Positions 1 through 64,000 of a DNA stretch of 64,000 nt are shown piece by piece (within the stretch, counting starts at the first letter, position 1; each line of letters starts with the position of its first letter). Source of the DNA: Adineta vaga (taxonomy: Eukaryota > Animalia > Rotifera); contig CP075494.1 in NCBI GenBank assembly GCA_021613535.1, forward strand, positions 13,206,001 to 13,270,000. Direction: 5' to 3'. The notes under the pieces are model-generated. The model saw nothing but the letters and a program-made list of their open reading frames with translations, was not told the DNA's origin and searched no databases. The translations under genes and the position numbers were made by a program.

Positions 1-70
1 ATCAAGATTGATAATTATCTTTGACTATAAAGAAAGGCAGATCATATCGATATTTTGATATTTATAACAA

Positions 71-1834
71 ATGAAAGCAGCGTGTCTTGGTCATCAATAT
101 TTAAATGTTCAATCTTTTAACGAAAATGACATTTTTTTCACTGGTGGTCGATTTCGTGTTGGTCGAAGACATCAACGACGACGATCAAAATTACAACCCT
201 ATGATAATCAAAGAGAACCATCGTTATCAGCTTCCGATCCACTTTCACGTCGATCTATTGCAATTATTGAACAATCAAAATCAGATACAACATCAAAATC
301 TCTCTTTGGACGAAGTTATAGTGCATCACATGATCTCTATGTTGTTAATGAACTACAACCAATTCGTAAAGTCCAATCTCAACATACCGATGGGGGTGAG
401 TCATACGAATGAATACATTAAAGGAAAATTCTCTTTTTTGTTTTGTTTTTCTAAGACCATAAACCATATTCGTTGAAAGCAATTATAAGTAAACGACATG
501 GTACGTATCAGTATCAAATAATTAGAAGTTATGTACTAAAATAAATTGAATTTTAGGAAATCAAAATGAAGATGATAAATTAAGTAGTCGTGTACGACGC
601 TTCTATAAGAAACAAGATGATCTCATTGATTCTTTACAAAAACTTCATGAACAGACATCATTGGAAGTTAAAAAAGAAAAGAAATCTTTAAATAAACAAA
701 AACGTTATACTGAATGGCTTATTCGAGCAACATTACTTTGTAATGTGGTATGTTTATCTATTAAAATATAAAGATGACTTAACTGAAAGTTATTCTATTT
801 CTATAGGCATTATTAATCGCTAAAATTGTTGCTGCAGTTTTCTCTCGATCACTTTCAATCATTTCTTCTGTAGTAGACTCAGCAGTTGATTCTGCTTCGG
901 CGTGTGTACTCTATTGGGTTGTGCGTGCTATTAAAAGACGCGATCCTTATACCTATCCAGGCGGTAAGGATTTTCATACTTTTTAAAAAAGTAAATAATT
1001 GTGACTCTATATTTCAGGTCGAACTCGATTGGAACCAGTTATTATCGTTATTCTTTCCGTTGTTATGGTTTCAGCATCTGTTCAAGTTATTTATGAATCA
1101 ATCGAATCTTTAATCAATGATATTCATCATTTTACGAACAATGGAACTGATCTACGTGAGATTGAGATGGGACCAGCCCCAATAACTGTCATGTGTATAA
1201 CTATTGGTAGATATAGATTAGTTCTTTGTTGTTTAAAACTGTGAATTTATTATTTAGTTAGTAAAGCTGTTCTATCATTTCTATGCTATCAAGTAACGAA
1301 TCCAACGATGTATGCTGTTGCACAAGATCATCGTAATGATGTTTTTTCAAATCTTATTGCACTTATATGTGGTATCGTAGGTAAGAAAAAGAAATTTGAA
1401 CTCGATTTCATCTTATAATTAACTCTTTTATAGCTGCAAAAGCACTTGATGGTTCTATTAAACAAAGAGAAGTTGTTGTCATTGATCCAATTGGTGCTAT
1501 TATTATATCTCTATATATTATCTTCTGTTGGTTAAGACAACTTCGTGAACAAGTACGAAATTTAAGTGGTTATAAAGCTAAACCTGAATTTTTACAAAAA
1601 ATAACATGGTTAACATTACATCATTCTCCTTTGATACAAAAAATAGATACAGTTCGAGCATTTCATTTTGGTACATCATTTTTAGTAGAAGTTGAAGTTA
1701 TTCTTCCCGAAACAATGTCACTGAAAGAAGCACATGATATAGGTGATGGTTTACAAAATAAATTAGAAAGTATCCCGGACGTCGAAAGAGCATTTGTTCA
1801 TTTAGATTATATGGTCGAAGCTTTGGAATATTAG
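71..1834 (+). CDS. Cation diffusion facilitator, Mn-CDF / metal tolerance protein type (multi-exon)
   Basis: Spliced translation gives RRFYKKQDDLID, SLSIISSVVDSAVD (TM2 DxxxD), YPG/GRTRLEPV, AQDHRND (TM5) and C-terminal IDTVRAFHFG...AHDIGDGLQNKLE...VERAFVHLDY. Short GT-AG introns, e.g. 396-455. Start codon uncertain. Confidence 0.9.
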
Positions 1835-2090
1835 ATTGACTATTCATACAAAAAATAAACTTTATTATTATTTCTTTTTTAAAAAAAATATAAAATTATT
1901 CAAGCCAAGAAATGAATGAATCGTTGAGATTTCAGCTATTCTATCATCTTTTAGTTATTCTAGCAATACTTTTCTTATACTTTTTCTGAATGATTGGTAG
2001 CCGACAAAATCAACGATAGATAATGCTCAAATAAAATTTTCATACAAAAGATGTGTGATCTTCATTGTATACACATAGTCTTAAGATCGA

Positions 2091-2162
2091 TCCGACGTGG
2101 TCTAGTGGTTAGGATTTCTGCCTTTCACGCAGGAGGCCCGGGTTCGATTCCCGGCGTCGGAA
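2091..2162 (+). tRNA. tRNA-Glu(TTC), copy 1
   Basis: Cloverleaf: acceptor TCCGACG/CGTCGGA, D-arm box TGGTCTAGTGG, anticodon loop CT-TTC-AC, T-arm GGTTCGATTCC, followed by a T-run Pol III terminator. Confidence 0.96.
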
Positions 2163-2299
2163 TTTCTTTTTGCCTTTATTCATTCGTAGCAATACTATTT
2201 GTGCAAATTATTTTTATTTTGACAAAATTTAAGTTGTTTTTTTTTGTTCGGTTGAAGGACAGCCAAAGGTTATTTGTTATGAAGCAATGTAAAAGACAG

Positions 2300-2371
2300 T
2301 CCGACGTGGTCTAGTGGTTAGGATTTCTGCCTTTCACGCAGGAGGCCCGGGTTCGATTCCCGGCGTCGGAA
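2300..2371 (+). tRNA. tRNA-Glu(TTC), copy 2
   Basis: Identical 72-nt sequence to copy 1, starting 209 bp later, followed by a T-run. Confidence 0.96.
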
Positions 2372-2685
2372 TTTCTTTTTTTTTCTTAATTTGAAAAAAA
2401 TCCGATGATAAAGTGTTAGAGAATGTAATGTGTAAGATAACTATTGCAATATTTCAAGCATGCTTAAAATAAAAATATGATGTTGCTTCTTTTCAATTAA
2501 TCGGTAAGAATCATGTGATTATAATTGTATGGTTATACATGTGAATGTATCTGTCTAAACGTTCTGGTTGAGTAAATCGATCATCGACGAGAGAAAAACA
2601 GACAAGTCACCTTGAATGTTTTCTTTATTTTCTCTTGTATATTTCTTTTTTACTCATACAAATTAAAAGAAAAGATCAAGTAAAT

Positions 2686-3325
2686 ATGTATAATAATTTC
2701 TCACCAGCAATGCCGCCACCGGCCTACGAATCATTACCACCAAATTATTATACACAACCGACATATTCTAATCAATATGAACAACCGTCATACTTTGATA
2801 ATACATACAATAATCAACCATTACAATCGATATATCAAGGCGTTCCGCAACAATCACTACCACCATCGACTTATATGGTACCTACTCAATCTCCACCTAT
2901 GTACGCACCGGTAGCACAACCAACATCTTACACACCACCTGTCGTACAACAACAACAACAACAACAACAACAACCTTCAAATAACAATCCGAGTAATGAT
3001 ATAATCTATTTCTGATTCATATGACTATTAATTCTTCTATTTAGAATCATCTACAAATAATTCAGCACCTCCTGGTACACCTTTTTCTAAAGGTTATAAA
3101 TGGCCACGTAAATCAATTGATATAATATGTCCACAATGTGGAGCCACAGTATTAACGCGTGTAGAAACATCCATTACTATTATTACTGTTATTGGAGCAG
3201 TTCTTCTATTTCTATGCACTTGTATATTAGTTTGTCTGCCATTCTGTGTACCGGCTTGTAAAAGATCGTCTCATTATTGTCCCTATTGCAATAGTGTATT
3301 AGGTGTACGAAAGCCGCTTCAATAA
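2686..3325 (+). CDS. LITAF-domain protein (2 exons: 2686-2992, 3045-3325)
   Basis: Pro/Tyr/Gln-rich N-terminus with PPAY. Exon 2 encodes CPQC...hydrophobic stretch...HYCPYC, the LITAF zinc-ribbon pattern. Confidence 0.9.
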
Positions 3326-3466
3326 AAGAAAAAGTGATCTAGTTAAATTTATCACAATTTTTTTTACAAAAAATTCAATAGACCTTCTGGAATGAGTAGT
3401 TTCTTTTTTTCAGTATAAAAAATATTTATATATAAATAATCGTACTGTGTTCCAATTCAATAAAGA

Positions 3467-6400
3467 TTAATTATCAAAATCATCAACATTAATTCGCATT
3501 GTATTTTGCGGTGATTTTCGACGTCCACTATTTCCATTTTGTTGATTACGATCATTATCGGCTCGATTTCGTTCACGATTCGTTCTTTTCTGTTCTTTTT
3601 CATGGTCAATATCATGTCGTTTTGTTTTATCATATTGCGTGTCGAAATCATCACTGGTCAAATGTTCACCTTCTAATACACCAATAACTGTCATATCAAT
3701 TAATTTATATGGTTCAAGTTTAAGATTAATATTCGGTGTTTTTGATTTCTTCGGTGTTGCCAATGGATCAATTATCAGCCATTGTGCACGTTCTGGAAAG
3801 TATCGTGCCAAGGTTACTTTATTAATCATTGATTTTAATGAAGATAAGATTTGTTGTTCAAGATATTCATATTTAAGTATAGCATTGTCTTTGAATGATA
3901 AAAGAAGTTCAAATTGTTGTTGAAAAGAGTTATTCAAATTATTTTTCGAATGAACGATGTTAAGTAGTAAATCTTTTTTATTTAAAGATTCAGGATGAGA
4001 TAAAATATCGAAAGCATACGAACATAAATCACGTACTTTAGCTTGTCTAAAAAGAAAAACATTTGGTTATTATCATCGATTTCAAAAGAATGCTTACTTA
4101 AGAGTTGTAAGAATTGGTTCATGAATAATTGTAGTTGGCTGATCATCTGCAATATCATAAAGACGAATAAATTCATAGGGTTGAGCAGTAGTTTCATAAT
4201 TTATTGGAACTTTGAAATCAATCGATTTAGCAATACGTTCACGAAGAACATTAAATGGAGATGTAATAGGTAATTCAAATCGTTCATTGATTTCAATCAA
4301 TTCAAATTTTATTGAAGTATGAACTAAATAAGATGAAAATGATTTTCTGATAAAATATCATTCATATCGAAAGATTATTTCATACTCGCTTCAACAGGTT
4401 TATAATATTTGTTAATAATTTGATAAATTCGTAATCGAACATGATTTCTTGGCGCAACACTACCAGATCGAATAGTTAATTGGATACCATTTGTTAGTCC
4501 ATTCACAACTAAATTTTGATCGAAATCATTCAATGGTGGACCATCATCGATTAATGATGGTTTAACTTCACATAGATGATATTCATTTTCATTATCTAAT
4601 GAGAACAACCAATGGCTAGAATGATGATTTCTATATGATTTACTTACCATTCATATGAAGTCCTTGTTTAATCAGATGCCATAGATCAGTTAATGTAATG
4701 CTACAATCAACAATTAATTCCAATGGATTTGGTTCACGATCCGATTGAATCGAAATTAAAAGTTCATTCTCTTTCAATGCTTGACCAATCTTTAGACAAA
4801 GATTTGTATGATTTTGTTTAAAATCAATTGTATCTACTGTTTGATGATCATATACTAACATGACAAGAAGGAGAAGAAAACACATAGAATGTGTCTATGA
4901 AAAATAAAGAGAAATTTAACTTACAAGGGATTTCAGCTAGATCTGAATCATCATCAATGTATAATCGACACATAGATGGACCTAATGATAAACCAAATGC
5001 TTCAATTGCTCTGCGTTTAACTTCACCGATCAGCTAGAATATGAAAGGAAGTTTCTTTTTTCCCAGTAGTTTATCTCTTCGTAAACTTACCGTTGTATTA
5101 AAACAACTACAAGTCATTGGTTTTGTGTTAGTTAAATCAATATTATTCCTAATTGTTAATGATAATTGAGTTTTGCTCATATTTGTATTATTCGATGAAG
5201 CATCTTTCCAACTTGGTACACTAAAAGAATCAATAACGAGTAAAGATGAAAATAGATATGATATAATTGCTCACAAAGAATTTTTATTGTCAATTCCTAA
5301 TGTATCACCATCATGTAGATGTAATTGTGCTAAAGTTTGTTTTTCTTCATCAATTTTATATTCACGTCGTGATTTACGATTATTTTTTTCTTCTAAATTC
5401 AATTTACCCATTCTAACTTGTCGTAAAATTTGTTGATCTTCATATTGATAATAATCTCGAAAGAGAGTTTCCTTTAATTCAGCTAATGTTGTATTTTTTG
5501 ATATATGTCGAGTCGTTTGTAAACGTGATGCATGAAGATGTGCATCAGGAAAACCATAGACTATATTCAACATAATTGGTTCAAATTCTTCACCTTGAAT
5601 AATGGTATTCGGTAAGATCGATGAATTTTTGAAGACAATTAAATTTCGATAAATCGAGAGATCATTTTTATCTAATGTAAGATCATCATCAACATTGACT
5701 AATTCACTAATGACATGTAATTGTCCAGAACGAAGTTTTTTCGAAGTATAAAAATGTGTGTCATCACCATATAGATTCTAAAAGAAATCGATAAGAATAT
5801 ATGAGAAAGAAAAGATGAAATATGTACTTTTAAAAGCGAAATAAATTCATTTGTTTTTGTTCGTTTATCAAGTGTATGTTCACCATATGGATCGGGAAAA
5901 AGCATTTGATTAGCATTATTTAAATTTAATCGACAACCATCAATAACTTCAAACCAATCACTTGGATAGATTGTTACTGGTAATTGATTTTGATATTTTT
6001 CATAGATTTCACTAGAAGAAAATTATTTATTCGCTTATCTTATTTCTTTCGTATTCTACCGTTTTTCTTCTAGAATTTTATTTTTTTCTGCAATTTCTTC
6101 GATTAACCATTGAGGTATAGAATAGGCAGTATCCGAACAATCCATACTTGAGTCATTTTTCTTTCGCGAACTTTGTAATCTATAGAATAACATATAGGCA
6201 CAATCATTTAATCCATAATGTCTTTGAATATGCTGTTGTGTTACACATGTTACACTTGAATCATCAAAACAAAACCAATGTTCATTTTCATGACCATTTG
6301 TTTCTGGTTTTTCGATTTGTGATGATTCATAATCCATATCAATAACTTCATTGTCATCCACATCCATTTGTTCAACTAATCGAACACGTTTATCATCAAT

Positions 6401-8320
6401 ATGAAAGACTTCAGGATGATTACGAAGAAACTAGAGAAAGCAGCATCATCATCATCAACGATGAATATTCATTGAAAGAAAGAAAATAATATTACTTTTG
6501 TAAAAGCACCATTAGAATTACGAGTACGACTCCAAGGAATTGTAGTATTTTCTCGGTAAGTCTAAAAGAATAAAATGAAATAATGGGTTTTTTCTTTAAA
6601 AAAAACAAACTTTTAAAAGATCATCAATAGTAAACCAATCATCGCATGATAATAATATTGTACGAAGTAATTCAATTCTCTTTGCTATTTCTTCTTCCGA
6701 TTCGACAGGTTCGTTTGTAGTGGAGTTTTTAGTGGTACGAGAATTGCTATTCGGCGTACTACCATTGCGAGTATTCGTTGTCTTTTGTTTATTTGATGAT
6801 TTCGTCTATGAAATATTTTCATGTAAACGACGTTCCAATCAAATTCAATTATCAATACACAGAACTTACTGTAGTTGTTGCTGACGGTGGAGGACGTATC
6901 CATGTACCGATTTGATCGATATCTTTAATATAGCCATAATAATGTCCTGAGTAACATGTACCTTTATGAATAACAACCGCGAATAGTTCATAATTCGATT
7001 CAATTACAGAATCCTAAATTGAATAGATGTGTATTATCTGATTCAATATCGATATTAACTTCAACATACATCACAAAATTCTTTCAAATCAATTTCAAAT
7101 GGAAATTCATAACGTGTCGTTTTCTTCAATCGATTACCCGTTTTAATATCATAAACGAATCTTTGCAATGGTAGAGTTAAAATCGGTGGTAATTTACTTA
7201 TTTTTGCCCACTAAAAATTTCAACAATAAGAATCACACTCATATCCTTTCGTTTCTTATTTTGTTTTTACTTTTTCAGCATCACATAATGTATTTGCACA
7301 TGAGGAACATCGATATTGATTATCACCAATTAAATGTTCATGAATAGTAAACATATTTGCAAGAGATGTTTGTAAATTTGGACTATCTTGTACAACTAAT
7401 GGTAAATCATGATAATCTTCCTTTAGAGAAAAAAAGAACAAATGATTTATTCAAATTTGTGCGAATTTTTTCAAATTTATTACTATTCGTTTGAAAATAT
7501 TCTGACATTTTTTGCATTGAGTATAATTTATTGTTGAACCTTCATAACACGTACGTATTAAATTAGATTGTTTTGTTCCTTGTAATGATTTTTGAATAGC
7601 ATCAAACAGTAATCGATTTAATTCATGAACATCTTGATGATCGAACGTCTATTGTGAAATGAAATCGAAATCAAAATATTCTCATCGAAAGATAAAACAA
7701 ACTTCATTCGATTGCCAACCAAAACTATCGGTTAATCGAATAGATGAACATGCTTGTTGATTGAGTAAGAACATTTCAGCAAAGAGACGTTGCAATTCAA
7801 CTATAATTTTACGAACCTAATGAAAAAATTAAAACAGGTAAATTGGTGTGTAAGAGAAAATGATGCATTACTTTTAAAGTCGTTCCACTCGATGGCGTTT
7901 GACTTGAATCAGTAGAGATAGATGAAAGATTAAGATCTTTCGCAGATAGACTAAAAAGAGGTTCTAAACGAAAACAGAATAATAAGAATAAACAAAATGT
8001 CATTTACTTACCACGAAATTCTGGTGTAAAAAGTAGTGTTTGTATAAGAGCATTAAGATAACTAAAAGTGAAATGATGATTATCAAAATCTCACAATCCT
8101 TCTCAATCTTACCAAGTTCCTCCTTGATTTTGTAAACCACATAAATTTGTTTCATTTCGTGATGTTGGAGGTTTCTCCACTGTAGATTTAGAATTCGTAT
8201 TCGATGTTACTTGATAAGTAACTAAATGTTTATTTAATCATTTCTTTTTTTCTAACTATATCAATTACTTAACTTACATTCTCCCTCTCCACCTTCATCG
8301 CCGAAGAGACCTTGTAACAT
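3467..8320 (-). CDS. USP40: Ubiquitin carboxyl-terminal hydrolase 40-like (multi-exon)
   Basis: N-terminus MLQGLFGDE. Cys box GLQNQGGT(C)YLNALIQTLLFTPEFR, QDVHELNRLLFDAI, His box YELFAVVIHKGTCYSGHYYGYIKD, WFCFDDSSV, AYMLFYR. Long C-terminal extension as in USP40. Confidence 0.85.
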
Positions 8321-8415
8321 CTTATTCTTAATCTAAAAAGAAAAACAATGTTTCAAAATATCATCCTAATCATGAAAAGAGAAAAAAAACAATGGAAATA
8401 GAAAAGAAAAACGTT

Positions 8416-8913
8416 TTAATGATCACCAGCTTCTTTGTTTGTTTCTAAAAATTTCTCATACTGTTTTTCCGTCATTAATGTTGAAGATAGATTCTTTTTT
8501 TCTTTCTCATCAATCATTGCTTGAACAAGCCAACCATTTTCATATGGACTTTTATTAATTAGATCAGATTCATTTTGTAATTTTTCATTTATCTTTGATA
8601 TTTCACCATCGATTGGCATGTAACAATCGGAAACAGCTTTAACGGATTCTAATGTTGCAAATGTATCATCACGTTTTAATTTTGTACCAACTGATGGTAA
8701 TTCACAATAAACAACATCACCAAGAGCACGTTGAGCATGATCACTAATTCCAATACGAACTTCATTTGGTTTTTTACTTGTATCAAGCAATTGTATCCAT
8801 TCATGTTTTTGAGTAAAATAACGTTCTTGGTAAATGCATTTTGTTAAATGAATTTGACGTATTGGTTGAAATTGAAGAGTACGACGAAATAGTAAGAATG
8901 ATAGAGCTGACAT
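8416..8913 (-). CDS. GCSH: Glycine cleavage system H protein, mitochondrial (intronless)
   Basis: YFTQKHEWI, IGISDHAQRALGDVVY, lipoyl motif LESVKAVSD, INKSPYENGW. Arg-rich transit-peptide-like N-terminus. Confidence 0.96.
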   Translation of the reverse strand: MSALSFLLFRRTLQFQPIRQIHLTKCIYQERYFTQKHEWIQLLDTSKKPNEVRIGISDHAQRALGDVVYCELPSVGTKLKRDDTFATLESVKAVSDCYMPIDGEISKINEKLQNESDLINKSPYENGWLVQAMIDEKEKKNLSSTLMTEKQYEKFLETNKEAGDH

Positions 8914-9254
8914 TGGAATGAGATCTTAAAATTAAAAGTTAGAGCGCAACAATTAAGTCGTGGATTTTAGTCGACGTATGCGTGGTGTCATAATCAAACT
9001 TCATCGCGATACGCGTTTTATCGTAACCAATCGATGACTAGTATGAATCATCATCATTGAATTGTATGGTAAAAGTTTTGAATTGATTCTTTTTTTACTT
9101 GAGTCATGTATATTACCTAAATTTCGTCATTTCTTTCGTAAGAACATTTGTTTGAAATCGAGAATGACTTGAGATTTAAATACATGTAAAACAATTCATT
9201 CTTACCTGTAAATATTTTCTGATATTTTTCTAGTCAAGAGAGTATTTTTTCTTC

Positions 9255-11706
9255 ATGGCATCATTTAAACAGTTAAAATTATTCGTTGACAAAGAACTTG
9301 ATCAATGTTTACGAAATGTTGTTCGACCATTTACTGAACATGTCTATTTCCCTGAAACACCAATAGATCCACTTGGCATCGAGAGTATGCTTTGAAAAAA
9401 TAAAACGAATCTTCCTTGATTTGATTCTTTTTCCTTCTTTTCTAAGAACATCACCAGGAAAGTCAATTACAGACTTTATCGATTTCGGATACATTAGCAT
9501 GTGCAACTTGTCAAGTACAATTTACTGAACGACCAGAACAGGTTTCTTTCTATTTCTATACTTAGAAAAAAAGTCAATCTAACTGTGATTTTCTTTCTTC
9601 ATTCGATTAAATTAGACAATTCATTTCAAATCCGATTGGCATCGATTTAATTTGAAAAGAAAACTTCGTAATCAACCTCCATTTTCATCTGAGAAATTCG
9701 AAGATATGGAAAGTAGGTTACTTGAAAATATTCCATATCATTCATATCTTCTCATTCACTTCTAGAGGATATATCAAGTATATCCGGAAGTGATTCATCC
9801 GCTGATGATTTAAGTGATACCGAAAATTCATTCAATGCATCTAATGATGGTTCTTATAATTCATGTGCTAGAAATAATCCAAAAATTGTTTTAACATTAA
9901 ACGATGGTCGTCATTTGTCATTCTATAGATGCCTTCTTCATGGAAAGAAGGTACATATCGAAAATCTATCTGAATTAAACTTATGTGATTTCGAGTATTT
10001 AGAATTTTCCTCAGGAATCTCAAGAATTGATTATTACTGCACAAAGACTTCCCTTATGTGTCTATTGGTGTGTTGTAATGGCTGCGGGCGGTCATTTTGC
10101 AATCGCATTATTTGAACGTGATAAAATTATTCAACATAAAACGTTTCATAAATATATCATTCGTGCTAAACAAGGATCAGCACAATCAGCACATGATCAA
10201 AAAACAGGTGGAAAAGCTCGATCAGCTGGTGCTAATCTTCGTCGTCAAAATATGCTTCATTTAAAACAAGTAAATTCAATTGCAATACTATCTTTCACAA
10301 TCATTCATTGAATTTTGCTATTCTAAAATAGAAAATTCAAGAACTTTTTATTTCATTAAAAAGTGAAATGCAACGTTGTTCATTGATCTTCGTTCGAGCA
10401 CCAAGTTTCAATCAACAATTATTATTTAGTGATAAGAATGCTCCATTATCAACAACTGATCCAAGGTTTGAATAGAAAAAATGTTATTTGATCAGATTAA
10501 ATGATTTGAGTCTTTTTCTTTTTTTGAAGAATTCGTTCAATTCCATTTGCGACACTTCGACCAACTTTTAGTGAAATCAAACGAGTTTATGATCAGTTAA
10601 CAAAGATGGAACTTTATCGTAAGTTGACTGTCAATTCATTAAATATTTATATCTATGAAATCATTTGATTATCTAGCGGAAGATTATCAATTTCAAAAAG
10701 TTGAACAAGAAAAATCATCAATAACAAAAACGAAATTATCAATAGCAAAGAAAACGACTGCAGATTCATCCTCGGATTCTGAAGATAATTCTGGTTTGTT
10801 TCTTTTTCTAACTTATTCCAACTAAGATTGTATCTTGATTTGAATTAGATGATGAAAATGAACAACCAACAGCTAAGCAAACTGTAAAGAAACAACCTAT
10901 CGTACCACCAACACCAACTGATCGAAAAATATTGCGTAAGATCATTTCCTATATTTTAAAACTAAACGTCAATATTTTTGTTTTTCTTAGCTGCCGAAGA
11001 TCTAACCGTTTTTAATGAATTATTTACTGCTTGTCGTCTAAATGATACTCAACGATTTGATGATATAATTTCACGTTTACGTGTTTTGAAAACAATCGAA
11101 AAATTTCCTTCAACTATCGATATACTTAATTATCAAACTGCTGGTAGTCTCGATACACTTTTACATATTACAAGTGAGCGTGGTCACTTGAAATTAATTC
11201 AACGTTTATTAAACGAAGGTGCTGATCTAGCTCTAGCAAATCAACGAGGAAAATATCCGTATAATTTATGTAAAAATAAAGAAACGAAAGAAATCTTTCG
11301 TCTATTTCGAAATGATAATCCAGATAAATATGATTATAATCTTGGTCAAGTTGCTCCAAGTATAACAACGGAAGAATTAGAACGACAACGTATAGTCGAA
11401 CGTGATCGTCGTCGTCAAACGAAAAAACGTCGAACAGACAAACAGCGAAGTGATCAAGAAAGACAATTGCGAGAACAAGAAGAAGAAGAACAACGAGCAG
11501 CTTTTCTCGCATTATCCGATGTTGAAAAACGAACATTAGCTGTGCATATGAATTTTGAAACAAACAAACGTGATGAATTACATTTAGGACGTTGTTGGCA
11601 ATGTGCAAAAAAGATTTCCGATGAACCGTTTACTTATTTTGATTATAAATTTTGTTCAACAGCTTGTTTGAAAGCACACAGGACGAAAACTAAAACATCT
11701 GTTTAA
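9255..11706 (+). CDS. ANKZF1: Ankyrin and zinc-finger peptidyl-tRNA release factor ANKZF1/Vms1 (multi-exon)
   Basis: C2H2 CATCQ...HFKSDWHRFNLK, VLRF1 motif GGHFA...HKTFHKYIIRAKQGSAQS...SAGANLRR, ankyrin TLLHIT, coiled coil, C-terminal CWQC...FCSTACLKAH. Confidence 0.93.
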
Positions 11707-13652
11707 TGTGTGTAGTTGTCTGTTTTTTTTCGAAATATATTTTGATTTTAAGAAAAACAACAGAAAGTTTTATACTGAGCAGATCCGTCAATTTTGTGGC
11801 ATACGAATGTTGATAAAAATATAGAATCAACGATTTGAATTGTAATAATAAACACTGTGATGTGTGCTGAATAATCATATCAGAGTTAGCGTTTTCTAAC
11901 AATTATTATTATTGCACGAATTTTCATGAAATTTCTTGTCTCTTGTCTGAGTTTTCACGATAAAATGCCTATCAATCTCTAGTGGAGATAAAAACAATGA
12001 TTGATTGAATTTACGTCTGTACTGTAGGAGGATATGGGCGAGTGATCAAAACTAAATTAAGTGTTTCTAATACTCGCATATGTAATCTTCTGAACTTATT
12101 TTATGCAGTATCGTACTTCATTTTTTTCTCAAAGTAATAAGAATCCGTCATTCATGCCATATTTTAGCACGTGATTAAATGCATATCTCACAAGATCCAT
12201 TTATATCCGCATACGAATAAACCGGCTGTTTCCTTAGATAACTGAACTGAAGTATTGATAATAACATGACTGGTGGTTTTAGTTTCCTGTTGTTTCATAT
12301 GAATTTATGTATTTTATTGCGTTTTTTTTCATGAAACATTAAATGTCAATACTTCTTTTTCTGAAAACTTCAATAAAAACTTTTCTCCATCAACTTCTTT
12401 TTTACAAACGACAACGGATACTATCAAGTAGTTTTCTATTCTTATTGATGAATATAATTATTGATTGAACACGGCTACAATTTGACAGAAGAATAGGAGC
12501 TACTTTTGAAAATAATTTTTCTCGTTCGTATAAAAGAAATTATTTATAAACGTTAGAAACTATTTCAGTCGCGTCAATCGAGAATGATTTTTATCAGATA
12601 CCATTTATAATAACGATGTGTTCCAGAACTCATACAACGCACTTGAAATGAAAGTAAAAAAGGGATCGATTTTCAATGGCATTGCCATTTATACTTAACT
12701 ATTGATTGCTGTACGTTCAAAAATAAAATAACGGGTGGGGCCAAAGTTTTACTTTAATTTTCTTTTTGATGCCGTGCTGCCATAGAATGTCACAGAGGCT
12801 TGATTCTTTTTTTTGTTAGAAGAAGCGAAGTGTCTAGTGCAAAAATATATAAAAAAGATTTATATTAGAAATGTTTTCATAGAGTAAGAGAAATCTTAGA
12901 CTACAACAAACACATCAGAAACCTCTTCTGCAACTTTAGCACAAATTTTTGTATTGAAAAAGCATTGTTTAAGCTTCTTATTATTTATGTTTGATGCTTT
13001 TGAATACTATAGTTATACAATATGCTCTTTAGAAAAAAAAGCTATCGAATGATCCAAAAAAAAATTGATGTGGCATGTAAGAGAACAGATAATAGAGAAT
13101 TATATGAAAAAAATTGTTCTATTTCAGACTCCCTATACGACAACATATTCTTGTTTAAATATTTCGGCAGGCGCATTTTGCTCGATTTCAAATAATATGC
13201 TTTGGTAGACGATTCACGAAACATCCTTGTACCTATAAAATGTCTAGTATTGAATAATCAACCGTTTTGGGAGACAATCTTTTTTTGAGTATCATTTTAA
13301 TGATGAAAAATTCGTGACTCTGGCTTAACAATATAATAAGGATCTCGATTATTCTAAATCATATGGGAAACTACTTCCTTTGCATATTAGTAGTACTCTG
13401 TATTTCATTTATAAAACTCGAATCAGACGAATAAAAAAGACAGCCTATCTGATTCTATAAAAAAAATTTCTACTCTCAGAAATGTTGCGGAAGAGATTTC
13501 TGATGTGTTGTAGTCTAAGATTTCTCTTGCTCTATGAAAACACTTCTAATATAAATCTTTTATATATTTTTGTACTAGACAATTCGCTTCTTCTAACAAA
13601 AAAAGAATCAAGCATTTACAGTTTACTTCTTATTCTGTTATTTATACAGCAG

Positions 13653-14777
13653 ATGTGGCAAAAACCTACAATTCTAACTATTATCATATGTGCTTTTCTT
13701 TATTCAATCAATTATATTTTGTTTTCATTCAAAAATGTTCCACTGATCTTTATTACTCGATCATATTCTGATGATACAATAAATATTGGTTTTAGTCTCT
13801 TTGAATTCGAACAAGCAAAATTAAATGAAATTGAACTTGAACAAAAATATACTCTTACTGCAATTTTATGGCATCAAAAGAAGTTATCTAAGGTTACGAA
13901 GTTGGTTAAGTACTTATTCGATTCACACTTGTTCAAAGAAATTATCATTTGGAATAACAATTTACATATAAATTTAAGTCTTCATCAAATTACGAGTGAT
14001 GCTCATGTGATAAAATCGATTCGTATTATTAATTCCAAAGAAAATTGGACATATACAATGAAATATTATGCTTGTTTGCATGCAAATACCACTGGATGTT
14101 ATTTCATCGACGATAGTTGGGATCGACCTTATTATATTAAAAGTCTTATTGCTATTTTTCGTTCAAATCCACACGATTTACATTTAATAACAAATTCATA
14201 TATATCTTATGCAAGTATATTATTGCGTAATTATACTCAACAATATGTTGAATTCCTACAAAACGATGGAAATATATTATATCCATTCTGCATGAATAAC
14301 ATCCATTCTGTTCGTATACAAAAGAATTATTCATTGAATTGTATAAGATCTCCCAGTTTTGATGATAAATTTATATTCTTTACGAATATGCAGCAGCTCT
14401 CATCTTACCAAACATGGAATGCTGTGGATAATAATCTTTCAACGTGTTGGCAAACAAATCCTCTAATACAATCCAGTGACTTTTTTGCCATTGATTTCTT
14501 ACGTCCTCAAACAAATATAAAATTTCTACTTACTATCCTGCACATTCATCAATTCCATGAAAATCTAGAGTTGAGTATTTCATTCGATGGTAACTGGTGG
14601 ATTCCCTATCGATCCTTGAATGGGAAAAGTCGACTTCTTAAACATACTTATCTATTTGATACAGTACAGTTTAATCAAGGTTTTAAATCGTTTCGTTACA
14701 TGAAGTTTCAAATTATCAACAATAGTTCCCATCAATTTCTTCACATATGTGACATTCAAATAGTTAATTTCGATTAA
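13653..14777 (+). CDS. Intronless type-II membrane protein with a GT-A glycosyltransferase-like domain and a discoidin/galactose-binding-like C-terminus
   Basis: ORF 13482-14777, probable start MWQKPT followed by a signal anchor. Motifs KEIIIWNNN, YYAC...CYFIDDSW (DxD-like) and NAVDNNLSTCWQT. Confidence 0.55.
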   Translation: MWQKPTILTIIICAFLYSINYILFSFKNVPLIFITRSYSDDTINIGFSLFEFEQAKLNEIELEQKYTLTAILWHQKKLSKVTKLVKYLFDSHLFKEIIIWNNNLHINLSLHQITSDAHVIKSIRIINSKENWTYTMKYYACLHANTTGCYFIDDSWDRPYYIKSLIAIFRSNPHDLHLITNSYISYASILLRNYTQQYVEFLQNDGNILYPFCMNNIHSVRIQKNYSLNCIRSPSFDDKFIFFTNMQQLSSYQTWNAVDNNLSTCWQTNPLIQSSDFFAIDFLRPQTNIKFLLTILHIHQFHENLELSISFDGNWWIPYRSLNGKSRLLKHTYLFDTVQFNQGFKSFRYMKFQIINNSSHQFLHICDIQIVNFD

Positions 14778-15117
14778 ATTGATTATCTATAACGATGTCT
14801 ATATAACAATATTTATTTTGTTCATCTCATTACAAGATAACAGGAAAGAAGCATTAATGAATAATCTTACGAAAAAAAAGCAAGCAAATATGAGTATAGA
14901 TATCTCATTTATCCTCGTTCATGCAAAGAAAAAAACGAACCACATTAAACAAACAAACAAACAAACAAAAAAGTTCCTTATCTTTTGTTAACTTTTTACA
15001 AAACACTCAAAAAAAAAAGAAGAAAAATTGACTGTGACTAGAACGAGTATATTTTTTTTAACATCTTTTCATATATTAAAGGAACAACAAAGCATTATAT
15101 ACACATACGGAACAATT

Positions 15118-18100
15118 CTATTCCAAAGAACGTTTCGGTGTTGGCATACAAAATATTGGTACTTTACGATTTTTCCATATTTGAGGATCAATGGCTTGCG
15201 GAGTGAAAATAACATGTTGAGAAGAAGAATAATATTGAGTATTTTCATAGAGAAGTTCAAGAGATGAGTTGCGTTTTTCATTATCCTAAAAATCGAATGT
15301 TAAATTTCAATTTTGATTTATGAAATCATTTTACCATATAAATATCAATTTCATCGAGTAATCGAAATGGTTGATAAATTGATCCCCAAAGAGCAACTAG
15401 AAACGAAAATGTCGATATCGATCGTTCACCACCTGATAGTGAAGCAACACTTCGTTGATTCTTCTTTATCTAATTAAATCATACAAATCATAGAATTAAT
15501 TTTATCAATTGGATAACTTACAATGATTTCAAGTTCTTCTCGTTTATGATCAATTTTAATATCACAATCATCGAAATGATGTTTTTGCATCAGATCTTTG
15601 AACTTATGTCGAAGTAAATATTGATGTTGATCAGCTATTCGACCAAACCGTTCTTTACGTTTATTTACAAATGTTTCCAGATGCTTCAAATCAAATGTTT
15701 TATCGATTGATATCGGAAAGAAAAAGAAAAAGGATTTACCTTTAGTTGTACTTGAGCTCGATCGCAGATTTTTTTAAAAGCAAGAGCAGAATCTCGTTTG
15801 GTTTGAAATTCTTTGATTATCAGTTGACGTTGTTCTCTCCTAATGGAAAAGAATAAGGAGTTTAAAAAAAAAGAAGACAACAGAAGACTTCACTAACGTA
15901 TCTTCGTTAGATTTGAGAAAATGATTAATCCCATCAAGTTCTTGTTGAATTTCACGAACAGAACGATTAGTTGATTTCGATGATTTGGATTTCTAAAGAA
16001 AAAACAAATCGAATGATTATGTTTGAAGAAGAAGAAGAAATATTTTCTAAAATCGAATATTACTTTGGGAAGATTTTTTGTTAAATTAGTGATTTTTTCT
16101 TCATATCTTTGAATATCTTCATTAAGTTGAACGGATTTCTTTGTCAATCGTGTCAATTGTTGGTGCATTTCTTGACGTGCAGATTGTTGATCAGTTATTC
16201 TCTCATTGATATCATCGATTTCTTTCGTTTTTGAATCTATTTTTTTGATGATATTTTCATATTTTTGCGTTGCTTCATCAAGATCTTGATGTTTTAATTC
16301 TTTCGTCTCTTTTGCTTCGTCAAATTTCTTTTGCGTTTCTCTATAAGTACGACCACATTCATCTAATTTTTCTTTTAATTCATCCAATGTATAATCATAT
16401 ACAATTGGTAAAGTAGAATTTAATTGATCTAATTCCTAGAGAGATAAGTTATGAACAATCAAATATGATAGATAGAAATTGATTTACCTTATTCAAATCG
16501 TTAATCTTTTTTGTATTTTCTGAACTTGATTTTTTCAGATTTTCAAAATCATTAATCGTCTGTTGTCGTTTTGCTCTTAATTCATCGATGGATACATTCA
16601 TTTGCTGAATTTGTTCTTGTAAACGTTTGATTTCAGTATTTAACTCATCATTTGACAATGATTGTGTATTATTCGATGTAAAATATCGAAGTGGCTGTCT
16701 ATCATTCGTATAGATTCGAAAAGCTTTATCTAATTTGATATTTGAACCATCATACGTCCATGCTTCAACAACTTGTTTGACTTTCTTATTAACAGATTCC
16801 CAACGTAGCACGCCACTTTGTCGAATTTGTTTTGCATGATCTAAGTTTTCTAATAAGATCGTTGCTTCAATTTGTCTCAAATCGATTAGAGCACATTCAA
16901 CGACGACATTATCGATTTTTAAAACTTGATAAATTGAAAGAAGATTAGCACGACGAATTCGATTCAATGTACCAGATATATCGGGAGCTTGTTCACAATA
17001 TTTCATACAAACAATATGTGGACGATAACCAGTTGAATAAGTTGTAAATAATTCCAATAGAATCTTTTCATCATGACTATCCGAACAAATAAATGTTGAC
17101 ATTATTCCTGCTAAATGTTTTTCCACTGCATAAGACCAACGTGGTTCAATACAACGTATATATCGACCAATAGGTCCAATAGGTTTCTTATGAAATCTAT
17201 TATCATTTTGTATAGCTTTCAAACATTCCGACATCCATGTACCATATACACTTGTTTTATCAGTTTCAAGTTTCTTTAATTCATCAAGTTCTTGATTCTT
17301 TTGTTTAAGTTCACCTTGAATACAGTCAATGGTTGATTGTTTATTACGAATTGTTTCATTGATACTACTGATATCATTAGTATACGTTGTCATAAGTGTA
17401 TTCGAATGTAATTGTTGTTGTTGACGATTTTGAATTTCATTTTCAAGTTTTTGACGTCCTTCTTCACTATGATTTGATTCTTGACTAAGATTTCGATATT
17501 CGTCCTAGAAATGAGAATTGAGATAAACTTTTTGCGAATGAAATTTGACTTACGATATGTTTCTTCAAACGAATTTGTTCTTGTTCGATTTCATTTAATG
17601 TTTGATGATGTTTTCCACATTCGTGAGATAATCGATAGATCAAAAATTCAATTTCTTTTTTATCTTTGGTAAATTGATAATTTAATTCACGTAAACCATT
17701 CGAACAGGTTAAATCTTTTTCCACATCTTGTTTGTCATTTGAAAGATCAATTATTTTCTTTTCAATTTCATTCATTCGATTCTAAAAAGTCAATCAAATG
17801 TTATCTTATCAATCAAAAACAAACATATCTATTACTATTGTTTCACTCATTCTCTTTTCATTTTCATCTTTACTCTTTTGCGTTTGATCTAATTCAGTTT
17901 TTATAGTCAGTAATTCCTAAAATTGATAATTTGTTATTTCATGTAGTTTTTCTTTTGAATAGTTTTACTTGATGTGCTTGATTACCATGTGCTAAAATCA
18001 ATTCAGCTTCTAACTGATGTTTTTTCTCTTCTTGAGTACGTCGAACATCAATCTTTTTCACTTGTTGTTCTATTGGTTCCATTGCTCGAATCATATCAGT

Positions 18101-19045
18101 ATGTTTCTAAAATATTCGCTTTTAAATAATGATCCTATCAAATTGAAAATCTCACCTCTTTCATCGCATTTATTCGTTGAGAAATTGATTGCACAGTACA
18201 CACAGCTTCTTCATAAGCGTGTTTAATTTGATCTAATTGAGATACTTTCATATAGAACTAGAAAACATAAAATTTAACGTTATCAAAAAAAGAAAAGAGA
18301 GAATATCTGATATTGAATTTACTTGATATTTCTTTCGAGCATCACTGTTTAATAGAAATGTCTTAGCAATTTCTTGATGTAGAACACATAATGGATTTTC
18401 AGGTGAAATTGATAATGCTTGAATTATTTCAGCGATTGTTTCTTTAGATGTACTTATTATTTTACGATTAGTACCTAAAAATCTAATATAATTCATGAAT
18501 AATATACAAAATATAGACTCACTTAAAACTTTATAAGCTGATTTTTGAGCGAAAATTTTTCGTACAATTTGAATTTCATTTCCATAAAGATCAGGCTTAT
18601 ATGCTTCTGCGCCTTCATTAGCTAATGTAATTATTAATTCAGCAGAACTAAATTGATTGTCAAATAATAATGATAATAAGAATTAGAACATTGTTACTAA
18701 CCTTTCTCCTTTTCGAATAAATGATTGAACATTTGTTGTACGACCAGTTGTTCTTGCTTGAGCACCCAAACAAAGACAAATTGCATTTGCTATTGTTGAT
18801 TTACCTGAACCATTGGCACCGGTGACAATCTGCATCGAAGTTGGATGAAATTGAATGGAAAAATTTTTATGACACATAAAATTGAGCATTTGAAGTTCTT
18901 TAATCTGACCAATTGTATATGGTTGATTGTCTTTGGTCATAATGACTGTTTTCTTCTTCTTTGTTACAGATGATATCGTGGATACAATCTGATTATTATT
19001 CATATCGGACTTGGATTGGAAAGGTCGTTTTATGTTATTCGTCAT
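15118..19045 (-). CDS. SMC6: Structural maintenance of chromosomes protein 6 (multi-exon)
   Basis: NFMCH, Walker [19 protein letters not shown], coiled coils, hinge KPIGPIG...W..AVE, signature LSGGERS, Walker [11 protein letters not shown]. Confidence 0.9.
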
Positions 19046-20247
19046 CTGAAGAAAAGATCGTATCCATCAATCATAGTATGCATAAAAAACGTCCTTCATT
19101 TGATGCTCATTTCTTTCCGACTTACTCGTGCTACTGAGACACATAGCCATGTATAATTAAGATGACGCGCGCATTTGAGACACGATCGAACAAAAGAGAT
19201 ATTATTATAGTCGCTCAGTATTACATTGAAATATAGATGAGATAAAAAAGGACTCAATCTCTGTATATAAGTTTATTTTAAGAATCAACATAGACCTTAT
19301 CAGAACACCTGGCATATCTAAGCACTAAAAATAAATACAACCTCACTAGAGTACTCATTCAATGTTTTACGATAATATGATCTCGATCATAAGAATTTTA
19401 CTGTGAATATAGATAACTGAATTGATAAATGAAACAAAATAAACTCATTGAGGTTTAGAAAATTGTAAATATTAATTTTATTGACATGTGATACATCGAA
19501 ATGATGTCATAGCTGCAAAAGACATTTTAGTGAAATACACTTATTTGAAAAATAGTTTGTAAAAATAAGAAATACCCTAAATAAAACTAAAATAATCCGT
19601 TGTCAAAAAGAGCGTATGTATAGTAATTCCCCGAAAGTATGTTGATTGGCTTATTGCAGTATCTAATTCTGACAAAGCAATGGTACAGATGGCGATAGCA
19701 GAATGATTGTATAAATAAAATTTCGTTCGCTCGATGAGTACATTCTTCAATCATGCAGTAAACGAATATGAGCACAGCGCTTCTCTGCGGATGCATTCTC
19801 AACTACTTTTTCAATCTCTGACATTTCATATGTGATCAGAGCTTCAATGATTCGAACGATTTTGAATGATCAAGACTGTTGGCAATATTTCGAGTACATT
19901 TTTATTGTTATTCAACAAGAGCAAAAGATGAATTTGACTGAGACTGTAGCTGAACCAGCTGACGAATCTCACACACAAAGTTAAGTGTCAGAAAAAAATG
20001 ATAGAATAAGCATTCCTATATCTTACCTGTGATTTTCGCACGAACGGTTGAATGATATGTATAAATAGAAAAAAAATATGACCAATGCACTTCCTGACAT
20101 CTATGACTTGTCAATCACTCATTGGATAGTATGTGCATAATTGACGCGAACAACTGAACAATGTCTTTGTTCTGAAATCAGAAACGATTTATCTCGATTA
20201 ACACCATCATCGTGTTGTTTCTTTTCTCATAAACTTCTTTTCTTACC

Positions 20248-22559
20248 ATGTTTTCATCTATCAATCGTACTGTGTTCGATATTCCTTTGACATGGGATCG
20301 AACTCGTTTTGAAGCCGCACGTAATAAATGTCGACAAGCTCGAAAATTAATTGAAGCTAGTGCTAATGGTAAGAATGACTTTTTGATAGTAGAAATTTAT
20401 CTTCATTTATCTAGCTCAATTCAATAAACAACTTCGAGATGTTTTCTATGAAAAATTGGACATCGAAAAAAATATTCTGGAAAGTCAACAACGTTTAATT
20501 AATCAAGAGAAAAAGGATCGTGCACTTGATAATTTAACTGAAGTAGCATCACAATCTTTACCTGATTATTTTGATAAGGTAATATACATTTCCTATCGTA
20601 TTTTGATTCCAATTGAAATGGATTTTTTGACTTATAGCGAATGGAAAATGCTCGTGCAGCAATACAAGAACATTGTAATGCTATTCGACAAATTCTTCGA
20701 GAAGAAAATGATCATTGGCAAGAAATTCATACTGCTATTGATCAGTATGTTTGAAGACATTTTCTGAACAATTTCGAGATTCTTCTTTATTCATAGAAAT
20801 TTGATTACTTTGGATGATATTCATCCACCGAAGAATACAGATCAAGAAACTCCATTAGCAAATATTCATACGATTGATGAAGCTGATGAAGAAGAACAAA
20901 CATCACAATTATTAGTAAATACTTGTTATTTTTCTCTCTACAAAAAGCTAAGCAATCTTATTGTATTTCTTATAGAATAACAAAACGGTTACACCACTTT
21001 TAACTCAAATGATTCGAAGTATGTAATTGATTGATTGATTTTTTTTCTTTTGTAATTTCTATTCTGTAAAGAATCTCGATTATTATCAAATCGTTCTTCG
21101 ATAAGACAATCAAATGTTCCTTCATCAACAAAAAATTTAATTCGAAGCAAAGAAGAACGATTCAGTGTTATACTTCCTTTAACTTCTGCTCGTCGAACAC
21201 TACCAGTTGTTGATACAACATTTGTTGTTAAACTTGAAGAATCAAAATCTACTGAACCAAATCAATCCTATCAAGCCGAAAGTGAAACTGAACCTGAACC
21301 TGAACCTGAATCTGTTCCTATTACAACAATCATTCCAATTGAATCTGTAGCAATGACTACTGTAACTCCAATTGAATCCGTGCCTACAACTGAAATAGAA
21401 ACAACACAAAGCTATTCTCAACCAAAACTACCAGCTCGATTATATTTCTCACCAACACTTCTCTTGGATGATGGTGATTCAGAACCTATTCAACCTGTAC
21501 TTTCAACTGTTGATCAAAATCAAACAAGTAAAACATAAACTTCTGTAGTATAACATAAGACATGATTCTTTTATATAGTCAATATTAAACCAAAGATTAT
21601 ACCTCGTCGATTCGGTCAAACATTCTTACTTGATAATGTCAAAACCGAAGAAATCGATGAAAGTCAAGATGCCGAAAATATACGACCAAAAATTTCGGAT
21701 GAAATACCTTTTCTTATTCATCCAGATCCAACAATGTTAATGGAAAAACAAACTTTAGATGAATTGAATCATTCTGAATTAGAACTTGTTGATGTTCAGT
21801 AATAAAACTTCATTTTGTATTCGTCTATTCTTATGTTAACAAATGCTTTTTCTTTATAGAAAATCAATGGTGTATTCAAAACGACAAACATCTACTGTTG
21901 TTGAATCAAAGATTGAACAAGAATCTATTCATAAGACACGACGTACAGCAAGAAAACAAAAACCAATCGTCGAAATCGAGATAACTAAACGTCAAACTCG
22001 AAAACGTAAACAATCAACAGCTGATCTTGACGAAGGAAATACGAATACCGTTGTTTTACCAAAGAGAAAACCTGGCCGACCTGCTACAAAAAGTACGACA
22101 AGAAAACCGAGAGCAAAAAAGGCAAAGGGTTCGTTTTCATCGATATTATTTAATTCAAAATCATATTATCATTCATTTTTAGAAATACCTATACGTGAAC
22201 CATCTCCATTACCGGTTTTTGATCGCTCGAAACATTATTCTACACGTTTTTCAACACGTAATAGAGAAGAAGAAAAAAAACTTTCACACCTATATTGAAG
22301 ATGTAAATGATGTTTTCTTCTAGGTTCTCATCGATTGAACAATCATACTTTATCAACAACAACAATGTTGAGTGAAGATGATACTAATAACAACAAATCA
22401 AAACAGACCGCAAAGCGAACGCGTGTCAAATCTACAAAACAAGTTCGTCAACATAATGATGATAATCCAATTGTTAAAACAGCTCGTACAAAGAAAGTTA
22501 AAGATCAAACAAAAACACGTGCTAAATCAATGATTGGTACACGAAGTCGAAAGAAATAG
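20248..22559 (+). CDS. Uncharacterised multi-exon protein: helical N-terminus, acidic/Thr-rich middle, Lys/Arg-rich C-terminus
   Basis: Chain of open exons separated by ~50-nt GT-AG introns starting MFSSINRTVFDIPLTWD. AT-hook-like KRKPGRP. No family recognised. Confidence 0.65.
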
Positions 22560-22862
22560 ATATCATAGAAATAGATATATATTTGTATATTTTTTAATTT
22601 GTAAATAACATAAGTAGTTTTGTGTATTGTGTATGAACTAAAAGTTGTATTAAATCTTACGAATAAATAAGTGTTATTGAACCTCATTTTACTAGTATTG
22701 AAAGATCTTATTTGTATTATCGTGCACATAAATAAAAAGAAATTAGTTTTAAAAATGAGATTAGCAGGTCATATATTAAAATTTACATATGTTATGTCAA
22801 TTGTTCATTCATTTCATATATATTTGTATTGATACAATATGCTTTTTCAAAGCTATTTACAA

Positions 22863-23597
22863 TTAAAATAGAAAAACAACAACTATAAAACATAATATAA
22901 TTGACGTATTTAATTGTTTCGATGTAGTATTAGAAAAAGGCGAATTAAGCAATGATTTCTTCAATATAGAATTATTATCAACTTTAGATTCTAATTTTCC
23001 ATCATAATATACTCTTCTTGATTCAAAAGTATTAACATCAATCTTTTGTGCAACAGTAACATATGCATTCGCTTGTCCTTGTCCACTGATATCAAAATAA
23101 GCGGTACCTTTGACAAATCCACGGATAAATAACTGCGATGAATCAGAAACATTAACATAAAGTATCGAATTAATTTCTACAGTGATATGTGCTATACTAC
23201 TGTCATATAATATGAGTGAGAATGTATCTATTATTAATGAATTGATTGTCGTTAATTTTGCAGTACCACGTAAAATAATTGATGATGGACGTGTATGTAA
23301 ACGTAAGTAAACATTGATTTTTGGAAAATGAATGTTGTCATTTGTGGAATAAATGTGAAGGTTAGGTGGTTGACTGATTTCCAAACCTTGATCAAGAATC
23401 CACTGCTCGGTTTCAATTTCAATAGTTGATGTATTACTATTCGAATCGATAAATTCTATTTTAAAATTAATTGCACCACCACCTACAAATGATATAATAT
23501 TATCAGTAAGATTAAAGTTCAAACGACGAATTGTTCGATCAGTAATTAGAGCGAATGTTGTCGAGAGAAATACAAGAAGAATTTTAATATCAACCAT
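22863..23597 (-). CDS. DUF2807/GIN-like beta-solenoid surface protein, copy A (signal peptide, likely GPI signal)
   Basis: Intronless. Hydrophobic N- and C-termini. SDSS/SGQG turn repeats. Paralogous to the two neighbours via GGGAI and PPxLxIYS. Confidence 0.7.
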   Translation of the reverse strand: MVDIKILLVFLSTTFALITDRTIRRLNFNLTDNIISFVGGGAINFKIEFIDSNSNTSTIEIETEQWILDQGLEISQPPNLHIYSTNDNIHFPKINVYLRLHTRPSSIILRGTAKLTTINSLIIDTFSLILYDSSIAHITVEINSILYVNVSDSSQLFIRGFVKGTAYFDISGQGQANAYVTVAQKIDVNTFESRRVYYDGKLESKVDNNSILKKSLLNSPFSNTTSKQLNTSIILCFIVVVFLF

Positions 23598-23900
23598 CGT
23601 ATTTTGAATTGTTATCGAATAGTAAGAAAGTAAATATGAAGAAAATGATCAAACTAGGACATTTTTATTCTTCTATTTATAAATATTTAACCAATTCAAA
23701 TAGAGAATATTCGTATAGATATCACTATATATCTTAGTTTGTTTTTCTATCCATTTGTTCTATGTAGAAAGATACTAATCAATAATTGAAGAATAGTTTA
23801 TAACGCAGATTATTAGTAAATAAATGTATAATTTCGACTTGTGTCCTATTTCATCAATATATTTCAATTAATACAATATACTTTTCAAAATTATTTACAA

Positions 23901-24701
23901 TTAAAGTAGAAAAATGACACCTATAAAATAAAATAATACAATGTAGATTATTAATGAATGAGATGGTTTTGATGCAGTATTAGAAAAAAATGATTGAAGT
24001 TTTGACTGTAGCCAGCTAAATATTCCGTCGAATGAGTTTGTTTTTGATCCTTTTTGATATACTGATCCTGATTCGGAAATCTGAATGACTGAACCGCGCA
24101 CAGCATCGACATATGCAACACCTGTACCTGATACATCAGCAACAACGAAATGCATTGGACACGCATTCGCATCTACTTCTCCTGCACCACTAATTTGAAT
24201 GGTGCCAGTATCATTTACAAAACCAGTAATAACTAATTTAGCTTCACCAGAGACAAAAACATTTAGTTTAGAATTGATTTCAACAGCAACTTGTGCTTTA
24301 CTTCTACCAGATAATTGAATTGAAAATGTACCAGTTTTGATTGAATTTGTTGTATTTAATGTTGTTGTTCCATTTAACCAAATTATAGATGGAACTGTAC
24401 GTAAACGTAAGTAGGCCTTTATTCTTGGAAGAGACTGAGTATTATATTTAGAATAAATACGTAGATAAGGTGGTCCACTCATTTCCAAATTATAATCATG
24501 AATCGGCTGCATTGTTTCAACGACAAGAGTTGACCGTTCACTATTTGATTCGATAGATTCTAATTGAAAATCAAATATACCACCACCTTCAAATGAAATA
24601 ATATCACCATCAAGTACAGAATTTGAACGATAAATTGGTCGATAAGTATTGGCAACATGTATTATCAATATAAATATAAGGAGAAGTTTAGTATCATTCA
24701 T
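23901..24701 (-). CDS. DUF2807/GIN-like beta-solenoid surface protein, copy B
   Basis: Probable start MNDTK. Repeats LSGRSKA, VSGEAKL, ISGAGEVDA, VSGTGVA, ISESGSVY. C-terminal SNT + hydrophobic tail. Confidence 0.78.
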   Translation of the reverse strand: MNDTKLLLIFILIIHVANTYRPIYRSNSVLDGDIISFEGGGIFDFQLESIESNSERSTLVVETMQPIHDYNLEMSGPPYLRIYSKYNTQSLPRIKAYLRLRTVPSIIWLNGTTTLNTTNSIKTGTFSIQLSGRSKAQVAVEINSKLNVFVSGEAKLVITGFVNDTGTIQISGAGEVDANACPMHFVVADVSGTGVAYVDAVRGSVIQISESGSVYQKGSKTNSFDGIFSWLQSKLQSFFSNTASKPSHSLIIYIVLFYFIGVIFLL

Positions 24702-25077
24702 AATATTAGGTATAGGCACTAAACAATAAAACAAGATAAATATAAAGAATACGATTAAGAACGAAGGTATTTATTCTCTTCAGTTAGACAAAGATGACGA
24801 ATTTAGTTTGTTTTGGAAGAAAGAACAGATTTGACATTCACACATAGTTGTTTAGTAGACAAATCAGCGTTTATATTTGACTATTATTTCTATTCGACCA
24901 GTATGTGAAATGGTAATGTTTTCAATATATTACTTGTAAATTTGTTAAATATTTTAGCTAATCGATAGAACGCTTTGAAATAAAAATCAGCTACATGCTG
25001 GAAACAAAATTACATTCGATTACGTTGTAGTTCAATTTCAATCTTTTATTTATTTCATCTATGTAGTCAAACAATGA

Positions 25078-25932
25078 TTATTTCTTCGAACAAATATTTA
25101 CAATTTTAATAAGAAAAACAACAATTATTAAAATCAATATAAAAACACAAATCATTAATATTTTCAACGTTTTTGACACGGTATGACTAGAACCAAATGG
25201 CGATCTGAATAGATTTTTGAAAAAAGGAATTAATTGTTTTAACCATGACAGACCATTTTGCGTTCGTTTTCGTAATGGTCCATGATAAACCACACTTCCA
25301 GTTCCCAATGTATTTATGTCAATTGCTTGTCTGGCAGCGACGTTTGCAGAACTACTTCCTACTACATTAACAATAACCGTATCCATTGAACATAATTGGG
25401 CATCTACGTGTCCTGATCCGTAAACATCAATATAACCTGTATCTTTGACAAAACCACTAAGATGTAAACTTGATGAGCCCAAAACAATAACATGAAGTTG
25501 AGTATCGACATTAACAGCTAGTTGTGCACTACTGCTGCCTAATAGTTTTAGTGAAAGTGTATTTGTTGAAAGTACATTGGTTGTAATTAATGTTGCTGAT
25601 TCACCTAGAGTAATTTGAAAAAGTGGTTTATGAAGTCTTAAATAAACAATGATTTTCGCAGCAGGATCGATAAAGTTTTGCGAATAAATACGAAGATGAG
25701 GTGGTCGATCAATTTTTAAGACGTCTTCATATATGATTTGTGTGGATTCGATTTCTACTTTTAATGTCGACATGTCCGAATTAGTAAATGTTAATTCATA
25801 TTGAATTGCACCACCACCTTCGAATGACAAAATATCACCTTCAATTTTATAATATAAACCAGGAATTATGTTTTGTTCGCCAAAAACAAATAGCATCGAA
25901 ATTATGATGACAAAAAGTTTAGTAACAGTCAT
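25078..25932 (-). CDS. DUF2807/GIN-like beta-solenoid surface protein, copy C (C-terminal TM + short basic tail)
   Basis: LGSSSA, LGSSSLHLSG, YGSGHVDA, VGSSSANV, GTGSVVYHGP match the remembered DUF2807 C-terminal pattern GSGxVxYxGxP. Confidence 0.8.
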   Translation of the reverse strand: MTVTKLFVIIISMLFVFGEQNIIPGLYYKIEGDILSFEGGGAIQYELTFTNSDMSTLKVEIESTQIIYEDVLKIDRPPHLRIYSQNFIDPAAKIIVYLRLHKPLFQITLGESATLITTNVLSTNTLSLKLLGSSSAQLAVNVDTQLHVIVLGSSSLHLSGFVKDTGYIDVYGSGHVDAQLCSMDTVIVNVVGSSSANVAARQAIDINTLGTGSVVYHGPLRKRTQNGLSWLKQLIPFFKNLFRSPFGSSHTVSKTLKILMICVFILILIIVVFLIKIVNICSKK

Positions 25933-26456
25933 TCTTTTCTACTATAAGAAAATAAACACGAAGTATATAATCAATTCAGTCGATTTGTTTTCTTTTACTG
26001 ACTGCCGTTTTCTGTTCGGTTTGAATTAAACGGCGTGACAAAGTTGTATATATATATTCGAAGAGAACAGACAAAATCGAATGCAAATGTTCATCTTTAT
26101 TGTAATCATCGAAACAACAGAAGAAAATCGAAAAGAATATGCTTTTTTTCTCAAATGTAACACACAGACAGATATATACATTAAAAAGAACAACAAGAAA
26201 CGAATAATGACATTGAAAGAAGAAAAATATGGAATGATAAACATGAACGGTTGATACACAACAAACATAAAATTAATTCAGAACCTTAAAAAGCTTTTTC
26301 TTGTATTATTATTATTGTTGTATACGGTCTAATTACCGTTTAGTAATAAAGTATATACATAAAAAAAAGAGACAAAAGACACGATCTGAAACTACTTCAA
26401 ATGAATGAAAACAAAGCGATGAAATTGACTAAAGAAGAAAGATTTGTCCGGAATGA

Positions 26457-29400
26457 TTAATCATCAGTTTTATTTGCCATCATTTGTTCCCATTTATGAG
26501 ACATATCTAATTTTTTTATTGGACGAATTAATGGTGCTTGAGCTTTCTAAATAAGTTACATCAAAAACTATGTTTTGTTAATAATATCAATTTACTTCAT
26601 TTTCTGTTCGTTTTAATCGTTGAATTTTATCGAAATAACGTTCCTGATCATCATCATGTTCTTCTTGAGAAACATTACCTGAATCACCATTCATTGTTGT
26701 ATTTGTTGATGATATACTCACACTAACTGAATTACGTTGTTTTCTGAAGGAACACACAAATCAAATCATTCATTCGTAATTCAAAAGATTTACCTGAATT
26801 CTTGTTCTCGTTCTTGACATTGCCGTTTTTCTAATTTCAATCGATCACTTGTTGATAATTTTGAATAATCAGCTATTTTATTAGCTGAACTAACAGCATG
26901 AGCAGTTGAATTTGGACTTGGAAATTTATTGCGTACAGCTGATAGTGCTTTAAATTGAAACATTTAATATTTTTTTCTTATGAAAAGAGACAAGATGATT
27001 ACTTACATAAATTATTCGTATTTTGGTTTATTTTTGGTTTGGAATAACCATTCATTGTGGGTGTTATTGGTCCATGAGAACGTGATATTTGTTGATTTTC
27101 ACTATCACGTCGTATTTTACTTGTTGAAATTGTTTGAATTGATTGACTTTTTGGTAATGTTGAAACATGTTCTTGATATTTTCGTGGATCTGCATGTTCA
27201 TCACTTGTATGTTGAATACGACCTAATTGTCGTAATTCTTGTTCTTTTGCACGTATGGCTTCGATTTCACGTTGAATGATATTATTTGTATTTTGTGAAG
27301 TAAGAATATTTTGATTTGAAATAGAACGAGAAAGTAAACCATTCGTTGAACTTGTACGAAATATGGGCATACCGTTTTCATTGAAACGATTTAATTCTTG
27401 AGAAACAACATTTGTTACTTGTTTGTAATCTTCTTGGGGTTCAAAAACATGATTTTGAGTAGAGATTATTGAACGACGTGGTGAAGATAATGTTGCTTGT
27501 GAATCCATGTATGAAGTATTTGATTTGGATGTAAAAAAATCTAAGTTGGACATGAAGGAACTACTTCGAACAGGTTGAGTTGTTGACGATGATAGAGATT
27601 CTGATTTAATAGAATCATTAATTGATTGTGACATTATAATCGATCCATCTTCTGGAAAACCACATTTTTTACGTTGACGTTTTAATTCTTCTTCTTTTTC
27701 TTTCGTTTCACGTATTTCTCGAGCAATTAATGATTCAGAATAGTAAATATTTGTTGGTGAATTAGGAGAATTTATAGATGAATCAACTGTTGGATAAACT
27801 ATTTGATCAATTGTACCACGACGACTAATATTGCTATGATTATTCTCCGACTAGAAGAAAAAGTAAAATAATTGTTCATTTTTTGAATAGGATCGATTTT
27901 ATGTCTATGAAAACAGTCTGAAAAGTATGTTGTTAAAGTCAATTATAGGAATGACAATCTAAAAGAATAATTTCCGCAACTGATATATAATCTAGTAATG
28001 TCTAGTCGTTCTTTTAACAGTGAGTTCATCGCATGTTCATTTTTTTTCTATAGAGAGATATAAAAACAAATCCCTCCAGACAAACGGAAACTCGTCATAT
28101 TTTACTGTATAAGTCAGTAGCTAATTCATCATCTTATATTAAAATAATAGATAGAAAAATAACAAATCAATATTCTACCTGTTTTTCTTCGATGACTACA
28201 TCTTTAGTTCCAACAATATGATCTGTATATTTATTCATTGTTGAGTTTTCTTGCTGTGATTGTCGTCTATTATTATTATTAGTAGTAGTAGTAGTAGGTT
28301 GATTCGATTGATAAGTTGGTAGATTTCTTTTTAAACTTCCATAACTAATTGGTACTTTTTTATGATGATGTTTTACTTCAGGTGTATGTAATAAATGTTC
28401 GTTGGATTGAGATAAAGATTTGTTTGTATCAGATATTTTTTGTTCAAATAAAGCTTTTATATTTGCTGTTTTGATTTTAATTGAACCACGATCATCTAAT
28501 CTTTCGTTATAACGTGCATCAATATGTTTTTTTGTTTGAGATTCATCGAAATAATTGGATTGTGCAGGATGATAAGATTCGCGTTCACTGTTTACAGATG
28601 GAAGATCTGATGACGCAGCAGTAGCAGTAGATCCTTCCGATCGTTTAGCTTTGGACTTTGATGTATTAGTTGTTTTTTTCTCAACTTGAGGTTGAGCTAA
28701 ATGAACTGATGATGAAAGTAGAGAAGCAAATTCGTTGATACGATCTTTATGAATTGGTCTCGGAACAGGAGCCGATTCAGGTTTCAATGTTGGATAAGCT
28801 GATTTTGATGTTTCGATTTCCGTTTCGTTATTTGGTGGAGATTTTTTTACACTTTGAAGTAGTTCTGTAAGTAGAGTATTTTTATTTGAACGAGCTTGAT
28901 GTTCAATGGAAGATGATGATGAGGGTGATGTATCTAAATATAATGAGTAGAAATATTCAGATTTGATTCTTGACTCAAAGAATCAGAAGCGGTCAAAAAG
29001 AAGAGAAGAAAAAGAAAATGAAACAGAAGTTAGGTGAGAGAAGAAAAAAGAGAAGAATCATCGGTTATTCTTCTCACACCCGTTGTCGACGGGAAGATGA
29101 AAAGAATTTTTCTCTCTTTCGCGTCTTTTATCAAATTGGTCAACTGAATTACATCATCTCTTCCTGTTGAACTGTTGTCTTAAGATTCACTAAACAAAAG
29201 AACAAGAAGAACTCAAAATATGTGCGTGATTAGATGAGATACTATTAAGCTAATACCTCCCTGCAACTTGTCTCTTAATCAGGTCAGAAAGAGTTATAGA
29301 CAAGGAATAGAATAACAAATGAGCTGTAACATTCTCATCGTACATTTACTCAGGAGAAGAAAAAAAATAAGAGATTAAAATAGCAACATCGAACAAGAAA

Positions 29401-32400
29401 AAACTGTACTATAAACAAAAGAATAGATGTACCTTCTCAATTGTGTGAAGAACAGGAAGTATTATGTCACCCTCAATCTAACTCTTTCTTTCTACGTATT
29501 TTGGGCTACTTGTCGGAAGAAGAATGTCAATGTGTAGCCGAGACTATACGATGTACGTATCGAAATGACGATTGGAGTGTTAAATCTTTCATTTAATAGT
29601 TCAGATCAAAATGAAAACTTCTTATTCAAACGATACTATCACATTGAAGCTGATGAGAAAGAGAAAAAGAGCATCGCGTATATTCGATATATATATATAT
29701 ATACATATATACGCATCTCCTTTCAATTCATTTATTCATTCGTTCGTTCGTTTGTTCGTTCTTTGAGTCGATTCTTTTCACCTGTTTTCAATCAATCGAG
29801 ACTTATGTACTTATTTTCTCACTCGAAATCGTTTTATGAGAGATATGACTGACCGATGGTTCAGTCAGCAGAACTAATTGACCTTATCAAACATTCAATG
29901 GACCAAAAAGAGTTGAGGTTATCTATTCACAAATATTTATGTCGATTATCTTATACCTTTATTTGATGATGATTTCAATTTGGATTTCGATTTGGATTGA
30001 ATTGGTGATGATGAACGTGGAACATTTGTTTGTACTTTTTTTCTTTCAGCTGTTTGAATACCGTATGATGAAACGGACGATAATGAATCATCTAATAGAT
30101 TCTTTTGAGTTTTAATAATCGAATTTGTTGAACCAATAGGTGTAGAAAATAGATCAAGAACTTCACCTGAATGGTATGCTGGCGAAGTTGAAGCTACTTT
30201 AGCGGATGAAATATCACGCACAACTGTATATGGTTTGGAAGATGATAATGATGATGATTCATCACGTTCCTGTTCTTGCTCAGAGAGAGAAGGGGTTGAA
30301 TTGGATGATGCAATTGATGATGTACGTGCTTTTGAAGAATCTATTTGAAAATGTCATGTTCAGAAATAAATCTTTTTCAATTATAGTCTTACGATGATTG
30401 ATATTCTGTTTTTCACGACGTTTACTTCTATCATTAGGTATAGATGATGAAGATGAAGACGACGTTGTTGTTATTGATGATGATGATGATGATGATGATT
30501 TATCTTTTGGTACAATTGTTAAAACACCATTTACAATTTCTAAGATACATTCTTGTTCGTCCATTTGAATAATTTCAATATTGGATTCTATACTTTCATT
30601 TAATAAATGTTTAATAGGACTTAATGATGTTGGATAAAATTCATTTGTTTTCTTGTTAGTCTTTGGTGATGATGCATCTTAAAACAGGACAATATGTTAA
30701 AATAAAACAATACAATGTGTATAGAAATGCAAATGCAATGCTAGTCATAGACACGTAAAGAGAGAGAGAGAGAGAGGAAAAGAAAAGAAAATCATTAGTG
30801 GTATATCAATTGTGAAAAAGATCAAATTGACATTATTCAAAATAGTTTGTTTTACTGGGTTCCTGCCATTTGGACAGTGACAGAAAAGGTTTTGAAACAA
30901 TGTATCTTTCGAGAGAACGATTGATGACGAGAAAAAAAACATCAAGTCAACAGGTGTCTTTTGCTAAATAAATGCCGGGAATAGAAAAGTGATCATTCAT
31001 TTTTTTCAATAGGAATACAGGATGATAAAAAACAATCCTCTTCGTTCTTTTTTCCCTTTTTCTTCGTCTTCTATACTTTATAACTTGTTTTTCTTACCAA
31101 ATAACACAGGTATACTAAGATTTGTCATTTATATAAACATGAAAGAACAGAAATTAGATGCGGTGATGATTATTATTTTTTTCTTATATGTCACCATACA
31201 ACAACAAAACATCGTTTATTTTCTTCGTTTTTATTTTTTTTTATACAGAAGCGTTTGTTCGTCAATAGGCCCGAGAAGAAAAAGAAAGATCAGAGAAACT
31301 TTCTATAATTACTATGTCTACCCGAATTGGCGACCCGAAGATTTTTAAATATTACAGTACCTTTATAGGAAGTATTGTTGATGTGTAGTCGCGATGATTC
31401 ATCTGTTTTGATCGATTGATGATTATTATTACAACTAGAAAGAAAATAGATTGATTGAAAATTTCCAGAAAACGGAAAAAGAAAACATCTGATTATTTTT
31501 AATTAAATCTCAGAGCATACCTATTGTGTAAGAGCATTGTTGTATCAACACGTGTTTGATTGTGTGATGTAGTAGATGTAACTGTTTTTGTCGATGTCGA
31601 TGAATTTAAACTTGCATTTTGACAAGCATCTGTTTCATCAACTAAAACGATAGTAACTCGTTGAACTCAAATTTTTTTTTCTTCTTCTTCTTCTTCTTCT
31701 TTTCGTGTCGTATGTTTTATACTCTTAAAAATTGAATCAAATATACGTATATATGTACAGAGAACAAGAGTATATATTAATGTATGTCCCGTTATCGTGC
31801 GATGACCGTGTTATTGTGTTCATTTTCAAGATTTAAACTCATTCAACTGAAAATGCATTGTTCTTTAATTTCAATTTACTCACGTTGATTATTTGATAAA
31901 AATGGTTGAATAAGATTCTTTTTTAAACGACGTTGTTGAAGATAACTCGTTGGTTTAGTATTATCATTCGATAATTGAGTTGGTGAACTAGGTGAACGTA
32001 TCCATGTTTTACGTCGTTTACAACGAACTCGTGTGATGGATATTGCTTCTTGACGTAATGTTGAACTTGTATTATTTAAATCATCACTTGCACAGCTGTT
32101 ACGAGCTGCATCCGACGAGTACCTTTATAGACAAAACAACTTATCAGTAAAGAGTGACTGATACTTGATAATAAATCGATATCAAAGAGAACTATTGACA
32201 TTTCATTGAAGTAGATTCAATCTATATAGTATGTCGATAAAAGGAAAGAAATTGAAAAAATAAACAAGGAAATCATTAGATTTCAACGAAAGAAATAATC
32301 ATTTGATTCTCATTAGAATAAGTTATGCAAATCAAATAGGTTAATATCACACGTTCTTATCAACATAAATCTTTCATATTATTGAATCAATGATGACATA

Positions 32401-34978
32401 GAGCAAAAAAGAAAAAAAACTTTTCACTTTACTGTTAACTAAATGATTGATATGTAAAATTATGAAAAGTAAATGTCAATTGCACATATATACACTCTTA
32501 AAGAAAAGAATTGTAAAATGACCTGACTCGTCTTATTTTAATACAGTATATGTCTTCTCGAATTACATCTTACTTCATTTTAACAAGAGAAACAAAACCT
32601 TGGCATGAATGTCCATGAAGAATTACAAATAAATACGACAAATGAATGTAGTTATTTTCTCACTAATATACTGTTTTATTGTGCGAAGGTTAAATCATAG
32701 ACAAAGCTTTTTTTCTTTTTATTTTGTTTCAATTCTAAACGATCCATTTTGACAAAGAATTACCGAGAGAAAGATTATGTTTTACTTACATGCAAATAGT
32801 CATGATGTTTTTTTTTCTAAGGTATATGTTGAATAAAACTGACTCGATTGGACTTTCTTTCTTTCGTTCGATTGAGCGTATATTTCGCCTACTTCAATCA
32901 ACTATTGACAGTGTGCCGAGGAAGAAGTAATTTCACTCTTTGTGTGTTGCATCACAATATCAACTAGGACTGTGCTACCGTTGGCTATTATTAAAACGAA
33001 GAGGCTCTTTTTGTGGGTTGCTTTGTTAATGTATGTATGTATGTATGTGTACACATACGAAAACAAAATAGAGGACAACGAAATAAAGATGTACTGCCGT
33101 TTACATAAGCAATGTAGAGAGATACTAAGTATGTTGTAAAAGGAAGAAGTAAAAACATGTATTTTTAATCCGCATAAACGGATGTATGTTAAAAAGAGTG
33201 TGATGAAAATAGGAAGTGATCTTCTTTTCGTGATAGGAAATCGAATTGGATTTTATTTACTATATGCATAGATATCTCGTTTTCAAGATGTAATCAAAGG
33301 TTTAAAATGTTCGATTCTTATTTACTTAAATATAGTGATTGACTCTCTCTCTCTCTCGTGCGCAAGCTTCTGTATGAAAGAAAAACGAATCACCTTGATC
33401 TTCAGAGTTGTCATCACTTATTTGAGTCAAATAAGTCCTTTTTTTTATCATAATGAGAAGCCTAGTTTAGTATTAAATTGTTCCAAGGACAATGATTGAA
33501 AGGTTTCATGAAAACATACCTTAAATCGTCGGAATAATTTGATTCATCGGTATAATGTCCATCATCATTATCATCACCATCACCATCATTGTCATGTTGT
33601 GTCATTATTTCAATACAATTATTCATTTTGATCGAGTGAACAATTACTTGTTGATCTACTCTATTCTGATCATTAATGTTATCATTTGTTCGTTGTTTCT
33701 CTTGTTGATTTTGTTGTTCATCGGTAAAATTTCTTCGACAATGATCATGTTGAATAGACGATGTCATCAATTTATTTAACGAGACATTGTCTACATTTGA
33801 CCTTATCTTATTGTCCTGTTCAACATGCTGATTGTCATAATCGGATAAACAATCTTTTTCTTTAACTATTGTATATTTTGTTGCGTGAACAACACCGGAA
33901 AAATCAGGTTCAGGTGGTGTTAAACTAAGCCGTATACGGATAATCTGATCATCATTATTAATTACAGGATTTTCATTTCTTCAAAAAGAAAAAAAAGAAG
34001 AAAATCAGATTTAACGAATAAATCATAGATCATTTGAGATGAAACTTACTGTGGATCAGATGTCATAACAATATCATATGAATCACCATATTCTTTTACA
34101 GCTGGAATTATCGGTTCGGAATTATCATCGGTATCTGATTGAAAAACAGTTGTATCAGAACAAACACTAGCATCATGTTGTTGATTTGTTAATCGAATTG
34201 GTATATTTGACGTAATGGTTGTCAAAGACAGACCATCATCTAATCGCGTTGTTTCTTCTGGATAAAAATATGTATTTTCAAAATCAACACTATTCGTTTC
34301 TTGTTGTTCAGTTGGTTGTTCTTCTGAAAAACTTGTTGTTGCTGTTATAGCCATCGTTAAATGATTTGACAATGAACATGTTCGTACACGTTTTGATAAT
34401 GATGAACAATAACGATTAAATCGTTTCTGTTCATTTGATGCAAAGATATTTCCACTAGAAAGACTTCGACGTTTACCAATTGATTGTTCATGAATTGATG
34501 CATTCATCATTGTACGTGATAGTGCACTACCGTAAGATTCACCTTTAATAAATGTTTGTTGTAATGTATTAGCAATAACAGATTGTAATGTTTCAGCTGA
34601 CGAAGGATTAGAAAGAACTAAGAAAAAGAAGACAATTGATAAACTTGTGAATGAATTGAAAATTTTACCTTTCTCTTGTGTTTTATTTTCATTATCGTCA
34701 ATATGATTTTTATTTTCAAAATAATCAATACGTTCTTGCACATCATATAATGAATGTGTTCGTATAATTGGTTGTGAATCGATTAATAATTTCATGGAAT
34801 TATCTTCATAAATTGTCGATGGTTTTTTCTGAAAATTTAAACGATTTTTAATTTCATGTAGATGATTTGTTGTGGATGGATGACAACGAGTTGAATAACA
34901 AAATGATGATGTTGATGATGAACTTGGTAATATATAATATTTTTCTGTCATCATCATCGGAATAGTAATCGTATTCAA
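26457..34978 (-). CDS. Large low-complexity multi-exon protein with an AKAP2/MISP-like C-terminal region; exact exon structure uncertain
   Basis: Minus-strand exons near 34046-34978, 33520-33980, 29956-30680, 28178-28935, 27007-27850 and 26457-26970. Repeated motifs LIAREIRETKEKEEELKRQR and IQREIEAIRAKEQELRQ. Terminal KWEQ. Confidence 0.5.
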
Positions 34979-35940
34979 TTATAATAGAAAGAAATGAAGA
35001 AGAAGAGAGAAGAGTGTTAAATTATTGGGTTGAGATATCTATCTTGATGTATATACTATATGGTCACCTCCTCTTTTCGGGTTATTACAAATTGAAATGT
35101 ATGAATGAGTAGATACACGAGTTTCACACTAACGTTCTTTTGAATCGTTATTGAACGTGAATAAAATCTAAATGGTGATGTAAAACACGGAACAATAGGA
35201 CGTCGATGGGTGTGTATGTGTGTGAAAATCAATCAATTATCTATTTGAGCAATTGAGCGAGAACGAATAGAAAAAAATGAAGAAGAAGAAGAAGAAATGA
35301 GAATGTATATACATATAATGAACATGAGGTGAATGAAGCTTAGAAAAGATCAACAGACTGTTTTTGTCTTCGAAGTAACTGAATAGGAAATTTTGAAAAA
35401 AAAAGAAAGAAAGATGTTATGTTGATCCGATGTGTAAACAAAGTTATATCTCTCAATTAGTTCAGCGACAAGATGTTATTAGAAAAACTAATCTCTCAAG
35501 GTTAGGGCGTTATGTGACATCGATTAAGATGGGTGGATCAAATAGAAGAAAGGAAGAACAAGGCGAAGATAGTAATTTGGTTTTGACACTTAATCTTCTA
35601 TGAAATAACAATGAATTTCTTCATCCCTTCCTTCTTTTTTTCTCTACGCTAGTTAAGATTGAATATAAATGCTTTATTTTTCATTCTGATCAGACAATCG
35701 TTCGTTCGTTCATATCAAATCATCGAGCATTAAATCAATGCGTTTTTTTCGCTATTGTACTAGAGATAAATCTAATAAAGAATAGTATATTTGAAGTGGA
35801 ATGTAAACAATGTTGTTCTATTCAACGACTTTACCAGATGAAATCTGTTGTCGATTGATAAGAAATAGTTTACGATAAAAAAAAAACGAAGTATTTCTAC
35901 AGAAAGAATCAGAATAGTTTAGCAGAAGGAAAAAGAAATT

Positions 35941-36432
35941 ATGGAAACAATACGTGTTACATTAATTTTTTTACATACGATTATCATCATTTTTGCAACA
36001 GTACAATTATATTCACATTTAAATCATATACCCGATGAAAACAATCGAAACAAACATATCTCGGGAATTGTTCGTTTTATTAGTGAATTTTTATGTATTG
36101 TGTTGTATCATACAAGTAGTATGATTATTATTTGGCGTAATTCTCGTTCTGGTTCAGGTATCGTACGAGCAAGTGGAATATTATTGATTGGAGAATTAAT
36201 ACAAGTTATGTCTTCAATTATTCAACTGATATTAGATCCAAATTTTACAATGAATAATGAATTACTTTCGATAATTGTATATGATTTCGTATTAGTTGCT
36301 GCAGTTATATTAACATTTCGAATGGGTGATCAACTTTCGAAACGTCGAGTAGATTTTACGCAAATTGAATTACTCTCGGATACGAATAATAGCAGAGCAA
36401 TGAACAATAGTGTTGAACCCACATTTCTTTAA
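35941..36432 (+). CDS. Small four-transmembrane protein of unknown function (intronless)
   Basis: 163-aa ORF with four hydrophobic segments and a polar C-terminal tail. Confidence 0.6.
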   Translation: METIRVTLIFLHTIIIIFATVQLYSHLNHIPDENNRNKHISGIVRFISEFLCIVLYHTSSMIIIWRNSRSGSGIVRASGILLIGELIQVMSSIIQLILDPNFTMNNELLSIIVYDFVLVAAVILTFRMGDQLSKRRVDFTQIELLSDTNNSRAMNNSVEPTFL

Positions 36433-36735
36433 ATTTTTTATAGATATTTTTCAAATAAAATTCGAGTAGAGTCATATCTATGTTCTATCAATAATACAAC
36501 TTTCAATAAGAGTATTCACACATATTTTATGAGTTTAAGCAGATGTATACTTTTAATTTAACAGTCAAATCATGAACAAATGGATATAAATGTGTCCATA
36601 GAATCAATAATTTTCAGTTGATCAAATGTGATATTTAACCTTTGAACAAGGTAGATTAATTTTTCATGTGATATATTTAACTAAATCAAATGGTAAGAAT
36701 GATTTTAAAAAAATAATATAGAAAAATCTTGGATT

Positions 36736-39134
36736 TTATTTTGATTTAGAAGTAAGATGTTCATTTTCTCGAATTACCTAAAATAAATTCATGAAAAAAA
36801 AGAAGTGTTTCAATCGAAAATAATTCCAACTAACCTCTTGAAAATCTTTTAAAACTTTCGCATATTGTCTAGCTTTTTCAACTAATTGTGTAAATTGTAT
36901 ATTCAATGTATCACGTTTCGATTTTTCTTCTTGTTGTCGTCGTTCAATTTTCAATCGACTTTGTTTGACACTTTCAGCAATACCTTCTAATTGTTTCAAA
37001 AAATATTCTTTTCCACTTGCCGATAAAATCGCTCTAGAAAGAAAATTCAATATTTCAAAATCATATCAAGATATTTTTATTTACTGTGGATAACCTTCAT
37101 TAACTGATTCAATTAACATAATTTCTTTTGTCATATAATCAATCATATCAGTAAATGTATTATATAATGTATAATTTTGTTTCGTTTGTCGATATAAAAC
37201 AGCACTTTGATTATATAATTGAAAGAATGCTTGTCGATATTGAGCTAATTCACTTGATGATGGAATATCATCGATACGACGACTAAGTGCCGAGATTTCA
37301 CGTATTTTCTTTGCCTATAGAGAAAAATCTTTCATAATAGTCCGATTTTTTATATGATTAGAAAATATTACCATAACAAGACGTTGTTTTTGTATACGAT
37401 CAGAAACTAATTGATATTGTTCTTCAATTTGTTTCATTTTTTCATTTTCTGCACTGTCTGCATTCGGTGAGGATTGTAAACGAGCTTCTAATTTGGCAAT
37501 TTCTTCTTCAAGTTGATTTCTTTCATTTTTAAGTACAGTACGTCGTTCGCTTTCCTCTTTTTTCGCCTGTTCATAAGCTGCAACCAATGCTTCAGCTCGT
37601 TCCATTGCTCTAGAAATGATTAGTTTTAGAAATAAGGAAGAAAAATTCGATTGCTTTTATACTCAGGATCGATATTTTGTGTTTGCAATTCAATTTCTTC
37701 TAATTCACTTTTTAATTCTTCATATTGTTGTTTAATCTTAATAAAAAATAAAATGAAACACAATTCAATTAACAATGAACGTAAGTAAATATTTACTGCT
37801 AATGCTGCATTTTTTGTTTGTTCTTTTTTATTTTGTGCTTGTTCAATATTAGTTTCTAATGTCTGCATTCTCTCATTTTGTTTATTCAATTGAACTTTAA
37901 ATGTACGAATGGCTAATTGTTGTTGACCACTTTCAGATGAAAGGGCTTCTTCAAGACGAGCTTTTTCCTTTTGAAAGATCGAAAACAGACATATGTATAT
38001 CAAGATTTATCGTTTCGTTTTTTACTTTTTCTTCAAAATCTTCAATAATTCCACGTAATGTATCTTGTTGTTGATTTACTAAAGAATTAACGATTTGTGT
38101 CGTAATTTTTGACTAGAATCGAGCAATAAATTATAATAATTACACAAAAGATAAATAAGATTTTACTTTTCCATCAGCCATATTTTGAATTAATGCATCC
38201 ACATCTTGTTGTGATTTTTCATTTCCACTCGTTGGATCGAGCAGTTGATGCATTTGACCAAATTCGACTAGAGTAGAATGAATTCGTTTTCGACGTTCAT
38301 CAGAATTCATCAGTCGTTTCTTTTTCTTATCCAAACAACGAAAACGACGTTTTGGTTGATGACGAATCTAAATACAATGTTTTTCTGCAAAGATTTATTC
38401 ATTCTTTCGAAACGAATCTTACTCGAATATCTTCAACATTTTCTTTCAATGGTGATGATTTTATCTAGAAGAATTCAGTTAGTTTTTGTTTTTTTTCTAT
38501 AATATTCATTTCTTCGAAATGTTTCTACTTCTTCGATTGATTCACCAAATTGTTTATCATATTGATTTAAAGTATATGCACGATTGAAATCACCCATTTC
38601 AGCACGTCGTTCAAATACTTTTTTCACAAGCCATTGAACAACAGGAAATATATGTATAAAATCACCACCTTGAATTTGATGAGGCTCGATTGTATGTGGA
38701 TATTTCATACGCGACAATACAAGAACAATACGTTCTGTCAATTCTCTAATTAAACAAGACAAATATTCAATCGAAAAGTAATCGTAATTCTATACATTTT
38801 TTGACCGAGGATAGCATTTTCTTGATAGAGTATATCTATATCAACAGCAAAATTACATGCTTGAATGCTCCAAGCAAGACCTCCGACCACCTGTGAATGA
38901 ATCATTAAGAACAATAGAGGAGCCTAACGAAAGCAATTACTTTATCAAAGTCGGATAAACCTTTGATGCGCACTCGAAAATATCCAGCAGCTAATAACAA
39001 TTCCATTGTCTCGTCGCATTTTGTTTTTTGTTCAGGGTCTTCACGTACATCGAACTAATAAGAAGAATAAATATTTGAAAATGAAAATGTCCTTTAACCA
39101 TTCAATAAAACACCACCTTTCCTAACATTGCCAT
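36736..39134 (-). CDS. CCDC93: Coiled-coil domain-containing protein 93 (CCC/Commander complex), multi-exon
   Basis: DVREDPEQ...[69 protein letters not shown]. Confidence 0.94.
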
Positions 39135-39695
39135 TTTAACGAAAAGTGCACAATGATCGTTTCGAAGCTCTTCTTCTTCTTTTTTTTTTTGTTTTATTCT
39201 TGTAGGTTAAACGATGGTTGAAGAAAGAATTCTTATCATTTGAATAAAGAACAATAATATTATCTTTCACAATTTATCTCTTTTCTTTCTTTCTAACTGA
39301 GTGCAATCAATCCTTTTTCTTTTTTGCTTTAGAGATAGTAGTGACATTGTTCTGTTGTTTGGATCCGAGTTCATAAGCAATTAATTAGTTATACATACAA
39401 AATAAAGAATACATCTATTATTTGACCTTATACGTCTTGATGAATGTAAACTGTGTTTATTCATTATAACACGATCGTCTCGCCATCCATCGCTATGTAT
39501 GCGTCTGGTGCCCTCCTCTTTCTCACTTAAGGTATACTCTCACCCTTTATGTCTGTACAATATAAAAAGAGAACGAAGAACACTCCATGTCCAGACATAT
39601 AATGGACGGTCCGTGTGTCGTGATCTTGAGTCAGTCACAAAATGTGCTCGTTATTATGACTAATATATGATCAATTAAAATTATTCATTCGTTCA

Positions 39696-40256
39696 ATGTT
39701 CTCCACATCGGTTGCGATCAACAACCACCTTCACTATGATACTTCATCGTCGTCGTCGTCGTCGTCGTCGTCATCATCCTCCTCTTCATCATTATCATCA
39801 TCACCGTCCTCATGTTCTAGTTTCAATATTTCTGAAGAAGAATTGATTTTATTCAACGATAAATCTAGTTCACAACTAGCTGAATTACCAATAAATTATT
39901 CTATCACACAATTAAACAAGAATTTAGCTACAAAACGATCATCTATTAAAACACATATGTTTGATCACGTATTAGAATCCAAATTAACACAATTAACTCA
40001 TGAAAATGAAATTTTACGAGCAAAAATCGATATGTTAACAAGAAAATTTGGTCAATTGAATAGTCAAGAAGATGAACAATTATTACAAAATGAATTAAAA
40101 TCAGTCGAACAGCCAACTGTTTCAAGTATTCCCGATCAATCATCAAAACAGATACATCACACTGATAACAATTCAACAGTAATGCTCAAAGAACATTTAT
40201 CTTCAATGCCAGTTAAATGGCGTTTTAAAGCGTCCAGCGTAACAGCCGATTTTTAA
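39696..40256 (+). CDS. vrille/NFIL3(E4BP4)-like bZIP protein with a degenerate basic region (intronless)
   Basis: DHVLESKLTQLTHENEILRAKIDMLTRKFG aligns by eye to the NFIL3 zipper [30 protein letters not shown]. C-terminal MPVKWRFKA resembles the LPHKLRxK repression motif. Confidence 0.7.
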   Translation: MFSTSVAINNHLHYDTSSSSSSSSSSSSSSSSLSSSPSSCSSFNISEEELILFNDKSSSQLAELPINYSITQLNKNLATKRSSIKTHMFDHVLESKLTQLTHENEILRAKIDMLTRKFGQLNSQEDEQLLQNELKSVEQPTVSSIPDQSSKQIHHTDNNSTVMLKEHLSSMPVKWRFKASSVTADF

Positions 40257-43183
40257 TTTCATTTTCAATAAAGAATAATATGACACAGAAATTTTCACTA
40301 AAGGTGCTTAAGTTTATATTCGTACAAACTTAACAATAGAGATCTTATTTTATTTATCAATACAGATGCAGTTTTATAGGTAGTTCATCACGGAATGAAC
40401 TATTGTAAACTTGCTTTATTTTTGTTCTCTTTCGTATCACTTACTATACTTACTATATTTAACGTGAAATCATCCGTGAATAATATGAACATAGGTGAAG
40501 ATGAATTTTTATTCGGTCTGGATAAAATTTAAATCATTGTAAAATTAAAATGTATTATTATTCTTATGCAATATTTAATTTTATTTCTCAACCCATATGA
40601 ATTAACCATATCTTCTCTTTAGTAAGAACATCTCATTTAGCAAAGAGATTCAATCGTAATTTATAATAAGTGAAGAAATTTTAGAGTGACTAGATAAGAA
40701 TATGGCTCCCTCTTTAACATAGTTTAGAATCTATACGTTCAAAGTATAACGAAATTTTTTGACTTCCAAAGGTGGGTTTTATCGTATCGTATCGTATATT
40801 GCATAATGTTCAAAATAGTATAATCGTAGTGTGATTCGATTCGGTCATTTTTACCCTTAGCTACCGTTTTAAAAGGTAAAGTAAATAAGATCGTCGATCG
40901 ATGGGTGAGAATGTATTTAGTTTAGCGTGATACACGAGCAAGTGATTTTGAGAGTTCATGATGACTATATTCATACGTTTTCTCTACAGAATATACAATG
41001 ATATAATGCCTGAAAAATGATTTTACACAAAAAAAAGATAGATATAGTGATCTCATGAAACCATGCAATCTATTCGCAACAAGATTTCGAAATAAATAAT
41101 AAGATTACATGAAGTGTCGGCCTCTGTTGTCCGATTTTTTTGTCTATACGCTATGTGACTATGTGAAGATGTTGTAAAATGTTGATTGAACGTCAATGTA
41201 CGAAAGGATATAATAATTTTGAAAAAACATGATGTACTTGCGTAATTTAAAACACCATCTTTGAATAAAAACATTACCGTAGTCAAATCATGTGTATATT
41301 TTTCTCAAAAATAATCACGAACATAATTTTTAAGCTTTGAATTTAGATCTTTGAAAAATTCAAATACTAATTATTCTGACCATAAAAATTCGTTTTGAGT
41401 GAGTTACACAAGGAGTTTACGATGCATTTTCTTATATAAGATATATACTTTTTAACTACTATATGACGAACTATTTTGTGAAATAAATCTTCATCGTATA
41501 CGTAAATCAAATGACATTTTTTACATATCTCGCCTTCATATATTCTTTGTATATTTCTTGTTCACGTCAATCTCCTCATTCGTCATGTTATTTTCACGCC
41601 TTTTTCTTTCCCGTTTTGATTGATGAATGCCAGTAATATACATATATTGTCTATGTTTTTCTCCTTTTCTTCATCATATCATTCCATCCAACCAAATATA
41701 TATAAACATCTAATACAAACATTCCAAACGAATATCTTTGAAATAAATGATGATATTGAATATTTTACATAATAAGTTCGACTCAATGAACTAAAAAGAA
41801 TGCATTGGCATATCTTTCATAGACTGAAAAATTTACGAAATATAAATACGGTTCTCAAACAACAACTGTGTTAATTTCATAAAGATTTCTGTATTTCAAC
41901 TTTGAATAGTTGTTCAATTCGGTTCTATCTTGAAGGCTATACGTAATAGACAGACTATAAACAACCAAATAGGTTCTGATGATAGATATTTCATATCATG
42001 GAAATATAACAAAACAAAAAAGAAACAAGACTTTAGAAGGATAAAATGTCGCATAAGCGCTTTTCCTTTGTCCTAAGTATTTTTTCATCTGTTATTCTCA
42101 TCGTATCCAGTTATTCTAGCTGTCATTACTACGACATAAAATTAATAAGTTTCTTTCAAGACGAACGACCTAGATCTAAATATCTATACTTTTCTGAGAG
42201 AAAAGAGTCTGTCTATAGAATGATAAATGCGTTGTTCATTGTCTGATGATATGAACAAAGATTTCTCACTTTGAAAGAGTAAATAGCGTGACAAGATGTT
42301 CGCACTTTTTTATTTCAATTTTATGATTTTTCAATCATTAAATCTCTTTCGATCAATCAGTCTCTCTGCTACTTGTCACTTTTTATTCTTGTTTTACTCA
42401 TGATGAATAAAAGAAAGCAGAAAAGAAGATATAGCCGAATAGGGAATGACTTCAAACGTTGCATTTGTAACATCCTCCCCGATCAATGGATGTCGTAAAC
42501 CCGTCAACTTGAAATCAATAAACGTACATATGTGTCGGTATGAATTCTTCTCTGATTACATTAGCACGCGTATACACTCATTTCTTTCCCTTGAGATGCC
42601 TAATGACTTGAAGAGTCAGATTGATTGAGTACAGCGAAAGACATTGTATAAGATCACCACAACGAAAAAGAAGAAGAAGAAGAAAAAGAAAAAGGAAAGA
42701 TTCAAATCATCAGTCAAGTGTAAACTAGAACAATCAATGATACTTCTGTTATTCTTCATTTCTTTCGTCGTTTTCTTTTGCTTTCTATTGCTACTGTTGT
42801 TATTGTTTAATGATATAAAACCTACGAAGTATTATCTGGACGAATCAGAAACGAGTGATGTTCTCTTTCGGACCATTCAGCAATGCGGATAATAATTTCT
42901 TCTTCGTCTTTTCTCTCCTCTCTTCTTCTTCTTCTTCTTTCTCTCTCTCTCTTTCTCTATCTCTATTTCCTCATACGAAGGCGGCAAGCGAGTGATGACA
43001 GGCATCCCATGTTGAATCTATTGAAAGATCAAACGAGAAAGTAGAGAGACAGATAGATAGACAAAAAAGAGAAAAAGAAACGTTTCCGTCATCTTTCAAC
43101 AAAATATCAGTCGTGTGATCGAGTAGAGTGTAGAGATTATTTCAGAATATCTATAAAAAAAAAAGACGCCCGAACGACGAGCA

Positions 43184-45274
43184 ATGGCAAATGCTCAAGC
43201 AACTGTTAGTACATCGAAATATGACGATCATCTGGACGATTATTTTACTCGACCAAGTGAAGATGATTTTCAACAACAACCATTTATCTATCCTGAACAA
43301 CAAAAATCTAAGGCAACAACAACGAAGAGCAAACCAAGAAAAAATAAACGATCAGGTAGAGATTTTTCTATTAACTAATTGATTTTTATCGATATTCATT
43401 GATCCAGAAAAAGATTTTCAATCAAAAAAAGATAAACATTCAGCTATATCATACATTAACTGATTAAAAAGAGGAAAACGAAGACTTTAAACATGATGAA
43501 TTCTCTTCTCTTCTCTTTTCTTCTCTGATGAACCTTCCATTGATCAACTAGAGAAAAACAATTAGCGAGTTATCCATTTGTTAAACTCATCTCACACTTA
43601 TTTTTTGACCTTTTTTTAATGCTTCGATCGAACTATTGCAATATCTTGTCATTTCTTGTACGATAGATATACATATACACACATTCTCTTCCGCCTGTCG
43701 ACACCCTTCAAACAAAAGCCTAAGAGTATAGTACTAGTTTGAATATACATATATATATATACATACACGAGACAAACAGTTGTGTTTACTTTTGACCATA
43801 AACTACATATATAGATATCTTCATGGCAATTGATTGATACTGTCCGGCTGTTCGAATGTGTCAATCGATTTCGAAGAATGTTCTCTTTTTATATTTAGAT
43901 AATCCACATGCACCTAAGCGTATTCGAACAGCTTATACAAATAAACAATTATTAGAATTAGAAAAAGAATTTCATTATTCAAAATATCTCTGTCGACCAA
44001 GACGTGTAGAAATAGCATCAACACTTTTACTTACCGAACGACAAGTCAAGGTAAAAGAAATTTTTATATTATCGTTTGTTGTTCAAGCTTCTTCGTCTTC
44101 TGTTTAGGTCTGGTTTCAAAATCGGTAAACTATTTATTCTTTTCTATTCTATTCTATTTTCTATATATTTTTTTCTCTTTCTCTCCATTTCTATTGGTTA
44201 GTCGAATGAAATATAAGAGACAATTAATGCTACAAGATCCGAAGTTAGCAGAAGAATTTGAAGCAAATGAAATGCATGAAGATGATACAAGTGCGGATGA
44301 AGCAGATGCTTCTAGTCCAAAGACGATGGAGCGTATAATTCGACCAAAACGTAAAACAAAAATAAAAGAAAGTAAATGTACATCACATTCATGTAGTTCA
44401 ATCAAAAATGATCAATGGTTATTTGATCAACAAGAAGGAGATTCATCAAAAATGCTCGAAAAAGTACAAATGATCTGCAATAAAATTCAAATATTAATTT
44501 CTTCTTTTTTGTTTTTTTTAGATAAATCCAATTGAAAAACTTGATTCATTACCCGATCAACATATTCAAGCATGTTCAACATCACCAAAAATAGCTAAAC
44601 TCGAGCAAACTTCACCTATTCGCACTGATGATTGGACAAATCCACTACAACAATCCTCAACTATGATAACACCACCACCAACAATGACTACAACTTCAAG
44701 TTGTGATACAATCAATTGTTCATGCTGTGATTATGATGGACAATTTTACCCACCAACATCATCAACATCATCATCGGCTGCATCCTATAATACTCACTAT
44801 TATTCATCTCAACAACAGCAACAACAACAACAAACACCATCTCAACATATGACAGTAAATGTACCTGTTGTGGCTAATTTTCAAGTTAATGTTAATACAA
44901 CACATCCTGGCTATCCATTGGCTAATTCAAATAATAACCATCATCATCATCATTATAATGTTTCAAGAAAACAAAACATGTATCAGCAACAACAACAGCA
45001 ATCGCAACAGCAACAGCAACCCATGCCTTCATCATACTATCGAACTGGTTATTCTTCTGCAATGAAATACAATCAACAATCATCACCATCGATTTATCAT
45101 CAATCACAACAATATTCCGCACCTTCTCAAACGTTTATGGAAAATTCGACTCATTTTCCAATGACATCCTCCTCCTATCATCATGATTTTGTATATGGTC
45201 ATCGTCAACATCCTTCACTAGGATACAACTCTTTTAATCAACACACAAATGGACATATTTATCATCAGCTATAA
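43184..45274 (+). CDS. pb: Hox paralog group 2 (proboscipedia-like) homeobox gene; exons 43184-43355, 43899-44050, 44108-44124, 44202-44463, 44522-45274
   Basis: Spliced homeodomain [46 protein letters not shown]|VWFQNR|RMKYKRQ carries the PG2 signatures [18 protein letters not shown] and KRQ. All splice phases are compatible. Confidence 0.88.
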
Positions 45275-45598
45275 GAATAAAAACAATTTAAAAAAAAAGA
45301 ACAACTTATGATTATTTTCTTTCTTTTTTTTTCCTTGATATAAAAATAAATTCTGTGTGCGTGTGTGTGTGTGTACGTGTGTTTCAATTTCAAGAAAAGA
45401 AATTCAAATGTTCTGTTTTTCTTCACTTATCAGATATTAATACAAACATTGAATTTAATGAAATTATTTTGAAAGTTGTCTTCTGTCTGTCTGCTAGTGA
45501 CATTCAACAATGATTGGTCGTATGTTTATTCAAATCATGAGTTCATATGATTCATCTATTGAGGTTCTTTCTCTCAATGTTCCATTCTTATATAGGTT

Positions 45599-46928
45599 AT
45601 GTCAATTGTCAAAATGGCTGAACAAGATCAAGAATTAATATCATCAAACGATATATTAACTACAATTTATGATGTTAATCGAGCAATATTTCGTCATTTA
45701 TCAATCTATTCAATCGATTCATGCTCTTTAGTTTGTCAATCATGGGCACATCTAGCTCGTTTAATCAAAGCACAACGTCATACGATTCATGCTTTATCTT
45801 ATCCACGAAATCCACTTTCATCAGCAATAGAATTTCCCTATCTTCGATCTGATTTCGATACATATCTATCATCATTTATACATGATCATCTTTGGTCAAT
45901 TCCATATTTAGCTTTTGTGGTTGTTACCAATAATTTAGAAAAGAAAGGTTTTCAATCATTATCATCAACAACAGACACACCATCTCCAGCAAAATATCCA
46001 AAACGTTTTCGTTCAGAAACATCAACATCTAATCGAACAGAACGTTGTGATATTTTAAAACCATTAACTGATCATTTAAATAAATCATGTCAAATTCTTG
46101 TGATAGTTTCGGATGCTATCGTAGCATCAAATGAAGAAAATCAAACCAATGAAATTGAACAAGGTACATAAATATCGACATATTTTCAATAATAGGAATA
46201 AACTTCTTCTCCTTTTTTTCAATATTTTAGACGAAGCTATAGGTATACTTCTGCTTCCTAGATTTCCATCGAATATTATGGGCATCTATCCATTTGAAAT
46301 TTCAAGTAAAACACGAATGTCCGATAATATGTCTCGTTCAGATTTACATCAATATCTTGGTGGTATACCCGATGATATACCTATTCGTTGTGTGATATTT
46401 TTCTCTTCATCACCTCTGTCTCAAACTGTAAATTGTATAAAGAAATTACTTGAATATTATTCGTCTGACGTAGCTATTATTGGAGGTTATATTAAAAGAA
46501 GTCGTTACAATGATCGACAAACGAACGAACGAAAACATTCATCGAATAATCCTTGTGGTATTGTTCTCACTGGTAATAGAAATCATTTAAATATTCGACA
46601 AATTCTATTAAATAATCATATTCAAACACGTGAAGCAATCAGAGAAAAATTAAAAGAATTAAAATCAGTTGAAAATCAACAGTGTTCTCATTCATTTGCA
46701 ATACAAGTTAGTTGTGTAGCACGTGGATTGGATTTTTATAATCAAGAATCCAATGTTGAATGTTCAGAATTTCGAAATTTATTTCCCAAGACACCATTAA
46801 TTGGAATTTTTGGTGATGGAGAACTGGGACATAATTATTTATCAAATGAAGATTCAAAACCATCATCATTCAACGATATATCTCATAGTTATTCGACAGT
46901 TTTTTCACTTATTTCCATTCGTTTGTAA
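45599..46928 (+). CDS. FBXO22: F-box + FIST_C domain protein, FBXO22-like (2 exons)
   Basis: F-box-like IFRHLS...CSLVCQSW. FIST_C SCVARG...E...FRNLFPKTPLIGIFGDGELG...HSYSTVF. Confidence 0.8.
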
Positions 46929-47043
46929 AAAAAAGACAACTTTTTCTTTTTGTATGTACATTTGAATAGATTTATTTCTGATAGTTTATTTTGAGAAAAA
47001 TGAAATAGAGACTTCTTTCACTTTATATACAGAATAGAATCGA

Positions 47044-48254
47044 CTAGTAAAATTGTCGATTTGGTGGATAAGAATGTGGTCGATATTGCTGTTGAGGAGG
47101 AACGAACTGTGGTTGGGGAGGCGGTGGTGGTGGAGGTGGATGCCCATATCCTTGTGGACGAAATCCCATATCAAATATTGGTGGTGGTGCCATTCCTGGT
47201 ACATTCATTGGTGGAAAAGCCATTAGTGGTGGAGGACCTTGTGGTCCTGGTTGTTGTTGCTGTTGCTGCTGTTGAGGATCCACAACAAGACCAGGAAATG
47301 AATTCGTTGGTGGATGTGGCGACGGTAGTAATTGAAGAGGAGATTCTAGACGTGTTTGTAGCGGTTGAGGTTGTTCATGACGTCGCTTGACATGTGCTTG
47401 AAGATCACGTTGTGATGTATATCCTCGTAGACAAGCATCTTGTGAATGAGGATGTGAACCATGATGACAAAGAATAAGATTTTTTGCTTCGATTTTCTCA
47501 ACATCTGTAATCGCATCATTACATCTTTTCAAATCAAACAAAAATAAGTAATAAATCAGAAAAGATATGAAATAATCGGTTTACTTTGGACAATTACGAC
47601 GACCATTTTTACATTCATTGGCACATTGTAAACAAAAAGCTGCATGTTTACATGGCAACTATAAATGAGAATAAAAGAAAAATTCCTATCAGTTTTATAA
47701 ATATATGATCATACCAATCTTCCAACAAGTAATACTGGATATCGACAATTAAGACAACAGAATGCTTTTGTTTCTTTAATTCTTCTTCCGACATGATTCA
47801 CCTTGAAAAATGAAAACGACAGAAATTCAAATTTATGTTTCAGTAAAAGAACTATATGGAAATTACTCGAAAATCCCATCGAACACTGTTCGGTTGTTTT
47901 ACCGATGAACTTCCTCGAGAACTTCGATCACTTGCACTGGCATCATCATCATCGTCATCATCATCATCCATACTTCTATTACCATCGTCATGATCATGAT
48001 CTAGAATGAAAAAAAAAACATTTAGAATTTTCCAATCATTTAAAGTAATAATATAGACCACTGCTTGATGATGATGATTCACGATCTCCACTTCTTGAAC
48101 GTGAATTTCTTCGAGTTTTTTGTCGATTATTATCACGAGAATTCCGTTCATTGGATGGTGATCTTCTCCGAGTTTTTTGTGCTTGTTGTTGTTGTTGTTG
48201 CTGTTGCTGTTGCTGCTGCTGTGGTACGAAAGTATTCGTTTCAATAGGTCCCAT
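47044..48254 (-). CDS. CBLL1: E3 ubiquitin ligase Hakai (multi-exon)
   Basis: VRWDFR-VNHVGRR, RING CLNC...GRL-LPCKHAAFCLQC...CPKC, HYB zinc finger CLRGYTSQRDLQAHVKRRH, Pro-rich tail. Confidence 0.9.
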
Positions 48255-48466
48255 GGTATTTCAATTATAAAAATGGTATGACACAAGAAATTATACTAGA
48301 CTAGACTAGACTAGATTCTATTCTATCTTTCTTCTCATTGGTTACTTTTTCAGCCATAGAAAAATTTACTGACCTCTGTTTGAACTCTGTTCTATTCGTT
48401 CGATTAAACTCTTGTTCACACAAATACATTAACGCTCATTAAAAATTACTTGTCTTCATAATCAAC

Positions 48467-49938
48467 ATGCTCAGTCAACAAGCCTATATGAGTCCTGGTG
48501 ATGATGAAATGTTATTCGATGATACAACACCGATTACCTTTGGAGAAAATAAAAAATCCAATTGTAAAACAAATAGAACTGATCTACCAATTCAATATCC
48601 GAATGGTATATCTTCAATTCTTGCCTTTCTTCTTATTCGAATTTGATATTTTTATTAAGATGATAAACTATCAACATTATTTAATACGACAGGTCGAGAA
48701 AAGAACTCAACAGGACCTTTGAAACAATGGCTTTTCGAACATCAACATCATCCATGTTTGTAACTTTTCTTAATCAAATAGATTACGTAGATTGATATTT
48801 CTAGATCCTAATGAAGCCGATAAACAAGAATTGATGGAAAAGACGAAGATGTCTTTATCACAAATTACCGTTTGGTTTACAAATGCTCGTGTAAAAATGA
48901 GAAAAGAAAATAAATTACCATTGAATTTATATGCAAAGAAGAAGAAGAAAAAACAACAACAACAACAAGATGATTCGTTTCATCTTGATGATACTTTATC
49001 ACCACCATTTTCAGCACAAAATTTATCTTTTAATGGTAATGATTACATACTTTCTTAACATAAAAGTTATTTTTTCTTCAATAGAATTATCAACATCATT
49101 CGATAATGAATACACAAGCGATGGTAATCTTGATGATACATATACTTCCAATATTGTTATGGTTTGTCCATCGGTAGAGAAACGAATTGTTTTGGCATAT
49201 TCATGTTTAAATATCGAACAACTTGTATGTAAAATTTTGCATTTCATTCGATTAAAATATGTTCTCTTTTTAGACTGAAGTACATCGTTTCGCTTCATTA
49301 TTTCCCAATCAAATTATCTTATCAAATTGTGTCGATGATCGTACTACACATTTAATTGTTGGCAATGAAGAAAAACCATTGTTATGTCCATTAACAATCA
49401 AAGTATTTCAAGCTATTGCTCGTCATTTATTTGTTTTAACATATCGATGGATCTGCGAATGTTGTAAACAAAATCAAATTATTGATGAAACATCATTTGA
49501 AATACGAGGCGATATTCCATTCGGTGAATATCACGATGGAATGCGTCATAGTCGATTATCTAAACATATGAATCTATTTGAAAATTGTCAATTTTTTATT
49601 TCATGTAACGATTGTCAAGAAAAAATGGTAAGTAAATTGAATTCGTATTCCATTAATCTCTATTTACTTTTCTTTAGGGTAAAACTGAACTTGCTTCTTT
49701 GATTACGTTATGTCGTGGTACACTTCTTTATACTCATCCAATAGCAACATCAAATGATTCTTCCATTTTAACCATTGTACTTTGTGATAAATTACTTCCA
49801 TTCAATTCTCCAGCTCAACAGCAATTATTTGAAACATCACGTTCGAATGGTGTTCATTTTCTTAGTCCTGAATGGGTATTGGAATCAATTGTTCAATTTT
49901 CGTTACAACCATTCGATGACTATGAAGAAAAATTTTAA
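48467..49938 (+). CDS. TALE-class (Iroquois/Mohawk-like) homeodomain fused to BRCA1-type tandem BRCT; exons 48467-48605, 48660-48755, 48805-49035, 49085-49224, 49274-49627, 49678-49938
   Basis: Six phase-compatible exons give one ORF containing STGPLKQWLFEHQHHPYPNEADKQELMEKTKMSLSQITVWFTNARVKMRKENK, then LAYSCL...TTHLIV...CPLTIKVFQAIA...YRWI...FEIRGD...G.YHDG, and a second BRCT LITLCRG...SPEWVLESI. Confidence 0.85.
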
Positions 49939-50184
49939 GATTAACATATCAGATATCTTGTTATGTCAGATATTATCTGAATGCAACAGTGAGAACATTG
50001 TCAGATATACATATACATATACATCTCTTCCTTGTGTATTTTGTTTTATATACAGAAAGAGAATTTAAAAACGAAACTGGAAAAACCTGTCTTATGTGTT
50101 TATAAATTAAAATAAAAAGAAATTAGAGATTTTTTTTTGCAAATAAACTAAAACACTATTGTACGTAAAAGTTGTTTTTAGATT

Positions 50185-51966
50185 ATGAAACGTCGAAGAG
50201 AAAGTGAAGACGATAGGAACAAGTAAGAATTTGTTGATGAAATGTTGATAAGATTCTCTTCATTTTTTTTCGAAATAGAACGCAATTGGAAGATTTATCG
50301 AATGAATTACTCTATGAAATCTTCGATTATGGTGATTATTGTTCTATGCATGAAATTTTTGCTAATTTAAATTTACGTTTTCAATCTCTCATTACTCAAA
50401 CACCATTACCATTGAATGTCGATTTTCCATTAATATCAAAATCTATCTACGAACAACGTTGTGTACAGCTGATTCAACCGAATATTCAACGAATTATCTC
50501 TTTAAATATAACGAAACATTTTCTTGATTTCTTTGCAATTGATTTATTTTCTTCTCTTCAATCTTTAACTGTTCAACATATTTCGTCGGAAAAAATCAAT
50601 TCACTTCTACTACAATTAAGATCTTTAACAAACTTTTCTAGTCTCTCAATTCAATCAGAAGATTATTTTCAAAACGAAAATATCTTATATAGTTCTATTT
50701 TTCATTTAACAAAATTGAAATTTTGTAAATTAAAATATCAACGTGGTGGAGACCGTGTTCCATTACCACTTGCTACTAGTCCATGTCGAATCTTAGAACA
50801 TTTAATTATCGATTCTCATTGTCGTCTTGATCAACTCATATCGATACTTTCTTATCTACCTCAATTAAAACATTTATCATGCAGTGAACTTTTCAATGCT
50901 GACTATGACGAAATAAAACTATCATTGAAATTAACAACCATTCACCTTAAATTAGTGTTTGTGTCATTTACTACTTTGAAATCGTTATTGTCCAATGTCA
51001 GTTCCAGATTGAAAATTTTAAGAATAGAAACAACCGATAATGGTTTTCTTTATGCAGAGCAATGGCAACAATTGATTGAACAGTATATGCCATTGTTACA
51101 GACTTTTGATTTTCGATATTCAACTTCAGCTGATGTTGATAATCAAGAGAGATTAATACAGGGATTTTCTTCGAATTTTTGGAATGAACGAAACTGGTTT
51201 TTCGATCATTATTATCATTATCTAGATGACGATTTATTTTACTTTCATTTCTTTTCCATTGTTCCATACAAGTAAGTTCAGCCTATAGGCTATTTTCTTT
51301 ACATATTTCATTTTTTCAAGATATGATCAGTTTGAATTGCATGTATTTACCAAGTATCATGAACCGAAATCGTATGAAAAGAATCACATTAATTATGCTC
51401 GTCATGTAAAGATTGAAGATTGTTTAAAAAGAAAAAATTACACTATTCAATTTCCTTGTGTCAAAGAACTTACTCTCCAAAGTATTGATGTTAAAAAGAA
51501 CTCTTGGCTTACTCGTACTATGAAATCTATTATTCCTTTACTACAAATTACAAAATTAAATCTGTATGATCAAAGAATAACAAACAAGAAACTAACTACA
51601 TTTTTACATGCTTTACCAAATTTAGAATCTCTAACGTTAACAAATTTATCACCATCAACAGCGAAGCGACCCAATATGTCTAGAATAACAAGAGTGTCAC
51701 TGTATGAGAAATGTCATATCAAACATCTGGAATTTCTTATCGATGTTTTTCCTCGTGTAGAACATCTGAAAATAAGCATCGATGAAAATCATCTTGAAGA
51801 AATTCTTCAATTTCTAGTATTGAAAGCAAAATATCTGTTTTTATTGATCATTCATTTTGCTCATTATGAGATGATTGAAGTAGTAAAAGCAATCATCCAA
51901 AAGAATCAATTGGTTAATAATTATTCAGTTGAACGTATTGATGGAGAACTATACTTATGGTGTTAA
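50185..51966 (+). CDS. F-box / LRR-like protein of a type expanded in bdelloid rotifers (3 exons)
   Basis: LEDLSNELLYEIFDY F-box-like start, leucine-rich repeats, AEQWQQLIEQYMPLLQTFDF and FSSNFWNERNWFF motifs. Confidence 0.75.
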
Positions 51967-52039
51967 CTTACTTTTCGATGATTGAACGATAGAATACATG
52001 CTCTAATTATATTTTAGATTTGTAATATAAATTTTAGTC

Positions 52040-53705
52040 ATGGAAATTGATACTAATATTCCAAATTCTCCAAAACCTGGTGACACTTTTTATGTTCGAA
52101 TGAATAGTGGAGTTATTCGTAAGTGTCTATGATTATTCAATCATTCGTCATTAAAATGGAATGCTTCTTTCCTAGATGCAGCTGAGATTCTCGAAACTCG
52201 AACTGTTGACGGTTCTGATCAACAAGAATATTTTGTACATTACCTTAATTGTATGTGGAAATTTTCTAATTTCTTTTTATTTATTTGTATTTGTATTTTG
52301 CAGTCGATCATAGAAATGATCAATGGATATCTGAAAATCGATTGTCAGGTAGTGCTAGTAGTGATCAAATAGAAATGACCAGTGAACAATTGAATGATTC
52401 AACAAATAGTTTAACTGGTAGAAAGCGTGCACGACTAAAACGTCGTTTAAATGATGTATGTTTCTATTAGTTGATTGATGATTATATATTAGTTTTTATC
52501 TGTAGGATTCAACAGATTTTTCACATGATCCATCGTTTGAAATGGTAGATCAAAATGCTCGAAAAGATTACAAACCTAATGTAAGAGAATCTCTTTTCTC
52601 ATAATAGAAACTAATTCTGTTATTTTCAGGTAAAATATATTGAGAAGATCTGGCTTGGTCAACATGAAATTGATTGTTGGTATCATTCACCATTTCCCGA
52701 TGAATATGAAAAACAACGTTTACTCTATATTTGTGAACATTGTATGAAATATATGCGTTTGAAAAGTACATTTTGTCGTCATCTAGTAAGATTTGATAGT
52801 AATTTCAATGCATTATCTGACTTTTCTCTACATAGGCAGAATGTCCACTACGAAAACCACCTGGTACAGAAATATATCGAGATCCAAAGATTGGTTGTGC
52901 TATCTATGAAGTCGATGGTGCTCAACATAAATTATATTGTCAAAATTTATGTTTATTAGCTCGTCTATTTCTGGAATCGAAAGTGATCTGTTTTAATGTA
53001 TCAGAATTCTTGTTTTATGTTCTCATGGAATATGATGATACAAATCAGAAAGAACGTTTTATTGGATATTTCTCCAAAGTACGAGATCTTTTCTTTGAAA
53101 AATGATAGATTTTTGTTTTGTAATAGGAAAAAGATTCCGCATTTGGATATAATTTATCTTGTCTATTATGTTTACCACCGTATCAAAGGAAAGGATATGG
53201 AAAATTATTGATTCAATTCAGTAAGTGTCATGCAGTTGTGGAAAAAAAGAAGACTGAAAAGTATGCGATTGTTCTTTTAGGTTATGAATTGTCCAAAATA
53301 GAAAATGCAGTGGGTGGTCCAGAAAAACCGGTGAGTGATTTAGGCCATAAGGCCTATCTTAGTTATTGGACATGGGCATTATTGAGTGTACTAAAAGAAA
53401 AACCAGAAATTGAAGTTGATGAATTGAGGTAAATTATTTTAAAAACTATTTTTGTTAATTGTAAGACTTCTTCTAGTGCAATGACAAGTATTAGTACAGA
53501 AAATTGTTTGGAAACTTTGAGTTCATATGGTTTTATTAAATATTGGCGACAAGGTCATTTTGTTTGTGCCTCAAGAAAAGGGATTGATGCTCGTCTTCAA
53601 GAATTACATGCAAAAAAATTTCTCGTGGTCAATTCACAGTTAATTAATTGGCAACCGAGAGTGAAAGGAAAAGCTGGAAAACATAATAAAATGTTTTCTT
53701 TCTAA
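52040..53705 (+). CDS. KAT8: MYST-family histone acetyltransferase, KAT8/MOF-like (multi-exon)
   Basis: Chromo-barrel AEILE...YFVHY...[19 protein letters not shown]2HC CEHC...[11 protein letters not shown], acetyl-CoA motif PPYQRKGYG, catalytic [10 protein letters not shown]. Confidence 0.85.
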
Positions 53706-54242
53706 GATACATCTATGTGGATGTTTGTTTTTCTCATTTGTTTTATTGCATATAAGTGTGTATGTATGTGTGTTTTGTGTATAGAAAATAAAATTTGCTT
53801 TTCAGCAAGACATATCTCGTATCTTTCATAGCAATGTGAATATCTTCAGAGATTTTCGGTAGATTAATTCGTTACTTACGCTTACGCGAAACAAAATGTG
53901 TAGGATACAGACATTTCTCTCTGCAAACTCCGTACTATGTGATTTAGTCGTCAATTTTTTCAAATCAGTGGATGACCGATACATAATTTAATCAGAAATA
54001 TTTGTTGATAAAAGCAAAGAAGATTATAAAAAAACTGTGTTAGTTTTTTTTTGACAAAGTTGAAAAACAAGAATAGGTTACAAAAATATCATCAACGTAG
54101 ATTATGAGTCAGACAGAAAATATGTTTTGTCTATCTGCTATGAAAATGGTTGAAAAACAGTGAAGTTATTCTAATAATTCCACAGCACTGTACAGAATAT
54201 GTTTTATATTCCTAAGTAGCGCAGAGAGCACTGAGAAGGTCT

Positions 54243-57200
54243 TTAAGAAGTGTTACGAAACACATTTGCAAGTTGTTCAGTACTTTTGGTGTCAAAAGAA
54301 TTATCATCCATTTTCTGAGTAAAATAGTCCAGCAGGATTTGGCAAAGTCGTGCATTTGTGAAAGACATTTTGATAGATTCTCCTGGCCGATATACTATGA
54401 TATTGCTTTCGTCAACAGAAAAACCATATTGGTGAATAATGAAAATCTTTTTGATGATGGGAAGCCAAAACAGAATTTCTGTATTAAAAAACGTCTCTAT
54501 CAATTGTTCTGGAGACCACTTCCTTAAAGATTCTGATTTCGGTTTCTCTGTGTATACCGATAATTTCCAGACCGTATGAGACTTCAGATTTGATAAACCT
54601 GTTGGAGAAGCTAGGAGAGTACTGATTGTTTCAGACACCGTAAATTCAACATCAGGGTCATCACAGTACACATCTAACAACGTATCAAGAACTTCATTAA
54701 TTGAAGGAACCGCATTCATACGACTCAGAATTTTGCAGACATTCAATTTTATATCCCTAATAGGATCTTTCAGTAACATGACGAGTGTAACAATTACTGC
54801 AGTCGTTGCCGCCTCAATATTAGCTTCTTTTAATACTCGACATGCATTCAACCTGATATGACCATTTGAGCTTTTTAATGCATTATTCAGTAAATCGATA
54901 ATTTCAGTCATTGCTGTTCGGTCCGTTTTGCGATTGACAACATAACGCACACTCCACTCAATACGCTCCTCTGTATCTTCTTGTGTACAAAGCGCTTTTT
55001 TGAATACTTCAGTGGTTATCCGGTCTTTGTCTATGGATCTCAGAGCTTTAATTGCTTCTCGACTGACGTCTGACGATCGGTCGTTGAGTAGAGCAAAAAA
55101 CGCAGCAACCACGTTAGGTGTTATAAACTGTTTATCTACGGATCGAAGAGCTTCAATTGCTTCACATCTGACGGTTGACGATGGATCACTGAGCCCAGCA
55201 ACGAATGCACCAACGATGTCACCTGTTATGAACTGTTTATCTATGGATCGAAGAGCTTTAATTGCTTCTCGTCTGACGTCTGACGATGGATCACTGAGCC
55301 CAGCAACGAATGCCGCAACAATGTCAGCTGTTATGAACTGTTTATCTATGGATCGAAGAGCTTCAATTGCTTCACATCTGACGGTTGACGATGGATCACT
55401 GAGCCCAGCAACGAATGCACCAACGATGTCACCTGTTATGAACTGTTTATCTATGGATCGAAGAGCTTTAATTGCTTCTCGTCTGACGTCTGACGATGGA
55501 TCACTGAGCCCAGCAACGAATGCCGCAACAATGTCAGCTGTTATGAACTGTTTATCTATGGATCGAAGAGCTTCAATTGCTTCACATCTGACGGTTGACG
55601 ATGGATCACTGAGCCCAGCAACGAATGCACCAACGATGTCACCTGTTATGAACTGTTTATCTATGAATAGAAGAGCATTAATTGCTTCACATCTGACGTC
55701 TGACGATGGATCACTGAGCCCAGCAACGAATGCACCAACAATATCAGCTGTTATGAACTGTTTATCTACGGATCGAAGAGCTTTAATTGCTTCTCGTCTG
55801 ACGTCTGACGATGGGTCGTTGAGTAGAGCAAAAAACGCAGCAACCACGTTAGGTGTTATGAACTGTTTATCTACGGATCGAAGAGCTTCAATTGCTTCAC
55901 ATCTGACGGTTGACGATGGATCACTGAGCCCAGCAACGAATGCAGCAACGATATCAGCTGTTATGAACTGTTTATCTATGAATAGAAGAGCATTAATTGC
56001 TTCACATCTGACGTCTGACGATGGATCACTGAGCCCAGCAACGAATGCACCAACAATATCAGCTGTTATGAACTGTTTATCTACGGATCGAAGAGCTTTA
56101 ATTGCTTCTCGTCTGACGTCTGACGATGGGTCGTTGAGTAGAGCAAAAAACGCAGCAACCACGTTAGGTGTTATGAACTGTTTATCTGCGGATCGAAGAG
56201 CTTCAATTGCTCCACATCTGACGGTTGACGATGGATCACTGAGCCCAGCAACGAATGCACCAACGATATCAGCTGTTATGAACTGTTCATCTATGGATCG
56301 AAGAGCTTTAATTGCTTCTCGTCTGGCGTCTGACGATGGATCACTGAGCCCAGCAACGAATGCACCAACGATATCAGCTGTTATGAACTGTTCATCTATG
56401 GATCGAAGAGCTTTAATTGCTTCTCGTCTGGCGTCTGACGATGGATCACTGAGCCCAGCAACGAATGCACCAACGATATCAGCTGTTATGAACTGTTCAT
56501 CTATGAATCGAAGAGCTTTAATTGCTTCTCGTCTGGCGTCTGACGATGGATCACTGAGCCCAGCAACGAATGCACCAACGATATCAGCTGTTATGAACTG
56601 TTCATCTATGGATCGAAGAGCTTTAATTGCTTCTCGTCTGGCGTCTGACGATGGATCACTGAGCCCAGCAACGAATGCACCAACGATATCAGCTGTTATG
56701 AACTGTTCATCTATGAATCGAAGAGCTTTAATTGCTTCTCGTCTGGCGTCTGACGATGGATCACTGAGCCCAGCAACGAATGCACCAACGATATCAGCTG
56801 TTATGAACTGTTCATCTATGGATCGAAGAGCTTTAATTGCTTCTCGTCTGACGTCTGACGATGGATCACTGAGCCCAGCAACGAATGCAGCAACGATGCC
56901 AGCTGTTATGAACTGTTTATCTATGGATCTAAGAGCTTTAATTGCTTCACATCTGACGGTTGACGATGGGTCGTTGAGTAGAGCTGAAAACGCGGCAACT
57001 ACGTCAGCGTTTATGAACTGTTGATCTATGGATCGAAGAGCTTCAATTGCTTTACACTTGACGTCTGCCGATGGATCTCGAAGTGCTTCGATCAGTCCAC
57101 TGATTACTACAGCAGTTATTGAGTGTTTGTCTATATCTATAAGAATAAGAGATACCCTGATTCTAACATCAGCATATGGAGCTTCTAAGAATTGATTCAA

Positions 57201-60200
57201 AATATCGATGGTTTCTTTTGTTAGTTGGGATTTTGATGCTTTTAGCAGAGTCTCGCATGCCATTTGTCTTATAAGGCTGTTTTTATGCTGCATTGGTACA
57301 CTTAGTACTTGAAATATTTTGTTGTCTGGTATTTTTGTGCTAATCTCTTGAAGGCTTGCACAGGCTTTTTCACAAATAAGTTCATCTAAACTTGCAAGTC
57401 CTCTCATTACTGCATTAATCACGACACTATTCACAGTTTTTCCGCATATTTGTGCAAGAGCCCTGTATGCACTTACTCTAACAGTAGCATTCTCATCCCC
57501 AAGCACATTAACAAGTTCATTGATTATTTCATCGGTCCTTGATTTCTGTCCCATTTTAGACACCGTCTCGCATGCAATATACTTCACAAAAGTTGTACCA
57601 TTTCTAAGTATGTTGGTCAGCTTACTAATTACTTCATCCTTCGCTGCTCTCTCTCTCAATTTTCCTATACTTTGACAGGCACTACAGACGACCATATCAT
57701 TCTTATCATCAAGTGCAGTTGTTAAATTATTGATCACGTCGCATGTTTCGACTTTCTCACCGATTTCGCCAAGAGCTCGACAAGCCGCACTTTGTACAAA
57801 AATATTTGTGTCTTTAACAGCAATTGCAAGACGAGAGATTATTTCTTCGGTTGCTGTTATTTGTCCCATAACACCGAGAGTGGAACACACAATACGTCGA
57901 ATCTCGTCGATTGGATCATCAAGTGCATGAAGAAGTTTGTTAACTACTTCGGCGTCTGACACGTTTTTAGCTAGCTTTTCGAGAGCTTGAAATGCGTTAG
58001 TTCTTATCAAATCATCTTTATGGTCCATGATAGATAGAACTGCATGTAGAAGTTCATTGGAAACAGTTGGAATATCCATCTGACTAAGTGCTTTACTGGC
58101 TCCGCGTTTTCTATCAAGATCTACATCATTAAGTAGATTAAGTAGCTTACGAACCACTTCATCGATGACTGTGTTCCGAATCAATATTCCAAAAAGCTTG
58201 CATGCGTCGTGACTGACCGTATCGTCAATACTTCCTATATATACTATCAATGCATTAATCATCGTATCAATACTCACTTTCTCACTTATGTTGAGAAGAG
58301 TTCGCAATGTATAGTGTCTTAAAATGAAAAGAGACTTCGCATCGGTCAACACAAACACTAGAGTGTCAATTAAATCATTAGTTATGAATTTTCCGTGGAT
58401 ATTTTCGAAAAATCCACATGCACCCTCTTTGACGGCCTCATTGCTGTTTTTCAATGCTCCTATTTGTGCGTTAATCAAGTCAAATGATGGATATGTAATT
58501 GGTAAACCAGATAATAAACGAGATGTCCTTTCCTTTATCATTGGATCTGACGATTCAATCAGTTTTGTGAATGCATCGAGCAAGTCGGATTGATTTACTA
58601 ATGACGGACTTCTTCTAAGTAAAGGTGCTAACGGATGTTCCGGATGATGATGTTCTTTGCGTATATAATAATCGATCCATTTTATTATCAACTTCACCGA
58701 TTCACGATACCAGGGAAAGCTACTAACACATTCAACCTCTTCAAAGCATGTGATAAGAAGTTGTGCATGTCTGTAACCGATAACATCCAATGGCTTTCCT
58801 AGTAACGTATCCCAAAACATTTTTGTCAATTGTTCATTGTTGCTATCTGTAACAAGGCCACATGCGAAATTGAGCACTAGTTCAAAACGTTGATTGTATT
58901 TGTGGTCTTTTATGAAATCTGTCGCTTTTTTCTGAGTGCATTCAGTACCACAGAGAGCTCTCAACAAGTATCGTGCTGCAAAATGTTCTTGAAAACTGAG
59001 ATGAACGAAGTAATGAGTTTTGTCTGTTTCGATGCGAGTTCCAATCGCTTTATAGTCCAAAGATTTTAATATTCCGATATTCAACGAACCCAATCCATCT
59101 TGTGAAGAGTAACCAGACTCTTTTATCGCAGCTCGTAGTACTTTTGGACGAATGACAATGTCACCACTCTGTATGCCAGAAAAGGCTAAACTCTCGAGGA
59201 ATACTAATTCTTTATTACAGAAATTACAAACATCTTCTTTTGTCATTTGACTTGAGCATTTATTTAGCTTTTCTAAATATCTTCGACACACCCATTCTGT
59301 CATCTTATCATACACAGCTGTCATTGTCAAACTTGTAGTTTCTGACCAATCAGTATCACACCAAAGACTACACATTAGTTCTAGAATTACTGGTATATGT
59401 GAAATACCCCACATTCGTGGATTTAGTTGCAAAAATCTCTGCAAATTTTCGACTTTCAACTGTGCATTATCTAATTGATCGTTGATTTGATTGAAAAATT
59501 GATTTGTATATTCCTTGATATTATTATCTGTGAAGCCGACAATTTCGAGTTGAGTATTATATGTTAGGTTGATTAAAAATGGTCGAGATGTCAAAACATG
59601 ATGTTGTTTTGTGCATATATGATCAAATACATCTTTCAGTTGCTCAGGAATATTTTGCACAAATTCATCATACCCATCTAAGATCCATAACACTTGTTCT
59701 TTGTCATAGTATTCTTTAAACTCGTCACGAAGTTTTTCTGATAATGGATCACACGGAAAGTACTCTCTTTCAACAAGATCGATTGGCAAGTAGCTGCGAT
59801 TCGAAGGATAACGATTTGATGTTAATGAACGTAATCGAATAAAAACAAGTAACTGATACTGTTGCCGAAGTTTACCAGTTGCCCATTGATAAGCAACATA
59901 TCGACAAAATGTAGTTTTTCCTATTCCAGCACGTCCAAGCACAAGTATCCTTTTCGTTTCTTCTGTACATCGTGCAAAAACGTCTTTGACCTCAATCGTA
60001 TTCTTCATACTATAGATTTCTTCAAAAATGTTAATTATTTCACCATTATATTTCATATCCAAGAGTTTCTTTTCTTTTTTCTGTTGTTCCTTTGTTTCCA
60101 CGATAGTCAAGTTGATATATGCGTCTCCGATTGGAAATGATTTGGACGGATTCATAATAAGTTCAATACGATTGTTTTGTAGATATTTTTGATTGAGTTG

Positions 60201-60237
60201 TAGACACAAACCACTTGATTCTGATTTCGGAACAATG
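54243..60237 (-). CDS. NACHT NTPase + HEAT-repeat NLR-like protein (single ~6-kb exon; probably exon 2 of an ART-NACHT-HEAT gene)
   Basis: Walker A GRAGIGKTT, Walker B ILDGYDE, sensor LTSRP, EIVGF, HIPVILEL, WHD YFVHLSFQEHFAA, then many HEAT units (L.D....VR..A..AL). No ATG at the ORF start; a polypyrimidine/TAG acceptor ends at 60238. Confidence 0.92.
54978..57077 (-). repeat. Coding tandem array: 20 x 105-bp (35-aa) near-identical HEAT repeats
   Basis: TCACTGAGCCCAGCAACGAA recurs at 105-bp spacing (e.g. 56341, 56446). Consensus DPSSDVRREAIKALRSIDKQFITADIVGAFVAGLS. Confidence 0.97.
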
Positions 60238-61093
60238 CTAAAGAATAGTAGAAATAACAGAAAAGAAAGTTTATTATAAAACAGCTACAGACTATCAATG
60301 TAACATCTGACAGACTGAAAAAACGTCCAAAACAAAGAATACATGAGTCTCACCTCTTTGGATAATGCCCATTTAGTCAAAATTTTCTGAAAAAAGGGCG
60401 ACTGTTTAAAAGTATGTATAGATTTTTGTTAGAATTCTTTTCAACATTATATTTCCTCATTTTATCTTTGGTTTTTACTCTCAATACGGAAACTGAACTA
60501 AATCTGTTCATCTGTCGAATACTGGATATCCATTCTGACTGTCATAATGCTCAAGTTGTACTTAAATCCGCAGTTTATTAACATTTGATTTTGATTCTGA
60601 AACGTAATTCATTGTTTTCTCTTTTGCATTAAAATAAAATAATAGAACAGAGCTTACGAACTTTGTGACAGTGAAATACCCATTTATTAGCTGATAAATT
60701 AATGATAGTTGAGAGCCTACTGGAAAAGCATTCTGATCACTCATGTAAGCTTCGCTTTAATCAACGGATTTTATTCCAGAAAAAACCTTCCTGGAAAAAT
60801 CGATCTACAACACAGATTCTCTATTCTCTTCTGAAACGTTACGAATTATATAGGTTGATTTCATATTCATGCAGCTGATCTCTTTTCTCTAAATTATCAG
60901 TTAAATCAATGAAATTTTCAACAGATTCTTTAGTTTTATGCTTACGTAGGACTATGATTGGTAGGCTATCGTAAAAATACTATCGAACAAAATATAATTG
61001 TTTGAAAAACTTTAAATTTAAAAACTCGAGTACTGTACACTTTACGACTGTCATTCTCTTGGCAAAATGTAGCGAAATCTGATATAGACTTAC

Positions 61094-61755
61094 CGTTGGA
61101 GATCTACTTCTTCCAAATAAAGAATGAAATGCAGATTATTGATGTCAAGAGTGTCGTATTTGCGACGGACACGAGTTCCAGGCATCAGAATAACCTCTTT
61201 CTCGTCAGGAACTGCTGAATATGTAGATATATCTTTTCCATGACATACATCAATTACGAATAGAGTGCCTTCATCGCCTAAAAATGGCTTAACACTACTA
61301 GGATTCATGGAACATGAAGTCAAACACCACCAAACCAGTTCATTATTTTCAACGAATTTCGAGGTACAATCATAATTCACTCCTCGCCAAACAGTAGCTT
61401 TAACGGACGGTAGTTTTTCCAAAGCACTTGTAAGTAGCCTTAAATAGGGCAGCCATGATTTTCGCTCATTTCGGTTACCAGTTCGAAGCGATTTATTAAG
61501 AGAAGAAGCTATCGGAGATGACATTGTGTAAAGATATATTGCCGCCGATTCATCTCGCGTTAGAAAATTTGAATTTTTATTGCAGTGCTCCATTGCAACA
61601 GAAACGTATTTAGTGAGATCAGGATCGGATGATTTTAGAAACAGCAATGCACCGTCCAAACCAAGAACTGGCTGATCTCGATAACTGTTGAATAGACCAA
61701 GGGTAACCTCTTGAGGTTCTAAGAAAATATTATTTATGAAACGATCGCGAGTCAT
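61094..61755 (-). CDS. R-S-E-clade (ARTC-type) mono-ADP-ribosyltransferase domain; probable first coding exon of the NACHT-HEAT gene
   Basis: LTRDESAAIYLYT, VWRG (R), TSCS (S), DEKEVIL (ExE). The ORF's stop lies inside a canonical donor CG|GTAAGT at 61094/61093. Confidence 0.88.
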
Positions 61756-62297
61756 GAGTATTCCTTAATGTTGTTGTGTAACTTGGAATACGTTCAGATA
61801 ACTGCACTAATTTCTATAACAAATGAACAATCGATAATATAGTCACGCTCGTAGATGCTAATATAGATCAATCTTACAACGACATCCGTATATATACATA
61901 AAATTCTTATTATTTACTCAAATAGTCCGTTCAAATATCTAAGAATTACTGTTTCTACAATTGAAAACAATAAATGCCTATCAAGGATGATGATCATATT
62001 TCCTAACCGGCATTGATTCTAATCAAATGATTGATTCAATTTAGTTGATTACGTCGAAGTAATGCTAATCAATTAAAAATTACCAAACAATATTGATTAA
62101 CAAAACTTGGATATTTATATTGAATCGAGTGCTGATAGTAGAAATACGTGCTTCCACCACTTCCACACTCTCACACACGTAATTCTACCCCTGTCATTAT
62201 TGAATCTCACACCCTCTGACATAATCTATAGCTAAACCAAGTTCATTTTTTCGTCTTCGATTAACAAAAGTGAAAAGCTACTGACTTAGCCTATATA

Positions 62298-63446
62298 CCC
62301 CTTCGAGTCCCAGTGGGACATATATGTCCCACCTAACCAAAACAAAAGATTCTCATGGAATTTGAAATATTTTTGAGGTTTTTTTAGCCTGAAAGTGGTA
62401 TTTGTGTTTAAGTGCGCTAATATTCAGATGAATAGACTGTATCAAAAAGTCTACCATGGTATGCTCATTCGATTTGAGACACTGTCCTCAACAGTTCAAA
62501 TTTCGAAAATCTTATATTTCGACTAATTAAGTTATAGTAACAGGATTTACTAAAAATACGCAGTCGTCGAGTGACCCCTATATACTTTCGAGTAAATGAA
62601 GATGATTGATTTGATGATCCCCCACTGCAATAAGCGTAGTCGCCTAGTATTCGAACAATTTGAACGTCCTTGAAAAAACAGTTGACTGCGTATAGTATGA
62701 TGGATTCGAATTCTGATTCCGATGAAACTCGATCTGACGAAAGTAGAAGTTCGACTACTTCTGATGAACTAGATACTAGTGATATAAACATATCGATGTT
62801 AAATCACAGTTTTCTGTTGTAACACAGGGTTTGCAATGGAAATCTATAACAAAGTGTACATGTACATTTTGTTTTTATCAATAAAGTGTAAAAATAAACT
62901 TTGGTTCCAACAACAAAGTGTACAAAATAAATCAATTTTTTTTTCATCTAAAAAAACAAATAAAGTTCCTATAGCTTTGGTTGATTTTGATTCATCAATC
63001 AAAGATCTAAAATATAAATCAGAAAAATATTTCTCTTTACATCATTAAAAAGATAAGAGATTTACGTGAACTAGAAAACTACAGCGAGAATTAATGAATT
63101 CGATAAGGAGAAAGATGATGATAGAAGCAAAACTCGAGCTGTATAAAACCAATAATAAAATCATTCGAAAGAGGTCACAATCTAATAGTATATACAGATA
63201 ATTTTAATTTTATATAACATTTTCAAAAATATCATAATAAACCAAAGTGTAAAATTCTTTTTCAAAATGTACTGTGCACACTCCGGTTTTTTTAGCAAAG
63301 TGTAAAGTAGCGTGTACACTTGCCATTGCAAACATTGCTTCAAGTTGTAACATGGTCCGACATCTCGTAATACCATCTAAATGCTTAATATGATGTTTTA
63401 CTGAACTTATATTCAGTAAAAAGAATTTGGGACTCAAAAGGATACA
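62298..63446. mobile_element. Possible non-autonomous / decayed piggyBac-like DNA transposon
   Basis: Left end TATA|CCCCTTCGAGTCCCA plus a 20-bp perfect palindrome (62313-62332). Short acidic Ser-rich reading MMDSNSDSDETRSDES at ~62698. Degenerate inverted copy of the left end at 63428-63446 (15/19 match). Confidence 0.35.
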
Positions 63447-64000
63447 AAAGGGTTCATTTCGCCATTGTAAAAGAGGTGGAGAATGTTATTCTTTCTGAAA
63501 CAAAAAGGATCTGTTCTCACATTGTAGAATCCTAGTTAGAGGAATAAAAGGAGAATCTATCTAACTATAGGACGCTTTTATTAATTTCAAAACAGTTGCG
63601 AAAGTTTCTCAACGTCTTCTATTCTAAGGCTGTTGTTGTCTTTCCCAAACATTTTCAATAATACATTTTCGTTTTTGACGAGACGTTTTGCATTTGCTAG
63701 AAAAATAATTCAAGTTTTCACGACAACATTGCGTTGTAGAGTTATGCCAAGTATACAAATTTATACAAAACATTTGCTCTGTCCGCTATTCATGAAAAGT
63801 TATCAGAAAAAAACTACTCACCCCACCATATCCATGAAAATGCTCGTTAGCAATTAAAGATAGATTATTAGTCGCACGACTTACGTTTTACTGTTTTCTT
63901 CATACGAAAAGAATTCTGCTTCGAATCCTTTCATGACACTATTTCTCCAAACAATATTTGTTTTACTAATGAAAAATGTGACACAAACTGCTCTGTGCGT

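What the first reader, a model, noticed from the sequence alone, without database searches (positions are those of the whole stretch)
48467..49938. TALE homeodomain fused to a BRCA1-type tandem BRCT
Seen: six exons with compatible phases join an Iroquois/Mohawk-like homeodomain (HPYP TALE loop, KMSLSQITVWFTNAR..RKENK) to a BRCT pair. By eye this pair tracks BRCA1 specifically: TTHLIV ~ TTHVVM, CPLTIKVFQAIA ~ CERTLKYFLGIA, FEIRGDIPFGEYHDG ~ FEVRGDVVNGRNHQG, EWVLESI ~ EWVLDSV. The pSer-pocket equivalents of BRCA1 S1655 (AYSCL) and K1702 (TIK) are kept; G1656 appears as C. There is no RING. Known: BRCA1 BRCTs bind pSxxF damage-signalling peptides, and I know no described homeodomain-BRCT protein. 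Inference: a lineage-specific DNA-binding reader of damage phosphorylation, of interest in desiccation- and radiation-tolerant bdelloids. It could be the remodelled BRCA1 of this lineage.
Basis: partly seen in the sequence, partly recalled or inferred. Interest (0 to 1): 0.88.

Follow-up and report, generated by a model that had tools for sequence, protein, structure and literature searches.

The report
Rotifer homeodomain fused to BRCA1-type BRCTs
This is a real, expressed and conserved bdelloid-rotifer gene that joins a DNA-binding homeodomain to the phosphoprotein-binding end of the breast-cancer protein BRCA1. It is one branch of a large rotifer-only family of such BRCA1-derived modules, not the lineage's single BRCA1, and its function is untested.

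Summary
One spliced 1452-nt contig from a public run covers window 48389-50091 with five GT..AG introns removed, so the homeobox and the BRCT pair are in one mRNA. It confirms the 49035->49085 junction and moves the start of exon 2 to 48660. The CDS is 406 codons.

In the ohnologue on contig C2, homeodomain helix 3 and the first BRCT strand lie in one open exon. Adineta, Rotaria and Didymodactylos carry proteins with the same architecture.

The BRCT pair is BRCA1-type by sequence (PDB E 3e-21, against 1e-3 for MCPH1, PTIP and BARD1), by fold (TM 0.82-0.87) and by an intron at the site of human c.4986|4987. The homeodomain is TALE class and closest to the genome's own Iroquois genes.

The reading 'remodelled BRCA1' is not supported. 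The genome (Adineta vaga) has at least 16 BRCA1-type BRCT loci. All bdelloid copies form one clade (100/98), with this gene nested inside. None has a RING. All replace R1699 but keep the S/T/K phosphate pocket.

I found no paper that discusses the fusion. A published supplement lists such genes as 'BRCA1' and shows them not induced by radiation or desiccation.

This scan had already noted the ohnologue and a second homeodomain-BRCT subfamily on other DNA.

The parts
48389..48466 (+). 5' UTR (at least)
   Evidence: First base of the spliced contig of run X15; the ATG is at 48467.
48467..48605 (+). Exon 1, coding: disordered acidic N-terminus; ends in phase 1
   Evidence: Model pLDDT is below 50 for the orthologue's residues 1-61.
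48660..48755 (+). Exon 2: conserved KLSTLF motif, homeodomain N-terminal arm and helix 1 up to H-P-(Y); ends in phase 1
   Evidence: cDNA joint 48605->48660; translation; 30-31/31 identical in A-type orthologues.
48683..48914 (+). TALE homeodomain (residues about 55-115 of the 406-aa product), interrupted by intron 2 inside the P-Y-P loop codon
   Evidence: Pfam Homeobox_KN. Best PDB matches are PKNOX1, MEIS, TGIF and PBX. Closest in-genome homeodomains are the canonical Iroquois genes. Three helices are modelled at pLDDT 83-94.
48805..49035 (+). Exon 3: homeodomain helices 2-3 (WFTNAR..RKENK), Lys run (NLS-like), acidic Ser-rich linker with SPPF; ends in phase 1
49085..49224 (+). Exon 4: rest of the disordered linker and BRCT1 strand 1 (AYSCL). 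The S1655 equivalent is codon 49201-49203, followed by Cys in place of G1656
49225..49273 (+). Intron 4, phase 0, at the position of human BRCA1 c.4986|c.4987 (F1662|M1663)
   Evidence: Alignment to human BRCA1. The human intron is attested by variants c.4986+6T>C and c.4987-3C>G (PMC9341024, PMC3249558). The same exon start at HMM position 31 occurs in nearly all paralogues.
49274..49627 (+). Exon 5: rest of BRCT1, inter-repeat linker, start of BRCT2. L (in place of R1699) 49391-49393, T1700 equivalent 49394-49396, K1702 equivalent 49400-49402, M1775 equivalent 49625-49627
49678..49938 (+). Exon 6: BRCT2 (EWVLESI) and the TAA stop
49939..50091 (+). 3' UTR (at least)
   Evidence: End of the spliced contig.

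Best explanation
A bdelloid-specific nuclear adaptor or transcription factor. An Iroquois-derived TALE homeodomain binds specific DNA sites. A disordered linker of about 70 residues with a lysine run follows. At the C-terminus, a BRCA1-derived tandem BRCT binds a phosphoserine- or phosphothreonine-bearing partner. The protein would thereby tie a phosphorylation signal to particular loci, or act as an activation module, as the BRCA1 C-terminus does when fused to a DNA-binding domain. It is not an E3 ligase and not the canonical recombination BRCA1. It is one member of a bdelloid radiation of RING-less BRCA1-type BRCT proteins. Shown here: the single transcript, the domain identities, the conservation, the intact phosphate pocket and the family structure. 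Inferred: DNA binding, phosphopeptide binding, the partner and any link to DNA damage.
For: One mRNA: a spliced contig covers the whole gene, and the ohnologue L002 has homeodomain helix 3 and BRCT strand 1 in one ORF, 1884-2171 minus. The same architecture is annotated in A. steineri, A. ricciae, A. vaga (I4U23_007089), three Rotaria species and Didymodactylos. The homeodomain is 93-99% identical across genera, and the whole protein is 84-90% identical between Adineta and Rotaria, which indicates strong constraint. W48, F49, N51 and R53 of helix 3 and an Arg in the N-terminal arm are kept. The BRCT pair matches BRCA1 at 3e-21 by sequence. The top 30 Foldseek hits are all BRCA1 BRCT, TM 0.82-0.87. 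The model has pLDDT above 90 over the pair, with a disordered linker. S1655 (S/T), T1700, K1702, F1704, M1775 and L1839 equivalents are kept in 13/13 type-1 orthologues. The gene is expressed: runs from several studies hold about 0.67-0.70 of the sampled words, close to the 0.72 expected for the spliced form.
Against: R1699, which is invariant in 25/25 non-bdelloid BRCA1-like rows and which, from my memory of the human BRCA1-peptide structures, contacts the peptide backbone at +3, is Leu. G1656 is Cys and E1698 is Pro. Peptide binding may therefore be altered or lost. There is no binding, localisation or phenotype data. The published expression table shows no induction of the homeodomain-bearing 'BRCA1' entries after X-rays, Fe ions or desiccation, so a damage-response role has no support from transcript levels, although a phospho-reader need not be induced. 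The spliced evidence is one contig of one run whose library type is not on record.
Confidence: 0.55

Rival explanations
1. A developmental Iroquois-like transcription factor in which the BRCT pair is a phosphorylation-independent protein-interaction or activation domain, with no connection to DNA-damage signalling.
For: R1699L, G1656C and E1698P change the peptide groove. Expression of the homeodomain-bearing 'BRCA1' entries is flat after irradiation and desiccation. The closest homeodomains in the genome are Iroquois patterning genes.
Against: The phosphate-contacting S/T, T and K are kept in 13/13 orthologues and in nearly all of the bdelloid family. That pattern is hard to explain if phosphate binding were irrelevant.
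Confidence: 0.22
2. One reading: this is the lineage's BRCA1, remodelled. It lost the RING, gained a homeodomain, and still acts in double-strand-break repair.
For: No RING lies within 20 kb of any of the 16 BRCA1-type BRCT loci. No bdelloid protein among the best 150 hits has a RING. The BARD1-type RING family gives only a borderline TRAF-like hit. PMC6264785 states that BRCA2 and Rad52 are absent in bdelloids. KEGG-based annotation calls such genes BRCA1. The intron position is shared with human BRCA1.
Against: It is one of at least 16 paralogous loci and is nested inside the bdelloid clade rather than at its base, so it is at most one co-orthologue among many. It has no RING and no coiled coil. 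It is not induced by damage. The six-frame, exon-by-exon RING search can miss a RING that is split by introns.
Confidence: 0.1
3. An artefact: two neighbouring genes (a homeobox gene and a BRCT gene) joined by eye, or a read-through transcript.
For: Only one spliced contig could be laid; three other runs laid nothing.
Against: The ohnologue has no intron at this point, so both domains share one exon. Independent gene predictions in seven or more bdelloid assemblies give the same fused protein. All junction phases are compatible and there is no stop. Only one copy of the locus exists in the assembly, so a retrocopy does not explain the intron-less contig.
Confidence: 0.02

Closest known systems
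BRCA1 C-terminal tandem BRCT (human, PDB 1JNX, 1T2V, 9QPX and others)
   Same: The sequence is specifically closest to BRCA1 (3e-21 against 1e-3 for other BRCT pairs). The fold matches at TM 0.82-0.87. S1655, T1700, K1702, F1704, M1775, W1837 and L1839 equivalents are kept. A phase-0 intron lies at the F1662|M1663 position.
   Different: No RING, no long central region, no coiled coil. The protein is 406 aa, with a homeodomain where BRCA1 has its N-terminal 1600 residues. R1699 is L, G1656 is C and E1698 is P. It is one of at least 16 paralogues rather than a single-copy gene.
Iroquois (IRX) and other TALE-class homeodomain proteins
   Same: It has the three-residue P-Y-P loop, helix 3 with WF.NAR, and the KENK tail. 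The best in-genome matches are the canonical A. vaga IRX genes, with score 113-116 against 87 for MEIS/PKNOX and 69 for TGIF.
   Different: Position 50 is Thr (Ala in IRX) and position 54 is Val (Arg in IRX). The start of helix 1 (WLFEH.HHPYP) looks more like MEIS/PKNOX, which are also the best PDB hits; no IRX chain appeared among the PDB matches. There is no room for IRX-type C-terminal motifs, because the C-terminus is the BRCT pair.
Second bdelloid homeodomain-BRCT subfamily (C5:11.059 Mb and C2:7.215 Mb in this genome; Didymodactylos P0008/P0166, 828-952 aa)
   Same: TALE homeodomain upstream of a BRCA1-type BRCT pair on one strand. It shares Cys at the G1656 position, P-L at E1698-R1699, and M1775.
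   Different: It is much longer, with N-terminal Cys3His repeats that earlier notes call Capicua-like. The homeodomain is only about 40% identical. The BRCT tree does not join the two subfamilies, but a single origin is not rejected (AU p 0.07).
GAL4-DBD-BRCA1 C-terminus fusions (experimental) and yeast Rap1 (BRCT plus Myb/homeodomain-like DNA-binding domains)
   Same: A BRCT module on the same chain as a sequence-specific DNA-binding domain. From my own knowledge, the BRCA1 C-terminus activates transcription when tethered to DNA. A solved BRCA1 BRCT complex with the Pol II pSer5 CTD is the top fold hit.
   Different: The first is artificial. Rap1 has a single N-terminal BRCT that is not BRCA1-type. 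Neither was compared by sequence here.

Membership tests
BRCA1 orthologue | C-terminal tandem BRCT closest to BRCA1 rather than to BARD1, MDC1, MCPH1 or PTIP | tested here: met
   PDB phmmer gives 3e-21 for BRCA1 against 8e-4 to 3e-3 for the others. The Foldseek top 30 are all BRCA1. After the bdelloid paralogues, the best hits among 1.84 billion proteins are RING-bearing BRCA1s.
BRCA1 orthologue | N-terminal C3HC4 RING that pairs with BARD1 | tested here: not met
   The 406-aa product has no RING. No RING was found within 20 kb of any BRCA1-type BRCT locus with a single BRCA1 RING or a 25-row RING profile. The BARD1-type RING family PF14835 gives only a borderline RING-TRAF hit.
BRCA1 orthologue | Single-copy, one-to-one relation with BRCA1 of other animals | tested here: not met
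   There are 16 loci in this genome. All bdelloid copies form one clade at 100/98, with this gene nested inside.
BRCA1 orthologue | Shared intron position within the BRCT region | tested here: met
   Intron 4 is phase 0 and lies at the equivalent of F1662|M1663, which is human c.4986|4987. Intron 5 (M1775|P1776 equivalent) does not coincide with the human boundary that I recall (c.5332/5333); that second point is from memory only.
BRCA1 orthologue | Coiled coil (PALB2 binding) and long central region | tested here: not met
   Between the homeodomain and the BRCTs there are only about 70 residues. They are predicted disordered and contain no helix.
Phosphopeptide-binding tandem BRCT (BRCA1 pSxxF type) | Phosphate pocket: S/T at 1655, backbone NH at 1656, T1700, K1702 | tested here: inconclusive
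   S, T and K are kept in 13/13 orthologues, but residue 1656 is Cys instead of Gly in all of them. The pocket geometry was not inspected.
Phosphopeptide-binding tandem BRCT (BRCA1 pSxxF type) | +3 Phe site: R1699, F1704, M1775, L1839 | tested here: not met
   F1704, M1775 and L1839 are kept, but R1699 is Leu in 13/13 orthologues and L/F/I in every bdelloid paralogue. It is Arg in 25/25 other BRCA1-like rows.
Phosphopeptide-binding tandem BRCT (BRCA1 pSxxF type) | Measured phosphorylation-dependent peptide binding | not testable with these tools
   This needs peptide arrays, ITC or pull-downs.
TALE-class homeodomain | Three extra residues (P-Y-P) between helices 1 and 2; helix 3 with W48, F49, N51 and R53 | tested here: met
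   Pfam Homeobox_KN scores 8.6e-18 on the orthologue. TALE proteins are the best PDB hits. Three helices are modelled.
Iroquois (IRX) family | Homeodomain closest to IRX; Ala50; IRO box downstream | tested here: inconclusive
   The homeodomain is closest to the genome's own IRX genes over helices 2-3 and the KENK tail. But position 50 is Thr and helix 1 resembles MEIS/PKNOX. The IRO box was not searched for, and no IRX reference from other animals was available.

The most novel reading that the evidence does not exclude
Bdelloid rotifers have lost the RING-bearing BRCA1/BARD1 ligase. They kept the BRCA1 phospho-reader and multiplied it to at least 16 loci per haploid genome, attaching it to DNA-binding modules: the TALE homeodomain in two ohnologue pairs, C2H2 fingers, and Cys3His repeats. 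This would create a family of transcription factors or chromatin tethers that read kinase signalling, possibly damage kinases, directly at specific loci. The conserved S-x-x-F motif beside the homeodomain could be a self-ligand that gates DNA binding.
Probability: 0.15. Interest if true: 0.85.

Novelty: new variant of a known kind. Interest (0 to 1): 0.6.

Why it matters
BRCA1's BRCT pair is one of the best-studied phosphoprotein readers, and in known animals it sits behind a RING ligase. Here the same module, still recognisable down to an intron position, is fused to a sequence-specific DNA-binding domain. It is conserved at 84-99% identity across bdelloid genera, inside a rotifer-only radiation of RING-less copies.

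In animals famous for surviving massive DNA breakage, which are reported to lack BRCA2 and Rad52, this raises two testable questions: what replaced the BRCA1-BARD1 axis, and whether phosphorylation signalling is wired directly to promoters.

It also corrects an annotation in use. Genes listed as 'BRCA1' in A. vaga DNA-repair tables include homeodomain fusions without a RING.

Tried and rejected
1. Joined protein. Exons were searched one by one by reference. The A. steineri orthologue P0001 (87% identical) stood in for whole-protein work, including the model and the PDB and fold searches. In script the exon translations were aligned one by one and never joined.

2. Word-based search with the homeodomain region alone. 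It found only bdelloid proteins (15 candidates), so it says nothing about the TALE class or about fusions elsewhere.

3. ESM Atlas features for the homeodomain. Scores were at most 0.78, which is uninformative.

4. Outgroups for the tree. The tree is therefore unrooted. Separation from BARD1 rests.

5. Mapping the paper's FUN_ gene ids to this locus by number. These are AV19 ids and cannot be mapped, so I cannot say which of the homeodomain-bearing 'BRCA1' rows is this gene.

6. The top RING hits (L011/L013, L012, L049) were inspected. They are RING-TRAF-like or RING plus a YEATS-like tail, not BRCA1 or BARD1.

7. The origin of the small environmental RING-BRCT proteins (P0031 and kin) could not be identified.

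8. Read laying. Three of the four runs laid nothing, and the tool warns that this can be false.

9. Single origin of the two homeodomain-BRCT subfamilies: neither shown nor rejected (AU p 0.0735).

10. Supplements of PMC12220480 and PMC6264785 hold nothing on this gene.

11. No complex prediction was run, because no specific partner is claimed.

Full report
**What is there**

Window 48467-49938 (+) holds a six-exon gene. Each exon was translated by reference, and the phases fit: 1, 1, 1, 0, 0. Pfam places Homeobox_KN on exon 3 (1.5e-9), BRCT on exon 5 (4.8e-9) and BRCT_2 on exon 6 (4.5e-7).

**One transcript**

Public runs of the same organism hold 0.67-0.70 of the sampled 31-mers of 48300-50100. 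The spliced form found would give about 0.72, and two likely DNA runs hold 0.85-0.88.

One 1452-nt contig of run X15, laid on the stretch, covers 48389-50091 without a mismatch. It skips exactly five GT..AG segments of 49-54 nt: 48606-48659, 48756-48804, 49036-49084, 49225-49273 and 49628-49677.

The CDS is 1221 nt, or 406 residues.

The run's library type is not on record, and three other runs laid nothing, which the tool warns can be false. Two points answer these weaknesses:
- The assembly has only one copy of the locus, so a retrocopy does not explain the intron-less contig.
- The ohnologue on C2 (L002, 68% identical in exon 5) has no intron at this point. Homeodomain helix 3 and the first BRCT strand lie in one ORF, 1884-2171 minus.

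**Whose genome**

The assembly is 100.8 Mb in six contigs. The protein 'I4U23_007089 [Adineta vaga]' (P0158) lies on a contig of 16,274,841 bp, which is exactly the length of C2. The window is therefore from Adineta vaga, C5:13.25 Mb.

**Conservation**

A search of 1.84 billion representatives with exon 5 gave a 403-aa A. steineri protein (P0001) as best hit. It carries Homeobox_KN at 70-108 and two BRCTs.

Proteins with the same architecture exist in A. ricciae, Rotaria sordida, Rotaria sp. Silwood1 and Silwood2, and Didymodactylos carnosus. They fall into two ohnologous types. Summed over the exons, the window product is 84-90% identical to the A-type proteins of Adineta and Rotaria and 53% identical to its own ohnologue. 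The homeodomain is 93-99% identical across genera.

The pairs C5 13.255/13.334 Mb and C2 4.195/4.113 Mb are sisters in the tree and collinear in inverted order, as expected of ohnologous blocks.

**The BRCT pair is BRCA1-type**

- Sequence: the orthologue's residues 160-403 hit human and rat BRCA1 BRCT chains at 3e-21 to 2e-18. MCPH1, PTIP and BARD1 score 8e-4 to 1e-2 (exon 5 alone).
- Fold: an AlphaFold model built on a 54-row alignment has pLDDT above 90 across the pair. Its 30 best Foldseek matches in the PDB are all BRCA1 BRCT (TM 0.82-0.87), ahead of MCPH1, BARD1, PTIP and MDC1.
- Gene structure: intron 4 is phase 0 and falls between the equivalents of F1662 and M1663 (alignment). That is the human c.4986|c.4987 boundary, attested by the intronic variants c.4986+6T>C and c.4987-3C>G. 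Nearly all A. vaga paralogues begin an exon at the same profile position.

**The homeodomain**

It is TALE class: it has the P-Y-P loop, and PKNOX1, MEIS, TGIF and PBX are the best solved matches. Within the genome, its nearest relatives outside the fusion genes are the three canonical Iroquois genes. Scores are 113-116 for these, against 87 for MEIS/PKNOX and 69 for TGIF.

Positions 50 (Thr) and 54 (Val) are unusual. W48, F49, N51 and R53 are kept.

The model shows three helices at pLDDT 83-94. They are flanked by a disordered N-terminus and a disordered linker of about 70 residues with a Lys run.

**Not 'the' BRCA1**

Exon 5 finds 16 loci in this genome. A second ohnologue pair (C5:11.059 Mb and C2:7.215 Mb) also has a TALE homeobox about 1 kb upstream of the BRCTs on the same strand. 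It matches the 828-952-aa Didymodactylos proteins P0008 and P0166. Other members carry a C2H2 finger, a Cys cluster or no recognised N-terminal domain.

In a careful IQ-TREE of 64 BRCT pairs:
- All 36 bdelloid rows form one clade (100/98) on a long stem.
- The type-1 homeodomain fusions form a clade (100/99) nested inside it.
- The RING-bearing BRCA1s lie on the other side.

The tree has no BARD1 or MDC1 outgroup and is unrooted. A single origin of the two fusion subfamilies is neither shown nor rejected (AU p 0.0735).

**No RING found**

- None of the bdelloid proteins retrieved has a RING pattern.
- A BRCA1 RING, alone or as a 25-row profile, finds only generic RINGs. None is within 20 kb of a BRCA1-type BRCT locus.
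- The best hits are RING-TRAF-like proteins or RING plus a YEATS-like tail.
- The BARD1-type RING family gives one borderline RING-TRAF hit.

The search works exon by exon in six frames, so a RING split by introns could be missed. Loss of BRCA1/BARD1 is suggested, not shown. PMC6264785 states that BRCA2 and Rad52 are absent in bdelloids.

**The peptide groove**

Equivalents of S1655 (S or T), T1700, K1702, F1704, M1775, W1837 and L1839 are kept in all 13 type-1 proteins. G1656 is Cys and E1698 is Pro.

R1699 is Arg in 25/25 non-bdelloid BRCA1-like rows. It is Leu here, and L, F or I in every bdelloid paralogue.

In passing:
- An S-x-x-F motif (STLF or SSLF) directly before the homeodomain arm is kept in 13/13 orthologues.
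- An SPPF in the A-type linker is kept in Adineta but is SPPH in Rotaria.
- About one such motif is expected by chance in a region of this size, so these are leads only.

**Literature and expression**

No paper in the library combines BRCT with a TALE homeodomain or homeobox, or with rotifer homeodomains. Surveys of A. vaga homeoboxes do not mention the fusion.

Table S8 of PMC10809525 lists five A. vaga genes as K10605 'BRCA1'. I read four of the five rows:

| Gene id | Pfam labels | Mean expression |
|---|---|---|
| FUN_020908 | PF00533 + PF05920 + PF16589 | 245 |
| FUN_007433 | PF05920 | 316 |
| FUN_025314 | BRCT only | lower |
| FUN_008232 | BRCT only | lower |

For the two homeobox-bearing rows, all log2 fold changes are below 0.4 and none is significant after desiccation, X-rays or Fe ions. 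The ids belong to the AV19 annotation and could not be tied to this locus. The fusion is thus hidden in a published table under the name BRCA1, but it is not discussed.

**Earlier notes of this scan**

Earlier notes describe the C2 ohnologue (s1-484482) and the two type-2 genes (s1-482531, s1-494350) in the same terms. I reached those loci independently and agree with the notes.

**Verdict**

The most likely mechanism is a DNA-tethered phosphoprotein reader or activator (0.55). Whether it has anything to do with DNA damage is open.

**Limits**

The spliced protein itself was never submitted to a tool; the A. steineri orthologue served as proxy.

Noticed in passing
G000 C5:11058537-11059626 (-) and C2:7214551-7215848 (+); loci L021, L022, L035, L036: A second ohnologue pair of homeodomain-BRCT genes. 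They are longer, with repeated N-terminal Cys3His modules (G-D-I-I..W-R..C..C..C..H) upstream of a TALE homeobox and a BRCA1-type BRCT pair. Didymodactylos P0008 and P0166 are the annotated counterparts.
   Followed up: partly
16 loci listed (C1 2.80 Mb, C2 4.11-4.69, 7.2 and 13.8 Mb, C4 11.6-12.0 Mb, C5 11.06 and 13.25-13.34 Mb, C6 12.23-12.28 Mb): A bdelloid-only radiation of RING-less BRCA1-type BRCT pairs. All have L/F/I at the R1699 position, and nearly all share the exon start at the human c.4986|4987 position.
   Followed up: partly
G000 C6:1828749-1828988 and C6:1837246-1837485 (L012, L014, L055, L056): A tandem pair of 173-aa genes (RING plus a YEATS-like C-terminus). They are the genome's best match to a BRCA1 RING profile (1e-13) but have no BRCT nearby. 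This is probably a generic RING resemblance.
   Followed up: partly
orthologue residues about 48-54 and 141-144; window 48668-48682 and about 49000-49011: The S-x-x-F motif STLF next to the homeodomain arm is kept in 13/13 orthologues. SPPF in the linker is kept in Adineta only. Either could be a self-ligand of the BRCT pair; this is untested.
   Followed up: partly
P0031, P0199, P0200, P0047, P0079 (metagenome contigs L053, L054): Small, intron-less RING plus tandem-BRCT proteins of 448-461 aa from unidentified environmental eukaryotes. They form their own long branch outside both the bdelloid clade and the main BRCA1 group, and they have Val at the R1699 position.
   Followed up: partly
P0118 (Amphiura filiformis) and P0133: A SET domain fused to a BRCA1-like BRCT pair, another unusual partner for this module outside rotifers.
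   Followed up: no
L003 / C6:12.279 Mb; P0007, P0171: An Alba/Rpp25-like gene lies directly downstream of a BRCT paralogue. In Didymodactylos it is annotated as one BRCT-Alba protein, which may be a merged gene model.
   Followed up: no
window 47044-47700 (-), 47852-48286 (-), 50183-51275 (+): The neighbours are a Hakai-like RING gene with a Pro/Gln-rich tail, a His/Gln/Arg-Ser-rich ORF that shares a divergent promoter region of about 135 bp with the fusion gene, and an F-box-like gene about 90 bp beyond the 3' end of the transcript.
   Followed up: no

Follow-up and report, generated by a model that had tools for sequence, protein, structure and literature searches.

A young array of near-identical HEAT repeats in an NLR-like receptor gene of the bdelloid rotifer Adineta vaga, and its relation to the high-internal-conservation receptors of fungi

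NLRs whose sensors are built of near-identical, reshuffled repeats have been recorded mainly from fungi and bacteria. The best described of these are the fungal NLRs with high internal conservation (HIC) of their repeats, which include HET-E, HET-D and the NWD family with its WD40 repeats, and the ANK, TPR and HEAT arrays of Podospora anserina (Dyrka et al. 2014, PMC4986451; Ament-Velasquez et al. 2025, PMC12222747). They are tripartite STAND proteins with a NACHT domain and C-terminal repeats of 24-42 aa, which are 80-100% identical within a gene and evolve in concert through unequal crossing-over and through exchange both inside and among paralogs, with diversifying selection acting on a few hypervariable codons of the binding face. 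The sole animal case named in the fungal literature is an LRR NLR of the sea urchin (PMC12222747), and our literature searches found nothing on NACHT-HEAT genes of bdelloids.

The DNA analysed here, hereafter the window, is a stretch of 64,000 nucleotides from the assembly GCA_021613535.1 of Adineta vaga (contig CP075494.1, positions 13,206,001 to 13,270,000 of the forward strand); coordinates are counted from its first letter, and all the features discussed lie on its minus strand. It holds an NLR-like ART-NACHT-HEAT gene with an intact frame, the HEAT sensor of which contains 19 recently duplicated repeats. Exon 1 (61093..61755) codes for an N-terminal ADP-ribosyltransferase (ART) effector domain, recovered by Pfam (PF01129, 48.9 bits, cut-off 22.3) and by tblastn, in which residues 1-221 of P0001, the annotated protein of a paralog, align to it with 56% identity. 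The gap separating the two tblastn blocks of P0001 places a probable intron at 60234..61092; this placement is supported by the homologous break at 60238 in a spliced contig of the paralog, and in the RNA run X7 the depth, 8.3 up to 60213, is 1.15 beyond it. The same spliced RNA contig, with its loose end at 60238, was rejected as a splice product of the window gene, for its exon-1 end reads LHLEEVNPQ, as in the paralog, where the window gene has LYLEEVDLQ. Exon 2 (54243..60233) encodes the NACHT NTPase, the HEAT-repeat domain and a C-terminal tail in a single open frame, with the ORF at 54243-60209 amounting to 1988 aa and with Pfam matches to NACHT and to 15 HEAT_2 stretches. The NACHT domain (59490..59951; PF05729 at residues 70-223, 61.2 bits, cut-off 26.7) is placed identically by a genome-wide NACHT search and has the expected P-loop: the Walker A motif GRAGIGKTT and a Walker-B-like WILDGYDEF are both legible in the translation of the ORF. 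The NLRC4 helical domain HD2 gives a weak Pfam match in the protein, under its cut-off.

The effector, central NOD and repeats of a tripartite STAND protein are hence all present, the two exons having been searched separately and linked via P0001. We consider it probable, jointly with the overall explanation set out below, that the product is an NLR-like (STAND) receptor in which an ART effector precedes a NACHT NTPase switch and a C-terminal HEAT/ARM-like solenoid; the long solenoid of 35-aa units is most likely the putative ligand sensor. This build is shared with the fungal HIC NLRs, from which the rotifer gene differs in its animal host, in repeats that are 35-aa units of HEAT/ARM-like type, and in its ART effector. 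Sister genes carry a TIR effector in place of the ART. The combination of a NACHT or NB-ARC switch, an N-terminal effector and a C-terminal repeat sensor likewise recalls the LRR NLRs of animals and plants (NAIP/NLRC4, plant NB-LRR). Unlike these, the rotifer protein has a HEAT rather than an LRR sensor, an enzyme as effector rather than a CARD, PYD or coiled coil, and near-identical units, whereas the units of the LRR NLRs are anciently diverged.

The array itself occupies 55023..57017 and comprises 19 units of 105 bp (35 aa) with 12 distinct DNA sequences, as delimited by Tandem Repeats Finder (period 105 bp, 55026-57077, 19.5 copies, 88% matches), a register table and a difference matrix, the count and order of the units being those of one haploid assembly. 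At a period of 70 its self-identity reaches 100 of 100 aa, with 253 positions of the scan at 85% or above, and it thereby shows the identity of at least 85% across at least 100 aa by which Dyrka et al. 2014 defined HIC. A first-pass annotation, made from the letters of this DNA, had described 20 nearly identical units at 54978-57077. The array is indeed present in the assembly, but 54978-55022 lies outside it, and the unit at 57018-57122 is 30-41 nt from every array unit and is, by the difference matrix and the unit tree, the diverged ortholog of the first unit of the paralog. Near-identity, too, is a property of 15 units (types A, B, D and E), which are at most 12 of 105 nt apart with many pairs at 0-1, but not of the four PNVVAAFF-type units (0, 8, 11 and 18), which stand 14-31 nt from the remaining ones. 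The high divergence ascribed to the flanking HEAT repeats was confirmed by the register table. Upstream of the array they run over 57018..58380, the upstream limit being approximate (register table, pairwise differences, unit tree), and on its other side 54243..55022 holds C-terminal diverged units followed by a non-repeat tail (ORF reading, register table, comparison with the paralog).

The layout of the array is one of exact tandem duplications of two and three units, legible in the difference matrix. Units 2-6 (56283..56807), all of type A with V21A, form a doubled 210-bp block with one further unit, unit 2 being identical to 4 and unit 3 to both 5 and 6; units 7-12 (55653..56282) form two 315-bp blocks, B-C-D and B-C-D, in which units 8-9 exactly equal 11-12; and units 13-16 (55233..55652) form two identical 210-bp blocks, B-E and B-E. 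Individual units are moreover mosaic, as all four gametes occur at 83 of 300 site pairs in the four-gamete test, with an Rm of 4, that is, a minimum of four exchanges inside 105 bp. A close paralog, inverted and 90 kb away, has 9 diverged units against the 19 of the window gene, and its last two units group with the window types B and E in the unit tree. Unit-by-unit comparison of the DNA further revealed a tract of 446 nt (54614..55059), covering the distal end of the array, with zero differences from this paralog, even as the flanking DNA is 8-17% diverged. In the independent run X1 this tract is a single 446-bp unitig, the ends of which match it exactly, at about twice the single-copy depth; judged by its sequence, it is the trace of a recent ectopic gene conversion between the two genes.

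The few distinct units, the block duplications, the mosaic units and the paralog-identical tract therefore point to a young array generated by unequal exchange and gene conversion. As reconstructed from the unit sequences, about three ancestral units founded it, two of which survive as the last two units of the paralog; blocks of two and three units were then duplicated in tandem, through unequal exchange or replication slippage, and exchange within units and ectopic conversion with the paralog mixed the array further. Gain and loss of units, together with exchange within the gene and between paralogs, amount to the concerted evolution known from the fungal genes. The recombination-driven build-up originally suggested for the array is thus upheld by the exact multi-unit duplications, the minimum of exchanges and the conversion tract. 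The shuffling suggested along with it is not, as the order of units is that of tandem duplication blocks and not of free shuffling. Nor does any result speak to the putative asexuality of the animal that had been brought into play: unequal sister-chromatid exchange, slippage and ectopic conversion require no sex, and therefore the array says nothing on this matter.

Two other origins for such a structure have to be weighed at this point. Unit number, order or variant placement might be an artefact of assembly or polishing, stemming from mis-joined long reads or from short-read polishing that copied variants between units. Exact duplicates of 210-315 bp are prone to polishing mis-assignment, and mis-assembled alleles of similar fungal arrays have been documented (PMC12222747). 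The read-level evidence consists of Logan contigs from 24 runs, and these fragment and collapse inside the array, where they are short, none spans it, and the runs X6 and X7 leave 56273-56666 uncovered by any contig. Nevertheless, we regard an artefact as improbable: the 2-kb array is much shorter than usual long reads, the frame is maintained throughout, the unit variants occur as coherent multi-site haplotypes, and the word depths in X1 roughly fit the assembled units, with array bins at 1.8-11x single-copy depth, two of which (~5x and ~2x) agree, as a rough check, with the five type-A units and the two F31 units of the assembly. Programmed or frequent somatic rearrangement, yielding cell-specific receptors in the manner of the lamprey VLRs, has been the subject of speculation for comparable fungal arrays (PMC12222747). 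For the rotifer gene it is very improbable. Nothing direct favors it, the recent duplications implying only instability, and the assembly presents one coherent structure; the unit family has no member elsewhere in the genome besides the window gene and its paralog, and hence no library of donor cassettes, and no associated deaminase or recombinase was seen. Bdelloids also have a small, fixed number of somatic cells, which likewise counts against it. Length polymorphism between individuals is a hallmark of the fungal arrays, and the rotifer array is known from one haploid assembly; no ortholog from a second A. vaga isolate came up in a protein search, and an exact 27-nt pattern had no match among metagenome contigs.

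In an AlphaFold2 model with a mean pLDDT of 80, each unit has a helix A at positions 4-15, a helix B at 19-30 and an extra short turn at 34-36. Foldseek matched this model to the HEAT repeats of PP2A-A, to alphaRep (6fsq) and to designed armadillo proteins, while a sequence search of the PDB returned designed armadillo proteins, in first place, and PPR proteins instead of alphaRep. The alphaReps are stand-alone binders, designed from natural HEAT-like repeats with a C-cap from the protein MtH187 (PMC3754942), and not receptor domains. They share with the rotifer unit the two-helix repeat and the conserved D-x-x-x-x-V-R-x-x-A-x-x-A-L, but are 31 residues long, so that the rotifer unit, with 35 aa and its short extra turn, falls outside the 31-residue two-helix definition. 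In crystal complexes the target is bound by a concave face that carries the alphaRep variable positions 18, 19, 22, 23, 26 and 30 (PMC3754942). Aligned by the V-R anchor and the helix boundaries, these equate to array positions 19, 20, 23, 24, 27 and 31, in a one-to-one match between the six natural hypervariable positions of alphaRep (PMC3754942) and those of the rotifer family. Both this mapping and the motif D-P-S-S-[D/T]-[V/A]-R-[R/C]-[E/G]-A-I-[K/E/N]-A-L-[R/L]-[S/F], read at the outset from the units, proved correct. From helix periodicity and boundaries and the alphaRep analogy, we posit that the six positions occupy one face of helix B, the putative concave binding face.

Five of these six positions vary inside the window array. 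However, amino acids vary at 20 of the 35 unit positions, only five of which (20, 23, 24, 27 and 31) are alphaRep-equivalent, and the enrichment of entropy there has a permutation p of 0.06; the view that variation falls mostly at ligand-contact positions was accordingly overstated for this array. Contact-face diversity within it is low, with six combinations of contact residues among the 19 units. The unit types were already partly distinct before the amplification, because the states T20, C23 and E27 are already found in the paralog (unit P5; its last two units). When counted by a SLAC-like parsimony approach, short of a formal test, on trees of the 105-bp units, which recombine and thereby inflate the counts, the units of the window gene and paralog together have an omega of 2.06 at the face versus 0.52 elsewhere (Fisher p = 4e-4), with p = 0.06 for a face omega above 1 against neutrality. 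This count, made in the spirit of the dN/dS check that had been proposed, separates the face from the rest of the unit but stops short of significance against neutrality, and selection inside the window array itself (omega about 2, p = 0.06) is unproven.

Several of these observations are also those anticipated under a neutral or mildly harmful runaway expansion, in which an unstable repeat would display founder variation and a few random mutations unrelated to specificity: the overall pN/pS of the array is 0.6-0.9, the face states are shared with unit P5, face diversity is low relative to that of relatives, and none of the ten other A. vaga NACHT loci examined shows HIC, leaving the window gene as the only one among the examined NACHT genes of this species to pass 85% self-identity. 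We nevertheless deem such an expansion unlikely, as the frame is unbroken across the 19 units, the positions outside the face are constrained (omega about 0.5) and the gene is apparently expressed. Expression is indicated by the run X7, which the spliced contig of the paralog shows to be RNA: over three stretches (54614-55108, 56869-57314 and 57285-57941) in which the paralog stands 27-31 letters apart, the exon contigs of this run match the window gene with 0 or 1 difference.

The wider gene family also speaks against a neutral expansion. Among 121 scanned proteins (120 relatives and the window protein), 33 (27%) carry arrays with a self-identity of 85% or more over 100 aa; the named members are all from bdelloid rotifers, and the relatives from metagenomes are assumed to be so. 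Across 34 independent arrays, variability peaks at exactly 19, 20, 23, 24, 27 and 31: each of these six positions is polymorphic in 27-32 of the arrays, whereas the remaining ones average 11.4 (permutation p < 5e-6). In eight arrays available at the DNA level, counted by the same approach, the face omega is 1.71 (p = 0.006 versus neutrality) and that elsewhere 0.58 (Fisher p = 4e-14), with the face value exceeding 1 in all eight. By its sequences, then, there is a strong case at the family level that this bdelloid family evolves like the fungal immune receptors, with near-identical repeats that vary chiefly at six surface positions. The likeness extends to diversifying selection on a few hypervariable binding-face codons, which in the rotifers holds for the family as a whole and for a predicted face, and which is also seen at solvent-exposed repeat positions of LRR NLRs. 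The diversification of specificity in the manner of HET-E, as inferred by the first-pass annotation, thus finds its support in the family, whereas the window array, with its few combinations, its partly older contrasts and its non-significant selection, lends it little.

Hence, the explanation that we favor overall, and consider probable, is that of an NLR-like receptor with a young, recombination-grown array, belonging to a family with dN/dS above 1 at six face positions. Under this proposal, amplification and exchange of units would generate new combinations of contact residues, on which selection for ligand recognition might then act, a scheme already put forward for the HET-E/NWD receptors of fungi; the window array would represent an early stage, already amplified but still poor in contact-face diversity. 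Binding of a ligand would release oligomerisation of the NACHT domain and so activate the ART domain. A more far-reaching version of this proposal, which we advance tentatively and consider somewhat less likely than its alternatives taken together, is that the whole bdelloid ART/TIR-NACHT-HEAT family operates in the manner of HET-E: near-identical HEAT units might be in constant turnover, with amplification, exchange and conversion acting inside genes as well as from one paralog to another through mitotic-type recombination, and with diversifying selection on the six concave-face residues, such that arrays would differ among clones and new specificities against fungal and other parasites would arise fast without conventional sex. 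The window array might then be a fresh substrate, caught before its diversification.

Thus, as judged from the sequences of the family, the high-internal-conservation pattern of the fungal NLRs is present in an animal. The six hypervariable positions may serve as concrete candidate residues for work on ligand binding. If the family pattern holds, bdelloids would offer an animal system for the renewal of immune-type receptors by recombination without conventional sex, which would have a direct bearing on the Red Queen problem that these rotifers pose.

The window gene, on the minus strand, comprises an ADP-ribosyltransferase (ART) ORF (61093-61755; PF01129, 48.9 bits) upstream of an open frame of 1988 aa, exon 2 (54243-60209), in which Pfam recognizes a NACHT NTPase domain (residues 70-223) and 15 HEAT_2 stretches. 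The two exons were searched separately and linked through P0001, the annotated 1850-aa protein of an inverted paralog: as P0001 aligns to both ORF blocks with a gap at ~60234-61092, the window gene is predicted to be a two-exon ART-NACHT-HEAT gene. The best database matches to its protein bear Adineta vaga I4U23 locus tags. In the RNA run X7, contigs at 54614-55108, 56869-57314 and 57285-57941 match the window gene with at most 1 difference (paralog versions of the last differ by 27-31 letters), and lie on either side of the array, extending into it. Given these contigs and the drop in X7 depth in the intron, we take the window gene to be expressed, on contigs at both array borders and in the array's edges. 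The one spliced contig of X7 was rejected as its transcript, its exon-1 end being that of the paralog (LHLEEVNPQ; LYLEEVDLQ in the window). Separately, DNA contigs of the runs X1 and X6 depart from the reference at 60242, on the intron side of exon 2, into unrelated letters, which may be the paralog intron or the other haplotype. Run X18, labelled organism B, contains contigs that align without substitutions to the window gene over 54500-54896, 56933-57370 (with a single 1-nt gap) and 57760-57994, and a further contig at 59937-60106 with 12 different letters; despite its label, X18 probably comes from the same species.

In the array, Tandem Repeats Finder detects a period of 105 bp (55026-57077; 19.5 copies, 88% matches), corresponding in frame to 19 homologous 35-aa units at 55023-57017. 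The adjoining upstream unit (57018-57122) differs by 30-41 nt from every one of these and groups in the unit tree with the first unit of the paralog. Only 12 distinct DNA sequences occur among the 19 units, and these fall into five types: A (units 2-6), B (7, 10, 13, 15, 17), C (0, 8, 11, 18; distinguished by the helix A PNVVAAFFALLN), D (9, 12) and E (1, 14, 16). Unit 2 is identical in DNA to unit 4, as are units 3, 5 and 6 to one another; units 8-9 exactly match units 11-12 within two 315-bp B-C-D blocks, and units 13-14 exactly match units 15-16 as two 210-bp B-E blocks. The units are thus ordered in blocks, and a random shuffle does not fit. They are also mosaics: 83 of 300 informative site pairs fail the four-gamete test, indicating at least four exchanges inside 105 bp, and the type-C helix A occurs, for example, with a helix B resembling that of type E or B. 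The number of units and their arrangement come from a single haploid assembly, the public runs being seen as Logan contigs fragmented within the array. X1 depth over array bins is 1.8-11x single-copy, and two bins, at ~5x and ~2x, agree, as a rough check only, with the five type-A units and two F31 variants assembled.

The paralog (G000:C5:13355779-13360692) lies inverted 90 kb from the window gene and is 95% identical to it over the first 386 residues, NACHT included. It carries only 9 units of the array subfamily, 81% alike. Its final two units group with window types B (4-5 nt apart) and E/A (9 nt apart), and for its units P-1 to P4 the window gene has no equivalent; the array in the window gene is therefore a recent amplification from about three ancestral unit types. 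Beyond these two genes, no member of the unit family was found genome-wide (100.8 Mb, six contigs). Divergence between them is itself a mosaic along their length, with dS of 0-0.07 in the NACHT, 0.1-0.2 in the HEAT units ahead of the array and 0.5 in the C-terminal tail. A tract of 446 nt spanning the distal array border (54614-55059) shows 0 differences between the two genes, with flanks diverged by 8-17%. In the independent run X1 this tract is a single 446-bp unitig of depth 480, with nearby paralog-specific unitigs at ~240-255, which confirms that ectopic gene conversion took place recently, a clear-cut case for A. vaga. The ART exon (61093-61755 vs L013, exon 1 of the paralog) retains only 56% amino-acid identity, as against about 95-98% in the NACHT domains; either divergence or a swap has affected the effector end, or gene conversion has homogenized the NACHT-HEAT part.

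In an AlphaFold2 model covering 13 units (mean pLDDT 80), unit positions 4-15 form helix A and 19-30 form helix B, with a short turn at 34-36. Foldseek matches the model to the PP2A A subunit, alphaRep and designed armadillo proteins, and designed armadillo repeats come first in a PDB sequence search. In alphaRep libraries positions 18, 19, 22, 23, 26 and 30 are randomized, and in crystal complexes they make up the concave surface that binds the target (PMC3754942); with the V-R pair as anchor, these correspond to rotifer unit positions 19, 20, 23, 24, 27 and 31. All six are predicted to fall in one 140-degree helical-wheel arc, with the conserved V21, R22, A25, I26, A28, L29 and I32 in the opposite arc. 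By analogy with alphaRep, they would constitute the concave face.

The first-pass annotation had proposed recombination-driven diversification of receptor specificity, and it is at the level of the family that this proposal finds support. A protein search recovered 271 relatives at E < 1e-20; those named are all bdelloid (Adineta, Rotaria, Didymodactylos), with ART or TIR N-termini, and the remainder, from metagenomes, are presumed to be bdelloid. By the criterion of Dyrka et al. for highly conserved repeats, at least 85% self-identity over 100 aa (PMC4986451), 33 of 121 proteins (120 relatives and the window protein) scanned at periods of 35, 70 or 105 qualify. Period 70, two units, is commonest and dominates among the highly self-identical relatives, which suggests that the amplification unit is usually a HEAT repeat pair. 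Among 34 independent arrays, those polymorphic at positions 19, 20, 23, 24, 27 and 31 number 32, 32, 32, 28, 32 and 27, respectively, as against a mean of 11.4 over the other 29 positions; none of 200,000 permutations attained the observed value. In the pooled DNA of eight relatives, parsimony counts on short, recombining units give a face omega of 1.71 (p = 0.006 vs neutrality), or 2.3 against pooled dS, and a non-face omega of 0.58 (face vs rest, Fisher p = 4e-14); each of the eight arrays taken singly has a face omega above 1. This family-level pattern is our strongest result. A. vaga itself has a small family, with about 13 NACHT matches genome-wide, while many named relatives are from A. 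steineri. The window gene alone reaches 85% self-identity in A. vaga, as against ten other NACHT loci examined. Its sister genes L014, L015 and L017 begin with TIR-like sequence in place of ART.

For the window array, the proposal holds only for how the array was built. That it varies mostly at contact positions, as also suggested, was overstated: 20 of 35 positions vary, of which five belong to the face (20 D/T, 23 R/C, 24 E/G, 27 K/E/N, 31 S/F; position 19 is constant), with an entropy enrichment of p = 0.06. In units 1-17 all variant codons of helix B are amino-acid-changing, while six synonymous variants lie in helix A; pN/pS is 0.6-0.9 overall. A dN/dS comparison, by the same parsimony counting on the tree of window and paralog units, yields a face omega of 2.06 (S 4.5, N 35.5) that falls short of departing from neutrality (p = 0.06), and 0.52 elsewhere (face vs rest, Fisher p = 4e-4). 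Only six face-residue combinations occur among the 19 units, and the type-B states T20, C23 and E27 are already present in the paralog unit P5; hence, part of the face variation was inherited and is not new. The link earlier drawn to asexuality adds nothing, because the processes involved are intrachromosomal and signatures of gene conversion and recombination have been reported before in A. vaga.

The fungal NLRs of high internal conservation have repeats 80-100% identical, which undergo concerted evolution via unequal crossing-over and exchange within and between paralogs, and diversifying selection acts on a small number of codons of the binding face (PMC4986451; PMC12222747). The rotifer pattern matches theirs, as regards face-codon selection at the level of the family. 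HEAT arrays of this kind have been listed in fungi, the sole animal case being a sea-urchin LRR NLR (PMC12222747), and we found no description of a bdelloid NACHT-HEAT family in the literature searched.
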